From Kondoa subrosea (Eukaryota), in contig BCIN01000002.1 of NCBI GenBank assembly GCA_039545335.1, positions 757,118 to 821,117 on the forward strand: 64,000 nt of DNA, in the 5' to 3' direction. The translations under genes were made by a program, and so were the position numbers. This document shows, in pieces, positions 1 through 64,000 of this stretch (positions within the stretch are counted from its first letter, which is position 1; the number at the start of each line of letters is the position of its first letter). Under the pieces are notes generated by a model, which saw nothing but the letters and a program-made list of their open reading frames with translations, was not told the DNA's origin and did no database searches.

Positions 1-32
1 ACGAGACGCAGCGAGACAGAAAGAGAGGTCGC

Positions 33-3000
33 TTAGGCGGAGGCAGAGATGGTTTGAGCTTGAGGAGCGAAACGAGTCGCCCTCAACGATCTCCTTGTCA
101 TACTGCCAGCTGAAGGTAATCGTGATTCGGTCTGAGTGAGGAAGGCGTCGACATCCACAGCTGCTGCTCGACCTTCTTGTATGCCCTGCGTGCATCACAT
201 CGTGAGTACAAATGGAGTGACTCTAAATCATCAAGAACTTACCCATACGATCAAGGATTGACCACGACGAGCATCACCAGCAGCGAAAACACCATCAACG
301 TTGGTAGCGTATTTGCCCTTTGCGGTCTTGATGTTGCTTCGAGGATCTTGCTCAAGACCAAGAGTCTTGATCGCCGCTTCTTCGGGACCCAAGAAACCGA
401 GAGCAAGCAAGCACAACTCGGCAGGGAAGACTATTGGAAGCAAGTTAGACCAATTGTAGCAAAGTAAGGTAAGAAAGGTGAACTTACATTGAGTCGAATT
501 GGGCACTTCAGCCATCTTCCAAGCTCCACTGTGATCCTTTGTCCACTCGACACGCACAGTATTGAGACCCTTCAAGTTGCCTTCTTCATCCTTGACAAAG
601 TCTTTGGTTGAAATGCAGTATTCACGAGGATCTTTGCCAAAGTGTGAAGCAACTTCAGTATGACCGTAGTCAACTCGGAAGATTCTAGGCCAAGTCGGCC
701 AGGGGTTGTCAGACCCACGAGCAGCAGGAGGTTGAGGGAGGAGTTCGAAGTTGGTGACGGAAAGAGCACCATGACGCATTGATGTACCGATGCAATCGTT
801 TCCTGTATCACCACCACCGATCACAATGACATTCTTGCCCTTTGCACTGATGTAGCGACCATCTTCGAGGTTTGAGTCAAGGAGACTGCGAGTGTTTTGA
901 GTAAGAAGTTCCATTGCGAAATGGATTCCATTTGCTTCGCGATTGGCAATTTTCAAGTCCCGAGGCCATGTTGCACCAGTAGCCATGACCAAGGCGTCGT
1001 TGGATGAGCGCAGTTCATGTGGATCAAGATCCCTTCCGATATGAGTGTTGTTGACGAATGTGATGCCTTCATCAGCCATCAAGTCAAGACGTCGTTGAAC
1101 AACCTGTCCCATACGAGCGTCAGCGTTGTTCTGAGTTCCTCGTGACACAACACAACATACCTTCTTGTCCAGCTTCATGTTCGGGATACCGTACATGAGC
1201 AAACCGCCGAATCGGTCGTTTCGCTCATATACGGTAACCGAGTGACCAGCTTTGTTAAGCTGATCTGCACATGCAAGACCAGCTGGTCCAGAGCCGACAA
1301 TGGCGACCTTCTTACCGGTGCGGTAAGCAGGAGGCTGAGGTACCATCCAACCTTCTTCGAAACCTTTGTCGATAATAGCGCACTCGATAGACTTGATTCC
1401 GACTGGAGCTTCATTGATACCCACTGCCAACATGTCATCAGCATTGAATGATAGAAACAGTCAAGTATACATACAGACACAGGCACCTTCGCAAGGCGCA
1501 GGGCAAACTCGACCAGTGAATTCTGGGAAGTTGTTGGTCATAAGAAGACGATTGAGCGCATCTCTCCATTGACCCTTGAAAACAAGATCGTTCCAGCGAG
1601 GGATAATGTTGGAGATAGGACATCCGCTGTCGGACTGGCAGAAAGGAACACCGCAATCCATACATCTTGCTGCTTGAACTTTCAACTCGTTGTCGGTCAA
1701 GCGTGTGCTGAGTTCTCCCCAGTCTTTGGTACGCTTGCGAGGCTATTTCCACATGGTCAGCTCTGTACGCAAGCGAAGGCAAAGAAAGAACCTACGTTGC
1801 GGTATTTCTCAGACAACCGAGCATACTTCATGAAGCCTCTCGTTTTGTCCAGCTTCTCGGCCTTCTTCTTGGTCATTGTATCATCGACCATCGAGTCTTC
1901 GAGATCAACAATAGGAGCTTCGCTATAACCAGCCTTTGCGCCAGGGAATTCAGTACCAGTGTTGGCGGTAGTCTTGGACTTCTGTTCCAAGGTAGAGTTG
2001 TCGTCTTTGAGATCAGCGAAACCTCCCATCTGTGCACGCATCTTCTCTTCGCGAGCCTTCAAGCTTTCGCCTTCTAGGACTGCCTTGTAGTCGAGAGGCA
2101 TGACGCGAACAAATCGAGGCAAAAGCTGGTTGAAGTTCTTGAGAACTCTGCCAGCATGTTCTGAGCCGGTCCAGTGCATATGGTCTTCAATCAAACCACG
2201 AAGTTCGGCAATTTCTTGAGGATCATTGACTGTGCCCAATTCGACTTGTTCCATGTTGACTTTCGACTTAAATTCTTGGCGAATATCAAGAACATAGGCG
2301 ATACCTCCACTCATACCGGCAGCGAAGTTGCGTCCAGTGCTTCCAAGAATGACGACACGACCACCAGTCATGTACTCACATCCATGGTCGCCCACGCCTT
2401 CGACCACAGCGCGGGCACCAGAGTTGCGGACGGCGAATCGTTCGGCTGCGATACCGCTGAAGAAAGCTTCACCAGAAGTAGCGCCATATAAGCAGACGTT
2501 TCCAATGATGACATTCTCTTCGGACTTGAAAGTAGAAACCTTGGGAGGGTAGACGATGAGGCGACCACCAGATAGACCTTTTCCAACGTAATCGTTCGCA
2601 TCACCTTCAAGTTCAAGAGTGATACCTGGAGCAAGGAAAGCGCCCAAAGATTGACCAGCAGATCCTTTCATGTCGACGTGAATAGTATCTTTTGGCAAGC
2701 CTTCTTCTCCGTAGATCTTTGACACACGGTTGGACAGAGTTGTACCAAGAGCTCGGTCGGTGTTGACCACATCGCAATCAATTCTCACAGGCAAACCCTT
2801 AGTCAAAGCTGGCTCGGATTCATCAATAAGCTTGTTGTCGAGACGGATGTACAGCTTGTGGTCTTGCTGACGAGTCTTGTAGGTAGCGACGCCCGGACGC
2901 ATCTTCCAAGCTGGCTTGAGAATGGCACTGAGATCGATGTTGGCAGTCTTTGGGTTGCGAAGTGATTCATCAACGCGAAGCATGTCTGATCGACCAACCA

Positions 3001-6000
3001 TCTCGTTGATAGTACGGAAACCAAGCTTGGCCATGATTTCTCGGAGTTCTTCAGCGACATAGTAGAAGAAGTTGATGACATGTTCTGGCTGACCCTGGAA
3101 CTTCGCTCGAAGTTCAGGATCTTGGGTAGCAATACCAACAGGGCAGGTGTTCAGATGGCATTTGCGCATCTTCAAGATGCAGATCAGCCTGGGCAAATTT
3201 CCGAGAGCGACGTCCACTCACCATGATACAGCCGAGAGCGATCAAAGGAGTAGTAGCGAAACCCCACTCTGTGCAATTCTTGTCAGCTAAATCTAGAAGG
3301 AAATCGAAAAGCCAACCTTCGGCGCCAAGCAAGCAAGCGATAGCTACATCTCGACCAGTTCTGATTTGACCATCGGTTTGAAGAGTAATACGACCACGAA
3401 GATCGTTGAGTACCAAAGTTTGGTGAGTTTCAGCAAGACCAAGTTCCCAAGGCAGACCGGCATATTTGATACCAGTCCATCTTGATGCTCCCGTACCACC
3501 ATCGTGGCCAGAGATAAGGATGTGGTCGGCTTTAGCTTTAGCGACACCTGATGCGACAATACCGACTCCGACTTCGGAAACGAGTTTGACGGAAACACGA
3601 GAGCGCGGGTTGGAGCATTTCAAATCGTAAATGAGTTGCTTGAGATCTTCAATGGAGTAGATATCGTGATGGGGAGGAGGAGAGATAAGACCGACACCTG
3701 GAGTGGAGTGACGAGTTCGACCAATAGACTTGGAAACTTTGTGACCTGGCAATTCACCACCTTCACCAGGCTTAGCACCTTGAGCCATTTTGATCTGAAT
3801 CTCATCTGCGTCGGCAAGATAGTTTGAGGTAACACCGAATCGACCAGAAGCGACTTGCTTGATAGCGGATCGAAGCGAATCACCGTTAGGCAAAGGAGTA
3901 GATCTTTCGGCATCTTCACCACCTTCACCAGTGTTTGACTTGCCGCCAAGTCTGTTCATAGCGACAGCGAGAGTAGAGTGCGATTCCATCGAAATTGAAC
4001 CGTAGGACATAGCACCAGTTACGAAGCGCTTGACGATATCATGCCAGGGCTCGACCTGATCGATAGGGATGACTTCCTGCACGGTGGAGAAATCGAAGTC
4101 GAGGAGACCACGAAGAGTGACGGCGCGAACTTGTTGACGAGCATTCTCGGCGTAAGCTTCATATGACTTCTTGTTTTTGGTCCGAACAGCATCTTGCAGG
4201 TTGGCCATAGCGAGAGGATCGTTGATGTGAGCTTCACCGCCATCTCTCCAATGATATTCACCTGATTCGGGAAGACCAGGAGGAATGACAGAGTTGGTAG
4301 AAGGATAACCACGTTCGTGGTATTCGAAAGCGTCCATAGCAAGAAGATCGAAGGTTGCACCTTGGATTCTGCTTGCGGTTCCGGTGAAGCACTTTTCGAC
4401 GACTGAAGAGTCGAGACCGAGGATTTCGAAGATTTGGGCTGCTTTGTAGGATTGCAGAGTAGAGATACCCATCTTGGACATGACTTTGAGGATACCGTTG
4501 TCAACTGCATGAATGTAGTTGTGTATAACATCATCTGCTGTGAGACCTCCCTTGATTAAACCTTCACGTTCAAGCTTGAGCATAGCTTCCATGCAAAGGT
4601 AAGGGTTGACCGCATCAGCACCATATCCGACCAAGACACACATGTGGTGCACTTCTCTTGCTTCGGCGGTTTCGACAATGAGAGCAATCTTGCTGCGTTG
4701 TTTTGAGCCGACTAAGTAATGGTGAACACCACCGCAAGCAGCCAAAGCAGAGACCGCAATGCGTTCAGCGTTGACACCACGATCGGAAAGGATGAGAACA
4801 CGCATGCCATCAGCGATTGCTTGACTTGCTTCCTTGAAAACACGTTCTAGGCAAGTTTTGTAACCCGGAAGACCTTCTGATTTAGGGAATGTAAGATCGA
4901 GAGTACGAGAAGGCCAGTCTTGATGAACGTCATCGAGCTTCTTGAGTGCTTGAGTCTCTTCAACAGTCAAGATAGGTGAAGATAAGAGAAGACGATGACA
5001 TTGTTCAGGGCGCATTTCGAGGAGATTGCCTTCGAAACCGACGTAGCATTCAAGCGACATGACAATGTTCTCACGGATGGGATCGATAGGAGGATTAGTG
5101 ACTTGAGCGAAGAGCTGACGGAAGTAGTCGTAAATAAGACGAGGTTGAGTAGCCATGCAAGCGAGAGGTGCATCGTTTGCCATGGAACCGAGAGCTTCCT
5201 TTCCGTCGTTGATCATAGGACGGAGAAGAAGGTCGAGCTGTTCGAAAGTGTAACCGAAAGCTTGAAGCTTGGGATCGGTGGAAATGGTGTAGTCGTCAAG
5301 AACGATGCCAAGGTTCATTCCCTTTGCTCGTTCTTTCTTCATAATAGATGGAAGCTTGAGCATTTGACCATCTACCCAATCGGCAAATTTCTGTCGACCG
5401 GCAGTCTTCATCTTGAGTTCCTTGTCATCAACAATTCTTCCCTCGACGGTATCAACCAATAACATCTTTCCAGGTTGAAGACGTCCCTTGTGGGTGATTT
5501 TCTCAGGTTCAATGTAGATAGTACCGACTTCAGAAGCACAAATCATGATATCTTCGTTTGTAGTGACCCATCTGCATGGACGAAGACCGTTTCTGTCCAA
5601 ATTGGCACCACAGTATCGACCGTCGGAGAAAGTGAAGAGTGCCGGACCATCCCATGGCTCCATTAGGCATGCTGCCCATTGGTAGAAGGCGACCTTTTCA
5701 GGTTCCATGTCCGCATTGTCTTGCCACGCTTCAGGTACCATCATCATGACTGCTTCAGGTAAAGTGACAACACCATTGACGACCAACAATTCGAGGACGT
5801 TATCGAAAGCAGCTGAATCAGATCCACCGACTTCAATAATAGGGTAAAGCATTGGCAGTTCATCGCCAAAGTTGGCAGAGACCAAATTGCCTTCACGAGC
5901 TCTCATCCAGTTCTTGTTACCTCGAAGGGTATTGATTTCACCATTGTGAGCTGCCCATCTCATAGGTTGAGCACGATCCCAAGATGGGAAAGTGTTGGTA

Positions 6001-7169
6001 GAGAATCGAGAGTGGACAAGACAGAAGTGAGACTTGAACAGGACGTGGCTATAAAACGGCTGTTAGTCGACTAATAATGCTGATAAGCGCAAGACTTACT
6101 TCAAATCATGATAATAGTTGTAGACCTGGGGTGGCGATAGCTGACCCTTGTAGACAATGTTCTGAGGGCTCAGAGAGCAGATGTAGAACCAGTTTGCAAG
6201 AGTGATGGTGTGAGTGGCATGCTTGCGCAGAACGTAAAGCTGGCGGTTAAAGTACTTCTCGTCGAAAGCCTTGCCAGACGAGCTCTTCAAAACAACCATA
6301 GGTTGGATGACCAAAGGTTCTCTGCTCAATGCAGCGGGACCAAGAATAGAATTGTCGCGAGGCACTTCTCGCCAACCGATGACCTGCAGATCGAGAGAGT
6401 CTGCGATCTTTTCGAATGTAGCCCGATGTTCAGCTTGAGTATCTTTGGCATGAGGCTTGAGGAAGACGTTGCCGACTGCATATTGACCAAGAGGAGGTAC
6501 AGTGCAACCCAGATCACGTTCGAATTCTCTTCGGAAGAAAGCATCTGGCATTCCAACCATAACACTGGAAAACTTATGAGCTCAAATGCTGAGCATATGA
6601 GACCTAAAAGCTTACCCTGCACCATCACCATCTCTAGCATCGGCACCAGTAGCACCGCGATGGGTCATGTTGCATAGCAATGATCTTGCATCGGTAACAA
6701 TTTTATGCGAAGGTTGTCCTTTGATATGGCAGACCTAGAGCCATTAAAGTGTAAGTCGTATTCCTCTGTTCAATCGCATTGACGTACGAAGCCGACACCG
6801 CATGCATCCTTTTCATTTTCCGGGTCTAATAACAACCGAAAGTTAGCACCGCAAATCGCTCCACAACAGGCGTAGACGAACCATATAGACCTTGCTGAAG
6901 ACATAACGAGGATTCAATCAGCACACATCCCTGACTAGAAAGATTCGATCCTGACTCACAGCAGCAGGCAATGCTCCCGCCCATAAAGTATCTGATCTTT
7001 CTACATTTTCTGCTTGAGCCAACAAATCGGCGTCATCCTCTAGATCGATCTGAGAAGTAGAAGCTGTTGGGATTTCATGCTCTTGAACTTCTGTTGCGAA
7101 TCTAACTCTTGCTGGTTTATCTGCTTGAAACTGTCTGGATTGAGTGGCGGGTTTGACGCTATCGAGCAT
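33..7169 (-). CDS. GLT1: NADH-dependent glutamate synthase (GOGAT), multi-exon, complete
   Basis: ORFs 6918-7169, 6096-6560, 3114-5963, 1757-3217, 1461-1700 and 231-1433 give [63 protein letters not shown] and GGGDTGNDC. The last exon ([13 protein letters not shown]...ASA*) ends at a TAA at 33-35. Confidence 0.97.
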
Positions 7170-7288
7170 AATATAGCCTAGATGTGTTAGGCTGTTCGAA
7201 AGTGGAAAGATTTGGTGGTCGAGAGCAAGAAGGTTGAGAAGATCAATTGAGTTGATTTGCAGATATTTGGTTGAAACAAAGGATCGAA

Positions 7289-7617
7289 GATAAATGGAGG
7301 GAAGGGGAAGGAAGGAAGAGACCAGTTAGCTACTGTCTATTCTGTGGCTGCTCTGCCCTAGACTAACCTTTTTTGTGGAGCTGTCGATTGCAAAAGTTAC
7401 GGGCCAATAAGACTAAGAGTATTTCTCGCTAAATGTAAATCGAGTGTATCGCCTTCTGTTATCTAGGCGCTGTCAAGAACAAGGTATAGCTCTGTGCTGT
7501 GTGCTGATAGGGAGTATAGGCACTGCTTGACGGTTCAATAAAACGCCCACAAGAATTTATCAACCTGTTTACCAACTACGGATCAAAGCCGCGGATGTCT
7601 CTCGACTCCATCTTATC
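7289..7617. promoter_or_regulatory. GATA cores upstream of GLT1 (possible nitrogen regulation)
   Basis: GATAA at 7289, TTATC at 7459 and 7557, GATAG at 7506, CTTATC at 7612. Confidence 0.35.
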
Positions 7618-7767
7618 ACATCCTAGTTTTCCCGAAGCTGGAGATTAAGGGCACTAGCATTACTAACAGGTCAGGTCACAGCGAACAGTATATCGAGGCC
7701 AGTCGATCAAGAACCAATGGAATTGCAGTGTTGTTAACCCGTATCAACATCTGTCGGATTCAATCGG

Positions 7768-9212
7768 TCAGGTCCTTGAGTCACTACACACAAAGTGCTC
7801 ACCCATTGATAGATCACCGCTGAAGATTGCAAACACCAGAAAGCCAACAGAATAAGCAGGTACGAATGTCAATAACCGACTTCTCCGTCCGACCCTTCTT
7901 GCTGTCTTTCTTAATTCATTTCCACCATCGTTCATGGATCCACCTAATGCAGGATGTGACGATAACCGAGGCTGAACAGTATCACCTGACGTAGATCGCA
8001 CGAATGCTGACCAGCCTTTTTGTCGCAGAGCTTGTCGCAAACAACTTGATGCGGCGGGAAGAGTGGCAGGAGGTCGTGGTACAGATGTTTTAGCTTGATG
8101 ATAATTCTTCCAATCTTTTGCCCATTGAACTCTAGACTGCCATATAATAGCTCTTGCAACCTGCTTTTGTGCTTTAGCTTAAGTGATTGAAGCATAACGA
8201 AGAAGGACCTCACATCGAAGGGTCTTCCGATAATTCCGTAGCTCAGGCCAGCCATACCTCCAAAAAATATAATGCATGTAGCTTGTATGATACGAGGAAG
8301 CCAAAGTTTGTCTGAGAAGATGCTATATTTGCCTAATTCTTGTCTGAGTCGACGTGCTACATTTCTTCCCGCTTCAAAGACAGAGAAGAAGCAAGAGAAA
8401 CCTACATCACATCTGTGAGCGATAACCTGTTGAAGTGAAATTCGTATTCCCGACTTACCTAGCGAATCTCGACATACTGTCAAAGCAAACATACTCCAAC
8501 CCCTAGTAGCGAATCTCTTGAGACTTCTGGCAAATGTGAAGGTACTCTCGGCGGGATGGTTTACAGGTAAGAGAAAAGAAGGTCTAGCAGCACTCTTGAG
8601 AACAGAAATCCACCCAGGCCAGGCCTTTTTGCTGTGCGTCTGCTCATTCACTACGAAGCGAATATTATCGAGCGGTGAACTGATGCAGCTCTGAGCTGTT
8701 CCAGCACAAAAGCCTGATAACGCCGGTGTGAAAATGGGTGAAATGCCACTGCTTTTGAAATAAGCTTCGCTAGTTCCGTATGCCGTAAAGAGAGTGAATC
8801 CGACAGCCGAATTGAGTATGAGCGGGACCATCTAATCCTAAGGCAAATAAGCTGTCAAGCTTGATTAGGTAAGCAATTGCGCTGCACCATATGTCTCGAG
8901 CAGAACCTGGCAAGCCCATCTTCCCTTATAGCCCTTCGCAAGAAATTGAGATTGACCAGCTCTCCCTTCTCACGAGCCAATGCTTTTATCGCATCATACG
9001 CTGATATTTTTGACGGCCTGCCAAAAACCAAAGGGCACAAATCAACATTTTGATAGACAGGTCGTCGAAGTGAGCTACCGAAAAAGTCGAATAGGTCGAG
9101 AGAAGGCAAGCAGTATAGTGCTGAATACGCTTCGACTTAAGGCAGACGGTAATGCAGAACTCGAGCTCGTCACTTCACGTTGATTGGAGGCTTTGGCAGT
9201 CGCAGCAGACAT
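7768..9212 (-). CDS. Divergent mitochondrial-carrier-like membrane protein
   Basis: Carrier-type Px[DE]xx[RK] segments (SSPLDNIRF, GRPFD), RDSLG...FFSVFE and hydrophobic helices, spread over ORFs 9075-9305, 8855-9109, 7944-8831 and 7768-8040. Confidence 0.7.
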
Positions 9213-9479
9213 GGTATCATATCTTAGTAAACAGGCGCGTGCATATGACACAAGTCTGTCGTAAGGTGAAAACAGAGTCGCCCTTTGAGAAGAAAATGCG
9301 TTCATTTAGTTTTCAGCGTAAGCTACATGCTGCGGATGAAGAACGGCAGTGAAGAACACATTGCTACATTCCAGTCATCCAACTACTGCCAGCTCTGGAA
9401 GTATCAAGACCTTCTAGACCGAAAAGCTAGTATGGAGAGAATCAGCAGGCATCATCATGTGAAGAACACAAACAGCTCA

Positions 9480-12272
9480 CTAGATCTTCCCATCCTTTGT
9501 CGGCTTGATTCACTTCGAATCCAGCGAAAGAATCAGAACTGGGTACAAATTAGTAAGCGAAGACTCTTCTCATACAAGAGCCTACTTCTGAAAACTACTC
9601 CAGAGCGCATCTGTAGCTCGACTTTCAAGATCGGAAATAAAAGAAGGTGGTGAGATTCCATTGACCGGATCAGTAAACGCAGAAGCGCCGAAATTTGGAC
9701 TGTCAAGAGGTTGTTGCTGTAATGGTGGTATATTGATAGCATAGAGCGAATGAGGACTTGTCGCAGACATCGAAAGATGCGCGTCAGGTGTAAGACCTGA
9801 GGTTGATGACCGATCTGATGAGACTCCATCTGCTACCCGTTGAAGAACTGCTTTGATAGACTCGGCGTTGGCTGATTGTCTTGACTGTCGCTTTTCGGCT
9901 AGGGCAAGAAGTAGTGATTCAACAACGCGACGTGCTTGACTGCAAAGTAACATTAGCAGGCAATACAGTTTTGGATTCTAAACGTACGAGGCAACTTGTC
10001 GGACACTCTCGTTGAAAGCGCCTTCTCCCAGCCGCAAATGAGCTAGAGCTTTCATCAGATACACACTCTTGCGCTGGAGATCTGCATTTGAATCGCTCTC
10101 TTCTAGTAGGTGAATTGACATCCATAAAACAATAGCAGCGCCTGAACCAGGGTCAGTGTTTGTACAATCAGGCAGAAGATGGTAATATACCTAGAGTCTC
10201 CACATAGCTGCTCCAGTAACCCAGAATCGGCGTGTTTTGTAGGGGTTCCAAAGTGGAAATGATGACTTTGGCAGACTCGATGCAAGAAGTAGTACTGAAG
10301 AAGAAGGCAGACCGTTTGTCTTTGAGTCCGCGACTGAAGAAAGGTCGATGTAGGCGCAATATCCGGTTGTGGAAAGCTCGATGTATGGTATTTCTTCGCC
10401 ATTCATCTGCTGGTCTCTTTGAGGTAGAAGGAGAGCCAGAACCTAGGTCATCTGTGAGTTTGGCGAAGATAGTCCTCAGCTCGCTATCCTGCATGCTCAG
10501 GATATGCTTTAGCCCGTATCAAGTTTCATCGACGAAAGCTCACCGCTTTCAGTATTTGGTCGTAATTGATGCTATGACCCGATTGTAAGCTCGATACCTT
10601 TCGTTGATGCTTTCCACTACGATCTACTGATCAGCACGATACGAGCACGGAAATAATTACCTTACAGCTCAAATCGTGCCACTTCATAAGTAATATCTGT
10701 CATCTCGTTCTGCGGCCTAGGTCTGACCTCTACTCTAGTTCCGTCGAGATCTTCATCGTTCTGTTCAATATATCAGTCATTACGTACTTGCGAAGGTCAG
10801 ATAATGCGCACCAGATTGAGCGGTAATGCGGTATCGAAATCGTCTGGATGTATGGAAGTGAGATTGCTCCGTAATGAAGTTTGCCAATCGAGGAGGACCA
10901 ATCGGATCCACAACCTTTTGGCCATTTCCCTCTTGAGACAATTTGGACCTGCAGGCCAAGCAGGATCTTCATCCGGCATCGAATTTGGGTCATCACCTAA
11001 TCGATGTAGACCTTTCAATTGAGCTATCCTAAGTGCTGCTCCTAACCATATAGTGAAATGTGTGGTGTTGAGATCTGGGCCAGAAAAATGATTGCTGAAT
11101 GCACCAAAGAGTAGGACGGTAGAGCAGGAACGGATTTGTGGCTTAGAATCCCATTTCGCTAGCCTGAGAGCAGCTTGTGAAGCAGAGAAGAGCTTCTCGG
11201 GCAGCTCTTTGATCTGTACCTCTGTCATAGCTGAATTGATTGGCTAAAATCATCGATCTCATGAGCAAAGACAGAACAATTAGCACAAAAGAACGTACTG
11301 CAGGCAAATCTCGAGATAAAGACGAAACAGCGATGCAGAGGGTCATCAGATAAAGGGCAAGCCATGCTGGGTCGACAAGGCTGTATTGACCAGATGCTCG
11401 AAGTTGTTGATATTCTTGGTACTCTGCCATAAAAGTAGGTCTATGAAGTACCTGTAGCTTTTGATGAGCGCGTTCACTGAGGAACTATACAAACGAACAG
11501 TCCAGGACCACGCTTGCTTCTCAAAGTACAAGTTGATTAACCCATCGCATACTGCTTGTGACGCTGGCAAAGCAGAATGGATGGCCATAATCTCTTGCTG
11601 CCTCAGCATTCTAGCCATATCGTTTTCCAACAAAGCTTCTTCACAAAAGACGGAAGTCAAGTTTCCATTGGGTATCCGATATTGCTGAGTTTGGGAAGTG
11701 CTCATGGTCCGTCTTCTCGAACCAGGTTCTTGTATACCTTTGCCCATAGCAATCTCTTCCAGTACTTTAGCTGCATCTTCATCGTCTAGATCTTCAGAAG
11801 CGATCTCTGTTCCTGAAGTAGTTCTCGGCCGCGTACTGCGAGTAGTATTGCGAGGACTGGACGTGCGAGAAGGATTGACAGAAGGAGGTACAGACTGTAG
11901 GAAGAAGTTGGGATGGGTAGTACTAGATGTAGAAGCATGCGATGAAGTACCGCTTCGAATCAACTCTTCAAGACTAGCTACTCTCGCTCGCAAAGTTTCC
12001 AGGTCTTCAGCTAAAGCAAAAGGTTGAGGCTCCACAGTAACTGCTGGATCTTCCCACCGACAGTTTGCTGCTTCATTACGTTTCAAGCAACTCGCGCAAG
12101 GTGATTTCCTGTCACATTTGATCTTCCGTCTCTTGCATTCAGTGCAGCTCAGTGCAGTCCTATTCCGCTTCCTCTTTGGCTGCCCTGGTACATCCTCATC
12201 GTGGTCCTCGCTTCTATCTCTGATCAGAAGATTTGTAGTCGGCGAACCTATCGAATGCAGCGATATGTCCAT
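9480..12272 (-). CDS. Zn(II)2Cys6 transcription factor with fungal-specific TF (middle homology) domain
   Basis: CTECKRRKIKCDRKSPCASCLKRNEAANC; downstream ALRIAQLKGLHR, EMAKRLWIRLVLLDW, DTALPLN and LRLHRPF. Confidence 0.92.
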
Positions 12273-12577
12273 GCCAGGTGGAATAACGAGAGCAGAGAGT
12301 ATAGGGTTGCTGATGCAAGACAAGAATTTGAGCGCATAACTCTCCAATTTAACCCCGCGTGTCGAATTCAATCTCGGCATGAAGGCGGCACTCTGGACCT
12401 ACAAGAGTGAACTCGACGAGCAATTGCTCACTACACTGCAGGATTCCACTAATGTACAACACGCTTATTTATATTACATTGGTACAGCATTGTACATTGA
12501 TTCCGCAAATCTTACGCGTCGAAACAGCAGTCCACTGCCCTGTTCGTGACAGCAAAGCATCCATAAGAGTCATCAAT

Positions 12578-13750
12578 TCAGGTGCCAGCCTGCGGATATT
12601 GAAGAGTGCTGATATCTCCATAGATGATATTGGTCAGAGCATTTTCACAATAGCTGTACGACACCCGACTGGAATGAACAGCTATTGCTGCGAGCCAACG
12701 GTATACGTACATTGCTTTCTTAGGCTTGAAGTCTTGCAAATTATGTAATGTTCCAGCCATCACTTCAACCCGTGATTGCGCAGGCACATAACAGAAGAGA
12801 CTAGCAACTCCTGCATGAGATATGATTCAATGACAGCGAAGGAATACAGTACCTGCTACCGCACTCTGCGCAACTCTGACGAATATTGCCGGGACTGTGT
12901 TCATACTCTATCAAAGGGAACGGAGGTTTATCGAGAGGCAGCAGCGAATCCTTTTCGTCAATGAAGTGGACATCTTTTACAGAGAAAGAGATAGAACTCA
13001 ATCCCAGCGAGCCAGTCCATTTCCGACATCTTTCAGAGGAATCATCAGAAACATTCATTGTAAGCATAGAACTACTTGAACTCACGACGTGCAATGACAA
13101 TGATGCGGATCTTGACCTTGACTAACAGGTTTACCGATCTTGTAACGAATGCGTCCACAGATACATAAACCGTCTTCCGGCTTAGCTTTAACAGGTTCAT
13201 TCTGTTCAATCTTGCCGTCACTGTCACATCATCAAGAAATCGTTGAGCTTTAGCTTCGGACAAACACATACTCCTGCTGCTGATATACTGCTACATCTTC
13301 TCCCTTGATACTGATAGGACAATGTAGTAATTTATTTTCCGCAAAGATCTCGAGTTTAGGATTGAATTGCTTGATGTATTCCTCGTCCAAAGATCCAACC
13401 ATAAGATTGATGGTCGCGAAGACAGGAACATAGGTGAAGAGACTGGAAGCGCAGCGTACACAGAAGTATCGATAAGTTCCTTCTGGACTTGCTGCATTAG
13501 CTGCAGTGCTGTAGGCTTTCATTGTAGAAGGAATCTTTTCGATAAAGGGATGTGCTTCATCTGATTCACCAGAGAAGAGCGTGATATCCTTCGGCGAGAA
13601 CTCAATAGCTGCATAAACCAGCGTGCCAGTCTTTCTGCGACAGATTGAGCAGTGACAGAGGCGCGGATCTTGGCTTTGAGACATAGGTCTACTGATGGAG
13701 TAGCGGTTTAGCCTGCAGAGGCAGCTGCCAGTGGTGTTCGAGCTTGCCAT
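12578..13750 (-). CDS. GFA/Mss4-like (CENP-V family) Zn-binding protein with two tandem GFA domains
   Basis: Domain 1: GSCLC..CHCSICRRKTG..RYFCVRCASSL. A GTATGT..ACAG intron joins it to domain 2: GLCICG..HCHCTS/CRKWTG..RQSCAECGS/LF..MAGTL. Confidence 0.85.
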
Positions 13751-14434
13751 TGGAATCTCAAAGATTAAGATTAGGACAGAGCGATTCGAGTGTCCATATC
13801 ATGTGGATTCACAGCGCTAGCAGTAGCCTGCCATGCGGATGCAGTCTGAAGCAGAGCAATATTACGGAACCGGTTTCTGAGAAGAGTCAATTTCGCAGAT
13901 ATTAGTCAGCATATGTATGCAAGTTATACATATTTCTTGTGTTACCAACATCTTTGACAAGACGAGGCATTAAGCCTGGTATGCAATTGCCCGGTATCAC
14001 CCATTTCCAGTCCACTTCACTGTCTGCAACCTTACCGAACCACTCGATGATATTGGCTTGATATTCTCTTTGTGCACCGCTTGCCGGTTCTACTTTTCGC
14101 CATCGACTATTCAGCTAGACTGAATATACGAAATTAGAGACTCCCTTCGCGTACAGAGAGCCTTGGACCGACATTTGACAGAATGCGCCAAAAGTCAATG
14201 CGATCCAATCTATAGCAAGCGGCAACAGGCGCAAGGTATTCGACGACAGTGCCAGTCCATCTGTTGCATATCGTCTATAGTGCCGTATGAGCATCATTAC
14301 CCATCAATGGGAGGCTGGGCATACCTTCGTAGCACTACGATGCGGCGCTTCTTCCTCGATATTGAAGATACGCAAACAATTGCCAATCGGTTTGACGCAT
14401 CCGATTACATACGACGTCCATCAACAGGAACCAA

Positions 14435-15880
14435 TCAGCCAATCAGAGCTGTGCACCCCTTCATCCATTCGCGGACTCTGAGTTCCGACAGGCCAGTAAA
14501 GGTAGAAGTGTTTGTTCCAACGAAAGCTGCTCCTCCAGCAAGAACGGCTTGATCTAGAACAGGAGGCCACCAACCATTCAAACCTTGCGTTGTAATCGTA
14601 CCAAAGTCGGTATGATTGATCACTCGCCAATTCCTCTCTTCAAGCATCCGGAAGAATTCCATATTTTCAGTTTCCTCCGTTGCTATCACCACTGGCATAG
14701 TACGATCCAGCATACACTCGGGCTTTGCATAAAGGCGGGTTAAAGCATCTTCAAACAATTGTATGTAGACTTTTGGATCACAGTTGACCCGTACGTCACA
14801 GAAATCTCCTCGACGCATATGCATTGCGATGTATGACTTTGGTGCTTTTGACTTATCCCACATATGTGCGAGAAGTTGCCTGACATGCCAAATTATTGCC
14901 TCAGAAGCGTTGGTGTATTACTTGTAGAAAGACTCACCTTGAAATACGATTCACTTCATCCGAGAAATGAAGTTGACCTAGCATTGGCGGATATGAACTT
15001 GGATCGTCTGATCGTTGGTTTTCTTTCTGCATAGTCAAGACAGGAAAGTCGAAGGTAGTACAGATTGCTAAAAGAGTAGGGTTGAAAGCTGGAATCGGTG
15101 CGAAATCTACAAGTTGCGAAGAGAAATCTCGAGAGAGGCTTTTCTGCCAGCTTGTGAATTTCTTTTTATCTAACATGAAAGTGCTTATATTGGAGAAAGT
15201 GGGATACAGTTCTGTCCGAGGTGGTAGAGGCATTTCACTCAAGCGGAATCCGGGAGTCGCCCATGGGAAGAAATGTTCGGGAGCTTTGAGGTGGAGATCC
15301 CAGCAACTTAGTTCTTCTGTTTGCAGCTTCGCTAAATCTTTATGTTGCGACAAGTCAAGATAATCCATGTGATCGGGCAATTTGAAGAACATGTCAAGAG
15401 GTTCGTATCCAGCAGGGGATGTTAAAGGATGAAACCGCGGATCAAGACGAGGTCTGCCACGAGCGGATGTCAGACTAGGAACCTTGTATCTGGCGAAGCC
15501 TACAAGATTGGTATACGATTTGTGGCCTGTGCAAGCTCCAACAGTCTAGCCAGACAAAGAAGCTGATTTGAAAAGCCACTGATTGGGAAGGAGATGATGT
15601 ATTTCTTGTCAGGCAGTAGATTATCTACTAGAAGTGGCCGCTCTGTCGACCATGGTAGAGCTAGAGGATAGTGAGAGGTTCTAGAAGATTTTGTACACCA
15701 CACTGTAACCAGGAAGAGCGCAACACTGATGGCGATCATAGACTTCCTCGACTTCGCTAGACTTTAGCAGAGAACCACACAAAGCATGGAGTGATGCCCA
15801 CCAAGCGAGACGGCCTTCTATCTGAATACGTTATTGCATTGCCAGCTTCGACGTCTTGCTCTTCCAGCAACGAATGCATT
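14435..15880 (-). CDS. O-fucosyltransferase-like (GT-B) type II membrane glycosyltransferase
   Basis: N-terminal TM helix, SGFSNQLL..A..TNRIPIL, YIAMHMRRGDF, IAT, LDQAVL..FVGTNTSTF. The 5' end is approximate. Confidence 0.8.
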
Positions 15881-16181
15881 TCATGACTTTTGAAGAAGTT
15901 CAGCTGGCAGTTCTTCTACAGATCATTGGTAGCGAACCTTGAGTAATCATGACTCTCCGCAGGCTTATGAGGCATACAGCAGCAATAAGCAGCAATCTAA
16001 AGTGGTAGTGCAGCGGAAACAAGGTACCGAAAGCCTAGGTCGATCAAGCGGGACCAGATACAGCTCCGGAGAGTATGTTTGCCAGCATTACACATCCGAG
16101 ACCCGTCATTTCTGCATGAGGCCTGACAATTCCATCTCAAATCAGATAGCATTTCATACTTCTCCCTGCTCATTTGAATGA

Positions 16182-17702
16182 CTACTCTTCGCCATCATCT
16201 TTCGGCATACACTACGCACAGAAGTTAGCACTAACTCAAGTGCGAGATCACGCAGCTTACCAAAAACTCCACAAAACCGTTCTCTACTGGTTGCTTATTC
16301 ACTCGTGTGTCATTCTTTGGCTTATAGACCGGCATTAAGAATTGCATCGAGAGCAGTCCTTCCGCATCAGTTCGTATCGACTGTCCAATCGTATCAGAAT
16401 GCGAAGGACGATGATGCATTGAGAGGGAGGACACACTGTTTTTGTGCTACTGTTTAACGCTTCTTTCAAATGCTTGAGATGCGAATACCCATAGCTGACA
16501 AGAACAAGTCAGTTAGGTAATACGTGCAAAGGGATGGGAGCGAACCTATTTCGTACATCCTTCTCGCATTCGAACACTTCTACCAAATCTCGATCGAAAG
16601 GAAAATCAATCTACCTAATCATCAAATCGAGTCTCTATGACGCGATACAGGGTGACTCACCTCACTGTTCCCTAGATTTCCACCTAGCGCTTCCATTCGA
16701 AAAGTAGGTTGAGCAGAAACTGATCCTTTGCCCTTTTTAGCCAATTTAGCTGAATTTGAAGGAAGGAAAGAGAAAGTTAATCGATCTGTTGAGGAATCAA
16801 CATCGTTTAAAGCATCTTTCAACCATTCAGACTTCATAATGAGTTTAGCTGATCGAGTAGAGTCGTCAAAAGGAAGTTGAATCATTTCTTCCGGGTCGTA
16901 AGTTTGAAGTTCACATCGAGTGACAGTACCTTCTTCTTCCAATCTGAATGAAATCTTCAGATGCGCTTTCAAAATGAAGTGTCCAAGCTTACAGGACGAT
17001 CAAAGGATGACCTTCTCCTGCATAAGTCATATGCATGGCAGTCGCCTTCCCACTCTTTTCAGGAGCTTTGTTCCTTTTCCAGCGTGAATTGTCTACCTCA
17101 TCATCATCTTCTTCTTCCTCATCTCCATCTTCTCCTCTATTTCTCTTGTAACCTTTTTTGAATTTGGAAGAAGATTTCGATTCTGATGGTACGCCAGCAT
17201 TACCAAAGATATCGAGACATTGCAAAAGTGTTTCGAGGTTGATTTCAAGACAGGTAGAAGTATCCGCTTCGTCTGATTGTGAAGGAGTGACGTTGGCTGC
17301 TGATGAACTTGGAATTGGAATTTCGTAACTGTAAAGTTGAAAGATACTGGATGGGAGATACGCTTGAGCTATTCGAGCAGATTTGAGTAGAGCACACGAA
17401 GTCAAGCGAAGGGATTGCACCTTGAACAGATCGACCTATCTCTACACAGATTCGAATGCCTTCTTCGGTAAAGAAGAACCAAGCCCGCTAGACGATACAA
17501 TGAGACAAGAAAAGCAGAAAGAGACACAAAAGAGAGTACAGGACTGAAAGAGACAGCTTTGAGCAAAGCAGAGATGGATCTGACATCCGAGAGTTCTGCT
17601 CTTGCAATCTGTGTACAAATTGTTTGGATCTCATTCTCAACCACTGTCTCCTGTCACCTGAGAAGGAGCTTGCCTCACTTCTCGTGCTGCTGCTGCTGCC
17701 AT
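16182..17702 (-). CDS. RAD1: 9-1-1 checkpoint clamp subunit Rad1/Rec1 (S. cerevisiae Rad17)
   Basis: AELSDVRSISALLKAVSF, QAYLPSSIF..Y, INLETLLQCLDIFG, YAGEGHPL, CELQTYDPE, IMKSEWLKDAL, SIRTDAEGLLSMQFL and VEFL/CMP. Confidence 0.92.
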
Positions 17703-17800
17703 CCCTTTTGTTCTAGAACCTTCTTCACCACGCTTCGAGGATCACTCAGCAGCTTGAAGCCAAAATCTGCTTCGACCCTTTCCGCAGACGTTCTCCTCCA

Positions 17801-18986
17801 ATGTTAAGCGATGACCCACGTGTAGAGGAGTTACAGAACCAGTTGAAGGAGCTGCGCGAGCAAGCAGAGAAAGCAAGGCAACGCTGTTCAGAGTCAACAT
17901 ACAATGACTAATATGTTTCGTTTCACGACAGGCTCAGGCTGCATCGGCTGCTCAGATTCAACAGCTGCGATCAGTCAGTACTTATTACACAATTCCGATC
18001 ACCTCTGATCTCTTTAGTATCATCGTAGTATCTCCATACCGCTCAAGAGAAAGCTCATGAACAGGAAATCAAGATCAATGAAGGAAAACGCTTAGCTGGT
18101 ACTCTCGCAACTGCACAAGCACAGATCGCGCAAGGTCTACGAGTTGTCGCTCAGCAAAAGAGCGAGATCTCAAAGCTGAAATGGGTCAGCACTTCGCTCA
18201 GCTGAATGTAAGACCGAAAGCTGAAGATCTTTATAGCACTTGGCTCAAAAGGACGAAGCGCTTGTCAATAGTCGATTGATATGCGCCGAATTGAAGGACA
18301 CAGTCTTGCATCGAACCGAAGAGTTAGCGGAATTGCAACGAGAAAGAGCAGAGAACCCTGTCACGGTACGCTCCTTCTTATCGCACACATCTGACATACC
18401 AATCTTTTCGGCAGGACGTCGAATTGCTAGCATCTTATACCAAACATCGAGCATTACTTGATACTCTCAATTCTTCAGCTTGTTGCGCAATGTGTTTCGA
18501 ACCCTTTCAACGAAACGATGCAGTCACGCTAGCATGTGGTCATACATGTGAGCTTCTCATTCCATTACTTTTCCCCATGAAGTTTCTGATTGGTAATGGA
18601 AGTCTGTAAACCGGATATTGATCGTTGGCATGATGCGAATATCAAGATGCAGATGGACCAACAAACTAACATCAGAAGACAAGATGTAGAAGGTGAGCTC
18701 ACCCAGTGATCTCTGCAGATGGAAGGCTGAGCGTCGTTCTGCTCAGCTTCCTGTCCTGAATGTAGAGGTGATGCTTCAAAAGCTGGAAGAGTCAGAGTAT
18801 TCCTGCTGGAGGAGTTGATTAGGTTGATTCAGAGGTACATTGTATGCTGTTACTTGATGCCAATGCTTACATGTCTCTAGATATGATCCTTTGGAGCTAC
18901 CTGGTCGGACGATAGAAGCAGCCGATATCAATATGGAAGAGGTCAAGAGACCAAGATCGCCTATGGCATACGAGCAACATATATAG
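17801..18986 (+). CDS. Coiled-coil plus RING-finger protein (putative E3 ligase)
   Basis: Coiled-coil exons, then CAMCFEPF...TLACGHT...C...CPECR. The first intron is GC-AG (17873-17931). Confidence 0.75.
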
Positions 18987-19348
18987 AGGTCTTTCTGTTG
19001 TAAATCGCTTCGCTTGTGAGACGTTCCGTCTGTTTTGTACGTTCTATGTGAGATTGATTAACATCAACTCGTGACCGCACAAGAGTCAGACTCCATCAAA
19101 AGAGATCTCAAGCGTGTACAGTAAAGTGACATGTAAAAGAAGCGATCATGAGATTACAAAAGACAGGATTTGGGACCCTCTTCAATGCTGTTCTACTCAC
19201 TGGGTATAAGGTACCCATTCACCGTTGGCCCTTCGTCGTGCACGCAGAACGCGCCACTCTCCGTTACTGTTCTGCACATGGCGCCAGCCAAGATTGGGAT
19301 TCTCCGCGTCAGCGGTCCACTCAATGTGAACTGTTATTTAACACAAAT

Positions 19349-20039
19349 TTAGTACGGATCTTCATCTTTTGAAGCGGAAAGATTACGTCTAGCGTGACCC
19401 TGTGGAGGCATGGGTCGATACAAAGGCAGGGTATTGCCAGGACCTGCTCCACCTGGGGAGGTAGGCTGCCCTTGTTGGGGACCGCTAGCATATGGCATAT
19501 TGGCCATAGGTCCAGAGACATTCGCCTGAGGACGACCAGCGGATCCGGTAGAGCGATAAGAAGGGTAAAAAGTACCTGTAGCGCGATGGGGTGATAGATC
19601 CAATGCAAGCAACAGGACGCTCACCACTGTTGTTAGCAGGAGTTGAATGAACAGACGAAGCTGAGGTCTGCGCCACTGTATTAGTATTGGGAGGCCAAAT
19701 GGACTGTATGCAATCTTTAGATCGACATCGCTGACGATTTCGACTACGTACATGCTTCAGATCCGAGATGAGCAAGATGATCTGATTGTAATTATGACGC
19801 TCCACTGATCCAGGCTTATTCGTGTTGATCCAGGTGCCAAGATCATCCAAGAACTCCCTCAGAAGATCATCTTTGGGTATGTCCGAAGGAAGGCCGCCTG
19901 ATTTCCAAGCAATCATAGCCCGGGCTGCAGGAGCGTAGATCGTATTGCTGCAACGAGCAGCCCCAGGAATATTGCGAGCTAGACTGTATGCGTACAGAGC
20001 CCATGCGAAGTTGGAAATAATGGGATCAGCGGAATTCAT
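19349..20039 (-). CDS. Orphan protein: helical N-terminal domain plus P/G/Q-rich tail
   Basis: ATG at 20039 with TATA-like TATAAG about 75 nt upstream. Two canonical introns (GTACGT..ACAG, GTGAGC..ACAG) join ORFs 19485-20039 and 19349-19753. The 3' end is uncertain. Confidence 0.55.
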
Positions 20040-20156
20040 CGCAATCGAGATGAGAGTTCAGAAGTATATGAGTTAAGAGGAAGAAGAAGAGCAATCACTA
20101 AAGAGAGCCTTCTTATAGCTGTCTAGAGTCCGTGGATGCCTATGCCTGTATTTAAT

Positions 20157-20219
20157 CCGTAGAGGCCGTTCGCCGGTCCGGCGAAATTACGGACATTAGC
20201 GGTTGATAGAGAACGGCCT
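20157..20219. promoter_or_regulatory. Nested inverted repeats rich in CGG/CCG triplets
   Basis: TTCGCCGG-T-CCGGCGAA at 20169-20185; AGGCCGTTC (20163) pairs with GAACGGCCT (20211); TCCGTA/TACGGA. Confidence 0.5.
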
Positions 20220-20504
20220 TGCAATCTACTGTCATCAGTATTGCTAGTGATCGCTTTGAGAGCGGAGATGAAGGAATGAAGAGAAAAGAGACCAAAATAA
20301 GTCGAAAGCCGAAGATTGCATCTCGAATTACTTTGTGTTTCTCAATGCTGGTCGCTTCAATAGAGGCTTGCAGACAAGCGAAGACATGCTACGCAAGCAA
20401 ACGCAGCAAGAGCAGGTGAAGCCAAATCCGGACGAAGACAAATTCGCTTCGGACGTAACGGATTGGAATAGGCGAATTGATCTACAATAAGCTTGTTGAA
20501 CTCC

Positions 20505-21528
20505 CTATATAGACCGCTGATCGCTTTCCTTGAGCTTTGCAGTCTGCAGTAATATAGAGCAGACTTTGCGATGCTCCTTCCAATGATTCTTTGCGCAGGT
20601 GGCGGAGCAGTATTGTAGTATTGTACAACAGCCAGATGACTTGTAGCTTCTGAACTTCTTCCCAGCGTCTTCGGCCAATTCACCTTGACCGCACTCGATG
20701 CAAACCAAGCATTGCCTTTCTGTAAACCTTATATACTTTTTGTCTTCGGGAATGACTTCAGCTGTAGTGTAGGACAATTTCGTGAGCCCATTCAGTTGCA
20801 TATGTTGCGCAAGTCTAGCCCATTCGCGAGGGTCTTGTACCACATCGAGGTCAAAGGGCAAACCGAGTAAAGAAAGCGTTTTCAGAGTCATCCGTTGTGT
20901 ATGAACACCTCCATCAACCTCTTCTGGCTTTGCACACGCTAATGATTCGACAAATTTCCTGTTGAGCTCTTTGAGAAGATTTGGAAGCTCGAGGAAGGCA
21001 GAAGAATAGGGTAGATTTCGAGGTTGAAATTCAGGCTCGACAATTTGCAGACGAGCAATGACAGCATGGAGCATCAGCATCGTTAGCTGTAGCATAAACC
21101 AGCGCGGCATGTTTGAACCACTTTTTGTCGCCAACAGCTCTCGTATTAACGCGAGAATGATAATCAAAAGAGCAGGGAAAGCCGATTTCAGCACGAAGAT
21201 GGGGACTTTGACAAAGTTGACGTAGTATTGTAAGCCCGTAGCTGTCATAAAGAATCTTCAGCTCCAATTCATGCGACGCCCAAAGGTCGGTCTCACTGAA
21301 ATGACAGCATGCGGCTAGCGAGCCAATGTCTGCCTCTAATACTGCCCAACAACTATCACTAACAATTCCAGCTCCCCAATTCTCGCGCGACAAATAACGG
21401 ACAGCTGCATTTTCTGCATCTCTAGCTAATTCGCACATGCTTTGGGAGAAAGAGTCCTGGAAGGCAGCCTCTTGCAACAAGATGAAGCTTTTGTCCTGCG
21501 GCGGTACCAAGGACTTGCTGAACAACAT
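20505..21528 (-). CDS. MYND zinc-finger protein
   Basis: C-terminal CIECG...YCSATCAKNHWKEHRKVC. A GTGAGA..GACAG intron joins ORFs 21031-21528 and 20505-21248. Confidence 0.8.
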
Positions 21529-21785
21529 ATCTTATCGGCGCCAATCGCGTTGTGCTGCCAGCTTCAGGTGATGCGCTGTTGCCATTCGTGTGATTGTTAT
21601 TCGGTCTGGATTCGGAGCAAAGTGCATGCTAGAAACCTCGGCTGTCATAGTTCGAGTGAGAGGAAGACGGAGAAAATCAACAAGCTCATGTCTGGATTCT
21701 TGGTGCAGACTTGCTGCAATATCTATATGCTCTATTGTATGTATTGTACAGTTTCCGTCGTCCGCTTGCAGTATCATGATATCGA

Positions 21786-24513
21786 TCAGAAGCGAGACAG
21801 ATCTCGACCACTGGTAGGACGTAAGGATGAGCGAGAAGCAAGGCAGACACGGTGCAGGACTCACAAGATGCCTCTTTTGCACCAATCGATCATGATGCTT
21901 AGCCGCGTTCTTGCTGATACTTGCATAGACCAATAGACAGATCGCCAGGCGTACCTAATATTCTGTTAGCACAGCCGATACAGAGGCGAGTTGGGCTCAC
22001 ATTGCTGCCAGACCACCCATCCAGCTACCAAGTCCATTATCGAAGTCGAAGACAGCGGAGCTATATCACTGATCAGAGGAGCGCGCTCAACTCACTGAAT
22101 GGACCTACTTTCCGATCTGAAAGCAAGCAGAGTCAGCAATAGCAACTAGATGGAGGGAACAACGTACATATGCTAAAGCGCCAAGGTTCTTGTATTCAAA
22201 AGGATTGCATAACAAATCTTCATCGTCCTTGACATCATTCTTTGCAAGTACTTCGTGATTGGCTGCAGCGACTTTGCTGAGCTTCTTGCCTAGGTATACA
22301 CCTTGCTGACTTGCAACTTGAGCGGTCTGTGAACGTTCCACCATGTATTAGCTTTGATGACAGCTGATGCATGGTGAATCTCACAGCTGGCAAAGCAGTC
22401 ATTTTGCTCGATACTTTCTGGAACATTACACTGTGCAGAAAGTCAGCTAACTTTCTTTGGAGAGCGGAAGAAGCTGACGCCAGTTCGTTGAGACCGAGTA
22501 TGCCGCTCTTATCAGCATCATACTCATCGAAGATATCCCTGTCGTTGATATCAGCAGATTTCACTCTGATGCAGATTCGTTGCGCACCTGATCTTCTCGA
22601 TATGGATCTGAGATGTTGGGAATTTCCTCTTCACCAAACCCAGCATCTTCTCAAACTCGTCATAATCGATCTGTCGAGATTAAGACACACAATCTCAGCG
22701 AAATTCTTTGACGCAGTAAAGACAGCCTACCTTTCCGTCATTATTCGTATCGCAATCGTCAACCAATTCCAGTAGATGGTCAGTCAAATTCGTTTCGATG
22801 GTTGACGCATCGCCAATAGCGTATAAAGTACCTAAAGGTGCTCCTTTAATTCTCAAATGCGAATCTACTTCAAGTGCATGTCGATGGTATTGATTAGGTA
22901 AGAGCGATGCAAGTTGAGTTGTAAAGGGTGACATAGCAATGCCAGTGGACCAAAGAGTGAAACCAGATGGAATAGTATGTTCTGCTGTTGAACCATCGTC
23001 GTGCTTGACAGTGTAAGTAACGGAAGTAGGCGTGACTTCTTTCACTCGAGCATTGACAATAGTTTCAATTCCGTTCTTATCGAATCTTGCTTCCGCGTAT
23101 TTTGAGATCTTTTCAGAGTAGGTATTCAAAATATGATCTCTTGATTGAATGACATGAACCGAAGCGTGTTTTCGCAAGTATTTCGGGAAGAAATCGAACA
23201 CGTCCTCGTTCACTGTCCTCAGTGTCAGCATACTGTGGCTCATTGATTACGTTTAGTATAAATCCACTTACTCATATCGTAGACTTCTGAAGCAAATTCA
23301 ACACCGGTCGGACCACCTCCACTGATCACAAAAGATAGCAGTCGCTTCCTCTCTTCATCAGAAGCAGTAGGTAAAGAAGCAGCTTCTAAATTGTCCATGA
23401 TCTTCTTGCGAATACCGACCACATCCTGGACTGTTTTCAGCTGATAGCAATGTTCTAGACCGGGCACGCCATGACTGCAGACATCGTGAATTATCAGCAG
23501 AGAGCCTACTATAGTCCAAGATGACCTACGTATTGGTGACTGAGCCGACAGAAACGATGAGTTTGGAGTATGGCAAGTAATAGTTCCCGTAAGGCGAAGA
23601 AATCTCGACTAATCGTTCGGACATGTCGATATCCACTGCAGTTCCTTGCAAATAGTGACCTCTGCTGAAAGTAAGCGAGAGACTCGCCGATCAAACGAAC
23701 ACAGCTAACCGAACTCGCTGTATCAATTTGCGCAAGGGTTCAACTAATGATCTGATTTCCACTGTGCCGACCGTTGCTGAAGGAAGAAGAGGTGTGAAGA
23801 GATTGTAGTTGTCCGCTATGATACTGATTTAGCGCTGATTTGGATAATACGAAAATTACTGACGCGAGACGACAGTGACGTGATATGCTCCTGGTTCTAG
23901 ATTTTTGAGTACTCCAACAGCTCCCCATCCTCCTCCTAGAATAACAAGCTTCTCTTTCTTGAGATTAGCTTTAGCATCTGCTGATTCTTCATCGTCGACC
24001 TAAAGAGCAGCGTCATTTATGCATTTATGCAATTCTGGAATAATTGGCGCCCTACTAGATAAGAAGCGATAGGCAGGTTTTTCTTGCCTCCTTTCTTTGG
24101 ATGTAGCGACAGAGGGTTGACGGGAACTCTGCCAATCGTGCGATCCGAGTACGTTGTCGCATCGTGAAGCAAGACACTACCGATCACCAGACCGCTGCCG
24201 ACTACAACAGACACAACACCACTCCATACGAGTCTGTTGCAGTAGCTCAATCAAATCGCCAGAACTTGTATAAAATGCTATCTTTGTATCAGGCTTACCT
24301 TATAATCGGGTGTTTGCCATGACCTGTCAATCTTCTGAGGATCCGTCTACCACGTCCAACTTTCTGTACTACAGCCTCTGCTGCAGCTTCCGTTGCAGAG
24401 TTTGTGGAAGCAAAGCGTTGTACTATGATTTGCGGTTTTCTAGGCCGAGATATGACTTGCAAGCGCCCGCCTTGCCTGGTCGAAAGCCGAACAACAGCAG
24501 TAGACGGTATCAT
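21786..24513 (-). CDS. Mitochondrial type II (alternative, external-type) NADH dehydrogenase with EF-hands
   Basis: Presequence-like N-terminus, [37 protein letters not shown]-hand loops DTNNDGK and [36 protein letters not shown] and GRDLSRF*. Confidence 0.93.
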
Positions 24514-24618
24514 CGAGGATCCGAGATATACAAATGTAGTGGCAGTCCGGAAGCAAAAAGACTTGAAATGATGAATTAGCGAATTACCTTAGCAACCTCT
24601 TTCGGTCACGAGCGAGTC

Positions 24619-26250
24619 ATGGTGGAGAAGAAATCAAGCAGCGGTGGACGCAAGCGAGGTGCCGAAGAGAATGATCAAGCTCCAGCACCTAAACAGACTA
24701 AGCTTGAAGCTCATGGCTTGAAAGCGGATTCACCTGAGATCGAAGCGATTGATCCACCTGAGCAACAAGAGAAGAAGGAGGAGAACAAGGAGATCGATGA
24801 AGAAGCAGACACTGTAGAGGAAACTGCTGCTGAAGATCTAAGCAAGACCAATGAACAACAGGCCGAAAGTAAGCAAGTCAAGGAATCCGCTTCCGAGGAC
24901 GTCAAAGCCGCCGAAGATGATCTGTAGGTCAGGTATAAGCCTATCGCATCGAGCTAAGTCTACCTCTGCAGAGAGAAACAAGATGAAGGTATTCCATACT
25001 GCTGCTTACGTAATCCAAATCTTTGACAAGCTTGCGCTTAGTCTTGGAATTTGGCCACGTCTACTTCTTCTACAAGCCAAAGGTCAGTTCTCTGCAGCAT
25101 TTATGTCTAATTGCTGTAAATTCGTAATTAGGTCGAAGTGGAAAACCCTTCATCCATCGATGTACGTTTGAAGCTTCCAAGTAACGCCGTCAATTCGCTT
25201 ATATCCATTTCTACCTGATATTACACAGGATGTAGCTCGTTTGCACATCTTACTCAAACCAGCTTCTGGTCAATCTCGATTAATCATCGGTCAGCCTTGC
25301 CTCTCTTCGTCTACCCTGGCTTATGCCTATATTGTAGTCGGTCGAAAGTATCTGCCTGACCCGGAAAGTCATCGACAACCAATCTGGGCATTCGTCAAGC
25401 AACTAGCAGATGATGCAGGGGATCTCTCTTCTCACTTAGAGAAAAGTTCCTACGAGACTAAAACAAGGGGTACGAGACATGTAGGAGAAGATCGTCTTAT
25501 CGGAGTGGTAATTTATCATCCTATACTGCTGACTACTTTGTCTTATGATAATGTCTGAAGGGACCTTATGCTATCGTTTATCATGAAGGAGAAAAAGTCA
25601 GCGATCGATCATCTCATTTGGCGTACGTGTTGGAAGCGCCTGCTGAAGTAGGAGAAGTTCAGACCGAGTTCAATTTGGCTCATGAAGGGTGGGTTGGACC
25701 TTTTTCTACTGAATTCGAATTGCTGGCTAAGCGATAAGTACAGGAGCTTCGGCTTGAGTGTACGGAATCCTAAGACGTGAGCTCGAATTTGCTGGCAGAG
25801 GTATAGCAATTGAAGACAGACTGACAGACCAGCTCCTCCTCAAGCTGGTCTCTCGACTCCGGCTGAATTTCCTGATGATTGTGAGTTTTACATGTAGCTC
25901 GGTATCTTGACGAAAATAACACTGTCTATCAGTAATCGATGCTTTCGAGACAAGACGCTGGAATCCGATCCTTGATATTCGCTACCTGAATTATGAGAAC
26001 TCTGGTCAGTTTTTACCCTGATATCTCAATATATGTGCTCATAGTTCTTGTAGAACTGTTACTAGTAAGCCATAAGCAAGAAGTAAAGGGAGGGAAAGAT
26101 ATCAAAGAAGATCTCGAAACACTTGCAGCTGAAGATGCGGAACATTTGAATCAGCGACCGGCTAAGACGGTCGCGCAACATCTTTACGAAGAGTTGCATC
26201 TAAAGAAGAGCCAAGTCGATGTGCAGACTATCACTGGCAATTGGGATTGA
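24619..26250 (+). CDS. Conserved hypothetical protein with an acidic N-terminus
   Basis: Spliced motifs GHVYFFYKPKV, RLIIVGRKYLP, YETKTRGTRH, HLAYVLEAP..GEVQTEFNL, SVRNP and YLNYEN.ELLL. From memory these match a widespread uncharacterised family. Confidence 0.75.
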
Positions 26251-26465
26251 TTCGCGCTGAAGAAGCAGAAGAAGATCGAATGTACACTAGCGAAGGATGA
26301 ACATGTAAGACTGCTTGATACTCTGCTGACAGCAGCCTTGCCTTCTGAGCACTTCCGAGGCGATGTCGCTTTCGAGTAACTCTCGAAATCTTGTTGATAC
26401 AAACAGCCGAATACCAGCTTCTGCCATATCCCAGCTCCGGTCATACCCTTTGCATAGCATTCCGC

Positions 26466-27578
26466 ATGTCGTCTTACCCGAAAGAGAAGCAACGCATGGA
26501 GGAGGAACCTCAGGCTCAGCTTGGCTTGCCGAACTATGAAGATGCTCAGATTCCATTGCACTCGTTTGCGCTACTCACGAGCTGCATAACGGGTCTCACT
26601 CCATCTGTACCAGTTGTGTCAGCTTGAACGGCAGCGATAAGCTCCGTCTCATGCGTCTTCCTGAATCTGTCAATCAGCGAATCAGGCAAGGTGTGCCCTG
26701 TAATGACGGCAGAGCCCGCATGCTTACTTGAATACAGCCATACTCGCTTCCTGGCAGAAGGGTATCCAGAAAGAAGAACCTTACGCAGATTGTTCGCGCA
26801 TTCGTTCTGCATGCCATGCTTGTTCCTAATTCATTCTGATAAGCCTGGCAATACAAGCTTCGCGGATACCCTTGGAACGGTCAAGGATCAGATGCGATCC
26901 CTTGTCGAGTCTTGATGCTCAACGTGTTGAAAACGCTTTATGAATCCGGTCATATCCTTTACTTGTCTACCGATTTGTCGAAAAGCGTATTCGATAAAGA
27001 TTCTCTTTTCTTTCGCTATTCACCAACTCCTCCACCTGCTATCTGGTTCTCTATATCGTTCAAGTGAGTCGAGGCAGCGCCGAAGAAGATGCATCTAATG
27101 TCTCAGTTAGCAAAGGCGATACCATACGCTTGATCGGAGTACGCGAGATTTTCACTGAAGCGCTACTAAGCTTATCGTCCGATATGTCAGGCACCTTCTC
27201 ATCTTATACCTCAATTCCGAATGCTTTTTGGGTCGCGAATTCAGAAAGAGACCGCTCGAGAATATAACACCACAGAATTTAAAATGCATGGATATGCATG
27301 GATGGCTACAGGTAAGCAGCTTACCTTGGTCAGAGTAATCTGCACGATGTGAAGCGTTGATCAGGCAAAGAAACTGTCGCTACCAAAGTTCTTGTATTGA
27401 CTATCTTGGATTTACTTGCTCAGAACTCCTTCAAGGTCTATGCGAGTATAGATATGTCGACAGCGGGCGGGGATAGCTCAACGAGTGAGGACTCAGCTTT
27501 ACTGACTGCTCTTATTGAACCATCTAATTTTCGTATATAGGCGGAGAATGCGATAGCTGGTTTCTTCATTCGGTCTAG
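26466..27578 (+). CDS. Uncharacterised protein with a two-repeat domain (mostly missed by the ORF track)
   Basis: Spliced: CVSLNGSDKLRLMRLP..AILASWQKGIQ..YKLRGYPW..STDLSKSVFDKDSLFF. Second repeat: WFSISF..GDTIRLIG..EFKMHGYAW..YASIDMS..CDSWF*. Confidence 0.75.
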
Positions 27579-27637
27579 TCTTCCATGAATTAAGACACAG
27601 GACAATTATGTCTGTATGAGCACAAAGACTGAGTATG

Positions 27638-29168
27638 CTACAATTGTATGATCTTATTCATATGCGCAACCCTATCTATGGTAGCCTTCTCGTCATATTT
27701 CTTCCCCAGCCTTGATCTTTCTAGTCTCTTATAGACATAGTCTCCAGCCAATATTGGGTCATATGCTGATTTCTCTCCCTCTTTCAGGCAAGTTGGCAAG
27801 GTTTCAATCATCGTATCGTAAGCTGGATATAGCGAAGGTAAGCAAGGATTTCCTTTTCGCAATTCAAAATGCTCACAAACACCGAAAAAGATCGGACAGC
27901 TGTATCGTTCTTGCCCACTGGAATTGATTACACGATGGACGGTGCTTAGGAACCTGTTGTTACACCATCGTGCTTCGCACAAGTTCAGTCTACTTCTGTA
28001 AATTCTTCCATATGACTGACCTAGCATGTCACCCAAATTGACAACTGGCATCAAAGGTCAACCCGTGTGTGAACTTGTTGCAATCTCGGCTCACCCAGAG
28101 TACCAGGTATTGGCGGAGCTTCGATCCAAGCTAGAATCGAGCATCAACTCTTATATCTCTACCAAGGCACAAAGACATACCTCCTTCTGCGTTTAAGACC
28201 TGCAAACAAGATATATTACTTCCCTGGGCGAGAAATGTCATCACTTCGATATCCGAATGAGCGCCAATACCCGTTGATGCTTGATCTATGGGTTGAGCCG
28301 GGTAATGTAACAATCGTCCCAAACAACCTGGAGTCCGAACCATGTCATCAAAATAGTCCTGCACAAATCAGTCGCTGCTTCTTGATGAGTGATATTGACT
28401 GACTTCTGGCAGCTCGAGGGCCAAGGCAAGAATTCGAATCAACTTTCTTGCCAACATCAAGACTTGACCATAGTATGCGAAGATCACTTCACGCAAGATG
28501 GGCTGTTGCGAAGGCCAAACATTCTCGCCTGACATAGAAGTTTCTTTGCTTGTTAACTGCTGTCTTTCAGCCTCTTCTCCTCCTGCTACATATTGTGGAT
28601 CGGCCTCTATCTCGTAGCCAAAATTGAAGGCTTCCTTTTGATCACCTTTCTTCTTGTTCGGATCTTCTGCTGCAGTCTCAGCGAAAGCTGCTATTGGTTC
28701 GTAGCCTCTGAATATTGGAGATTTCTTGAAGCTGTTCACTGCGCAATGAGCTTGATATTCCAATGTTGTCAATCTCCGTACTGGATGTCCATTTTGTCCT
28801 CCTGAGGTAGACTGAAGAATTCTGCAGAAGCTGAGAACACTGCATCAAGAGTGCTCTGGTCTATTCCGTGGTCTCTTACATCACATCGAGGATTAGCATG
28901 TTTTTGGGAATACCGGTCGAACTCACTTGATATAGAAGAATCCAACTCTCATGCACGCGTCTCTTATCTCATCCACCAATTTCTTCTTCGCCTGTACATC
29001 CTGCTGCTCGTGCTGCGTTCCACTGATAGCCTTGAGGCTGATGATCGGTATTTCGTCGAACTTGGCTTTCTGAACGCTGTCGCTCAGGATTTTGCGTACG
29101 CTGCCTACGTAATTCAAAAGCTCAGTCATTGGTGGTTGGAAAGAACCTGGCACCAGGGTTTGGCGCAT
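27638..29168 (-). CDS. Fe(II)/2-oxoglutarate dioxygenase (DIOX_N + 2OG-FeII_Oxy, IPNS-like)
   Basis: [39 protein letters not shown] (HxD), NLGD, STVHRV and RYSCPIF (RxS). Confidence 0.92.
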
Positions 29169-29171
29169 CAA

Positions 29172-29365
29172 TAGATCTGTCGGCTGACTTGGCTGATAAG
29201 AGTTCCGCGATCACAGTCATCCCGGATTTGTCTTTAAGATAGGCTAATTCGGCAGCTATCTCTTACGATGTCCATTATCACCAACACTTGTTTGCGTAGA
29301 CGGTAAGGTCGTCGTTAACTTATCGAGGATGGGTGCATTCTCGCAGCGAATCTATCGCATCAAAC
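29172..29365. promoter_or_regulatory. Bidirectional promoter with six GATA cores
   Basis: GATAAG at 29195, GATAG at 29238, CTATC at 29256, TTATCA at 29275, CTTATC at 29319 and CTATC at 29352. Confidence 0.55.
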
Positions 29366-31849
29366 ATGCTTTCTCTAGCTGGTCAGCACTGGACCAAGGT
29401 AAGTACCGTTGCTGATTGTGTAGCGATCTGAGGTTAATGCACCTTTCAGCTTTACAGGTGAAGCAGAGTCAATATGCAGCCGATAAGCCTAATCGTACAT
29501 TTCGATCCATTGCCGCGATGTAGCTGACTTCTTTACAGACGCTGGATTCGCTTGGTCAAACGAGCATCTGGACCCGACACCGCCTGAAGAGCGTACTTGG
29601 GCTTGGTATCACTTTTGCGGTCAGCCTCGTTACTTCATTGTTGTCGGTTTTGGCTGACAACGACACTAGCCTTTTGGTTTTCGTACGGTTTCAGCACAGG
29701 CGGTATGTAGTAGCCGAATTGCTCGTCTACATAGCTGACGTCGGAATCAGTTTGGTCTGTCGGATCTTCACTCCTCACCGCCGGCTTGAAATGGTGGCAG
29801 GGTATGTATTTTTTGCTTTGCAGACACAAGATCAGACTAACACGATTGATTAGCTCTTATTGTCGTTTTCATCGCTCATGTCTTTGGCGGTATCGGCATA
29901 GCACTGAATTCACGCGTCGCTGCTACATATCACGTTGGCTTTCCCGTCGCAACAAGAACAAGCTTTGGCATGCAAGGATCCATATTCCCCGTTCTTTTAC
30001 GCTGCTGCGTCGGTATCGTCTGGTAAGTCGAAGTTGTCGGGGAATGTTATGTGCAGTAGAAGTTTACCATCAACTTTCCAAGGGTCGGCGTACAAGTAGG
30101 TGCCTGTTGTCTGTCGGTGTAGCGCGCTAACGGGACTATCTCCAGCTTCTGCAAGGCGGCTTCTTCCTTTCTGTCGCTCTGCGTTGCATCTTTGGCTATC
30201 GATGGGCTGAACTATCGAACACAATTGGACCTTCAGCGGGCATAACTATAAAGAACCTGATTGCGTGTCTTCTCTTCTGCTTGATTACGTTGCCATTTTT
30301 GTTGTATGTCTGTGATCGTCTTTGTCTCATCCGCTCACATTTCGATAGCGTCCGTGTGCACAACATTCGGTTCTTCTATCTCGTAAAATCGGTGCTGATG
30401 CCTTTCGCGGGATTCGGCTTGCTCATCTTCTGCTTGATACATGGTCATCAAGGAGTTGGCAAATTCAACTCAACTCAGAACCTTTCTGGATCAACTCTCG
30501 CTTGGACGATGGTCCGACTAGTCAACAGTACCATGGGAAAAACTACCCCAAGTATGGTAGCTGCACAAGATATTGCTCGGTACAGTAGAACCAGGACTGC
30601 GCCCTTCTGGTCACAATTGGTACGTTCAAGCCGAAGCTCGAGATGCGTCATTGATATTCTGTTCAGCTCATGCTCCCTCTGGCGAACACCGCGGTGGCTC
30701 TGATAGGCATCATATCTACGTCGGCAGGCGAGGCATTCCACTGAGTATTCCCTATTGTCGCTGATCCGTGATCCAGCGACTTCTGCGTGGGGAAAACAGG
30801 TGAAAAATCTCCTTGTCAGCTGCTCACTCATTCGCTAATCCTCATACATTGGACGATTACTGCAGACCTGGAATCCCTGGGATCTTTGCTCCCTCATATT
30901 AGATAATTGTAAGATCCTATTCATGCCGGGGTGGGCATCGCCTAAAGCGAATTGAGAGCAGATTGGAACGGTGGAGCTCGATTTGCCATTCTTCTGGTCT
31001 CTTTATGCTTCTGCCTTTCCATCTTCGCATCCAATCAAGCTGCAAATGTAGTTCCTTGTCGGTTAAATCCTCATTGGCGAAAGCTTTGATCGCTGATGTT
31101 TGCTGCTACGCCATAGTCGGGGCAGATATTACTTGCCTACTTCCTCGTTACCTCAACATCAATCGTGGTCAGCTGCTGTCCTATGCTTTAGGCTTGTGCA
31201 TACAGCCATGGTGAAAACAAAACATCGAATGCTATTTACACCCAGAGCTGATAGATTATATTAGGTATATACTTACTTCAGCCTCGTCCTTCCTCACTTT
31301 CCTTGGAGGCTATTCGATCTTCCTCGGTCCAATCATTGCGATAGCTATTGTAGACTATTGGGTGGTGCGTAATGGAAACATCGACATCCGGTCGCTGTTC
31401 GATCCGACTGCTTCCTATCAATATACCAAAGGATGGCATTGGCGAGCGTATCTGGTCTTCTGCGTTGGTATTGCACTACCACTCCCTGGCTTTATAGGTA
31501 TTTCCGTTTTACGTCCGTTTGGAGGAAACTGACATGTCAATCAGGGTCATTCCCTACTATGGCTACACTAGTACCTTTGGGCTTCAAGCGTCTCTATTAT
31601 GTCGGCTGGCTCACAGGCGTATTCGTCTCTGCTCTTTTCTATTGGCTTCTGTGCAAGGTCAATACTCCGCAGAACATGATCGATGCCAAAGGCGCCGCCT
31701 TTGAAACATGGGCAGACGACCAGGAAGAACTTCTGGATCGAACAGCACAGTTACCAAATGTGTCACGGCTAAACAAAGACGGTCTAGAAGAGTCAGAAAT
31801 AGAAAAGGGCGAAAAGGTAATGCGAGCGGAAGAGAGGATGGTAATGTAA
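29366..31849 (+). CDS. NCS1 family nucleobase/allantoin/uracil permease (Fur4/Dal4-like)
   Basis: WSNEHLDPTPPEERTW, YHVGFPVATRTSFG, DIARYSR, WNPWDL, GADITCLLPRYLNINRG, QPW, FLGGYSIFLGPI..DYW; many introns. Confidence 0.92.
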
Positions 31850-32025
31850 AGTGCTTTATGTTTTCAGTCAGAGTAGATTGGGCAAATGTGTCAGATTGAG
31901 CAGATTATAGCGAGCCAATGACTTTGGATTTGTCTTTGCTCCCTCTTCTCCTCTTCCGCCAACCTTGACAAATTGTCTTTTTGCTTATTCCGCGTTAAGC
32001 GCCTGCCAGAGAGCGTACAGCGAAG

Positions 32026-33267
32026 ATGGAACGAACCCAGAGGACTGCCGTCAAAAATCGCGTGATAGAATTGGATGTGACAGATTCCGATGCCTCAGAC
32101 GATACATATGTGGATGCGGGACGAATGTCTTTAGACGAGCAAGATGAAGAACCTGCTATGGACGAAGAGATGCGGGAATGCTTGATCTGCTGCGCATCCG
32201 AGCACGAGATGTTTTTCCCTGAAGCTGTGCCAGCGGAAGGCGATCGCTTGACTGCTACATGTACTGTAAGCTCTAGCTTGCCCATTACAGAGGGTTGGCT
32301 GAAAATCTGTCGACAGCACCAATGCGATACAATATGCCTAACCTGCATCTCGCTTCATCTCGAAGCAGAGACCAATACCAAGGGCCCAGTTGAAAGCCAT
32401 TGAATGCGTCTACATCGGATGCAGAGGCAGTAAGTACCTGCTTCATCTCCGTCATGCAAAACTCGAGCTCGCTTTCAGTTATGGAATACTCCCACATTCA
32501 AGTTTATGCTGAACCTCCAATCTTTGCGAGGTGACTATGCAATACTATACGCTTATGGAAGTACTAAATTCTAATCTAGATATGATATGCTTCCACTGCG
32601 CAAAGAGGTCGAGAAATTGAAGGACTTTCGTTGGTGCAAGAATGCTACATGCGGTAATGGACAAGAGCATTCTGGAGGAAGTAAGTCTTGCGCTGCCATT
32701 TGGTTTCATCCCCTGATATCTGTACTAGATGATGCACCCATCATGAAGTGTCACGCTTGCAAGCAGAAAAGCTGTTTCCTACCTTGGCATACTGGAAAAA
32801 CTTGTGAGCAATTTGAAGCGGGTGAGCCTGAGATTCATACCATGCTTCAGCCAAGCACTGACTGCTTTCGTGGTCAGATCTGAAGAACGAGAAAGAAGCG
32901 CACGAAGCTTGGCTTTTAGGTCATACGAAACCCTGTCCGGCCTGCAAAAAACCTATCGAAAAGAACAGCGGTTGCAATCATATGACATGTCGAAAACCAG
33001 CTGGATGTGGTCATGAGGTATTTCGGGAAGCGTACTCGTCTATTGCGTCTGATCTGACGAATCCGACAGTTTTGCTGGCTCTGTTTAGCCGCATACTCTG
33101 AGATTCTGCAAGAAGGCAATTATAAACACAAGCCGTGAGTCTGAAGCCTTCGTTCGCGTGCATTAATAATGTTATTAATCAGGACCTGCACGTACTATGC
33201 TCCTTATGTCGAGAATCTGCGACCACGCAACACCATTCGGCGCACTCGAAGAGTCATACCACAATAG
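32026..33267 (+). pseudogene. RBR (RING-IBR-RING) E3 ligase with an apparent frameshift
   Basis: RING1 ECLICC..C.H..C..C, IBR FRWCKNATCG..CHAC, RING2 [28 protein letters not shown]. An extra base near 32385-32387 gives TGA at 32401. Confidence 0.7.
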
Positions 33268-33391
33268 AAGAATGCAAGGCTGTAATCTAATGGACTCTCA
33301 TCACTAAACCCATGCAATATCCATCATGCTATTCTGCCCACAAACTCATTGTCTAGCTATATCGTTAAAATAGAATCCATCGAGTGACGAT

Positions 33392-34177
33392 TTACTTTTT
33401 CCTGCCCGTTGTGCCGTCATCCTCCTTCCTCTGAAAGACACCAAAAGTAGTAACATTCCCTTCCCCTACATCTTGACACCCTACTCCATCTCGATCATCA
33501 ACCAAAACCAAACCAAATTCAATTCCAGCAGCTTTAGAGCATATCGCTACTGCCTCTGGATGTATAGAGGCATATCTTGCTGCGGATGACGTAGAATCGC
33601 TTTCGATTTGTCTGAGATTTGGGTAATGTTTGAGAAGATAGTTCCGACATTGACCTAATGCCTTTCATATCAATACCATCAGATTTCAAGAGTAATACTG
33701 TAATAAAGGGAGAAAGAAGCTCACTTGTGGATGTGAGATGATTTCCTTGATTTCGCCAGATCCAGATGAAGATCTCATAAGAGAATGTCGGATAGTCATT
33801 CGAACTTCATCAATGGATCGTAACGCTTTAGCTTGATCTGAAGAGAGGAAGTCTTGCGTTTCTATGACCGGGCCAAGTGACGAGTTGTGAAGTGGTAAGA
33901 CCGCATAGTCGAGTTCAGCAGCAGAAGAAGGATTGGAAACTAAGGCTTGAAAAGTATCTACAAAGTAGATTCGTAAAGAGGAAAAGAGTAGAAAACAGAC
34001 AGAATAGCAGACCTGTTATCGTATTATAAGGGATAAATTCAACTTGTTCATGCGAATGGAAATGTTGGTTTGCTGCCTTCCCACGCGTACTTTAGCTATC
34101 GAGATCAAGTTCAGGTTGAAGAGCAGACTTACTTCATTCGTATAAGTCCCCTTTGGACCTAGATAGCCAACTTTCAT
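33392..34177 (-). CDS. PHA2: Prephenate dehydratase, catalytic domain only (about 200 aa, 4 exons, absent from the ORF track)
   Basis: MKVGYLGPKGTYTNEAA, DYAVLPLHNSSLGPV, IRHSL, ISHPQALGQC, STSSAA, AICS and QDVGEGNVTTF; TAA at 33392-33394. Confidence 0.85.
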
Positions 34178-34209
34178 TCGCTCGACTGAAAGCAACCACT
34201 TTGCGGTAA

Positions 34210-36074
34210 ATGTTTTCTTCGACTTCTTCGCGTGTCTTGCAGCCCAGTGGCCTCAAGCAGTCTACCAGCAGCAATAGGGATGGGAAGCAGGACACCTCCA
34301 AGTGGAGATACCCTCATCGCTTGAATTTTTATGAACGACCTCCGAGTGAAGAGATCACTATAGAACAGTTTGAAACTTGGGCTATCGATCGTCTTAAAGG
34401 TTAGGCCGATCAAGTAGAGTACTATGGGCACGATCTGACGCGTTGTATGGACCAGTATTGGCTGAGATTGAATCCTGCTTGGTGAGGAACAGAAGCCACG
34501 AAGAACTCAAAGCTGTTGTTGGACCAAGAATCAAGGCCTTCTTACCATTGGGCAGCAATACAGCAAGAAGCGTTGATGTTCAGGCTGAGCGGACTAAAGA
34601 CTATATCAGTCATTTCGTGCTGAGGCTAGCTTTCTGTCGGTCGTAAGTACAGACGCTGCACGCAGATTCGTCGATGCTAAGTAGAGATACAGGGAAGAAC
34701 TCAGAGCCAAGTTCATTAAGACTGAATCTATTCTCTTCCGACTTCGATGGGAAGATGACGACAAGACAGAGCAGCAGTTCTTTATGGACACTCTGAACCT
34801 ACGCTGGGCTCCTGTTAGTCTACTGATGTCCTGCAAATCGCCTCTGATGTAATATCTGTTAGGTCACTGATTCGGAGAAAGCCATGCATCGAGATAAACT
34901 CGCAGCCTCTTCACCTGGCATCAAAGTAGACATGGAAGCTTTCTTCAAGGTGAGCCCTTCTGTATCTTGCTATACTATTGTCTTCAATAGAAGACATATA
35001 GGTGCCTTGGATCAAAGTCGCTGATCTAGTGAACTCCCGTCGGGTCTTCCTATCTCAAGGTCAAGCCTACGTTCCTTCTCGAGATCAATTCTCCCTCATC
35101 TTGGCCGAATTCCAATCTCGTCTCTCAAAATCCCTTGAACTTACTTCTCGCGCTTTACCTCGTCTAGACGAAGATGATCGACTGTTGCCAGTCTTGGAAC
35201 ACTTGTCCATGGGTTTCTTAGCTGGTGTAACAAGTCAATACACTACTGCTGGTATGGAGGACAATGCTTCTCTTGAGAGGGTAACGGCGGAGATGGTGGA
35301 TGCTTTGGCGAGAAGACATTTCCCGCTTTGCATGAGGAATCTACATGATACGCTTAGGGATAAGAAACATTTGAAACATTGGGGTAGATTGCAGTATAAT
35401 TTATTCTTGAAGGTCAGTTCTAATGCTCGCTGTGACTTTTTACGTAGTCTTACTAGCCAGCGTTGGCCTGACAGGGAATTGGTATGCCCGTTGAAGAAGC
35501 TCTCGTATTTTGGAGGAAAGGGTTCTCTTCCATGTCAGACGACAAATTCAACAAAGAACACAAGTACAATATCCGTCATGGTTATGGTCTCGAAGGCAAA
35601 CGAATGAATTACCCACCGAAGAAGTGAGTTGTTTGTCTGTTAATAGCTCTCCTTGAACTAGGTCTAAATTTCTGGGCGTTCAGCTGTCAACGAATCATCA
35701 CTCAAGATCAACCAGGTCCTCACGATTCCCATGGTTGTCCTTTTAGACATTTTGGCGAATCAGCTTTGCTCAACTCTTTGTCTTACACTTACAACATTTC
35801 AGCACCAGCAGAAACGAAAGAAATTCTCGATTCCGTCAAAGGTGGTCATTATCATGTTGCTTGCACAAGAGTGTATGAGATCACGCATAAAAGTCAAGGC
35901 GTCAATAAAGGAGATGGGTGAGCTTAGATCCTTCACTACAGCTTAGATGCTGATCCCTTTGGGGACAGAATTGGGGAAGGAGAAAGTGTTTCGCATCCCA
36001 ATCTCTACTATGAAAGGAGTCTGGCTTTGAGTCAAGTCACAAAGACGGAGAATATGGATGTAGACACGAAGTGA
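34210..36074 (+). CDS. PRI2: DNA primase large subunit
   Basis: YPHRLNFYERPP..FETWAIDRL, KDYISHFVLRLAFCRS, LPRLDEDDRL, HFPLCM, HLKHWGRLQY.LFLK, YNIRHGYGLEG, HGCPF and HPNLYY. Confidence 0.96.
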
Positions 36075-36279
36075 ATAAAGTATTATTATGGTTTCTCTCC
36101 AATGTATTTTTCAACTCGTCGCATGCTATTACAATGACCCGTGCGAATAACGATTATCTTGATTGAATATGTGAAGAGTACAATGCTTTTAGCTATGACT
36201 GAACTAAGTGTGCGTGATTCATGATCAATTGTATGTACACCATGCAGGAAATTAGGTGGGATTGTAGTGTAGTAGTCAA

Positions 36280-37430
36280 TCAGCGACCATCAAAGTCACC
36301 AACGATCCTGGGTCTTCGATGAGCTGGATCGATAGGTGTTGGTCTTTCGCCGCCTTTGCGAAGATCTGAGAAGCGTATAGTCAGACCAGTAAGGGTCAAC
36401 AGTACATGCAAAGATTTACGATGCCAGTATACCGTATCGCCTTCTTTCAAAACATGAACCTTATTCTGAACTCTGCCTCCAAACACAATATCGTCCATAG
36501 CGAAATTCTGACTTTCTTTCCTTTCTGGGGAAGATCCATTCACTCTGAATCGGATAGTAGCCAAATTGACTACAGGTGTTTGAGAAGGTGTCGAAGAACT
36601 TCTATGAGTGGGTACAACTCCATCTTCACCAGCAATATATTTCCTTTCTTGACTGATAACGGAAGAATAGTGAAAGACCCAACGATGACCGTTTGCACTT
36701 CTTTGACTTTTCGAAACGGTAGTCATGCATCGATCGCATGGTGAACAGATGTTCTAAAACATTTTAAGTTCAGCTTCAACTTGAATTGTATATTAGATCT
36801 GAGAAAGCTCACGTATCCCACAGTCGCACCACAACACAAGCAACCAAAGGACTGAGTCAAACAGTCGCACGTTCGTTCAATCTCATTGCTATCCGCATCG
36901 AATTCCAAAGGACCAATATTGACTGGCAGAGCGTCGGTAGAGTATAGAGTGATATGAGGTCGAAGAAGCAAGACCGCCTGAAAGCTCTTATCAGCTAAGT
37001 GAAATGAGAGAATAGTATGAGGTGCACTAACCCTCATGACTCTGTCCGAAAGAAAGGTATTGCAACCAATACATCTAACAATATGTACTCTATGCGCTTC
37101 ACTTGTTGTTGTTGTGGGAGAAGGTGGTTGTTCAGGTTGCGGCGGGTACGAGGCAGTCTGTTGCTGATAAGGATTGGAATGAAATTGAAGAGAAGGCGGT
37201 AATCGTTGCAAATGAAGCAGATCTTGACCCCTAGTAGAGGAGAATGGTCTATCAAAGACCTGTTGTTGCTGCTGATTTGCTACTGCTCGATAAGCTTGCA
37301 TGGTTTGTTGAACAAAAGGTAGAGTCAAGTCATAATAAGCTGAACTGGCTGTGAGGAACTGGTCTTCCATCATATCCAAAGCGCTTTGATGATGAGGACT
37401 GAAAGGTGGTACAACTGTATCTGCTCTCAT
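36280..37430 (-). CDS. FAM72-like zinc-binding protein
   Basis: CIGCNTFLSDR.M.AVLLLRPHITLYSTD, RTCDCLTQ..GCLCCGATVGY and NGHRWVF. Confidence 0.8.
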
Positions 37431-38563
37431 CACTTTGTAATTCGGTGGTACGAGAGCAAAAGAAAGAGAAAGAGGCGAGAGCGGGCGTCAGAGAATCGCA
37501 AACAGGAGTTGCTGGATTTTGAAACGATCCGGCAAAAGATTTCAGAAACGACTTAAAGGATCCACGCGCGATGAGGATAAGAGAGGGACGTGCAAAGCGA
37601 TCTTTGGTGCACACGCAGTACGTCCAAGGGCGTAAAAGGCACAGATACAGGCCAGCACAAAAAAATATGCCCGCTTTCGATTGAAGGCTTGGTGCTGTCA
37701 AATCCCGCGGCCTATAAAGAGTCGCGTGTCTTCGGCCCGCAAGAATCGTACGTGCATAAGTGCGTCGTTGCCATATATCTGAGTTGGGTCATCGTTGTCT
37801 AAGAAAGAGCGGCGTTGCAAATGAAGTGAAAGAAGAGAAGGTGATGCTATTCATTAATTGAATACATACAGTTGCTTAATGCTTTTAATTCCGAATGACC
37901 CATGATCGACCTTTCGGCTACAAAGATAAGAAAATGTGCAGGTAGCTACTCTGTAAGCGTGTCGAGTCAAGTAAGCGAGATTCATTGCTGAGGGATGTAA
38001 CCACTCACATCTATGACCTATCATTGCGCGAACGCTCATTAGGTGATAGCGAAAGCTCGCGCTGAAGAAGATTTGCTCTTCGCCCTCATTAAAATGACAG
38101 TCAAGTCTTGGTAGTGTAGACGAATCTGTGATAAGGATAGGAGGCGTGTTGAAAATTTCAAAGAAGAAAGAGATCCAAAAAGATATGAACCAAGTATAGG
38201 AAGATCGTGAACCGGACAAATTTTCTTGGATTACATTGTTGCTGTTGCTGTATTACAATTCGGAAGTTAAATGACAGAAGAAGGGTTTGTTGGCTTTTTG
38301 GGTGATGCTACCAATTCGATCGCACTGCGCGTATAGGTTGCGACCTTTATAAGAGCCATGTTGTGGGTCATTCTAGGCCTAGATGTAAAAAACATTTTGA
38401 CCTGTTCAATCTTGGGAAATGGTAAGCAGGACAACCATCAATTCCCGGTAAAAGGAAGAGATCGTCCTTGAGCTTGAGATATGAACAGGCTTCGATATGC
38501 GGCCGGCGTAAGGGTGAGTCCAGTAGGTTCACAATCGAATCATCGACAGAGGCAGATTCGATG

Positions 38564-39464
38564 CTATCGATTTCTCTTCGCCGCGGGCAGCTCATCGTCA
38601 TCAATATCTGGAGTCGACTGCATCTGAGGTCTGCTTTCACTCTCAGAATCTGACTCCGCTGTGGATTCCATCGATAGCTGGAATATCGAGTCAGCTTGGC
38701 GGCAAGTCAAAAAAATGTAGGTGCTCACCAGAGAAAGGACGCCCTCAACATAGGCTACACCGGCATGTCCGTTTGCAACCTCTTGCGCTTTGTACAGATC
38801 AAGCGCGATACGAAAATAACTTCGACATTGCGCAAGATCTGAAGTATTGAAAGCTGGAAGGGAAGGTTTGCGAGAGATAGATAGCACTGGAGAGGAAGAA
38901 GCATCGCGGTTTGGAGACGAAGGCTGGGCTATAGATAAGGCTAGCATGGCAGCGTAAATATGAAGCTCCGGGCTGTCGGAGTAAGGATGTGAAGGAAGAT
39001 ACCTGCAATCACGCCGATGAGTTGAATAATCGTCCGAGGGAGAAAGTCACTGACACTTCTAGATCCTCCAAGGCATCCCGCAACCGATTATCTTGCACAG
39101 CTCTCAAGACGCGCTCTTTCAAAGGACCGACTCCGATTGTCTTGATCACACCACCGACAGCTTGACTGGAGAGTGCTTCTGTAGCAGAAGAAGACGAAGA
39201 CAGGAAATAACGAGCAAAAGCTTGGTAGCCAGAAATGACCAAATCGGTTTCATAGCATCTGACAAGGATACACCAGCAACGATGGGCTCTGTCAAAGTCA
39301 CTCCGTTGCAGCGATAGCTCCATCAAATCCATTATCCGTCGAAGATGTGCAGCCCGTGCACTTTGGGCAGGATTGAGTGAGCTCATTATCTGGTGAGCCT
39401 CGTTAGAATAGCCATTCTTGTGCAGTGCTGGGTCGAACGGCGGCTCAAAAATAGGTGAAGGCAT
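38564..39464 (-). CDS. RRN11: RNA polymerase I core factor subunit Rrn11/TAF1A-like
   Basis: HLRRIMDLMELSLQRSDFDRAHRCWCILVR..D, ALEDLEVYLPSHPYSD.P.LH.YAAMLAL and an acidic tail. Confidence 0.65.
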
Positions 39465-40009
39465 TGCTGGAGTTTGGAAAAAGAGTGTCTTCGCGAAAAA
39501 TTCTTCTGAGGCCGGAGAAAAGTTCAACTTACAAAAAAAATCTCATCACGTGCCGCAAGCCAAAGCGAGAAGCTGAGGGCTGCTCCTTTTTCTCTTTCCC
39601 CTAAGGCAGGACTGTGAGAGAGTCCACTAGTGCTCTGCATCTGTCATAATCTATAGGTAGGTCATTCCTGTTTCAGCCTGCGGGCAAGTCTGTCGAGACA
39701 CTTTTTGACGCTGTATAACCTCAACACAGCTTGAAGCTGAACTGCCTGAACGCTCGACGTACGATCAGTAGCAACGACTTCAACATCAGCCCGTACTAAT
39801 TTAGTTGGACCGCTTGCAGCAATGTGAGTTTTCAGACTTGCGCTTTTCTCTGTGGGGTCGACAGCATTCTTAGCTCTCCCTAACCTGCTAGAGTATCTGC
39901 ATCAGCTACATACACATCTGTAACAACTTTTGAGCACCATCTGCTCTAGAATATCAGCTTTGCCTTGCCTCCGTTGAAGGTCAAAGCTACGCTAGGAGGA
40001 AAATTGGCT

Positions 40010-43000
40010 ATGACCGAACAAGCTTCTGTACGCTTCGCAGTAGCCAACAGCAATGGCTCTAGCAGTCCAGCAAGCTCCGATCACATAGTTTATGGCTCTA
40101 ATGGTACTCGGTCTTCTTTGGTCGGGCTAGACTTGGCTGATCCTGTGAGCTCTCTTCCGCTTTTGGACTGACCGAATTACTCATATGATTCTATTGCATC
40201 AGGCCAATCGTAACGGGACTGCTCCAGAAGAAGTTCAAGCGGTTCGTCAAATTTCTGCCTCTTGACGCATCCGTTATCCCATTCAATAAATTTTTCTAGA
40301 GGTTGGAACAAAAGCGTCTAGAACATGAGAGACAGCGAGAAAAGCAGAAGCATCTGTTCGAAGCTCAAGTAACTCTAGCCATATATTTTCAGAATGATTA
40401 TCCTGACAAATTTGATTTCTCCTTGCTAGATGAAAGCACTGCAAGCTCAACAAGAAGCAGAAGAAGCAGAATTAATCAATGCTGTTCAGTCTGATGGCAG
40501 CTCTCCCGAACACAATTACAAGACATCTTACAAGACATCAGCAAGCGCGCCCGCTTCTCCTCCTGCTAATTCAGCCTCGGATTCAAGTCATGACGAGATG
40601 AGCAAATCCCAGATCATCACTGGTACCAAGAATGGTGCTTCAAATGGCAAGTCTTCCTCTTCGCGTTTCGCTCGCAGCAAATCCGGAAACGATTTAGTCG
40701 GTTTTGGTCAGACTTATGCCAGAGATGGTTCTTCCTCTGGTTCTACATCGCCAGTACAAGAGGTGTCTGCTTCAAGAGCTTCTTCTCGCTCTGGAAGTAC
40801 TGCTGCTATGCCGAACAACATGACAATGAGCGAAATTATTGGTGGAACGAATGGTGCTAGAAAGACTTTGCCTAAAAGTTTGCCTGCTAGTCGTCGTCAT
40901 TCGAAGAACGAGGACGAATCTAGAGCATTGGCGAATGGACTATCGCAGATGTCCATGGTAGAGTAAGTTTTATCATGCGTACCAGTTTTAGTCTTCGCTA
41001 AGTTGCGATCCAGTCGTCATGCGCGTCGTGGAGCATCTGAAGCCCCTCTTCTGACCAGTTTCCTCTTTGATGACGAGCTTGATGCCGATCTCAACAGTAT
41101 GCTAATTCTTACCCAATCTTCCGATGTCTTCTAATTAATCTGCCGCTCAAGGTTCTTTCGGTGGAAAATACCTCGCCATGAATACAGACGACGACGACAA
41201 GTTCCCTATCCTTGTTCGTAGAGACAGCTTTCCTGGGATTGTCAGTGTATTCCCATTTTTTGAGCAAAAACAAGGCTGATTACGTAATAACTTAGCTCTC
41301 GGCTTCTTCCGCTGCATTAGATCTGGCTCCTCTTTCACAGACACCTCCGAAATCCAGCTTCAGAGCCCAAGATTCAGGTCGAGGATCCGAATGGCCTTCC
41401 TTCAGCAACACCGCTCAATCAGCTCAGCGTCAACAGCGCGGTTTCCCTCAAGGACAGTCTTCTTCCTCTTTACAGCCACAATCTCCACAGCAGCATCGCT
41501 CTCCATCTGCATCTATGCTACCTCAACCACCTGCTTCGCCAAATCGCGCTCCTGGAAGTGGCCGAACATCACCTGTTGTCGAATTTAACAGTCCGGGCAA
41601 GCGTTCTGTCGGTCTTGGCATGTCGTCTACCGCTCCCAACAGTCCAGAAGATGTTCGCGCTGCCGGTAGTAAAAGATCTAGCATGATCTTGCCTACGACT
41701 GCCTCGATCAACGCTATGACAAGTCCTTTCGCTGCTGATCTGTCTTCTGCTGTATGTTATTCCTAGAACTCCGGTAATCATTGTTAATCCAGAGTATTAC
41801 AGTTCGCCAGCTCTGCTTTCAACCCGTATACTTCTCAAGCTCAAGGTCAAACTATGCTGCCTACTCAGAACGGTGATTTCTATTCTTACGGAACAGCTAA
41901 CGGAAGCAACGATTATGGTTACGGACGAGGACAAATGTACAATTCTTACCCTCATCAGCAACAGCAAGGTCGAGGCTACTATGGCAATCAGAAACAAATG
42001 GGCCAAGCTGGTTTAGGAAGAAGAATGGAAGAGGAGGCGAATCGTTTCGCTGGATTGAGGCTGGAAGATCTGCAGGGTGACATGGCCAGCTTGTGCCGAG
42101 ATCAGCACGGTTGTCGATTTCTGCAACGCAAACTAGAAGAAGGCAACCCTCAATATCGCGACATGATCTTTTCAGAAATCTACCCTCATTTCGCAGAACT
42201 TATGACGGATTCCTTCGGCAACTATTTGGCTCAACGTCTTTTGGAGTTTTCGACTGATGATCAGAAGAGCATCTTGATTGATAGCATTCACAACGATCTA
42301 GTCAACATCTCACTCAACATGTAAGCGCGAGTCGATATCGCATGAGTACTGCTGAGAGTGCTTTCAGTCATGGAACTCGTGCCATCCAGAGATTGATTGA
42401 TCACCTGACCACTCCACGCCAAATTCAGTCTTTGGTGAACGCTTTGCTCCCACATGTCGTTCTTCTGATCAAAGATTTGAACGGCAATCATGGTTTGTTT
42501 GCAATTCCATAACCTATTGCATTTGACTGAACTGTGATCCAGTCATTCAGAAATGTCTCAATTCGCTAAAACCAGAAGAAAACCAATTCATCTACAATGC
42601 TGTTGCAGAAAACTGCGTGGAAGTAGCGACTCATCGTCATGGCTGTTGTGTTCTCCAGCGCTGCCTCGATCATGCAACAGAAGCCCAGCGTCTTCAGCTC
42701 GTTACGGAAATCACTTATCAATGTCTCACTTTGGTTCAAGATCCGTTCTCCAATTACGTGGTCCAGTACTGCCTAGAATTTGACAGACGCTTCGTTGGTG
42801 CTATCATTCGTCAATTCCAAGGCAATGTTTGTGCTCTCAGCTGTCACAAATTCAGCTCGAACGTGAGTCTGATCGATTACAGGCGTCTGGTACTCTGACA
42901 CTGATGTTTTTATTCAGGTCATCGAGAAGTGCTTACGGGTCGCGGAACCGGACGGCAGAAGGCTGTTAATCGGTGAAATGCTGGAACGAGGTCGACTTGA

Positions 43001-43472
43001 ACGCTTGGTCAAGGACAACTTCGCCAACTATGTCGTACAGACCGCTTGCGACTTTGCAGAGCCTGTTCAGCGAGAACAATTGGTCTCTCAGATCAGACCA
43101 TTGCTGCCCATGATCCGCAATGTGAGTCTTCTTCCTTTCAAGGTCGATAACGGATTAAGTTCTGTTTCGCAGACTCCGTATGGCAAACGTATCGCTGCTC
43201 GTATTCAACGCGGTCCACAACCTCAAGGACCAGCTCGATTTGTTTCTTACCATCCGGTTGCCGGAGGTTTCCCTTATGCACCTCAGCCTGGATATGGACC
43301 ACCTCAGGGCATGAATGGTCAAGGCATGATGAATGATACGTATACTCAACAGCAAAGATCTTTCAGTTTGGGAGCCCCACTCCAAATGGGCGGAAACCAA
43401 TTTATGCCTTTTCAACAGCAAGACTACACTCAATCAATGAACAACGGATACGCATCACCTGCATTCCTGTAA
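40010..43472 (+). CDS. Pumilio/PUF RNA-binding protein (Puf4/Puf5-like)
   Basis: PUF repeats DQHGCRFLQ, DSFGNYLAQ, HGTRAIQ, DLNGNHVIQ, HRHGCCVLQ, DPFSNYVVQ, HKFSSNVIE and DNFANYVVQ, after a low-complexity N-terminus. The start is approximate. Confidence 0.95.
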
Positions 43473-43954
43473 AAACAAGACAAACGAAATTCTAGACATT
43501 TAATAAAGAAAAGCGCATTCAATTTCTTCTCCTAGACAACAACAACAACATTCTTATCTCAAATCTTTCAACAACAAGCTTCGCAACAACAAAAACTGTT
43601 TACTATTACTCCTTCATTCAAAATCATCTGGCGGATGATTACCTCAAATCTCTTGGGTTACTTCAGAAACAAGAAGATCTGAGTACTGTATTGGTTGTAC
43701 TTTATTTCATTGCACCAAGGGAAAGCTCAAGGGATGATGTTTCGAAGGAACACCTTCGAACTCTGAATCCAGCGGGTATTCTCTTTTGTATTTTAAGCAC
43801 GCTGAAGTGGGGTTTGCTTGCATTGTTGAAATAGTTATTCACTCCCTTGTATTGTAAACTATAACAGAACTTGTTCCCTCGCGTGCCGTATGCAATCAAC
43901 TTTGGCTGCGAATGAAACAACCTTTGTTTGTCACCCAAACCGCCGAGTCGAGTG

Positions 43955-45651
43955 ATGGGACCTAAAGCGAAAGTAACTAGCAAGAAAGCAACGCCTAAGA
44001 TACCTGATGCGACTCTAGTCTATTACAAGGAATGCCTCGAAGTAGGTCACAAGCATCCCCTCTACAGAAGCTGGAGTGAGAGGAGGGCTGATTCGATATA
44101 ATGTGCACAGCTGCTTGTGGTCCCAGAAATAGATGATCTAGTCATACCAGGGGAAGATCTAGCAGCTTGGAAGCGAGACCGAAAGCGAGAGAAAGAGCGA
44201 GATGAGTTGGAGCGTGCGAGAGCATCCAAGAAACGCAAGACTGAACATCAAGCTACACCGCCTAAAGCTGGTCTATTGGTCGTCGGCGACGATTCCTCTT
44301 CTACAGATGAACCTTTGCAGCAAGTGACGAAAGCGAGATCCAAATCGCCCAAGTAGGTTCTCGTCTCATGTGATCGAATGTCCTAGCTAATGACTGTAAG
44401 CAGGAAGGAAGTTGCCCCTTCACCTAAGGCATCTATATCCAAACTTATCAAAGCCGAAGAACCTCGTGCTTCAGCTAAAACGAAGTCAACCGAATCGAAT
44501 GCCAAGTCTCATCTGGCTGTCCCTTTACCAAGCAAACCAGCTGTTGTCCAATCACAAACTAAATCACCTTCTCCTGCTCCTGCTACGGCGGCTGTCCTAG
44601 CTAGTCCTGCTCCAGAACCAGAATCTATCTTTAGTCCGGAAGAGTTGCAAGAACCACCTGTTGAAGCGTTTACTCGTGACAAACTAAGGCATCTTCAAGC
44701 TCTGTAAGCCATTTCAGTATGATGCATTGATTTTGGAATGCTGATTTTGCGTATAGCTCGGCATCAAGAGGTCGTGCACTGAAACATTCTGGCGAAGGTC
44801 GAGTTCGAAGAGGTCCAAATGGTGAACCAGCAACCGATAAAGCTCGAATGCACAGTACATTAGAAATTTGCGATGCTTTGCTTTTATACATCTATTCCTT
44901 CTGGTGTGCAGATTTGGAAAGGGGCAGAATGGATCAATTTGGTCGATTGACGAAACCGGTGCCGGATGTCAGACAATGGGATAGTCTGGATGGAATGGCC
45001 AAGTTGGTTAGAGAAAGCGCTGAAGGACAGAGATTTGATGTTGTGGTCTGTTTGCTGTAAGTTAGGTTCTGCTTGAACACCTATAGACCTTGCTGATCTA
45101 AGGTGAATAGGAATCTCATGGAAGCTCTTGTCGAATCTCACTTGCAATGGCAAGAAAGACGAAACATCTACTCTATGACACACAACTTAAATAATCAACC
45201 TAGTCATCGTCGAGTTGCCTCTTCACAGCAACAACAGCAAATAGGGAGTACTGGGTCAGCTAATGGAAGTACTCCCGACTCCAGTGCACCTTCACCAGCA
45301 CCCGGTCTTTCTGACCCTTCAACACGAGCAATGCAAGAAATTCAACAACGTTTCCTCGCTCATTGTCTCAAGATGGAAGAAATTGCTCGGGTAATGAGTT
45401 TAGCTCAAAGTCTCTTATCTCTTTCCTCTCTTGCCAACGTACACAAATTACCTGGAATGGCTGCAATTTGTCAGAAATCCAAAACCTTGAGAAGAACAGT
45501 TGTGGAACCATCTAAACCTTGGAAATTCGCTTGGGGATTGGAAACAGAAGCTAGCTACAGTACTTTGGGTCAAGCGGTTTGCTTTGGTCGCGCGTTGCTG
45601 GAACAGGTTGCTATCAAGCATGGTATTGATTATAAGCCTGGGTGGGATTGA
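43955..45651 (+). CDS. Nuclear protein with a C-terminal helical domain resembling Ell-binding protein Ebp1/AFF4-CHD
   Basis: K/R- and P/S-rich N-terminus, then GRALKHSG..DALLLYIYSFWCAD..W.SL..FGRALL. Family recalled from memory. Confidence 0.5.
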
Positions 45652-45820
45652 TGTGGTGCCTTTCATGCTATTGTGTATACTTCTGATGTAAGGGAAGTTC
45701 AGACGAAACAGCATCAGCCGTGAAGCCCACTCTGGTACACTGCTTGTTCTGAACGACGTCTCGCCCGTGTTGATACAATGTTCGGATCTGTTTAGCATAA
45801 ACCGCCAGCTATCGTCTGCT

Positions 45821-47078
45821 ATGATACATCATCGCGTCCTGGAAATTGCAGAGCTCAAGTGAGCACTCGTTTGCGAGATTACAGCTCAATCTGATTTACC
45901 GTCGGAAGTGCCTACATACTTTCCTTCGTCTTGCCTTGCGAGACCCAATCTTCTCTCAGGCTAGCTTTGATAGCCAGATGGAATGATTATCAGCTCGATT
46001 ACTGGTTCGTATACTCTGCTGTCGCTCAGTGTTTGTTGATATACTTATTCTGTTTCTGTAACCTGCAGGGTTGACCGCGATTGGGGCAAGGGGTAAGCGA
46101 CTGACGTGGCACATGAGCTTCTACTCACTACTACGCAAGCGGTTCTGCTTTCACCGGAAGCTACAACCCTGAAAGGCATACCTTGCACTCTTACGAACCG
46201 TCAAGCGCTTTAGCTTTTGCCAATTTGTGTCTCGTCAAGAGGGACTGGTACGAAGCTGCGCAAGATTGTCTTTACTCCTTTATCGACCTCACTACTCTGT
46301 CAAATCGTCGACTTCGTCTCTTAGATGAATCCTTGACCATCAATCCGTATCTGGTGGATTTGGTTCTATCATTGCGCTGTGGACTCTATGAAGAATGTTC
46401 TGAAACACATCATTTGCAATCTAGTATCCTTTCACTGGTGGCCGGCAGTCTGAGGGTTCTTCAAATTTCAGGCAATGCTTATCCCGCCTGCCCGCCTCCG
46501 TCATTACATGGGTTCTCTCGACTGACTCACCTTCAGATTGCTCTATGGTCTCCTCCGCATAGCTCTATTCCAATTCATGAAAGCTTCTGGCAAGAACTTC
46601 ATCCTCCAATCGGACATATGGCGAAATTGCACAGAATACGGATTGATGGCGACGCTATGATGGGAATAAACCTACCTCGACCACAGCTCAAGTTAGAGAA
46701 TCTGAACTTTCGGCCTTTCCTCCAGAATGGGACTATGAAACAAGCTGATTTCAGCGTGTCGATATCGAACGCTCAATTTCAAACTTTGGCCGAACAAGCT
46801 CCTTTTCTGGAAAGTTTCTGTTTAGATCAGGAAGAATGCTGTATCAATAACGATAGCCTAGCGCTGAGGGCTTTCGTACCTGGAATGAGAGGATACAAGC
46901 ACGTTTACCCAGATTATGCCGTACGTTGCCATACTTATGCGGTTTTCAGATACTTTGGTCGAGCGAAAGAACTGCCTGGTGTGAAAGAGCTATTTGAAGA
47001 GCAGGGTAAGCGTCCTTCTCAATGTGCTGTGTCATCAATTATAGAGGGATGGTTACAGCCGCGGAAGCATCATTGTAA
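45821..47078 (+). CDS. F-box-like/LRR protein whose C-terminus is ISY1-derived (chimera)
   Basis: Spliced N-terminus MIHHRVLEIAELNAYILSF; NLCLVKRDWYEAAQDCLY and LRR-like LRVLQI/LTHLQI. The frame runs into VPGMRGYK/YFGRAKELPGVKELFE and stops at TAA 47076. Confidence 0.65.
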
Positions 47079-47575
47079 GCATCTTACAAAAAAGAGAGGA
47101 AAACAATCTTTGATGATGTTGGGCCAGAGTACTACGGAGATCAAGAAGAGCAGAACGAGGAGTTATCGAAGTCTGAACGAGAAGCATAGGAAGAGGGTAA
47201 GGACATGTCTATTACGACAAATGCTTACTCTGATTTATAACAAAGAGATTGGATGAGCAATGGGCTACTCTAGCAGCGATTATAGGATTCCCAGAAGATA
47301 CACCTGCACCACCTTGTCCTCGAGCAGAATACATTACATTAGGCGGATCTTCTTCAGCGACAACAGATGTCGATGAGAACTCAAGTACATCAGCTACAAC
47401 GGGAGAGAAGCGAAAAGCATCATTCATTGATGAAGAAGCAGCTACAAAGAAGATAAAAGGAGCCGGAGAAGGAAGTGGCGGTGGTCATCGAATCCTTACA
47501 GCGCTAAGAGCAATAGATCTGCATGCAGACGAGATAGAAAAGAAATGGGAGCAGCGCAGTAGAAATGATAGCTGA
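46878..47575 (+). pseudogene. ISY1: 3' half of splicing factor ISY1, decayed
   Basis: Isy1 signature GYKYFGRAKELPGVKELFE and PEYYGD..E. In-frame TAA at 47076, TAG at 47187 and a probable frameshift near 47250. No Isy1 N-terminal half is seen in the window. Confidence 0.8.
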
Positions 47576-47651
47576 CTGCAGGAACGCTCGCATTAGCTCA
47601 TCTAGATGCGATGAAGCCACTCTGCATTGGAAGTAGTACATTCTAATCATC

Positions 47652-48904
47652 CTACTCGTCCCCAGCAACCTGATCTTTGAGCATAACTTGTGACTTGGTT
47701 CTCTTGCGACGAGGTTGCGTGTTCTCAGTATCGGCGTATGCGCTTGTAGCTTCGCGAATGGGAGAAGAAGAAGAGGCTCGCCTACCCATTCTTTGAGCTG
47801 GTCTTCTAGTGATCGATCGAACTTAAAGATGGAAGTCAGAATTCGTGTTCTCGTGAGCGAGAGATGCCCACTTTGACGCTCATCTGGTACACTAGCTCTC
47901 GCTTGACCAATGGGATGTTGATCTGTAGAATCAATCATGTATCAGAACCATCCCTGGGTAGAATTGAACCGAAATGACTTACAAGTCAAATGAGAAGCCA
48001 ATCCATCAGTACCAGCATCACTGATTTCCATTACATGATCGCGAGGAGACTATATACTCAATAAGCTAGTGAATTGACTCATTGAAGCAGTACATACTGG
48101 GAGTCGATCTTCCTTGATGGCTGGTGATGCAAAAAGACCTTAGACTGAGATCCATAAGCCTAGCAGAGACTACTGACGGGTGCTCGGTCTCGGTAATGGG
48201 TCTCCAGGAGAACCGGCGACTTTGTCCATTTCAGTTGGTCCGGGCATGTCTTGCATGGCACCACCGGATGATTGAGGTTCTGTCAGGAGCAGCGATGTAT
48301 CAATCGTATGACACTCGGAAGACGCTAGCAAACCAGTCAAGGTCATGGATGCCATATCTAGCTGGTATTTCAGCATTGAAGTTGGTCAACAGCTTGTCTC
48401 GCTCACCATCTGCATTGTTCGCCATTGTAATGTCTACATCTTCAGACACTGTATGATCGGGATCACTGTCTTCGTCGATCAAGTGAATAATTTTGGCCGC
48501 AGCTTCAATCAATATGAATGAGAATATAGCCGAATCATGCAGTCCTGGAACAACATACTCAACAAGTCATCGTCGTCGAGGACCTTTGCGACACATGATG
48601 AAATTACATCTAGGCTTGCCAGTTCCTCTGCTGTTGCATCACGTCTGTCTTTGCCTTGCTCACATTCGCTGTACGCTCGCATGAAGAAGGCTACTCGAAG
48701 TGAGGCGTCCTCTTCTACTTCGGCAGAGTAATAGTAGACGAAAGCAGCAAAAGTGTTGTTGCTCTTTAAAGTGCCTTCTTGGTAGCGAATTTCTGCTGTA
48801 AATGTGCGCAAGGCGGCGTGCTGTCCAGTTGCATACATGTCTTGCATGTGAGTCAGTTCCGTCTGGAACAATGCAGTCAGCGGCTCAGCATCGCTAGACG
48901 ACAT
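47652..48904 (-). CDS. Orphan multi-exon protein (helical N-terminus, possible CxxC..H zinc finger, basic tail)
   Basis: ORFs 48509-49000 and 48300-48512 are joined by GTATGT..GAAG. A later exon reads VPCKTCPDQLKWTKSPVLLETHY; the protein ends PRRKRTKSQVMLKDQVAGDE*. Confidence 0.55.
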
Positions 48905-48964
48905 GGTGGACAATGCAAAAAGGCAATTGCAAGTTTTCCTCTGTCGACGAGTCCGAAAGCCAAA

Positions 48965-51900
48965 ATGGCTGCTTCTCTCGCTTTGTATGTCTCTTCGCAC
49001 TATCTGTCAATATCTGCACGTCTTGTGCTAACATCTGCTGCTTTCGTCAGCTCTTTGTCGCCGCAGCAAGAACTCGTGATTGACGAGATTGGGGTATCAT
49101 CTTTCCTCGGGCTCGTTCCAAAGTCTATTACCGCACCTACACCAAATGTGGCTCAAATTGCTTCTGCGCCCGCTCCTTGGAAAAAGGTTCCTATACACTT
49201 TGGAACTAGAATCGAATTCAGCTTGCACAAGAACTCAAAGGCTAGCTCTGGTTACAAAATGTACTTACGCGACCCTAGAGATACGACATTAAGTTTCTAC
49301 ATGACTATTAAATGTGACGACCTGACTGGCTATAAGAAGATGAAACCGGTTTCTCCTGATGAAGCACTCAAGATCATTGCTTGCATGGTGAACCAGATTC
49401 GCAAGGGAATCCACCAGAAAGAATTTGTGCTGAATGATCTTCTACTGTTTGAAAAAAGTGTCGGAGTGACAAAAGCCGAGATCCAGACCGTAAGGTCTTC
49501 TCATTGCCTGACGTAATCATTTCCTTACAACCCATGACAAACAGTCCCACGACTTGAAGAAGAAGGTCTTGGATAGGGCCATTCGAGAAGCAATCTTTCC
49601 AGATGATGATCCTGACGCGATCATCATCGAACCTACTGTCGAATTTATTGTCCTCCCTCGAAAGGCTCCACAAAACAATGTCAACGCTTCGACTCTTAGT
49701 GCCGTCAAGACTATTGACGGTATTCAATGTAGAGTTAAGATCAATCCTGGCAACATGTCTCCTTGTAAGTCTATCTTCCTGCCTTTCGAAATCCATGTTG
49801 ATTCTTGTGTAGTGGCACCCATTCAACCCGCATCTTCTTTGGTCGCAGACCCTGGAAAGAAGAAAGTAGTGATCAAGTGGGATCGAGCCAAACTACAAGA
49901 CCTCACCGCAGATGGTTATGCAAGTGTCCGCCAAGCTCAGATACTGGTGAATCATTTTGCGAACACGATGCAGTACCTGGTCAACAATCTCGACCGGTTA
50001 GTACTTGCTTCCTACTTTATAGCTTAGCCATCGCTTACAGCTGCATAGGGTCAGCAAGCAGGTTACGGCTCAGCGTATTGCTAACGAGCACCTTCAAGGC
50101 TGGCTGAGCGGTGCACAGGGTGAGTCATATGGCTTCTTTTCTGCCTTGAATAGATCTGATCTACCATAGGCGCACCGTTCTACCTACGCTTGGACAGCCG
50201 TGCTGATTGTATTAGAGTTGGCATCAATTGCTCGCCCAGCGGGATCAATGAAGCCGACGCTCGCCAATTTTCCTCCTATCAGCCGTTTAAAAAACCCAAT
50301 GAAAACGGTAGCCATGTACTGCTTCTTTCTTTTCCCTTATCGATCTTCCCTGGAGACGAAGAAGGCAATCATGTCGGCTTTGTGCACAACATGCGATATG
50401 CTGTAATGCAAGTCTTCGCGAATCACGGACTGCGCACTGCGGTGCACTACCTCAATTACATGCGCCATCAAATCGTCAAATTTGGGCTAGAAGAAGCTGT
50501 CTATCTTGTGCCCGAAATGTGCCCTTGTTCAGATCTGGGTAATGATATCCCTTGCTGTATAGAAACATACTGATCGATCATTGTTCAGAGAGCTTGACAA
50601 CCACTCATCCCTGTATGGTATGCAATATAGATACCGATCCATGCTGTCGCTTGATCTATAACGGGGAAGGATACGTAGGCTATTGCTCGCTTTCTAGGTA
50701 ACACAATACTCATGTTAGCTTCAGGTCCATCCCGTTTGTGACCCTGTTGGTGCATCAGGAAATGATGAGGTTGATCTTGACTTGGGAAGCTCTTCTGATG
50801 TGAGTTCAAACTTTTGTCCGTTCGCTTTTCTGAAGAGAATCTGCCATACAGACAATTTCTACACAACTCAAAGCATCGTTCACCCGCACCTATCTCCGCG
50901 CATCTTCTATCGCCAAACCAGCAGAAGACTTCAAAGACTTTGTCGAAAACACTGTGCAGAAGTCACGCAAAACCGTTAACGGTGTATCAATATTGGTTGA
51001 TATCCTCACTGGTGTACAGATGCAGTCGGAGAGTGGTCAGTCAATTAGAACTCACGCCTCACCCATGCCTAATATCTGAAACAGAGAATCCATTGATGCG
51101 ACCGATGCTAAACACTGGAGGTAAATTGGCACTAAGCAAAGATGGCAGCAAAATCGCTTCCGTCTCTTCCGACATAGCATGCCTACATCTTGCTGGTACC
51201 GGTCGCAAATCTGGTAACGGTGGTGCTGGTAATTGCGTGATTTTGACTTTTGGTAAGTCTGTGTTGTCGCTTCACATTGATGAGCTCATTATTGGTGCTT
51301 AGGTCTCCACATCAAGTTACTTAGAAAGCTGTTGAATATCTTAGAAGAATCTTCTGCAATTGATGAATCTGATTCCGGTCTACTGGAAGAATGCTATCGT
51401 TTCATGGATCAAACACTGGTCGAACTGAAATCGGATGCGGCAGCATGTGCTGTCTTTGAGAGGAAGCTACCACACCTGCGCAAGAAACGTGCTGTCACCC
51501 AAGTCAAAGTCGTCAAGCAATTCATTGGCTCGCTGGCCGCTCTGCAGAAGAAGTGGTTGCCTAAACAGCACCTCATCCGTTTGTTCCTCTTTCGAGGCTC
51601 TGCTTACATACTTAGGCCCATGTAGTATCGTCATCAGTCAATGCAACTACTCTACCAAGGACTGTAGAAATTGAACCTAGATCGAGCAGAAGAGTTTCGA
51701 TGCCACCGTTGTTGAAAGAAGTGCTCATTGGTATGTCAAGTCTTCCCGCCGCACACGGTCCTGATTTGTTTGTCGTTCTAGATTTTGCTGCTTTGTACAA
51801 TGTCACGCTTTGCGAATCCACCAGCGATAAGAGCTTTGTGACGATTAAAGAGGTTCATTAGTGTGATATCGTGCTCCTTTCATTGTCATGCTGACCAATT

Positions 51901-52529
51901 TATCATAGTTTTCAACTCTGTCATGGTCAGATGTCATTGCCATTTATCAAAAGCGTGTTGCAACCAACATTGTCTTCTGCGACTTGTGAGTCCTTGTATT
52001 TGGTGACTACTAGTGCCTTCCTAAAGACATGCAGTAAACATGGTTCTTGCCCCAATTTATCGCCATTCAACATGTTTACTTTGATGGTGCGTCAAGAGGG
52101 TAGATGCCATGGTCTCGACATGCCGGTTACGCATCAACAGTAAGCAGCCATTCCGGAGCGGATTTATGGGCTGATCTGATTTCTTCCAGACGATCTGCTC
52201 TTTCCGCTGCAATGGCACATGGCAAATCCCATGGCAGTACTGCATCTACTGGTTGGAGTAGACCTTCTCCAACTTCAGTCTCTCAATTTGATCCGGCCAA
52301 AAACAACATGGTAGTTGAAGCATCTGGTTTCAACCTCTCAAGACTCAACTATTCTGCCGATCAGTACGCTGAATTTGCTTCGGAATTAGTGGCAGCAGCG
52401 ATAAAGAACCGGTTCTCGCTATTCAAGAAGTGTAGTTTCTACCTACACTTATGCATGCTACTACGACCTGAACTTGAATATCGATTTGAAGCTAAAGATG
52501 TATTCGCTGCTTATGCATTGGAAGACTGA
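48965..52529 (+). CDS. Large orphan multi-exon protein (about 900-1000 aa) with a Cys-rich finger and two possible HNH-like repeats
   Basis: Successive plus-strand ORFs separated by about 50-nt GT-AG introns; CPC..HPCMVC..C..HPVC, GNCVILT and NNMVVEASGFNLSR. One junction near 51500-51540 is unresolved. Confidence 0.55.
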
Positions 52530-52687
52530 AGCTCGAACGTTGCGTGAGTAAGCATACAAAGCTCAGGATGAAAACACTAATCTCGTTGCTCGTAATCCGA
52601 AGCCTACAAACATGAAGCTTTATGGCTCCTGGTGACTGACTGGGTTGTACTAAGCAAGCTATCACAATCTGTATGAGCTACTGAACG

Positions 52688-53440
52688 GTTATGCGAATTG
52701 CAAAGGAAAGTTTTGTTTCCTTATTCTCTTCCTTATCTTATTAGCCCTCTCGAAAGCCAATACGCTTTTCCCAGTTCTCGTGCGCATATGCATCGCTTTC
52801 CTATTCTTACCGACCCTGAACCTACTTTGTCAAATCACTCCAGATTTCTGCCAACAAATCAATCTCGCTTCCGTTTTTCTTGCTAGTTCTTGTTTCCTCA
52901 ATTGATTAGTTGAAGTTGTTTCCAGTCGAGGATAAAGTGCATTATGTGTGGTTTGGGTCAGATAAGCATCTACTGTAAGTTTCACTCTATCGAGAAAAGG
53001 TGTGTCTTGAGCAACTGTTGTAGAATTGACGTTTAATGGCATTCCAGTAAAAGTTTCGATAATCTTTATTGGCTGTATTGATGCAGAAGACGGAGAAGTA
53101 GGAGAAGAAGGTGAAGATAATGCTAATCGTTGACGACCATCTTCGAGAAGGAAATAACTTGGATATTCCCGATTGTCTTTGCCAGGTCTTACGGAAATAT
53201 CTTTTGCTGGAATTGCACTTCAAATGCGACTTCTCTTTGCTGCTTAGAGGATGATCGTCTGATGTCTTCCGGATTTTTCAAGCTATTGTTATTCCTCTGA
53301 TGAGCAGAGAAGATAATCGAGGACCAGCGTGCAACGCTTGTTTCCCAGACTTTCAACCAACTTCAGAAGAACCGCAAGATTGTCATTCTGGTTCAGATTC
53401 TGGATATCCCCCTGTTCTAATAAACTCAGCTCTCTTATTC
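52688..53440 (-). pseudogene. Possible decayed intronless ORF
   Basis: About 125 stop-free codons at 52833-53217. The same frame continues on both sides through isolated stops. No family recognised. Confidence 0.3.
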
Positions 53441-53560
53441 ACCTGGCGCCTGGCTCAAAAGAGAGATAACAGAGCAATTTTACTGTTATGCACACGCGAT
53501 CGCGTTTCTAGACTCCTCCGTTTGCTTCTATCTTCAGCATCTTCTTATTTCGTTATGCAG

Positions 53561-53590
53561 CTCTCTCTCTCTCTCTCTCTCGCTCTCTCT
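53561..53590 (+). repeat. (CT)n microsatellite
   Basis: ctctctctctctctctctctcgctctctct. Confidence 0.9.
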
Positions 53591-53633
53591 ATTTGCCATT
53601 GTTTTATCCTCGTACCTCAAATAATAACAACGG

Positions 53634-54225
53634 ATGGACTCGAATCCAAAGTAAGTCGACGACTGTTTAACACACTAACGCCTGACTAAGCGTGCCTTTC
53701 CAGTGCTTCTGGCAAGTGGATCATTATTCCATTAAACTCGATTAACAGACTGCTCCAGTCATCAACATTGCTCACCCCGCAAACCGCTTAATCGATACCT
53801 CTATCCTAATCGAGGCGCCAATAGAGAAAGTCCGCTCTGTTCTCTTCGACCTCTCTTCTTATGCAACATGGTCACAAGTGATAAGAGCGGTCGAACCCAC
53901 AGACCATAAGACTGGTCCACTATGTGCTGGTCGACAATATCTGATCCATATGGAGAAACCTGGACAATTCAAAGCAGCTCTCAAACACGCAGATGAAAAC
54001 GGTTTCTCTTGGACTGGCGGTATACCTCTTGGTCTCTTCCACGGTCGACACTTCTTCCTACTCTCATCTGTTTCCGCCGATCAAACGAAATTTACTCAGC
54101 GAGAGGAGTTCTCTGGCCCGCTCTTTTCGCTAGTGATGAATTGGGTTCTGGATGGAGTAGATGGGGTTACTGCACGGTTTGATAGATTCAACGCGGAGTT
54201 GAAGGCCAAAGCGGAGCAAGCTTGA
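53634..54225 (+). CDS. SRPBCC/START-like (polyketide cyclase/dehydrase family) ligand-binding protein
   Basis: IDTSILIEAPIEKVRSVLFDLSSYATW..FSWTG..LFHGRHFF..TKFTQREEFSG..FNAELKAKAE. Includes an 8-nt micro-exon at 53704-53711. Confidence 0.85.
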
Positions 54226-54589
54226 GGGTGAAATTCGGAATTGATCTTTGCGTGCGGCTCAATGTGTAGTATGAGTAAGAGCAGTGCGACATAGTACTTG
54301 CGAGTAACCCTTACTTTGCGTCGCCAAGTCAAATTCAACTCCAAACCTCTCTCCTTCTGAACAGTCACTTCTTAAGATCAAGGCCAAGGTAAGGCTCATG
54401 CCCAGTCCTTCCTCTTGTCTCAACAACGCTGTGCTGGCATGTGTGATGCCGTGTTCACGCTCGAGTTGCTCGCATTACAAGCTTCGGAATTTCGACCTAT
54501 TCTATGCTATAGCAAGCTCAATCCGCAGCTTCTATACCTATGTATTCGCTACAGTGACTCATTAGCTGCTTGTGTGCTGCTGTGTCTAG

Positions 54590-55371
54590 ATGTCAAAAGA
54601 AGAAATGAATGAATTAGACGCTATGCTCTCGAAATCCGTAGTCAAAGATGGAGCAGAAGACTCTGGTTCCGATACCGAAAACATCGCTACAGGAGGAGCC
54701 GGTGGAGGAAACATTAAAGTCATTGACACTCAATCTCGAGGTGAAAAGAAAGCTAGGAAAGCTTTATCCAAATTAGGTCTTGTTCCTGTACCCAACATCA
54801 ATCGAGTTACCTTCAGAAGACCTAAAGGTGTTTTGGTCGTCATTGCTAAACCTGAAGTCTTCAAATCACCAGACAGCAATACTTACATTGTTTTCGGTGA
54901 AGCTAAAGTTGAAGATATCAATTCCAATGGAATGGGTGGTTTGGGTAATGGTGGAATGACTCCTCAGCAACAACAGCAATACAGAGTCATGCAACAAGCT
55001 CAAGAACAATCCGCAATGGCAAAAGCTGGAAAGGGCAAAGCTAGCCAAGCGGAAGAAGAAGAGGAAGGTGATGTGGATGAATCAGACGTCAACAAAGAGG
55101 AGATTGAGTTGGTCATGAAGCAGGTAAGAGCATTTGATTGAGTACTTTGCAGTGATCATACTGATTTCGCGGTTTTCAGGCTGACTGCACAAGGGGGAAA
55201 GCGGTGCGGATGCTGAAGAAACATGGAGACGTCAGTGAGTGAACTAAGCGCTCTGTTGTGAACACAACTCAGTGTGTCGGACCATCTCATAGTCAGCGCG
55301 ATCAGTCAGTCAATATTAAGTGAAAATGCGGATCTTGCTGACGTTAGGTGATAGTGGAAGCACAATCATAA
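54590..55371 (+). CDS. EGD2: Nascent polypeptide-associated complex alpha subunit
   Basis: [48 protein letters not shown]-like [26 protein letters not shown]. Confidence 0.95.
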
Positions 55372-55770
55372 GCAATCAAAGGCAAAGAGTCGGCGCAAAG
55401 AGTCAATGAGTAAGTGCTGTTCTGTACAACTTGTGCCCAGACTCAATATGCAAGCTCAGGCTGTCCGAAAGATTGGTTCAGCAATGTTGTACCTTGTAGC
55501 AGGCAAATGCAAAGAAATCCAAACGCTGACACGTCCTGTGACTTCACTCGATGATACCGGTAGATTGAGGCAAGCTGGACAATTCGGAAAGAGAGAGGTA
55601 TCTCTTACTATGCTTCCTTCGAGTCCGATTGGCCTAGACAAGGCTTCAACTGGTACGAAAGAGCATGAACTATATTAATCTAAAATACGATATACTATAC
55701 ACAAAACATATGAGATGCGAGAAACCTTCCGATCGTTTCAATCCATGCCGAGGTGAATCTCGGAAAGGCC

Positions 55771-56766
55771 TTATGACATGCCACAGCAGGAGTTCTGTCA
55801 GATTCGGAAAAGATCAGCTCCCAGCTAGCTGGATCTTCATCGTGTCTGACCTGTTGTTTGCTCTGTGGATTGCAACATCTTAATGAGCAACGCGAAGTTG
55901 CACAGGTGATATTGAACGCACCGTCTTATAGAATGCCTTTGAGCTATAACTCAATTGATTGCTCTTCTCCACAAGAGAATCCAGCTATAGTCGGTCATAC
56001 TGAGAAACAATTACTCGACTGCTTGCATTCTTTATCTGACCTTCTCTCCCCTCTGTAGGATATTCTCTATAGTCTTTCCCAACTCTACTTTGGTCTCATC
56101 CAATTCTTGCTGTACTTTCATAATGGTGTCCGCTTGTTTCGGATCTTGGTATTTGACCAAATATTGAGCCAAAGGAGGGAAATCAACTGATGGAGGTGGT
56201 TTAGTAAGCGAACCAGATCTCAAACCGTCAGCTGCTGGACCCCAAGTTGTTCTAGGTACAGTTGTAGTGTATTCATCTAGGATCTTGTTTAAGAGTGAGA
56301 AAGCAACTCGATAGGGGTACTATTCCCTTTCTTAGTATGAATAGCGCGGAAAGATTAGATGAGCGAGGCGCACATCTTTGTCAGTGATGATTACACCAGT
56401 CAAGGAATCAGGAGCGACGCGAGTGTAAACATAAGCCGTGCTGTCCAAGTCCGAGAGCTAAATCAGCGAGTCATTCCTATGTACTTTGACAAGTGATGAC
56501 TGACTATTCAGCTTCATTGATTGCTTGTCTTTGACCAGCTGTAGTACGTTCTGCTACAGTCTTTGAGAAGAAGTCCAAGAACTCGCCCACTCTGAATATC
56601 AAAAGTAAGCTTCTTTGCCTGCATTCACAGTACCACTGTGATAATGTGAGAGGTGTTCGACATACGAGCGAGCTTGAAAGAAGTTGAATGAGCTCGTATC
56701 TTTCTGAATCACCAAAGGAACGGCAGGTGTGCCAGCAGCTAAGATTTGGATGGATAGGATCTTCAT
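55771..56766 (-). CDS. YKT6: R-SNARE Ykt6
   Basis: Longin domain (EFLDFFSKTVAERT, EYPYRVAFSLLNKILDEY), YQDPKQADTIMKVQQELDETK..RGEKLD and a C-terminal NSCCGMS* (CCAAX). Confidence 0.96.
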
Positions 56767-56954
56767 AACTGGTCTACAGCATGTGTGAGTGAGTCTGCAG
56801 CTTATGAGGCAGGCGGCACACGTACTGGAAGAACGAGATGGACGTGCGAGTCTGACTTGTGTCATCTGGGTTTCGAGCTCTCTTGTCTCGAGACCGCCGC
56901 TTACCTTGCTGTGATACCCGATAGCATAGCTACTGGAGATCAGTATACCGCGTT

Positions 56955-59390
56955 ATGGCAGCTTGGCTCTTCTCTGGCGCGGGCTCACAATCCACTGACG
57001 CCTCATCATCTGGCAGCAGTTCGCAACCTGTTCCCTCTTCATTCGATGATCTCCTCAACTCTGCTACCTCTGAGCTCTTACCTACTCCTAATATTTCCAA
57101 AGAAGAATCTGCTCTAGATCCAGAATTGCTCGAGAAAGGTCTCTCGCTCTCAGACTTGGTTAGGTCGGGTGCCTACAAACCTTCAGAAGCAGTCAAGCAA
57201 TTCAGGAAACGGATAGGGCACAAGAACCCTAATGTCATACTACGCTCGTTGTTATGCTTGGATGTAGCCATCAAGAATTCGGGCGATGCCTTCTTGAAGG
57301 AGGTTGCTGGTTTAAACAGCTCTGCTTCTACTTCTGGTACAAAGAGTATTGTAGATGATCTGGCTGATCTTATACGAATGGTATTGTTCCTCATCTGTTT
57401 CGGGGATGAACCCATCGCTGATGTATCACTGCCAGAGCACCAATCATGATGTCAAATCTACAACGCTTCGGCTTATGCAGAACTGGGCAACAGCATTTCA
57501 ATCCAAGCCACCTCTTTCAATCTCTGAAATGGTACTTACCTACACCCGCTTGAGATCAGAAGGTCAACCTTTTCCACCTATCTCTTCATCAGCGACAGCA
57601 GCGATGATTGATTCGATGTCTGCACCGACTTGGACCGATAACAGTGAATCACCACTATGTTCTCGATGTAGGGATCCTTTTGGTGTTTTGAACAGAAGAC
57701 ATCATTGTCGCAATTGTGGTCAACTGTTTGATCAGAAATGTTCTTCCAAATCAGTCACTCTACCTCATTTTGGAATTAACGTACCTGTTCGAGTCTGTGA
57801 TGGATGTTTCAAGAAAGTAGCTGATCGGGGAAACCCAATCTCCAATACTAAACGACGAGCCTCGTTCGAATCTACTTCTTCCTACTCTTCCTCCGCTAGA
57901 ATTCCACAAAGGGGTTCCTCTTTCTCTCATCGTTCAAATCATTACGCCAAATATTCAGCAACCAATAAAGAAGATGAAGATTTACAATTAGCCCTACGAC
58001 TTTCTCTAAACGATTCAACATCTCAACAACAACCTACTACAGCTTATTCTGCACCATCTGAATACGGTCCTTTACGTAATGGTTATCAACCTGCATATCC
58101 AAACCAGAAACCTAGAATAGCAGAAGAAGAAGATCCAGATCTAGCAGCTGCTATTGCCGCTTCTTTAAGGGATTTGGAAACCGCTCCTTCTGCTCCACCT
58201 CCTATGTCACCTTCTCAAGAAGAACAGGATTCTCAATGGACTCAAATTCCACCTATGGCTGAACTCAATGGGAGAGAATTGGATAGCGTTTTGAGCTTTT
58301 GTCAAGGTGTGGAAGGACATTTGGATCCTAGAAGTTTGGAGGGTATGTATAGAGATGCAGATGGATGTAGGAGGACTTTGGTCAGAAGTGTGGGAGATGC
58401 AGGTGGGAGAGAACGTGAGTTTCTAAGCAATTTTTTTTATTGATGATATGCTGATACGATTGAGTAGAGGTGCTTGTTGAGATGAGAGATAAGTTGAGAG
58501 AGGCTATGAGGTTGTATGAAGGTCTATTGGACAGGGAAGCTGCAAGACATCAAGCTCGAGCGTCGGCGCATTATGGTCAGTGGATGCTTCGTCGAAACAT
58601 ATATTTGTCTGAGACGAATTTCACCTTGACAGGTCGAGCTCCGCAACAACAGTACTACGAACAGCAACCGCCTTATGGTTACCATCAGCCGCAAAGGCAA
58701 ACTGCAGCGCAGTATCAACCTGAACCTCAACAACCGCAATTTGCTTCTGCTTATCCATCTATGCCTTCTTATTCATCCGCACCTCCGCAAGCTATGTACA
58801 TATCTCCGCCTCAGCAGCAACAGCAGCAATATCGATCACCTTCGAGGCAATATGATCCAGTTCAGCCTCAACCGTATCAACCTCAATTTGGCCAGGCTTC
58901 TCCGCAACAGCAAGCCTACGAATCAGCTCCTCCTTCGCATAGCTACCCCCAGCAAGGGGCACATGAGTCGGCACCTCAGATGGAACAACAATTTTCAGCC
59001 CCTATACATCAACAGCATATTCAAGAGCAATATCATCAACCACAACAGAATCTCAATCCGAATGCACCGTCATATGAACCCGACCAAATACATCAGCAGC
59101 CAGAATTAAATCCACATGCTACGCCTTATCAACCCGAATTGAATCCACATGCACCTGTTTATCAACCTCAAATGGACCCTCAAGTTGTACCTCATCAACC
59201 GCAACAACAACAGCAGCACTACGCGCCGCCTCAAGCACAGCAATATCAAAATGTAGCAGTTCAGCAATTAGCAAACTTGCCTCAAGCTCCGCAAGCCGCA
59301 CCTCCTCAGTTCCCTGCAGTGCCAGATCATGATATTGGTACTCCGCAAAAGGAGGAGAAGAAGGAAGAAGCGATGCTGATTGAGTTCTGA
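56955..59390 (+). CDS. VPS27: ESCRT-0 subunit Vps27/Hrs (VHS-FYVE-UIM-UIM, Q/P-rich tail, clathrin box)
   Basis: VHS (RIGHKNPNV..L.D..KNSG), FYVE (RRHHCRNCG..VRVCDGC), UIMs EDEDLQLALRLSL and DPDLAAAIAASL, C-terminal LIEF. Confidence 0.95.
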
Positions 59391-59482
59391 GGACAATTGC
59401 ATCGTACCGTCACAGACGCATTATTCGTAGTGGCAATGAAATATGCATTTGCATCACACGCATCTAGGACAGGTCTACTCTT

Positions 59483-60955
59483 CTAGATGTTCGTAAACCA
59501 TGCTACATCAAGCAATTCTCCTTTCTTGATCATTATTCGTTGTTCCGTGACATTGAGCTTGAATCCAGCTATCCTTCAGATCAGCTTGAAACTCAATTCC
59601 GGAAGAACGTGTTTAACCTTCAGGCTCGCTTGTATTCCACTCGAATTGGCAGTGCATACACCTGTGCACCGAAATTTGGACACGGTGGATGAATTTGAAG
59701 GGGAAACTCACCTGAGATGATGACTTAAATTCCATGTGACTTGATACTCGGATGAGTCAGCAGAGCCTTAAAGAGAGCCTCGCCGATCTTGCTACGCTTC
59801 AAGGCAGGAACGGTGTGAGCTGAGATGTAACCGATGCTGTGACAAAATGAGGGAGGCATCGAGAACACCCTGTGAAAGCTTACTGGCCGAAACATTGCTC
59901 GGGGGAAGCCCAAGGGGTGATGGACATGTAAGCCAGCGATTCACCATCTTCTTCCGCGACGAGGATTGGATATCCGGCTGCGAAACAGAGCTCCATCCAC
60001 CTCCGTCGCTCGTCCTTTGATTTGGGTGTGTAGAACTCTAGCAGCTTAGAACAGTAGATTTCCGTGTTTACAGCATAGGTGATAGACTAAGAGCGTTGCT
60101 ATGCAAGATTGCATCATTGTATATGTCTGTCACTGCACCTCTGCTCGGTCATTGCTCTAGATGGATGGTGCAGCAGACTCACGGAAGTCCAGATGCTTCC
60201 AGGTCGCATCTACTAGTCTGAAACCTGGTCCATTCAGCATGACGTTGCCCCTTGTGGGCGTCAAGCACACATCCTCTTCTTCTTCTGACCAGCCTCGACC
60301 TTGAACAGGCGGCGCGCATCCCAGAAAGTACCCAAAGTGTTGCACGGAGCAGAAATGTCCATTCTTTTGCGCTATCCCGCTCAAAGAACCTTGATCATGC
60401 AGCCCGAGATGATGAAAGAAGCTTTTAGCCACCGCATTGATCGAGAGGACAGTCACTGCGCAAGTTTTAGCTCAGCTCGTATTCAGGACGAGGTATCAAT
60501 TACCTCCGATTGTATGTATCTGGTTTTCGCTTGCATCCGCTAGATCGCAGATGGCATGCCAAAGCTGCGTTCCGAGTCCTCTTAGACGATGATCGATCCC
60601 CACGATGATGTTTAGGGAGGCAGAGAACATGTAGCATTCTCTACATCGGGGTCAGATAAAACTCCAGTTGAGTGCAAGACTAGGACCGACTCTTCTCTTG
60701 GACGCAGAGAAGCAAAGCCCACTATTTGCTCATCTGCGCAACATACGAGGCAAGAGTAGGCAGCCGCGTATTGGGCTTGATGATGGTCCAGTGATTGCTC
60801 GACATCGTACTCGGATAGTCCTTCGAGGACTATCGCGATGTTTAGCTCACCTTGTGCAGACTTATAACCGCATGACGCGCAAACTCACCAAATGCGTTAC
60901 GAAGGGCAGCTATGCCTTCCACGTCTTCACTTGACGCTTTGCGAACGCAATACAT
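59483..60955 (-). pseudogene. Tandem two-domain GNAT acetyltransferase (PAT/YncA-like) with a nonsense codon in domain 2
   Basis: Domain 1: MYCVRKASSEDVEGIAALRN..QIVGFASL..HRLRGLGTQL..N..AKSFFHHLG. Domain 2: AVTDIYNDAI..YPILVAEEDG..KIGEAL..HGI*VIISGV...N...AGF..KKGELLDV. TAA at 59725-59727. Confidence 0.7.
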
Positions 60956-61459
60956 TGATGAGAAAGACCAACGAATATATGGAATGACAAGAAGGAGAAC
61001 ACGACGGATGTGCTGCATGGCAAAGCTACGCAGAGCTATGCAGTGTAGCAGATTCGAATGGAAAAGTCGTGGAATCCAAATGTAAGGCAACAGTGCTAAA
61101 TCGCGCATCACTATTGATATGCACATAGAAACATCGCAAAAGCAAAGGATAGAAGTATACAGGTCGAGCATCACTTTCTATGCTATACGACAGTACTCGG
61201 CACTATCTTGAAGCTGCATAGGTCCCGTGATTACAGCTGAGCGCGAAGAACGACAGTATAATCAGACAGAAGGAGGCCGCCTGGAACAATACCACGCGAC
61301 AAGCAGAAGGTTCACAGCGAGAGGAATAGAATAAGGTAATAGAGACAGGACACCGCTTACAGAAGAGGATGGGTTTACAGCGCCCGCGCTCACGAGTCAT
61401 GCCTTGACAATTCTTGCTGTGAAGCACCACTTCCTGATACCATTCTGCGCGCACAAGAC

Positions 61460-63919
<2,460 letters not shown>

Positions 63920-64000
63920 TTGAGAGAAATGCAAAACATTCAATTTTTTGCTGCTGAAAGTCCGAAAACAACGATAAGACACTCTAATTGAGCTATATAC

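What the first reader, a model, noticed from the sequence alone, without database searches (positions are those of the whole stretch)
59049..59167. Three PAM2-like motifs in Vps27: ESCRT-0 as a possible mRNP-endosome adaptor
Seen: the Q/P tail has NLNPNAPSYEP, ELNPHATPYQP and ELNPHAPVYQP. Established: the PAM2 consensus L-N-x-x-A-x-x-F-x-P binds MLLE domains of poly(A)-binding protein. In Ustilago maydis, the FYVE protein Upa1 uses PAM2/PAM2-like motifs to couple Pab1 and Rrm4 mRNPs to moving endosomes. All three copies keep the L, N, A and P spacing, with Tyr in place of Phe. Inference: this PI3P-binding ESCRT-0 subunit may tether Pab1/Rrm4 mRNPs multivalently, linking ubiquitin sorting to endosomal mRNA transport or turnover. 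I know of no such role for Vps27.
Basis: partly seen in the sequence, partly recalled or inferred. Interest (0 to 1): 0.75.

Follow-up and report, generated by a model that had tools for sequence, protein, structure and literature searches.

The report
Triple PAM2-like motif in Vps27 tail
A fungal endosome-sorting protein (Vps27) carries three copies of a short peptide that closely resembles the docking site for poly(A)-binding protein, which hints at a species-specific, still untested link between endosomes and mRNA.

Summary
A four-exon Vps27/Hrs gene (56955-59390, +) has VHS, FYVE, two UIMs, PSAP and a conserved C-terminal LIEF. Its Q/P-rich tail encodes NLNPNAPSYEP, ELNPHATPYQP and ELNPHAPVYQP at 59049-59168.

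All three fit the PAM2 spacing L-N-x-x-A-x-x-aromatic-x-P, with Tyr where Phe (rarely Trp) is described. Chance is unlikely: 3e-4 of tail shuffles give one such motif, and no other site exists in the window's six frames.

The six shared residues are kept through 7-12 nucleotide differences per 33-nt unit, and most other positions changed. That points to selection on the motif.

The motif is lineage-specific. 0 of 120 Vps27 homologues (50% identity or less) have it, and no closer relative is on record.

Tyr looks tolerable. In viral contigs, LNPNAKE?xP has Phe in 4 loci, Tyr in 3 and eight other residues in 0.

The Rrm4 part is unsupported, because the protein has no FxY (PAM2L) core. Binding is untested and the organism's own Pab1 was not available.

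Verdict: a plausible (about 0.4) Tyr-variant PAM2 array that recruits Pab1 to ESCRT-0. Earlier notes of this scan describe PAM2 arrays only in giant viruses, not in Vps27.

The parts
56955..59390 (+). Vps27/Hrs (ESCRT-0) gene, 756 aa. Exons 56955-57380, 57436-58414, 58468-58575 and 58633-59390 (stop included). GT..AG introns 57381-57435, 58415-58467 and 58576-58632.
   Evidence: Gene model built from the sequence; Pfam domains; best homologues are named Vps27. No RNA data were available to confirm splicing.
57126..57308 (+). VHS domain (the part matched by Pfam)
   Evidence: PF00790, E 7.1e-14, profile positions 23-83 of 141; coordinates
57628..57819 (+). FYVE zinc finger (PI3P binding)
   Evidence: PF01363, E 2.4e-21; coordinates
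57970..58014 (+). UIM 1 (ubiquitin-interacting motif)
   Evidence: PF02809, E 5.1e-07; coordinates
58126..58173 (+). UIM 2 (read from the sequence; not a separate Pfam stretch)
   Evidence: Acidic run followed by L-AAA-I-AA-S, seen in the translation; inference
58186..58197 (+). PSAP motif (the P[ST]AP type that binds the Vps23/Tsg101 UEV domain; that function is from established knowledge)
   Evidence: 91 of 120 homologues also have P[ST]AP.
58635..59375 (+). Q/P/A/Y-rich low-complexity tail, presumably disordered
   Evidence: Composition of the 251 aa: Q 64, P 47, A 25, Y 19. No Pfam family. Disorder is inferred from composition.
59049..59081 (+). PAM2-like copy 1, NLNPNAPSYEP
   Evidence: Aligns to superPAM2 (8smo_B) over NLNPNAP...P.
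59103..59135 (+). PAM2-like copy 2, ELNPHATPYQP
59136..59168 (+). PAM2-like copy 3, ELNPHAPVYQP (tandem with copy 2)
59376..59387 (+). C-terminal LIEF, clathrin-box-like end conserved in Vps27 homologues
   Evidence: 39 of the 40 printed homologue C-termini end in L-I-x-[LF]

Best explanation
The three repeats are a lineage-specific, selectively maintained array of short linear motifs of the PAM2 type, with Tyr as the aromatic anchor. They sit in the disordered tail of the ESCRT-0 subunit Vps27. [quoted passage not shown] Leu would sit in one hydrophobic pocket and Tyr in the other, with the N-P turn and the small Ala between them. Several Pab1 molecules coat one poly(A) tail, so three copies would give avidity. 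A PI3P- and ubiquitin-binding endosomal protein would thereby hold Pab1-bound mRNPs, or Pab1 itself, at endosomes.

Shown: the gene identity, the motif, its improbability by chance, the pattern of constraint, its absence from distant orthologues, and the natural occurrence of Tyr in viral PAM2-type motifs. Inferred: disorder of the tail, MLLE binding, and any consequence for mRNA.
For: (1) All three copies keep L, N, A, aromatic and P at the PAM2 spacing, plus the Pro after N. The consensus comes from passages of PMC9249222 and PMC7356810. In U. maydis Upa1 the same L-to-F (+7) and F-to-P (+2) spacing is read by the Pab1 MLLE domain, and the L, F or P to Ala changes abolish binding (PMC11572963, section 9).
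(2) A 21-aa piece around copy 1 was searched against 177,635 distinct PDB sequences. Rank 1 was 8smo_B 'superPAM2', aligned NLNPNAPSYEPD to NLNPNAPEFHPG. E is 0.35, so this is a ranking and not a significant score.
(3) Chance: 3e-4 of 200,000 tail shuffles gave one motif. There is no other site in the six frames of the window. 0 of 120 homologues have it.
(4) Constraint: the copies differ at 11, 12 and 7 of 33 nucleotides, yet L, N, P, A, Y and P are identical, with synonymous codon differences (CTC/TTA/TTG, CCG/CCA, GCA/GCT, CCC/CCT). 5, 4 and 2 of the other five positions changed. Random placement of the same number of substitutions keeps all six residues in 0.08%, 0.04% and 1.5% of simulations.
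(5) Tyr tolerance: scans of IMG/VR viral contigs for LNPNAKE?xP gave Phe in 4 loci and Tyr in 3 independent loci, L124, L157 and L180. Ser/Cys gave 0 and Ile/Asn/Leu/His/Val/Asp gave 0. L136 has a Phe copy and a Tyr copy in tandem. L127 and L140 have an N-terminal Tyr copy on small proteins with basic tails.
(6) The MLLE pockets are described as 'relatively wide and shallow', and they also accept Trp (PMC7356810 passages).
(7) In U. maydis, Vps27-Gfp shuttles on the motile endosomes (PMC5415202 passages). That is the compartment that carries Pab1 and Rrm4 (PMC4466420 passages).
Against: [quoted passage not shown] I saw no measured Tyr-type PAM2.
(2) No orthologue conservation: 0 of 120 Vps27 homologues carry LNP.A or LN..A..[FYW].P. 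This includes Ustilaginomycotina, where the transport system is known. No closer relative exists in the searched collections.
(3) The C-terminal half, A..[FYW].P, is a compositional feature of Vps27 tails (68 of 120 homologues). Only the LNP.A half is unusual.
(4) Tandem duplication, not three independent origins, explains the multiplicity. The three pairwise simulations are not independent and use a uniform mutation model.
(5) The viral Tyr motifs are themselves untested and come from viruses of other hosts.
(6) Even the proven PAM2 of the endosomal FYVE protein Upa1 is dispensable for its function (PMC4466420 passage).
Confidence: 0.4

Rival explanations
1. Neutral by-product. A short unit in a fast-evolving low-complexity tail was duplicated and happens to resemble PAM2. 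It binds nothing specific.
For: The motif is lineage-specific (0 of 120 homologues). Copies 2 and 3 are a plain 33-bp tandem repeat. A..[FYW].P is common in such tails (68 of 120). Tyr is not the described anchor residue. The only library hit of the tail is an unrelated tandem repeat, LLNPHLSVYQP x6 in P0121, which shows that similar strings arise from simple repeats.
Against: Tail shuffles give the motif in 3e-4. Six residues are kept through 7-12 nucleotide differences, with synonymous changes at those codons, while most other positions changed. The first seven residues of copy 1 are identical to those of superPAM2 as aligned.
Confidence: 0.3
2. A functional linear motif for another partner of ESCRT-0, for example an Rsp5-type WW domain reading x-P-x-Y, a clathrin or adaptor module, or the Hse1 SH3 domain, rather than MLLE.
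For: The constraint on the residues says nothing about the partner. Two of the three copies contain A-P-x-Y. This protein has no [PL]P.Y, whereas 63 of 120 homologues have at least one, so a replacement is conceivable.
Against: Copy 2 has A-T-P-Y, so x-P-x-Y is not shared by all three copies. No motif class that I know (recalled: NPF, NPxY, YxxPhi, PPxY, YPxL) uses L, N, P, A, Y and P at this spacing. PAM2 accounts for five of these six positions and for the spacing.
Confidence: 0.2
3. The motifs bind an Rrm4-type MLLE platform, so that Vps27 acts like Upa1 as an adaptor for the mRNA transporter itself.
For: Upa1 (FYVE) and Vps8 (CORVET) link endosomes to Rrm4 through PAM2-like peptides in U. 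maydis (PMC11572963 passages). A Tyr is one of the two key residues of PAM2L.
Against: The PAM2L code is an acidic stretch plus F-x-Y. This Vps27 has no [DE][DE]F.Y and no F.Y anywhere. In pull-downs the Leu-type PAM2 is read by Pab1 and the FxY type by Rrm4 MLLE3. Whether this organism has Rrm4 could not be checked, because no genome is held.
Confidence: 0.07

Closest known systems
PAM2 motifs of PABP partners (consensus xxLNxxAxEFxP); nearest solved example is the engineered 'superPAM2' bound to the PABPC1 MLLE domain (PDB 8SMO chain B)
   Same: L, N, (P), A and P are at identical spacing. Copy 1 shares NLNPNAP...P with superPAM2 as aligned. The motifs sit in a low-complexity region.
   Different: Tyr stands at the anchor position where Phe is described (Trp in LARP4/4B). 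Ser, Pro or Val stands where the consensus has Glu. The host protein is an ESCRT-0 subunit. Binding is untested.
Upa1 of Ustilago maydis (endosomal FYVE protein with one PAM2 and two PAM2L motifs; PMC4466420, PMC11572963; complex with the Pab1 MLLE domain is PDB 8S6U)
   Same: A PI3P-binding FYVE protein of endosomes that carries an MLLE-ligand-type peptide in a disordered region. The L-to-aromatic and aromatic-to-Pro spacing is the same.
   Different: The protein family differs (Pib1-like RING/ankyrin against VHS-FYVE-UIM). Upa1 has Phe and a single PAM2 plus FxY-type PAM2L motifs for Rrm4. Here there are three Tyr-type copies and no PAM2L. The Upa1 PAM2 is dispensable.
Vps8 (CORVET) PAM2L motifs that bind Rrm4 MLLE3 (PMC11572963)
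   Same: A precedent that a core endosomal trafficking protein has gained MLLE-binding peptides in an intrinsically disordered region, limited to some basidiomycetes.
   Different: Those are FxY-type motifs that did not bind the Pab1 MLLE domain. The motifs here are Leu-type and have no FxY.
PAM2w of LARP4 and LARP4B (Trp in place of Phe; PMC7356810)
   Same: A natural variant of the aromatic anchor that still binds the canonical MLLE cleft.
   Different: It is Trp, not Tyr, and it has been shown by crystal structures and binding assays. The Tyr form has neither.
Tyr-type PAM2-like motifs in giant-virus and other viral contigs found here (L124, L157, L180, L136, L127, L140, L185)
   Same: LNPNA-x-x-Y-x-P. 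L140 has LNPNAPAYVP against LNPNAPSYEP here. L136 has more than one copy.
   Different: These are viral small proteins, several with basic tails. They are uncharacterised, and their hosts and partners are unknown.

Membership tests
Vps27/Hrs (ESCRT-0) | N-terminal VHS domain | tested here: met
   PF00790, E 7.1e-14, covering only profile positions 23-83 of 141 in exon 1
Vps27/Hrs (ESCRT-0) | FYVE zinc finger | tested here: met
   PF01363, E 2.4e-21, profile positions 1-65 of 67
Vps27/Hrs (ESCRT-0) | Ubiquitin-interacting motif(s) | tested here: met
   PF02809, E 5.1e-07; a second UIM-like stretch was read from the sequence
Vps27/Hrs (ESCRT-0) | P[ST]AP motif and C-terminal clathrin-box-like end | tested here: met
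   PSAP at aa 393 (91 of 120 homologues also have P[ST]AP). The protein ends in LIEF, as do 39 of the 40 printed homologue ends with L-I-x-[LF].
Vps27/Hrs (ESCRT-0) | Hse1/STAM-binding GAT or coiled-coil core | tested here: inconclusive
   No GAT-type Pfam hit at E <= 0.01 in the exon 1, exon 2 and exon 4 pieces scanned; exon 3 was not scanned. The nearest Pucciniomycotina homologues also list none in their precomputed domains.
PAM2 (ligand of the PABP MLLE domain) | Leu-Asn at consensus positions 3-4 | tested here: met
   LN in 3 of 3 copies
PAM2 (ligand of the PABP MLLE domain) | Small Ala at position 7 | tested here: met
   Ala in 3 of 3 copies
PAM2 (ligand of the PABP MLLE domain) | Phe (or Trp in PAM2w) at position 10, the main binding determinant | tested here: not met
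   Tyr (TAT) in 3 of 3 copies. The literature passages seen name only Phe and Trp. Viral scans show natural Tyr forms: Phe 4, Tyr 3, eight other residues 0.
PAM2 (ligand of the PABP MLLE domain) | Pro at position 12 | tested here: met
   Pro in 3 of 3 copies. The P141A change abolishes Upa1-Pab1 binding.
PAM2 (ligand of the PABP MLLE domain) | Direct binding to an MLLE domain | not testable with these tools
   Needs ITC or a pull-down with the organism's own Pab1. No genome is held and no PABP gene lies in the window.
PAM2 (ligand of the PABP MLLE domain) | Conservation of the motif in orthologues | tested here: not met
   0 of 120 Vps27 homologues. All are at most 50% identical, and no close relative was found.
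PAM2L (ligand of Rrm4 MLLE3) | F-x-Y core preceded by acidic residues | tested here: not met
   No [DE][DE]F.Y and no F.Y in the 756-aa protein. The code is taken from PMC11572963.

The most novel reading that the evidence does not exclude
ESCRT-0 of this fungus is a multivalent, ubiquitin-independent receptor for poly(A)-binding protein. The Tyr-type PAM2 array would let Vps27 capture Pab1-coated mRNAs on PI3P endosomes. The mRNAs could then hitch-hike on the endosomes, or be sorted into multivesicular bodies for vacuolar turnover or export in vesicles. This would be a second, independent invention of the endosome-mRNP link known from Upa1 and Vps8 in smut fungi. It would also define a Tyr class of PAM2 shared with giant viruses.
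Probability: 0.12. Interest if true: 0.8.

Novelty: new variant of a known kind. Interest (0 to 1): 0.5.

Why it matters
How mRNPs attach to endosomes is an open question. In Ustilago, Rrm4 still rides endosomes without Upa1 and without the Vps8 motifs, so further adaptors are being sought (PMC11572963 passages). A PAM2-type array on the cargo-sorting subunit Vps27 would join ubiquitin sorting and mRNA biology in one protein. It would also show that such links evolve repeatedly through short motifs.

Separately, the viral scans suggest that Tyr is a natural alternative to Phe at the PAM2 anchor. This would widen motif searches, and it can be tested directly with peptides.

The case rests on one species and on sequence evidence only.

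Tried and rejected
Complex prediction. The 52-aa motif segment was run against a stand-in MLLE domain from a metagenome transcript. That stand-in, L049, has U. maydis Pab1 (8s6u_A) as its best PDB match. The tool did not use the 82-row alignment A1. Scores were 0.28 and 0.27 against a mark of 0.34, and the verdict was 'no answer'. It counts neither for nor against binding.

Sequencing runs. Only two DNA rows, which are probably the source of the window, and no RNA holder listed. Splicing and expression could not be checked, and no reads were laid.

Own genome. None is held, so Pab1, Rrm4 and Upa1 of this organism could not be sought. Pfam on 126 of the 130 open frames of 100 aa or more found no PABP or MLLE gene in the window; the four left out overlap the Vps27 gene.

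Search for relatives of the tail.
- Near-length word search: 1489 candidates, none at E <= 0.001.
- Motif region against longer proteins: 8 candidates, none at E <= 10.
- Full HMMER scan of 1.84 billion representatives: one hit, P0121 (E 3.4e-5). It is an unrelated fragment ending in six LLNPHLSVYQP repeats without the Ala, and I rejected it as a simple-repeat look-alike.
- ESM Atlas: no usable hit.
- PDB with the whole 52-aa segment: no hit.
- Earlier findings of this scan by place and by sequence: nothing.

Literature searches for a precedent.
- PAM2 + Vps27: 4 papers, judged unrelated from titles and abstract starts only.
- PAM2 + ESCRT-0: 2 papers, judged unrelated likewise.
- MLLE + ESCRT: 12 papers, none on Vps27 by title or abstract start.
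- Vps27 + Pab1: 6 papers. I opened only PMC5415202, which uses both as markers.
- I found no report of a PAM2 in Vps27 or Hrs.

I did not see the list of 14 U. maydis PAM2 candidates (PMC4466420, Supplementary file 1) or the SI tables of PMC11572963. Either could name Vps27.

My C-terminal regular expression was faulty and returned 0. The printed C-termini replace it.

A possible fourth, decayed unit follows copy 3 (QMDPQVVPHQP, 59169-59201). By my own count it is only 17 of 33 nucleotides identical to copy 3, so I did not count it.

Full report
**Observation.** The window encodes, on the + strand, NLNPNAPSYEP (59049-59081), ELNPHATPYQP (59103-59135) and ELNPHAPVYQP (59136-59168). Tandem Repeats Finder reports copies 2 and 3 as a 33-bp unit, 2.0 copies, 81% matches. 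Copy 1 lies seven codons upstream.

**The gene.** A four-exon model with GT..AG introns gives a 756-aa protein. The exons are 56955-57380, 57436-58414, 58468-58575 and 58633-59390.
- Pfam finds VHS in exon 1, and FYVE and UIM in exon 2.
- There is a second UIM-like stretch and a PSAP motif.
- The protein ends in LIEF. 39 of the 40 homologue C-termini that I printed end in L-I-x-[LF]. This fixes the reading frame through the motifs.
- Intron 3 is 57 nt, in frame and free of stops, so even its retention would not change the tail frame.
- The exon-2 query retrieved 230 proteins at E <= 1e-10, of which 120 were listed. The best are named Vps27 and come from Pucciniomycotina: Microbotryomycetes sp. 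JL201 at 50% identity and Mixia osmundae at 48%.
- The source is therefore a Pucciniomycotina-like fungus without a close sequenced and annotated relative.
- No genome is held for it and no RNA run is listed, so the splice model rests on sequence and homology alone.

**Chance and constraint.**
- The tail (251 aa: Q 64, P 47, A 25, Y 19, L 6, N 7) was shuffled 200,000 times. At least one LN..A..[FYW].P appeared in 0.03% of shuffles and at least two in none.
- The pattern occurs nowhere else in the six-frame translation of the 64-kb window.
- The copies differ at 11 (1 v 2), 12 (1 v 3) and 7 (2 v 3) of 33 nucleotides. L, N, P, A, Y and P are nevertheless invariant, with synonymous differences in the Leu, Pro and Ala codons. 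5, 4 and 2 of the other five positions changed.
- Placing the same number of random substitutions keeps all six residues in 0.08%, 0.04% and 1.5% of 200,000 simulations.
- The pairs are not independent, the mutation model is crude, and the motif was picked because it matched.
- Even so, the pattern is what purifying selection on exactly the PAM2 positions would give. It stands in for the orthologue conservation that cannot be had.
- All three copies use TAT, so Tyr is old in this array and not a recent decay of Phe.

**Orthologues.**
- None of the 120 retrieved Vps27 homologues has LNP.A or LN..A..[FYW].P.
- One (P0087) has a loose LS..A..Y.P.
- The half-motif A..[FYW].P is common in these tails (68 of 120), so only the LNP.A half is distinctive.
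- Searches for closer relatives of the tail found none.
- The one library hit, P0121, is an unrelated fragment ending in six LLNPHLSVYQP repeats without the Ala.
- The motif is therefore lineage-specific as far as the data reach.

**Is it PAM2?** The consensus xxLNxxAxEFxP and the two-pocket binding mode come from passages of PMC9249222 and PMC7356810 and from section 9 of PMC11572963. Leu and Phe sit in the pockets, with Ala and Pro as further contacts.
- In U. maydis the L132A, F139A and P141A changes in Upa1 abolish binding to the Pab1 MLLE domain.
- The three copies here have the same L-to-aromatic (+7) and aromatic-to-Pro (+2) spacing.
- A 21-aa piece around copy 1 ranks the engineered MLLE ligand superPAM2 (8smo_B) first among 177,635 PDB sequences. 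Seven consecutive identities are followed by the shared Pro. E is 0.35, so this is a ranking only.
- The departure is Tyr at the anchor position. The papers seen describe Phe in all PAM2 motifs except the Trp of LARP4/4B. They also describe the pockets as wide and shallow.
- From memory, and unchecked here, the ELM pattern for this motif admits Phe or Tyr.

**A test of Tyr tolerance.** I scanned the IMG/VR viral contigs for LNPNA-x-x-Y-x-P and found 88 loci.
- 38 belong to a recurrent LNPNA-x-N-Y-x-P (mostly N-Y-N-P) family in long ORFs, unrelated to PAM2 as far as I can tell.
- 6 have a stop inside the motif.
- 44 are others. Among these, three independent loci read LNPNAKEY[IVN]P (L124, L157, L180). 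That is the canonical K-E context, which my pattern did not specify.
- L136 has a Phe-type and a Tyr-type copy in tandem on a small protein with a basic tail. L127 and L140 have an N-terminal Tyr-type copy and basic tails. L185 reads LNPNAEEYVP.
- Fixing the context LNPNAKE?xP gave Phe in 4 loci, Tyr in 3, Ser/Cys in 0 and Ile/Asn/Leu/His/Val/Asp in 0.
- Tyr is therefore a natural and recurrent alternative to Phe in viral PAM2-type motifs, although none of them has been tested for binding.
- Earlier notes of this scan on giant-virus PAM2 proteins with basic tails (e1-5510682) helped me recognise these.

**Rrm4.** The MLLE3 domain of Rrm4 reads an acidic stretch plus F-x-Y, and PAM2L peptides did not bind the Pab1 MLLE domain. 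This Vps27 has no F.Y at all.

**Mechanism and rivals.**
- I rate a Tyr-type PAM2 array that docks Pab1 onto ESCRT-0 at about 0.4.
- A neutral repeat gets 0.3, a motif for another partner 0.2 and an Rrm4 ligand 0.07.
- Vps27-Gfp rides the motile endosomes of U. maydis (PMC5415202), so the place of action is plausible.
- The proven PAM2 of Upa1 is dispensable (PMC4466420), which warns that even real binding may have a subtle effect.

**Novelty.**
- My four literature searches found no report of a PAM2 in Vps27 or Hrs. For most listed papers I saw only titles and abstract starts.
- Because the Phe/Trp feature and the orthologue conservation are not met, I do not file the motifs as PAM2 members. 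I file them as a PAM2-like Tyr variant in a new host protein.

Noticed in passing
L124, L157, L180, L136, L127, L140, L185 (IMG/VR viral contigs; motif at about 601-629 of each locus): Viral, partly giant-virus, small proteins carry PAM2-type motifs with Tyr at the Phe position. In the context LNPNAKE?xP the counts are Phe 4 loci, Tyr 3 and eight other residues 0. L136 has one Phe and one Tyr copy in tandem. L127, L136 and L140 end in Ser/Arg/Lys-rich basic tails.
   Followed up: partly
38 loci among L118-L205, e.g. L154, L156, L201, L205: A recurrent viral protein family (ORFs of 115 to more than 400 aa within the loci) has a conserved N-P-L-N-P-N-A-x-N-Y-N-P-x-L-Q-G-Q-I stretch. It matches the PAM2 spacing by letters but looks like part of a folded phage protein. 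Its function is unknown to me.
   Followed up: no
P0121 (272 aa): The only library hit of the tail is a fragment whose C-terminus is six tandem LLNPHLSVYQP units. It looks like a translated 33-bp DNA repeat behind a transposase-like segment, and it resembles the Vps27 repeat by chance.
   Followed up: partly
window 58576-58632: Intron 3 of the Vps27 model is 57 nt, in frame and without a stop. Retention would insert 19 residues without shifting the tail frame.
   Followed up: no
window 59169-59201: Directly after copy 3 comes QMDPQVVPHQP. It could be a decayed fourth unit (M for L, D for N, V for A, H for Y). By my own count it is only 17 of 33 nt identical to copy 3.
   Followed up: partly
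window 56955-59390 (whole Vps27 protein): This Vps27 has no [PL]P.Y (WW-domain type) motif, while 63 of 120 homologues have at least one.
   Followed up: no
window 56955-57380: The Pfam VHS match covers only profile positions 23-83 of 141 in exon 1. About 28 Ser/Gly-rich residues precede the VHS-like start, so the true start codon or first exon may differ from my model.
   Followed up: no
window 41788-43469 (+); 234-6581 (-); 54590-55138 (+); 62457-63714 (+): Neighbouring genes by Pfam on open frames: a Pumilio-family RNA-binding protein, a large glutamate synthase, a NAC-domain protein and a prolyl-tRNA-synthetase-like gene. Also present are Rad1, a Zn2Cys6 factor, the DNA primase large subunit and an IBR/RING protein.
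   Followed up: no
P0087 (Vps27 homologue named Ceraceosorus bombacis), about aa 500-510: A single loose PAM2-like string, LSRPAASYAP, also with Tyr. It is the only one among the 120 homologues and is probably chance.
   Followed up: no
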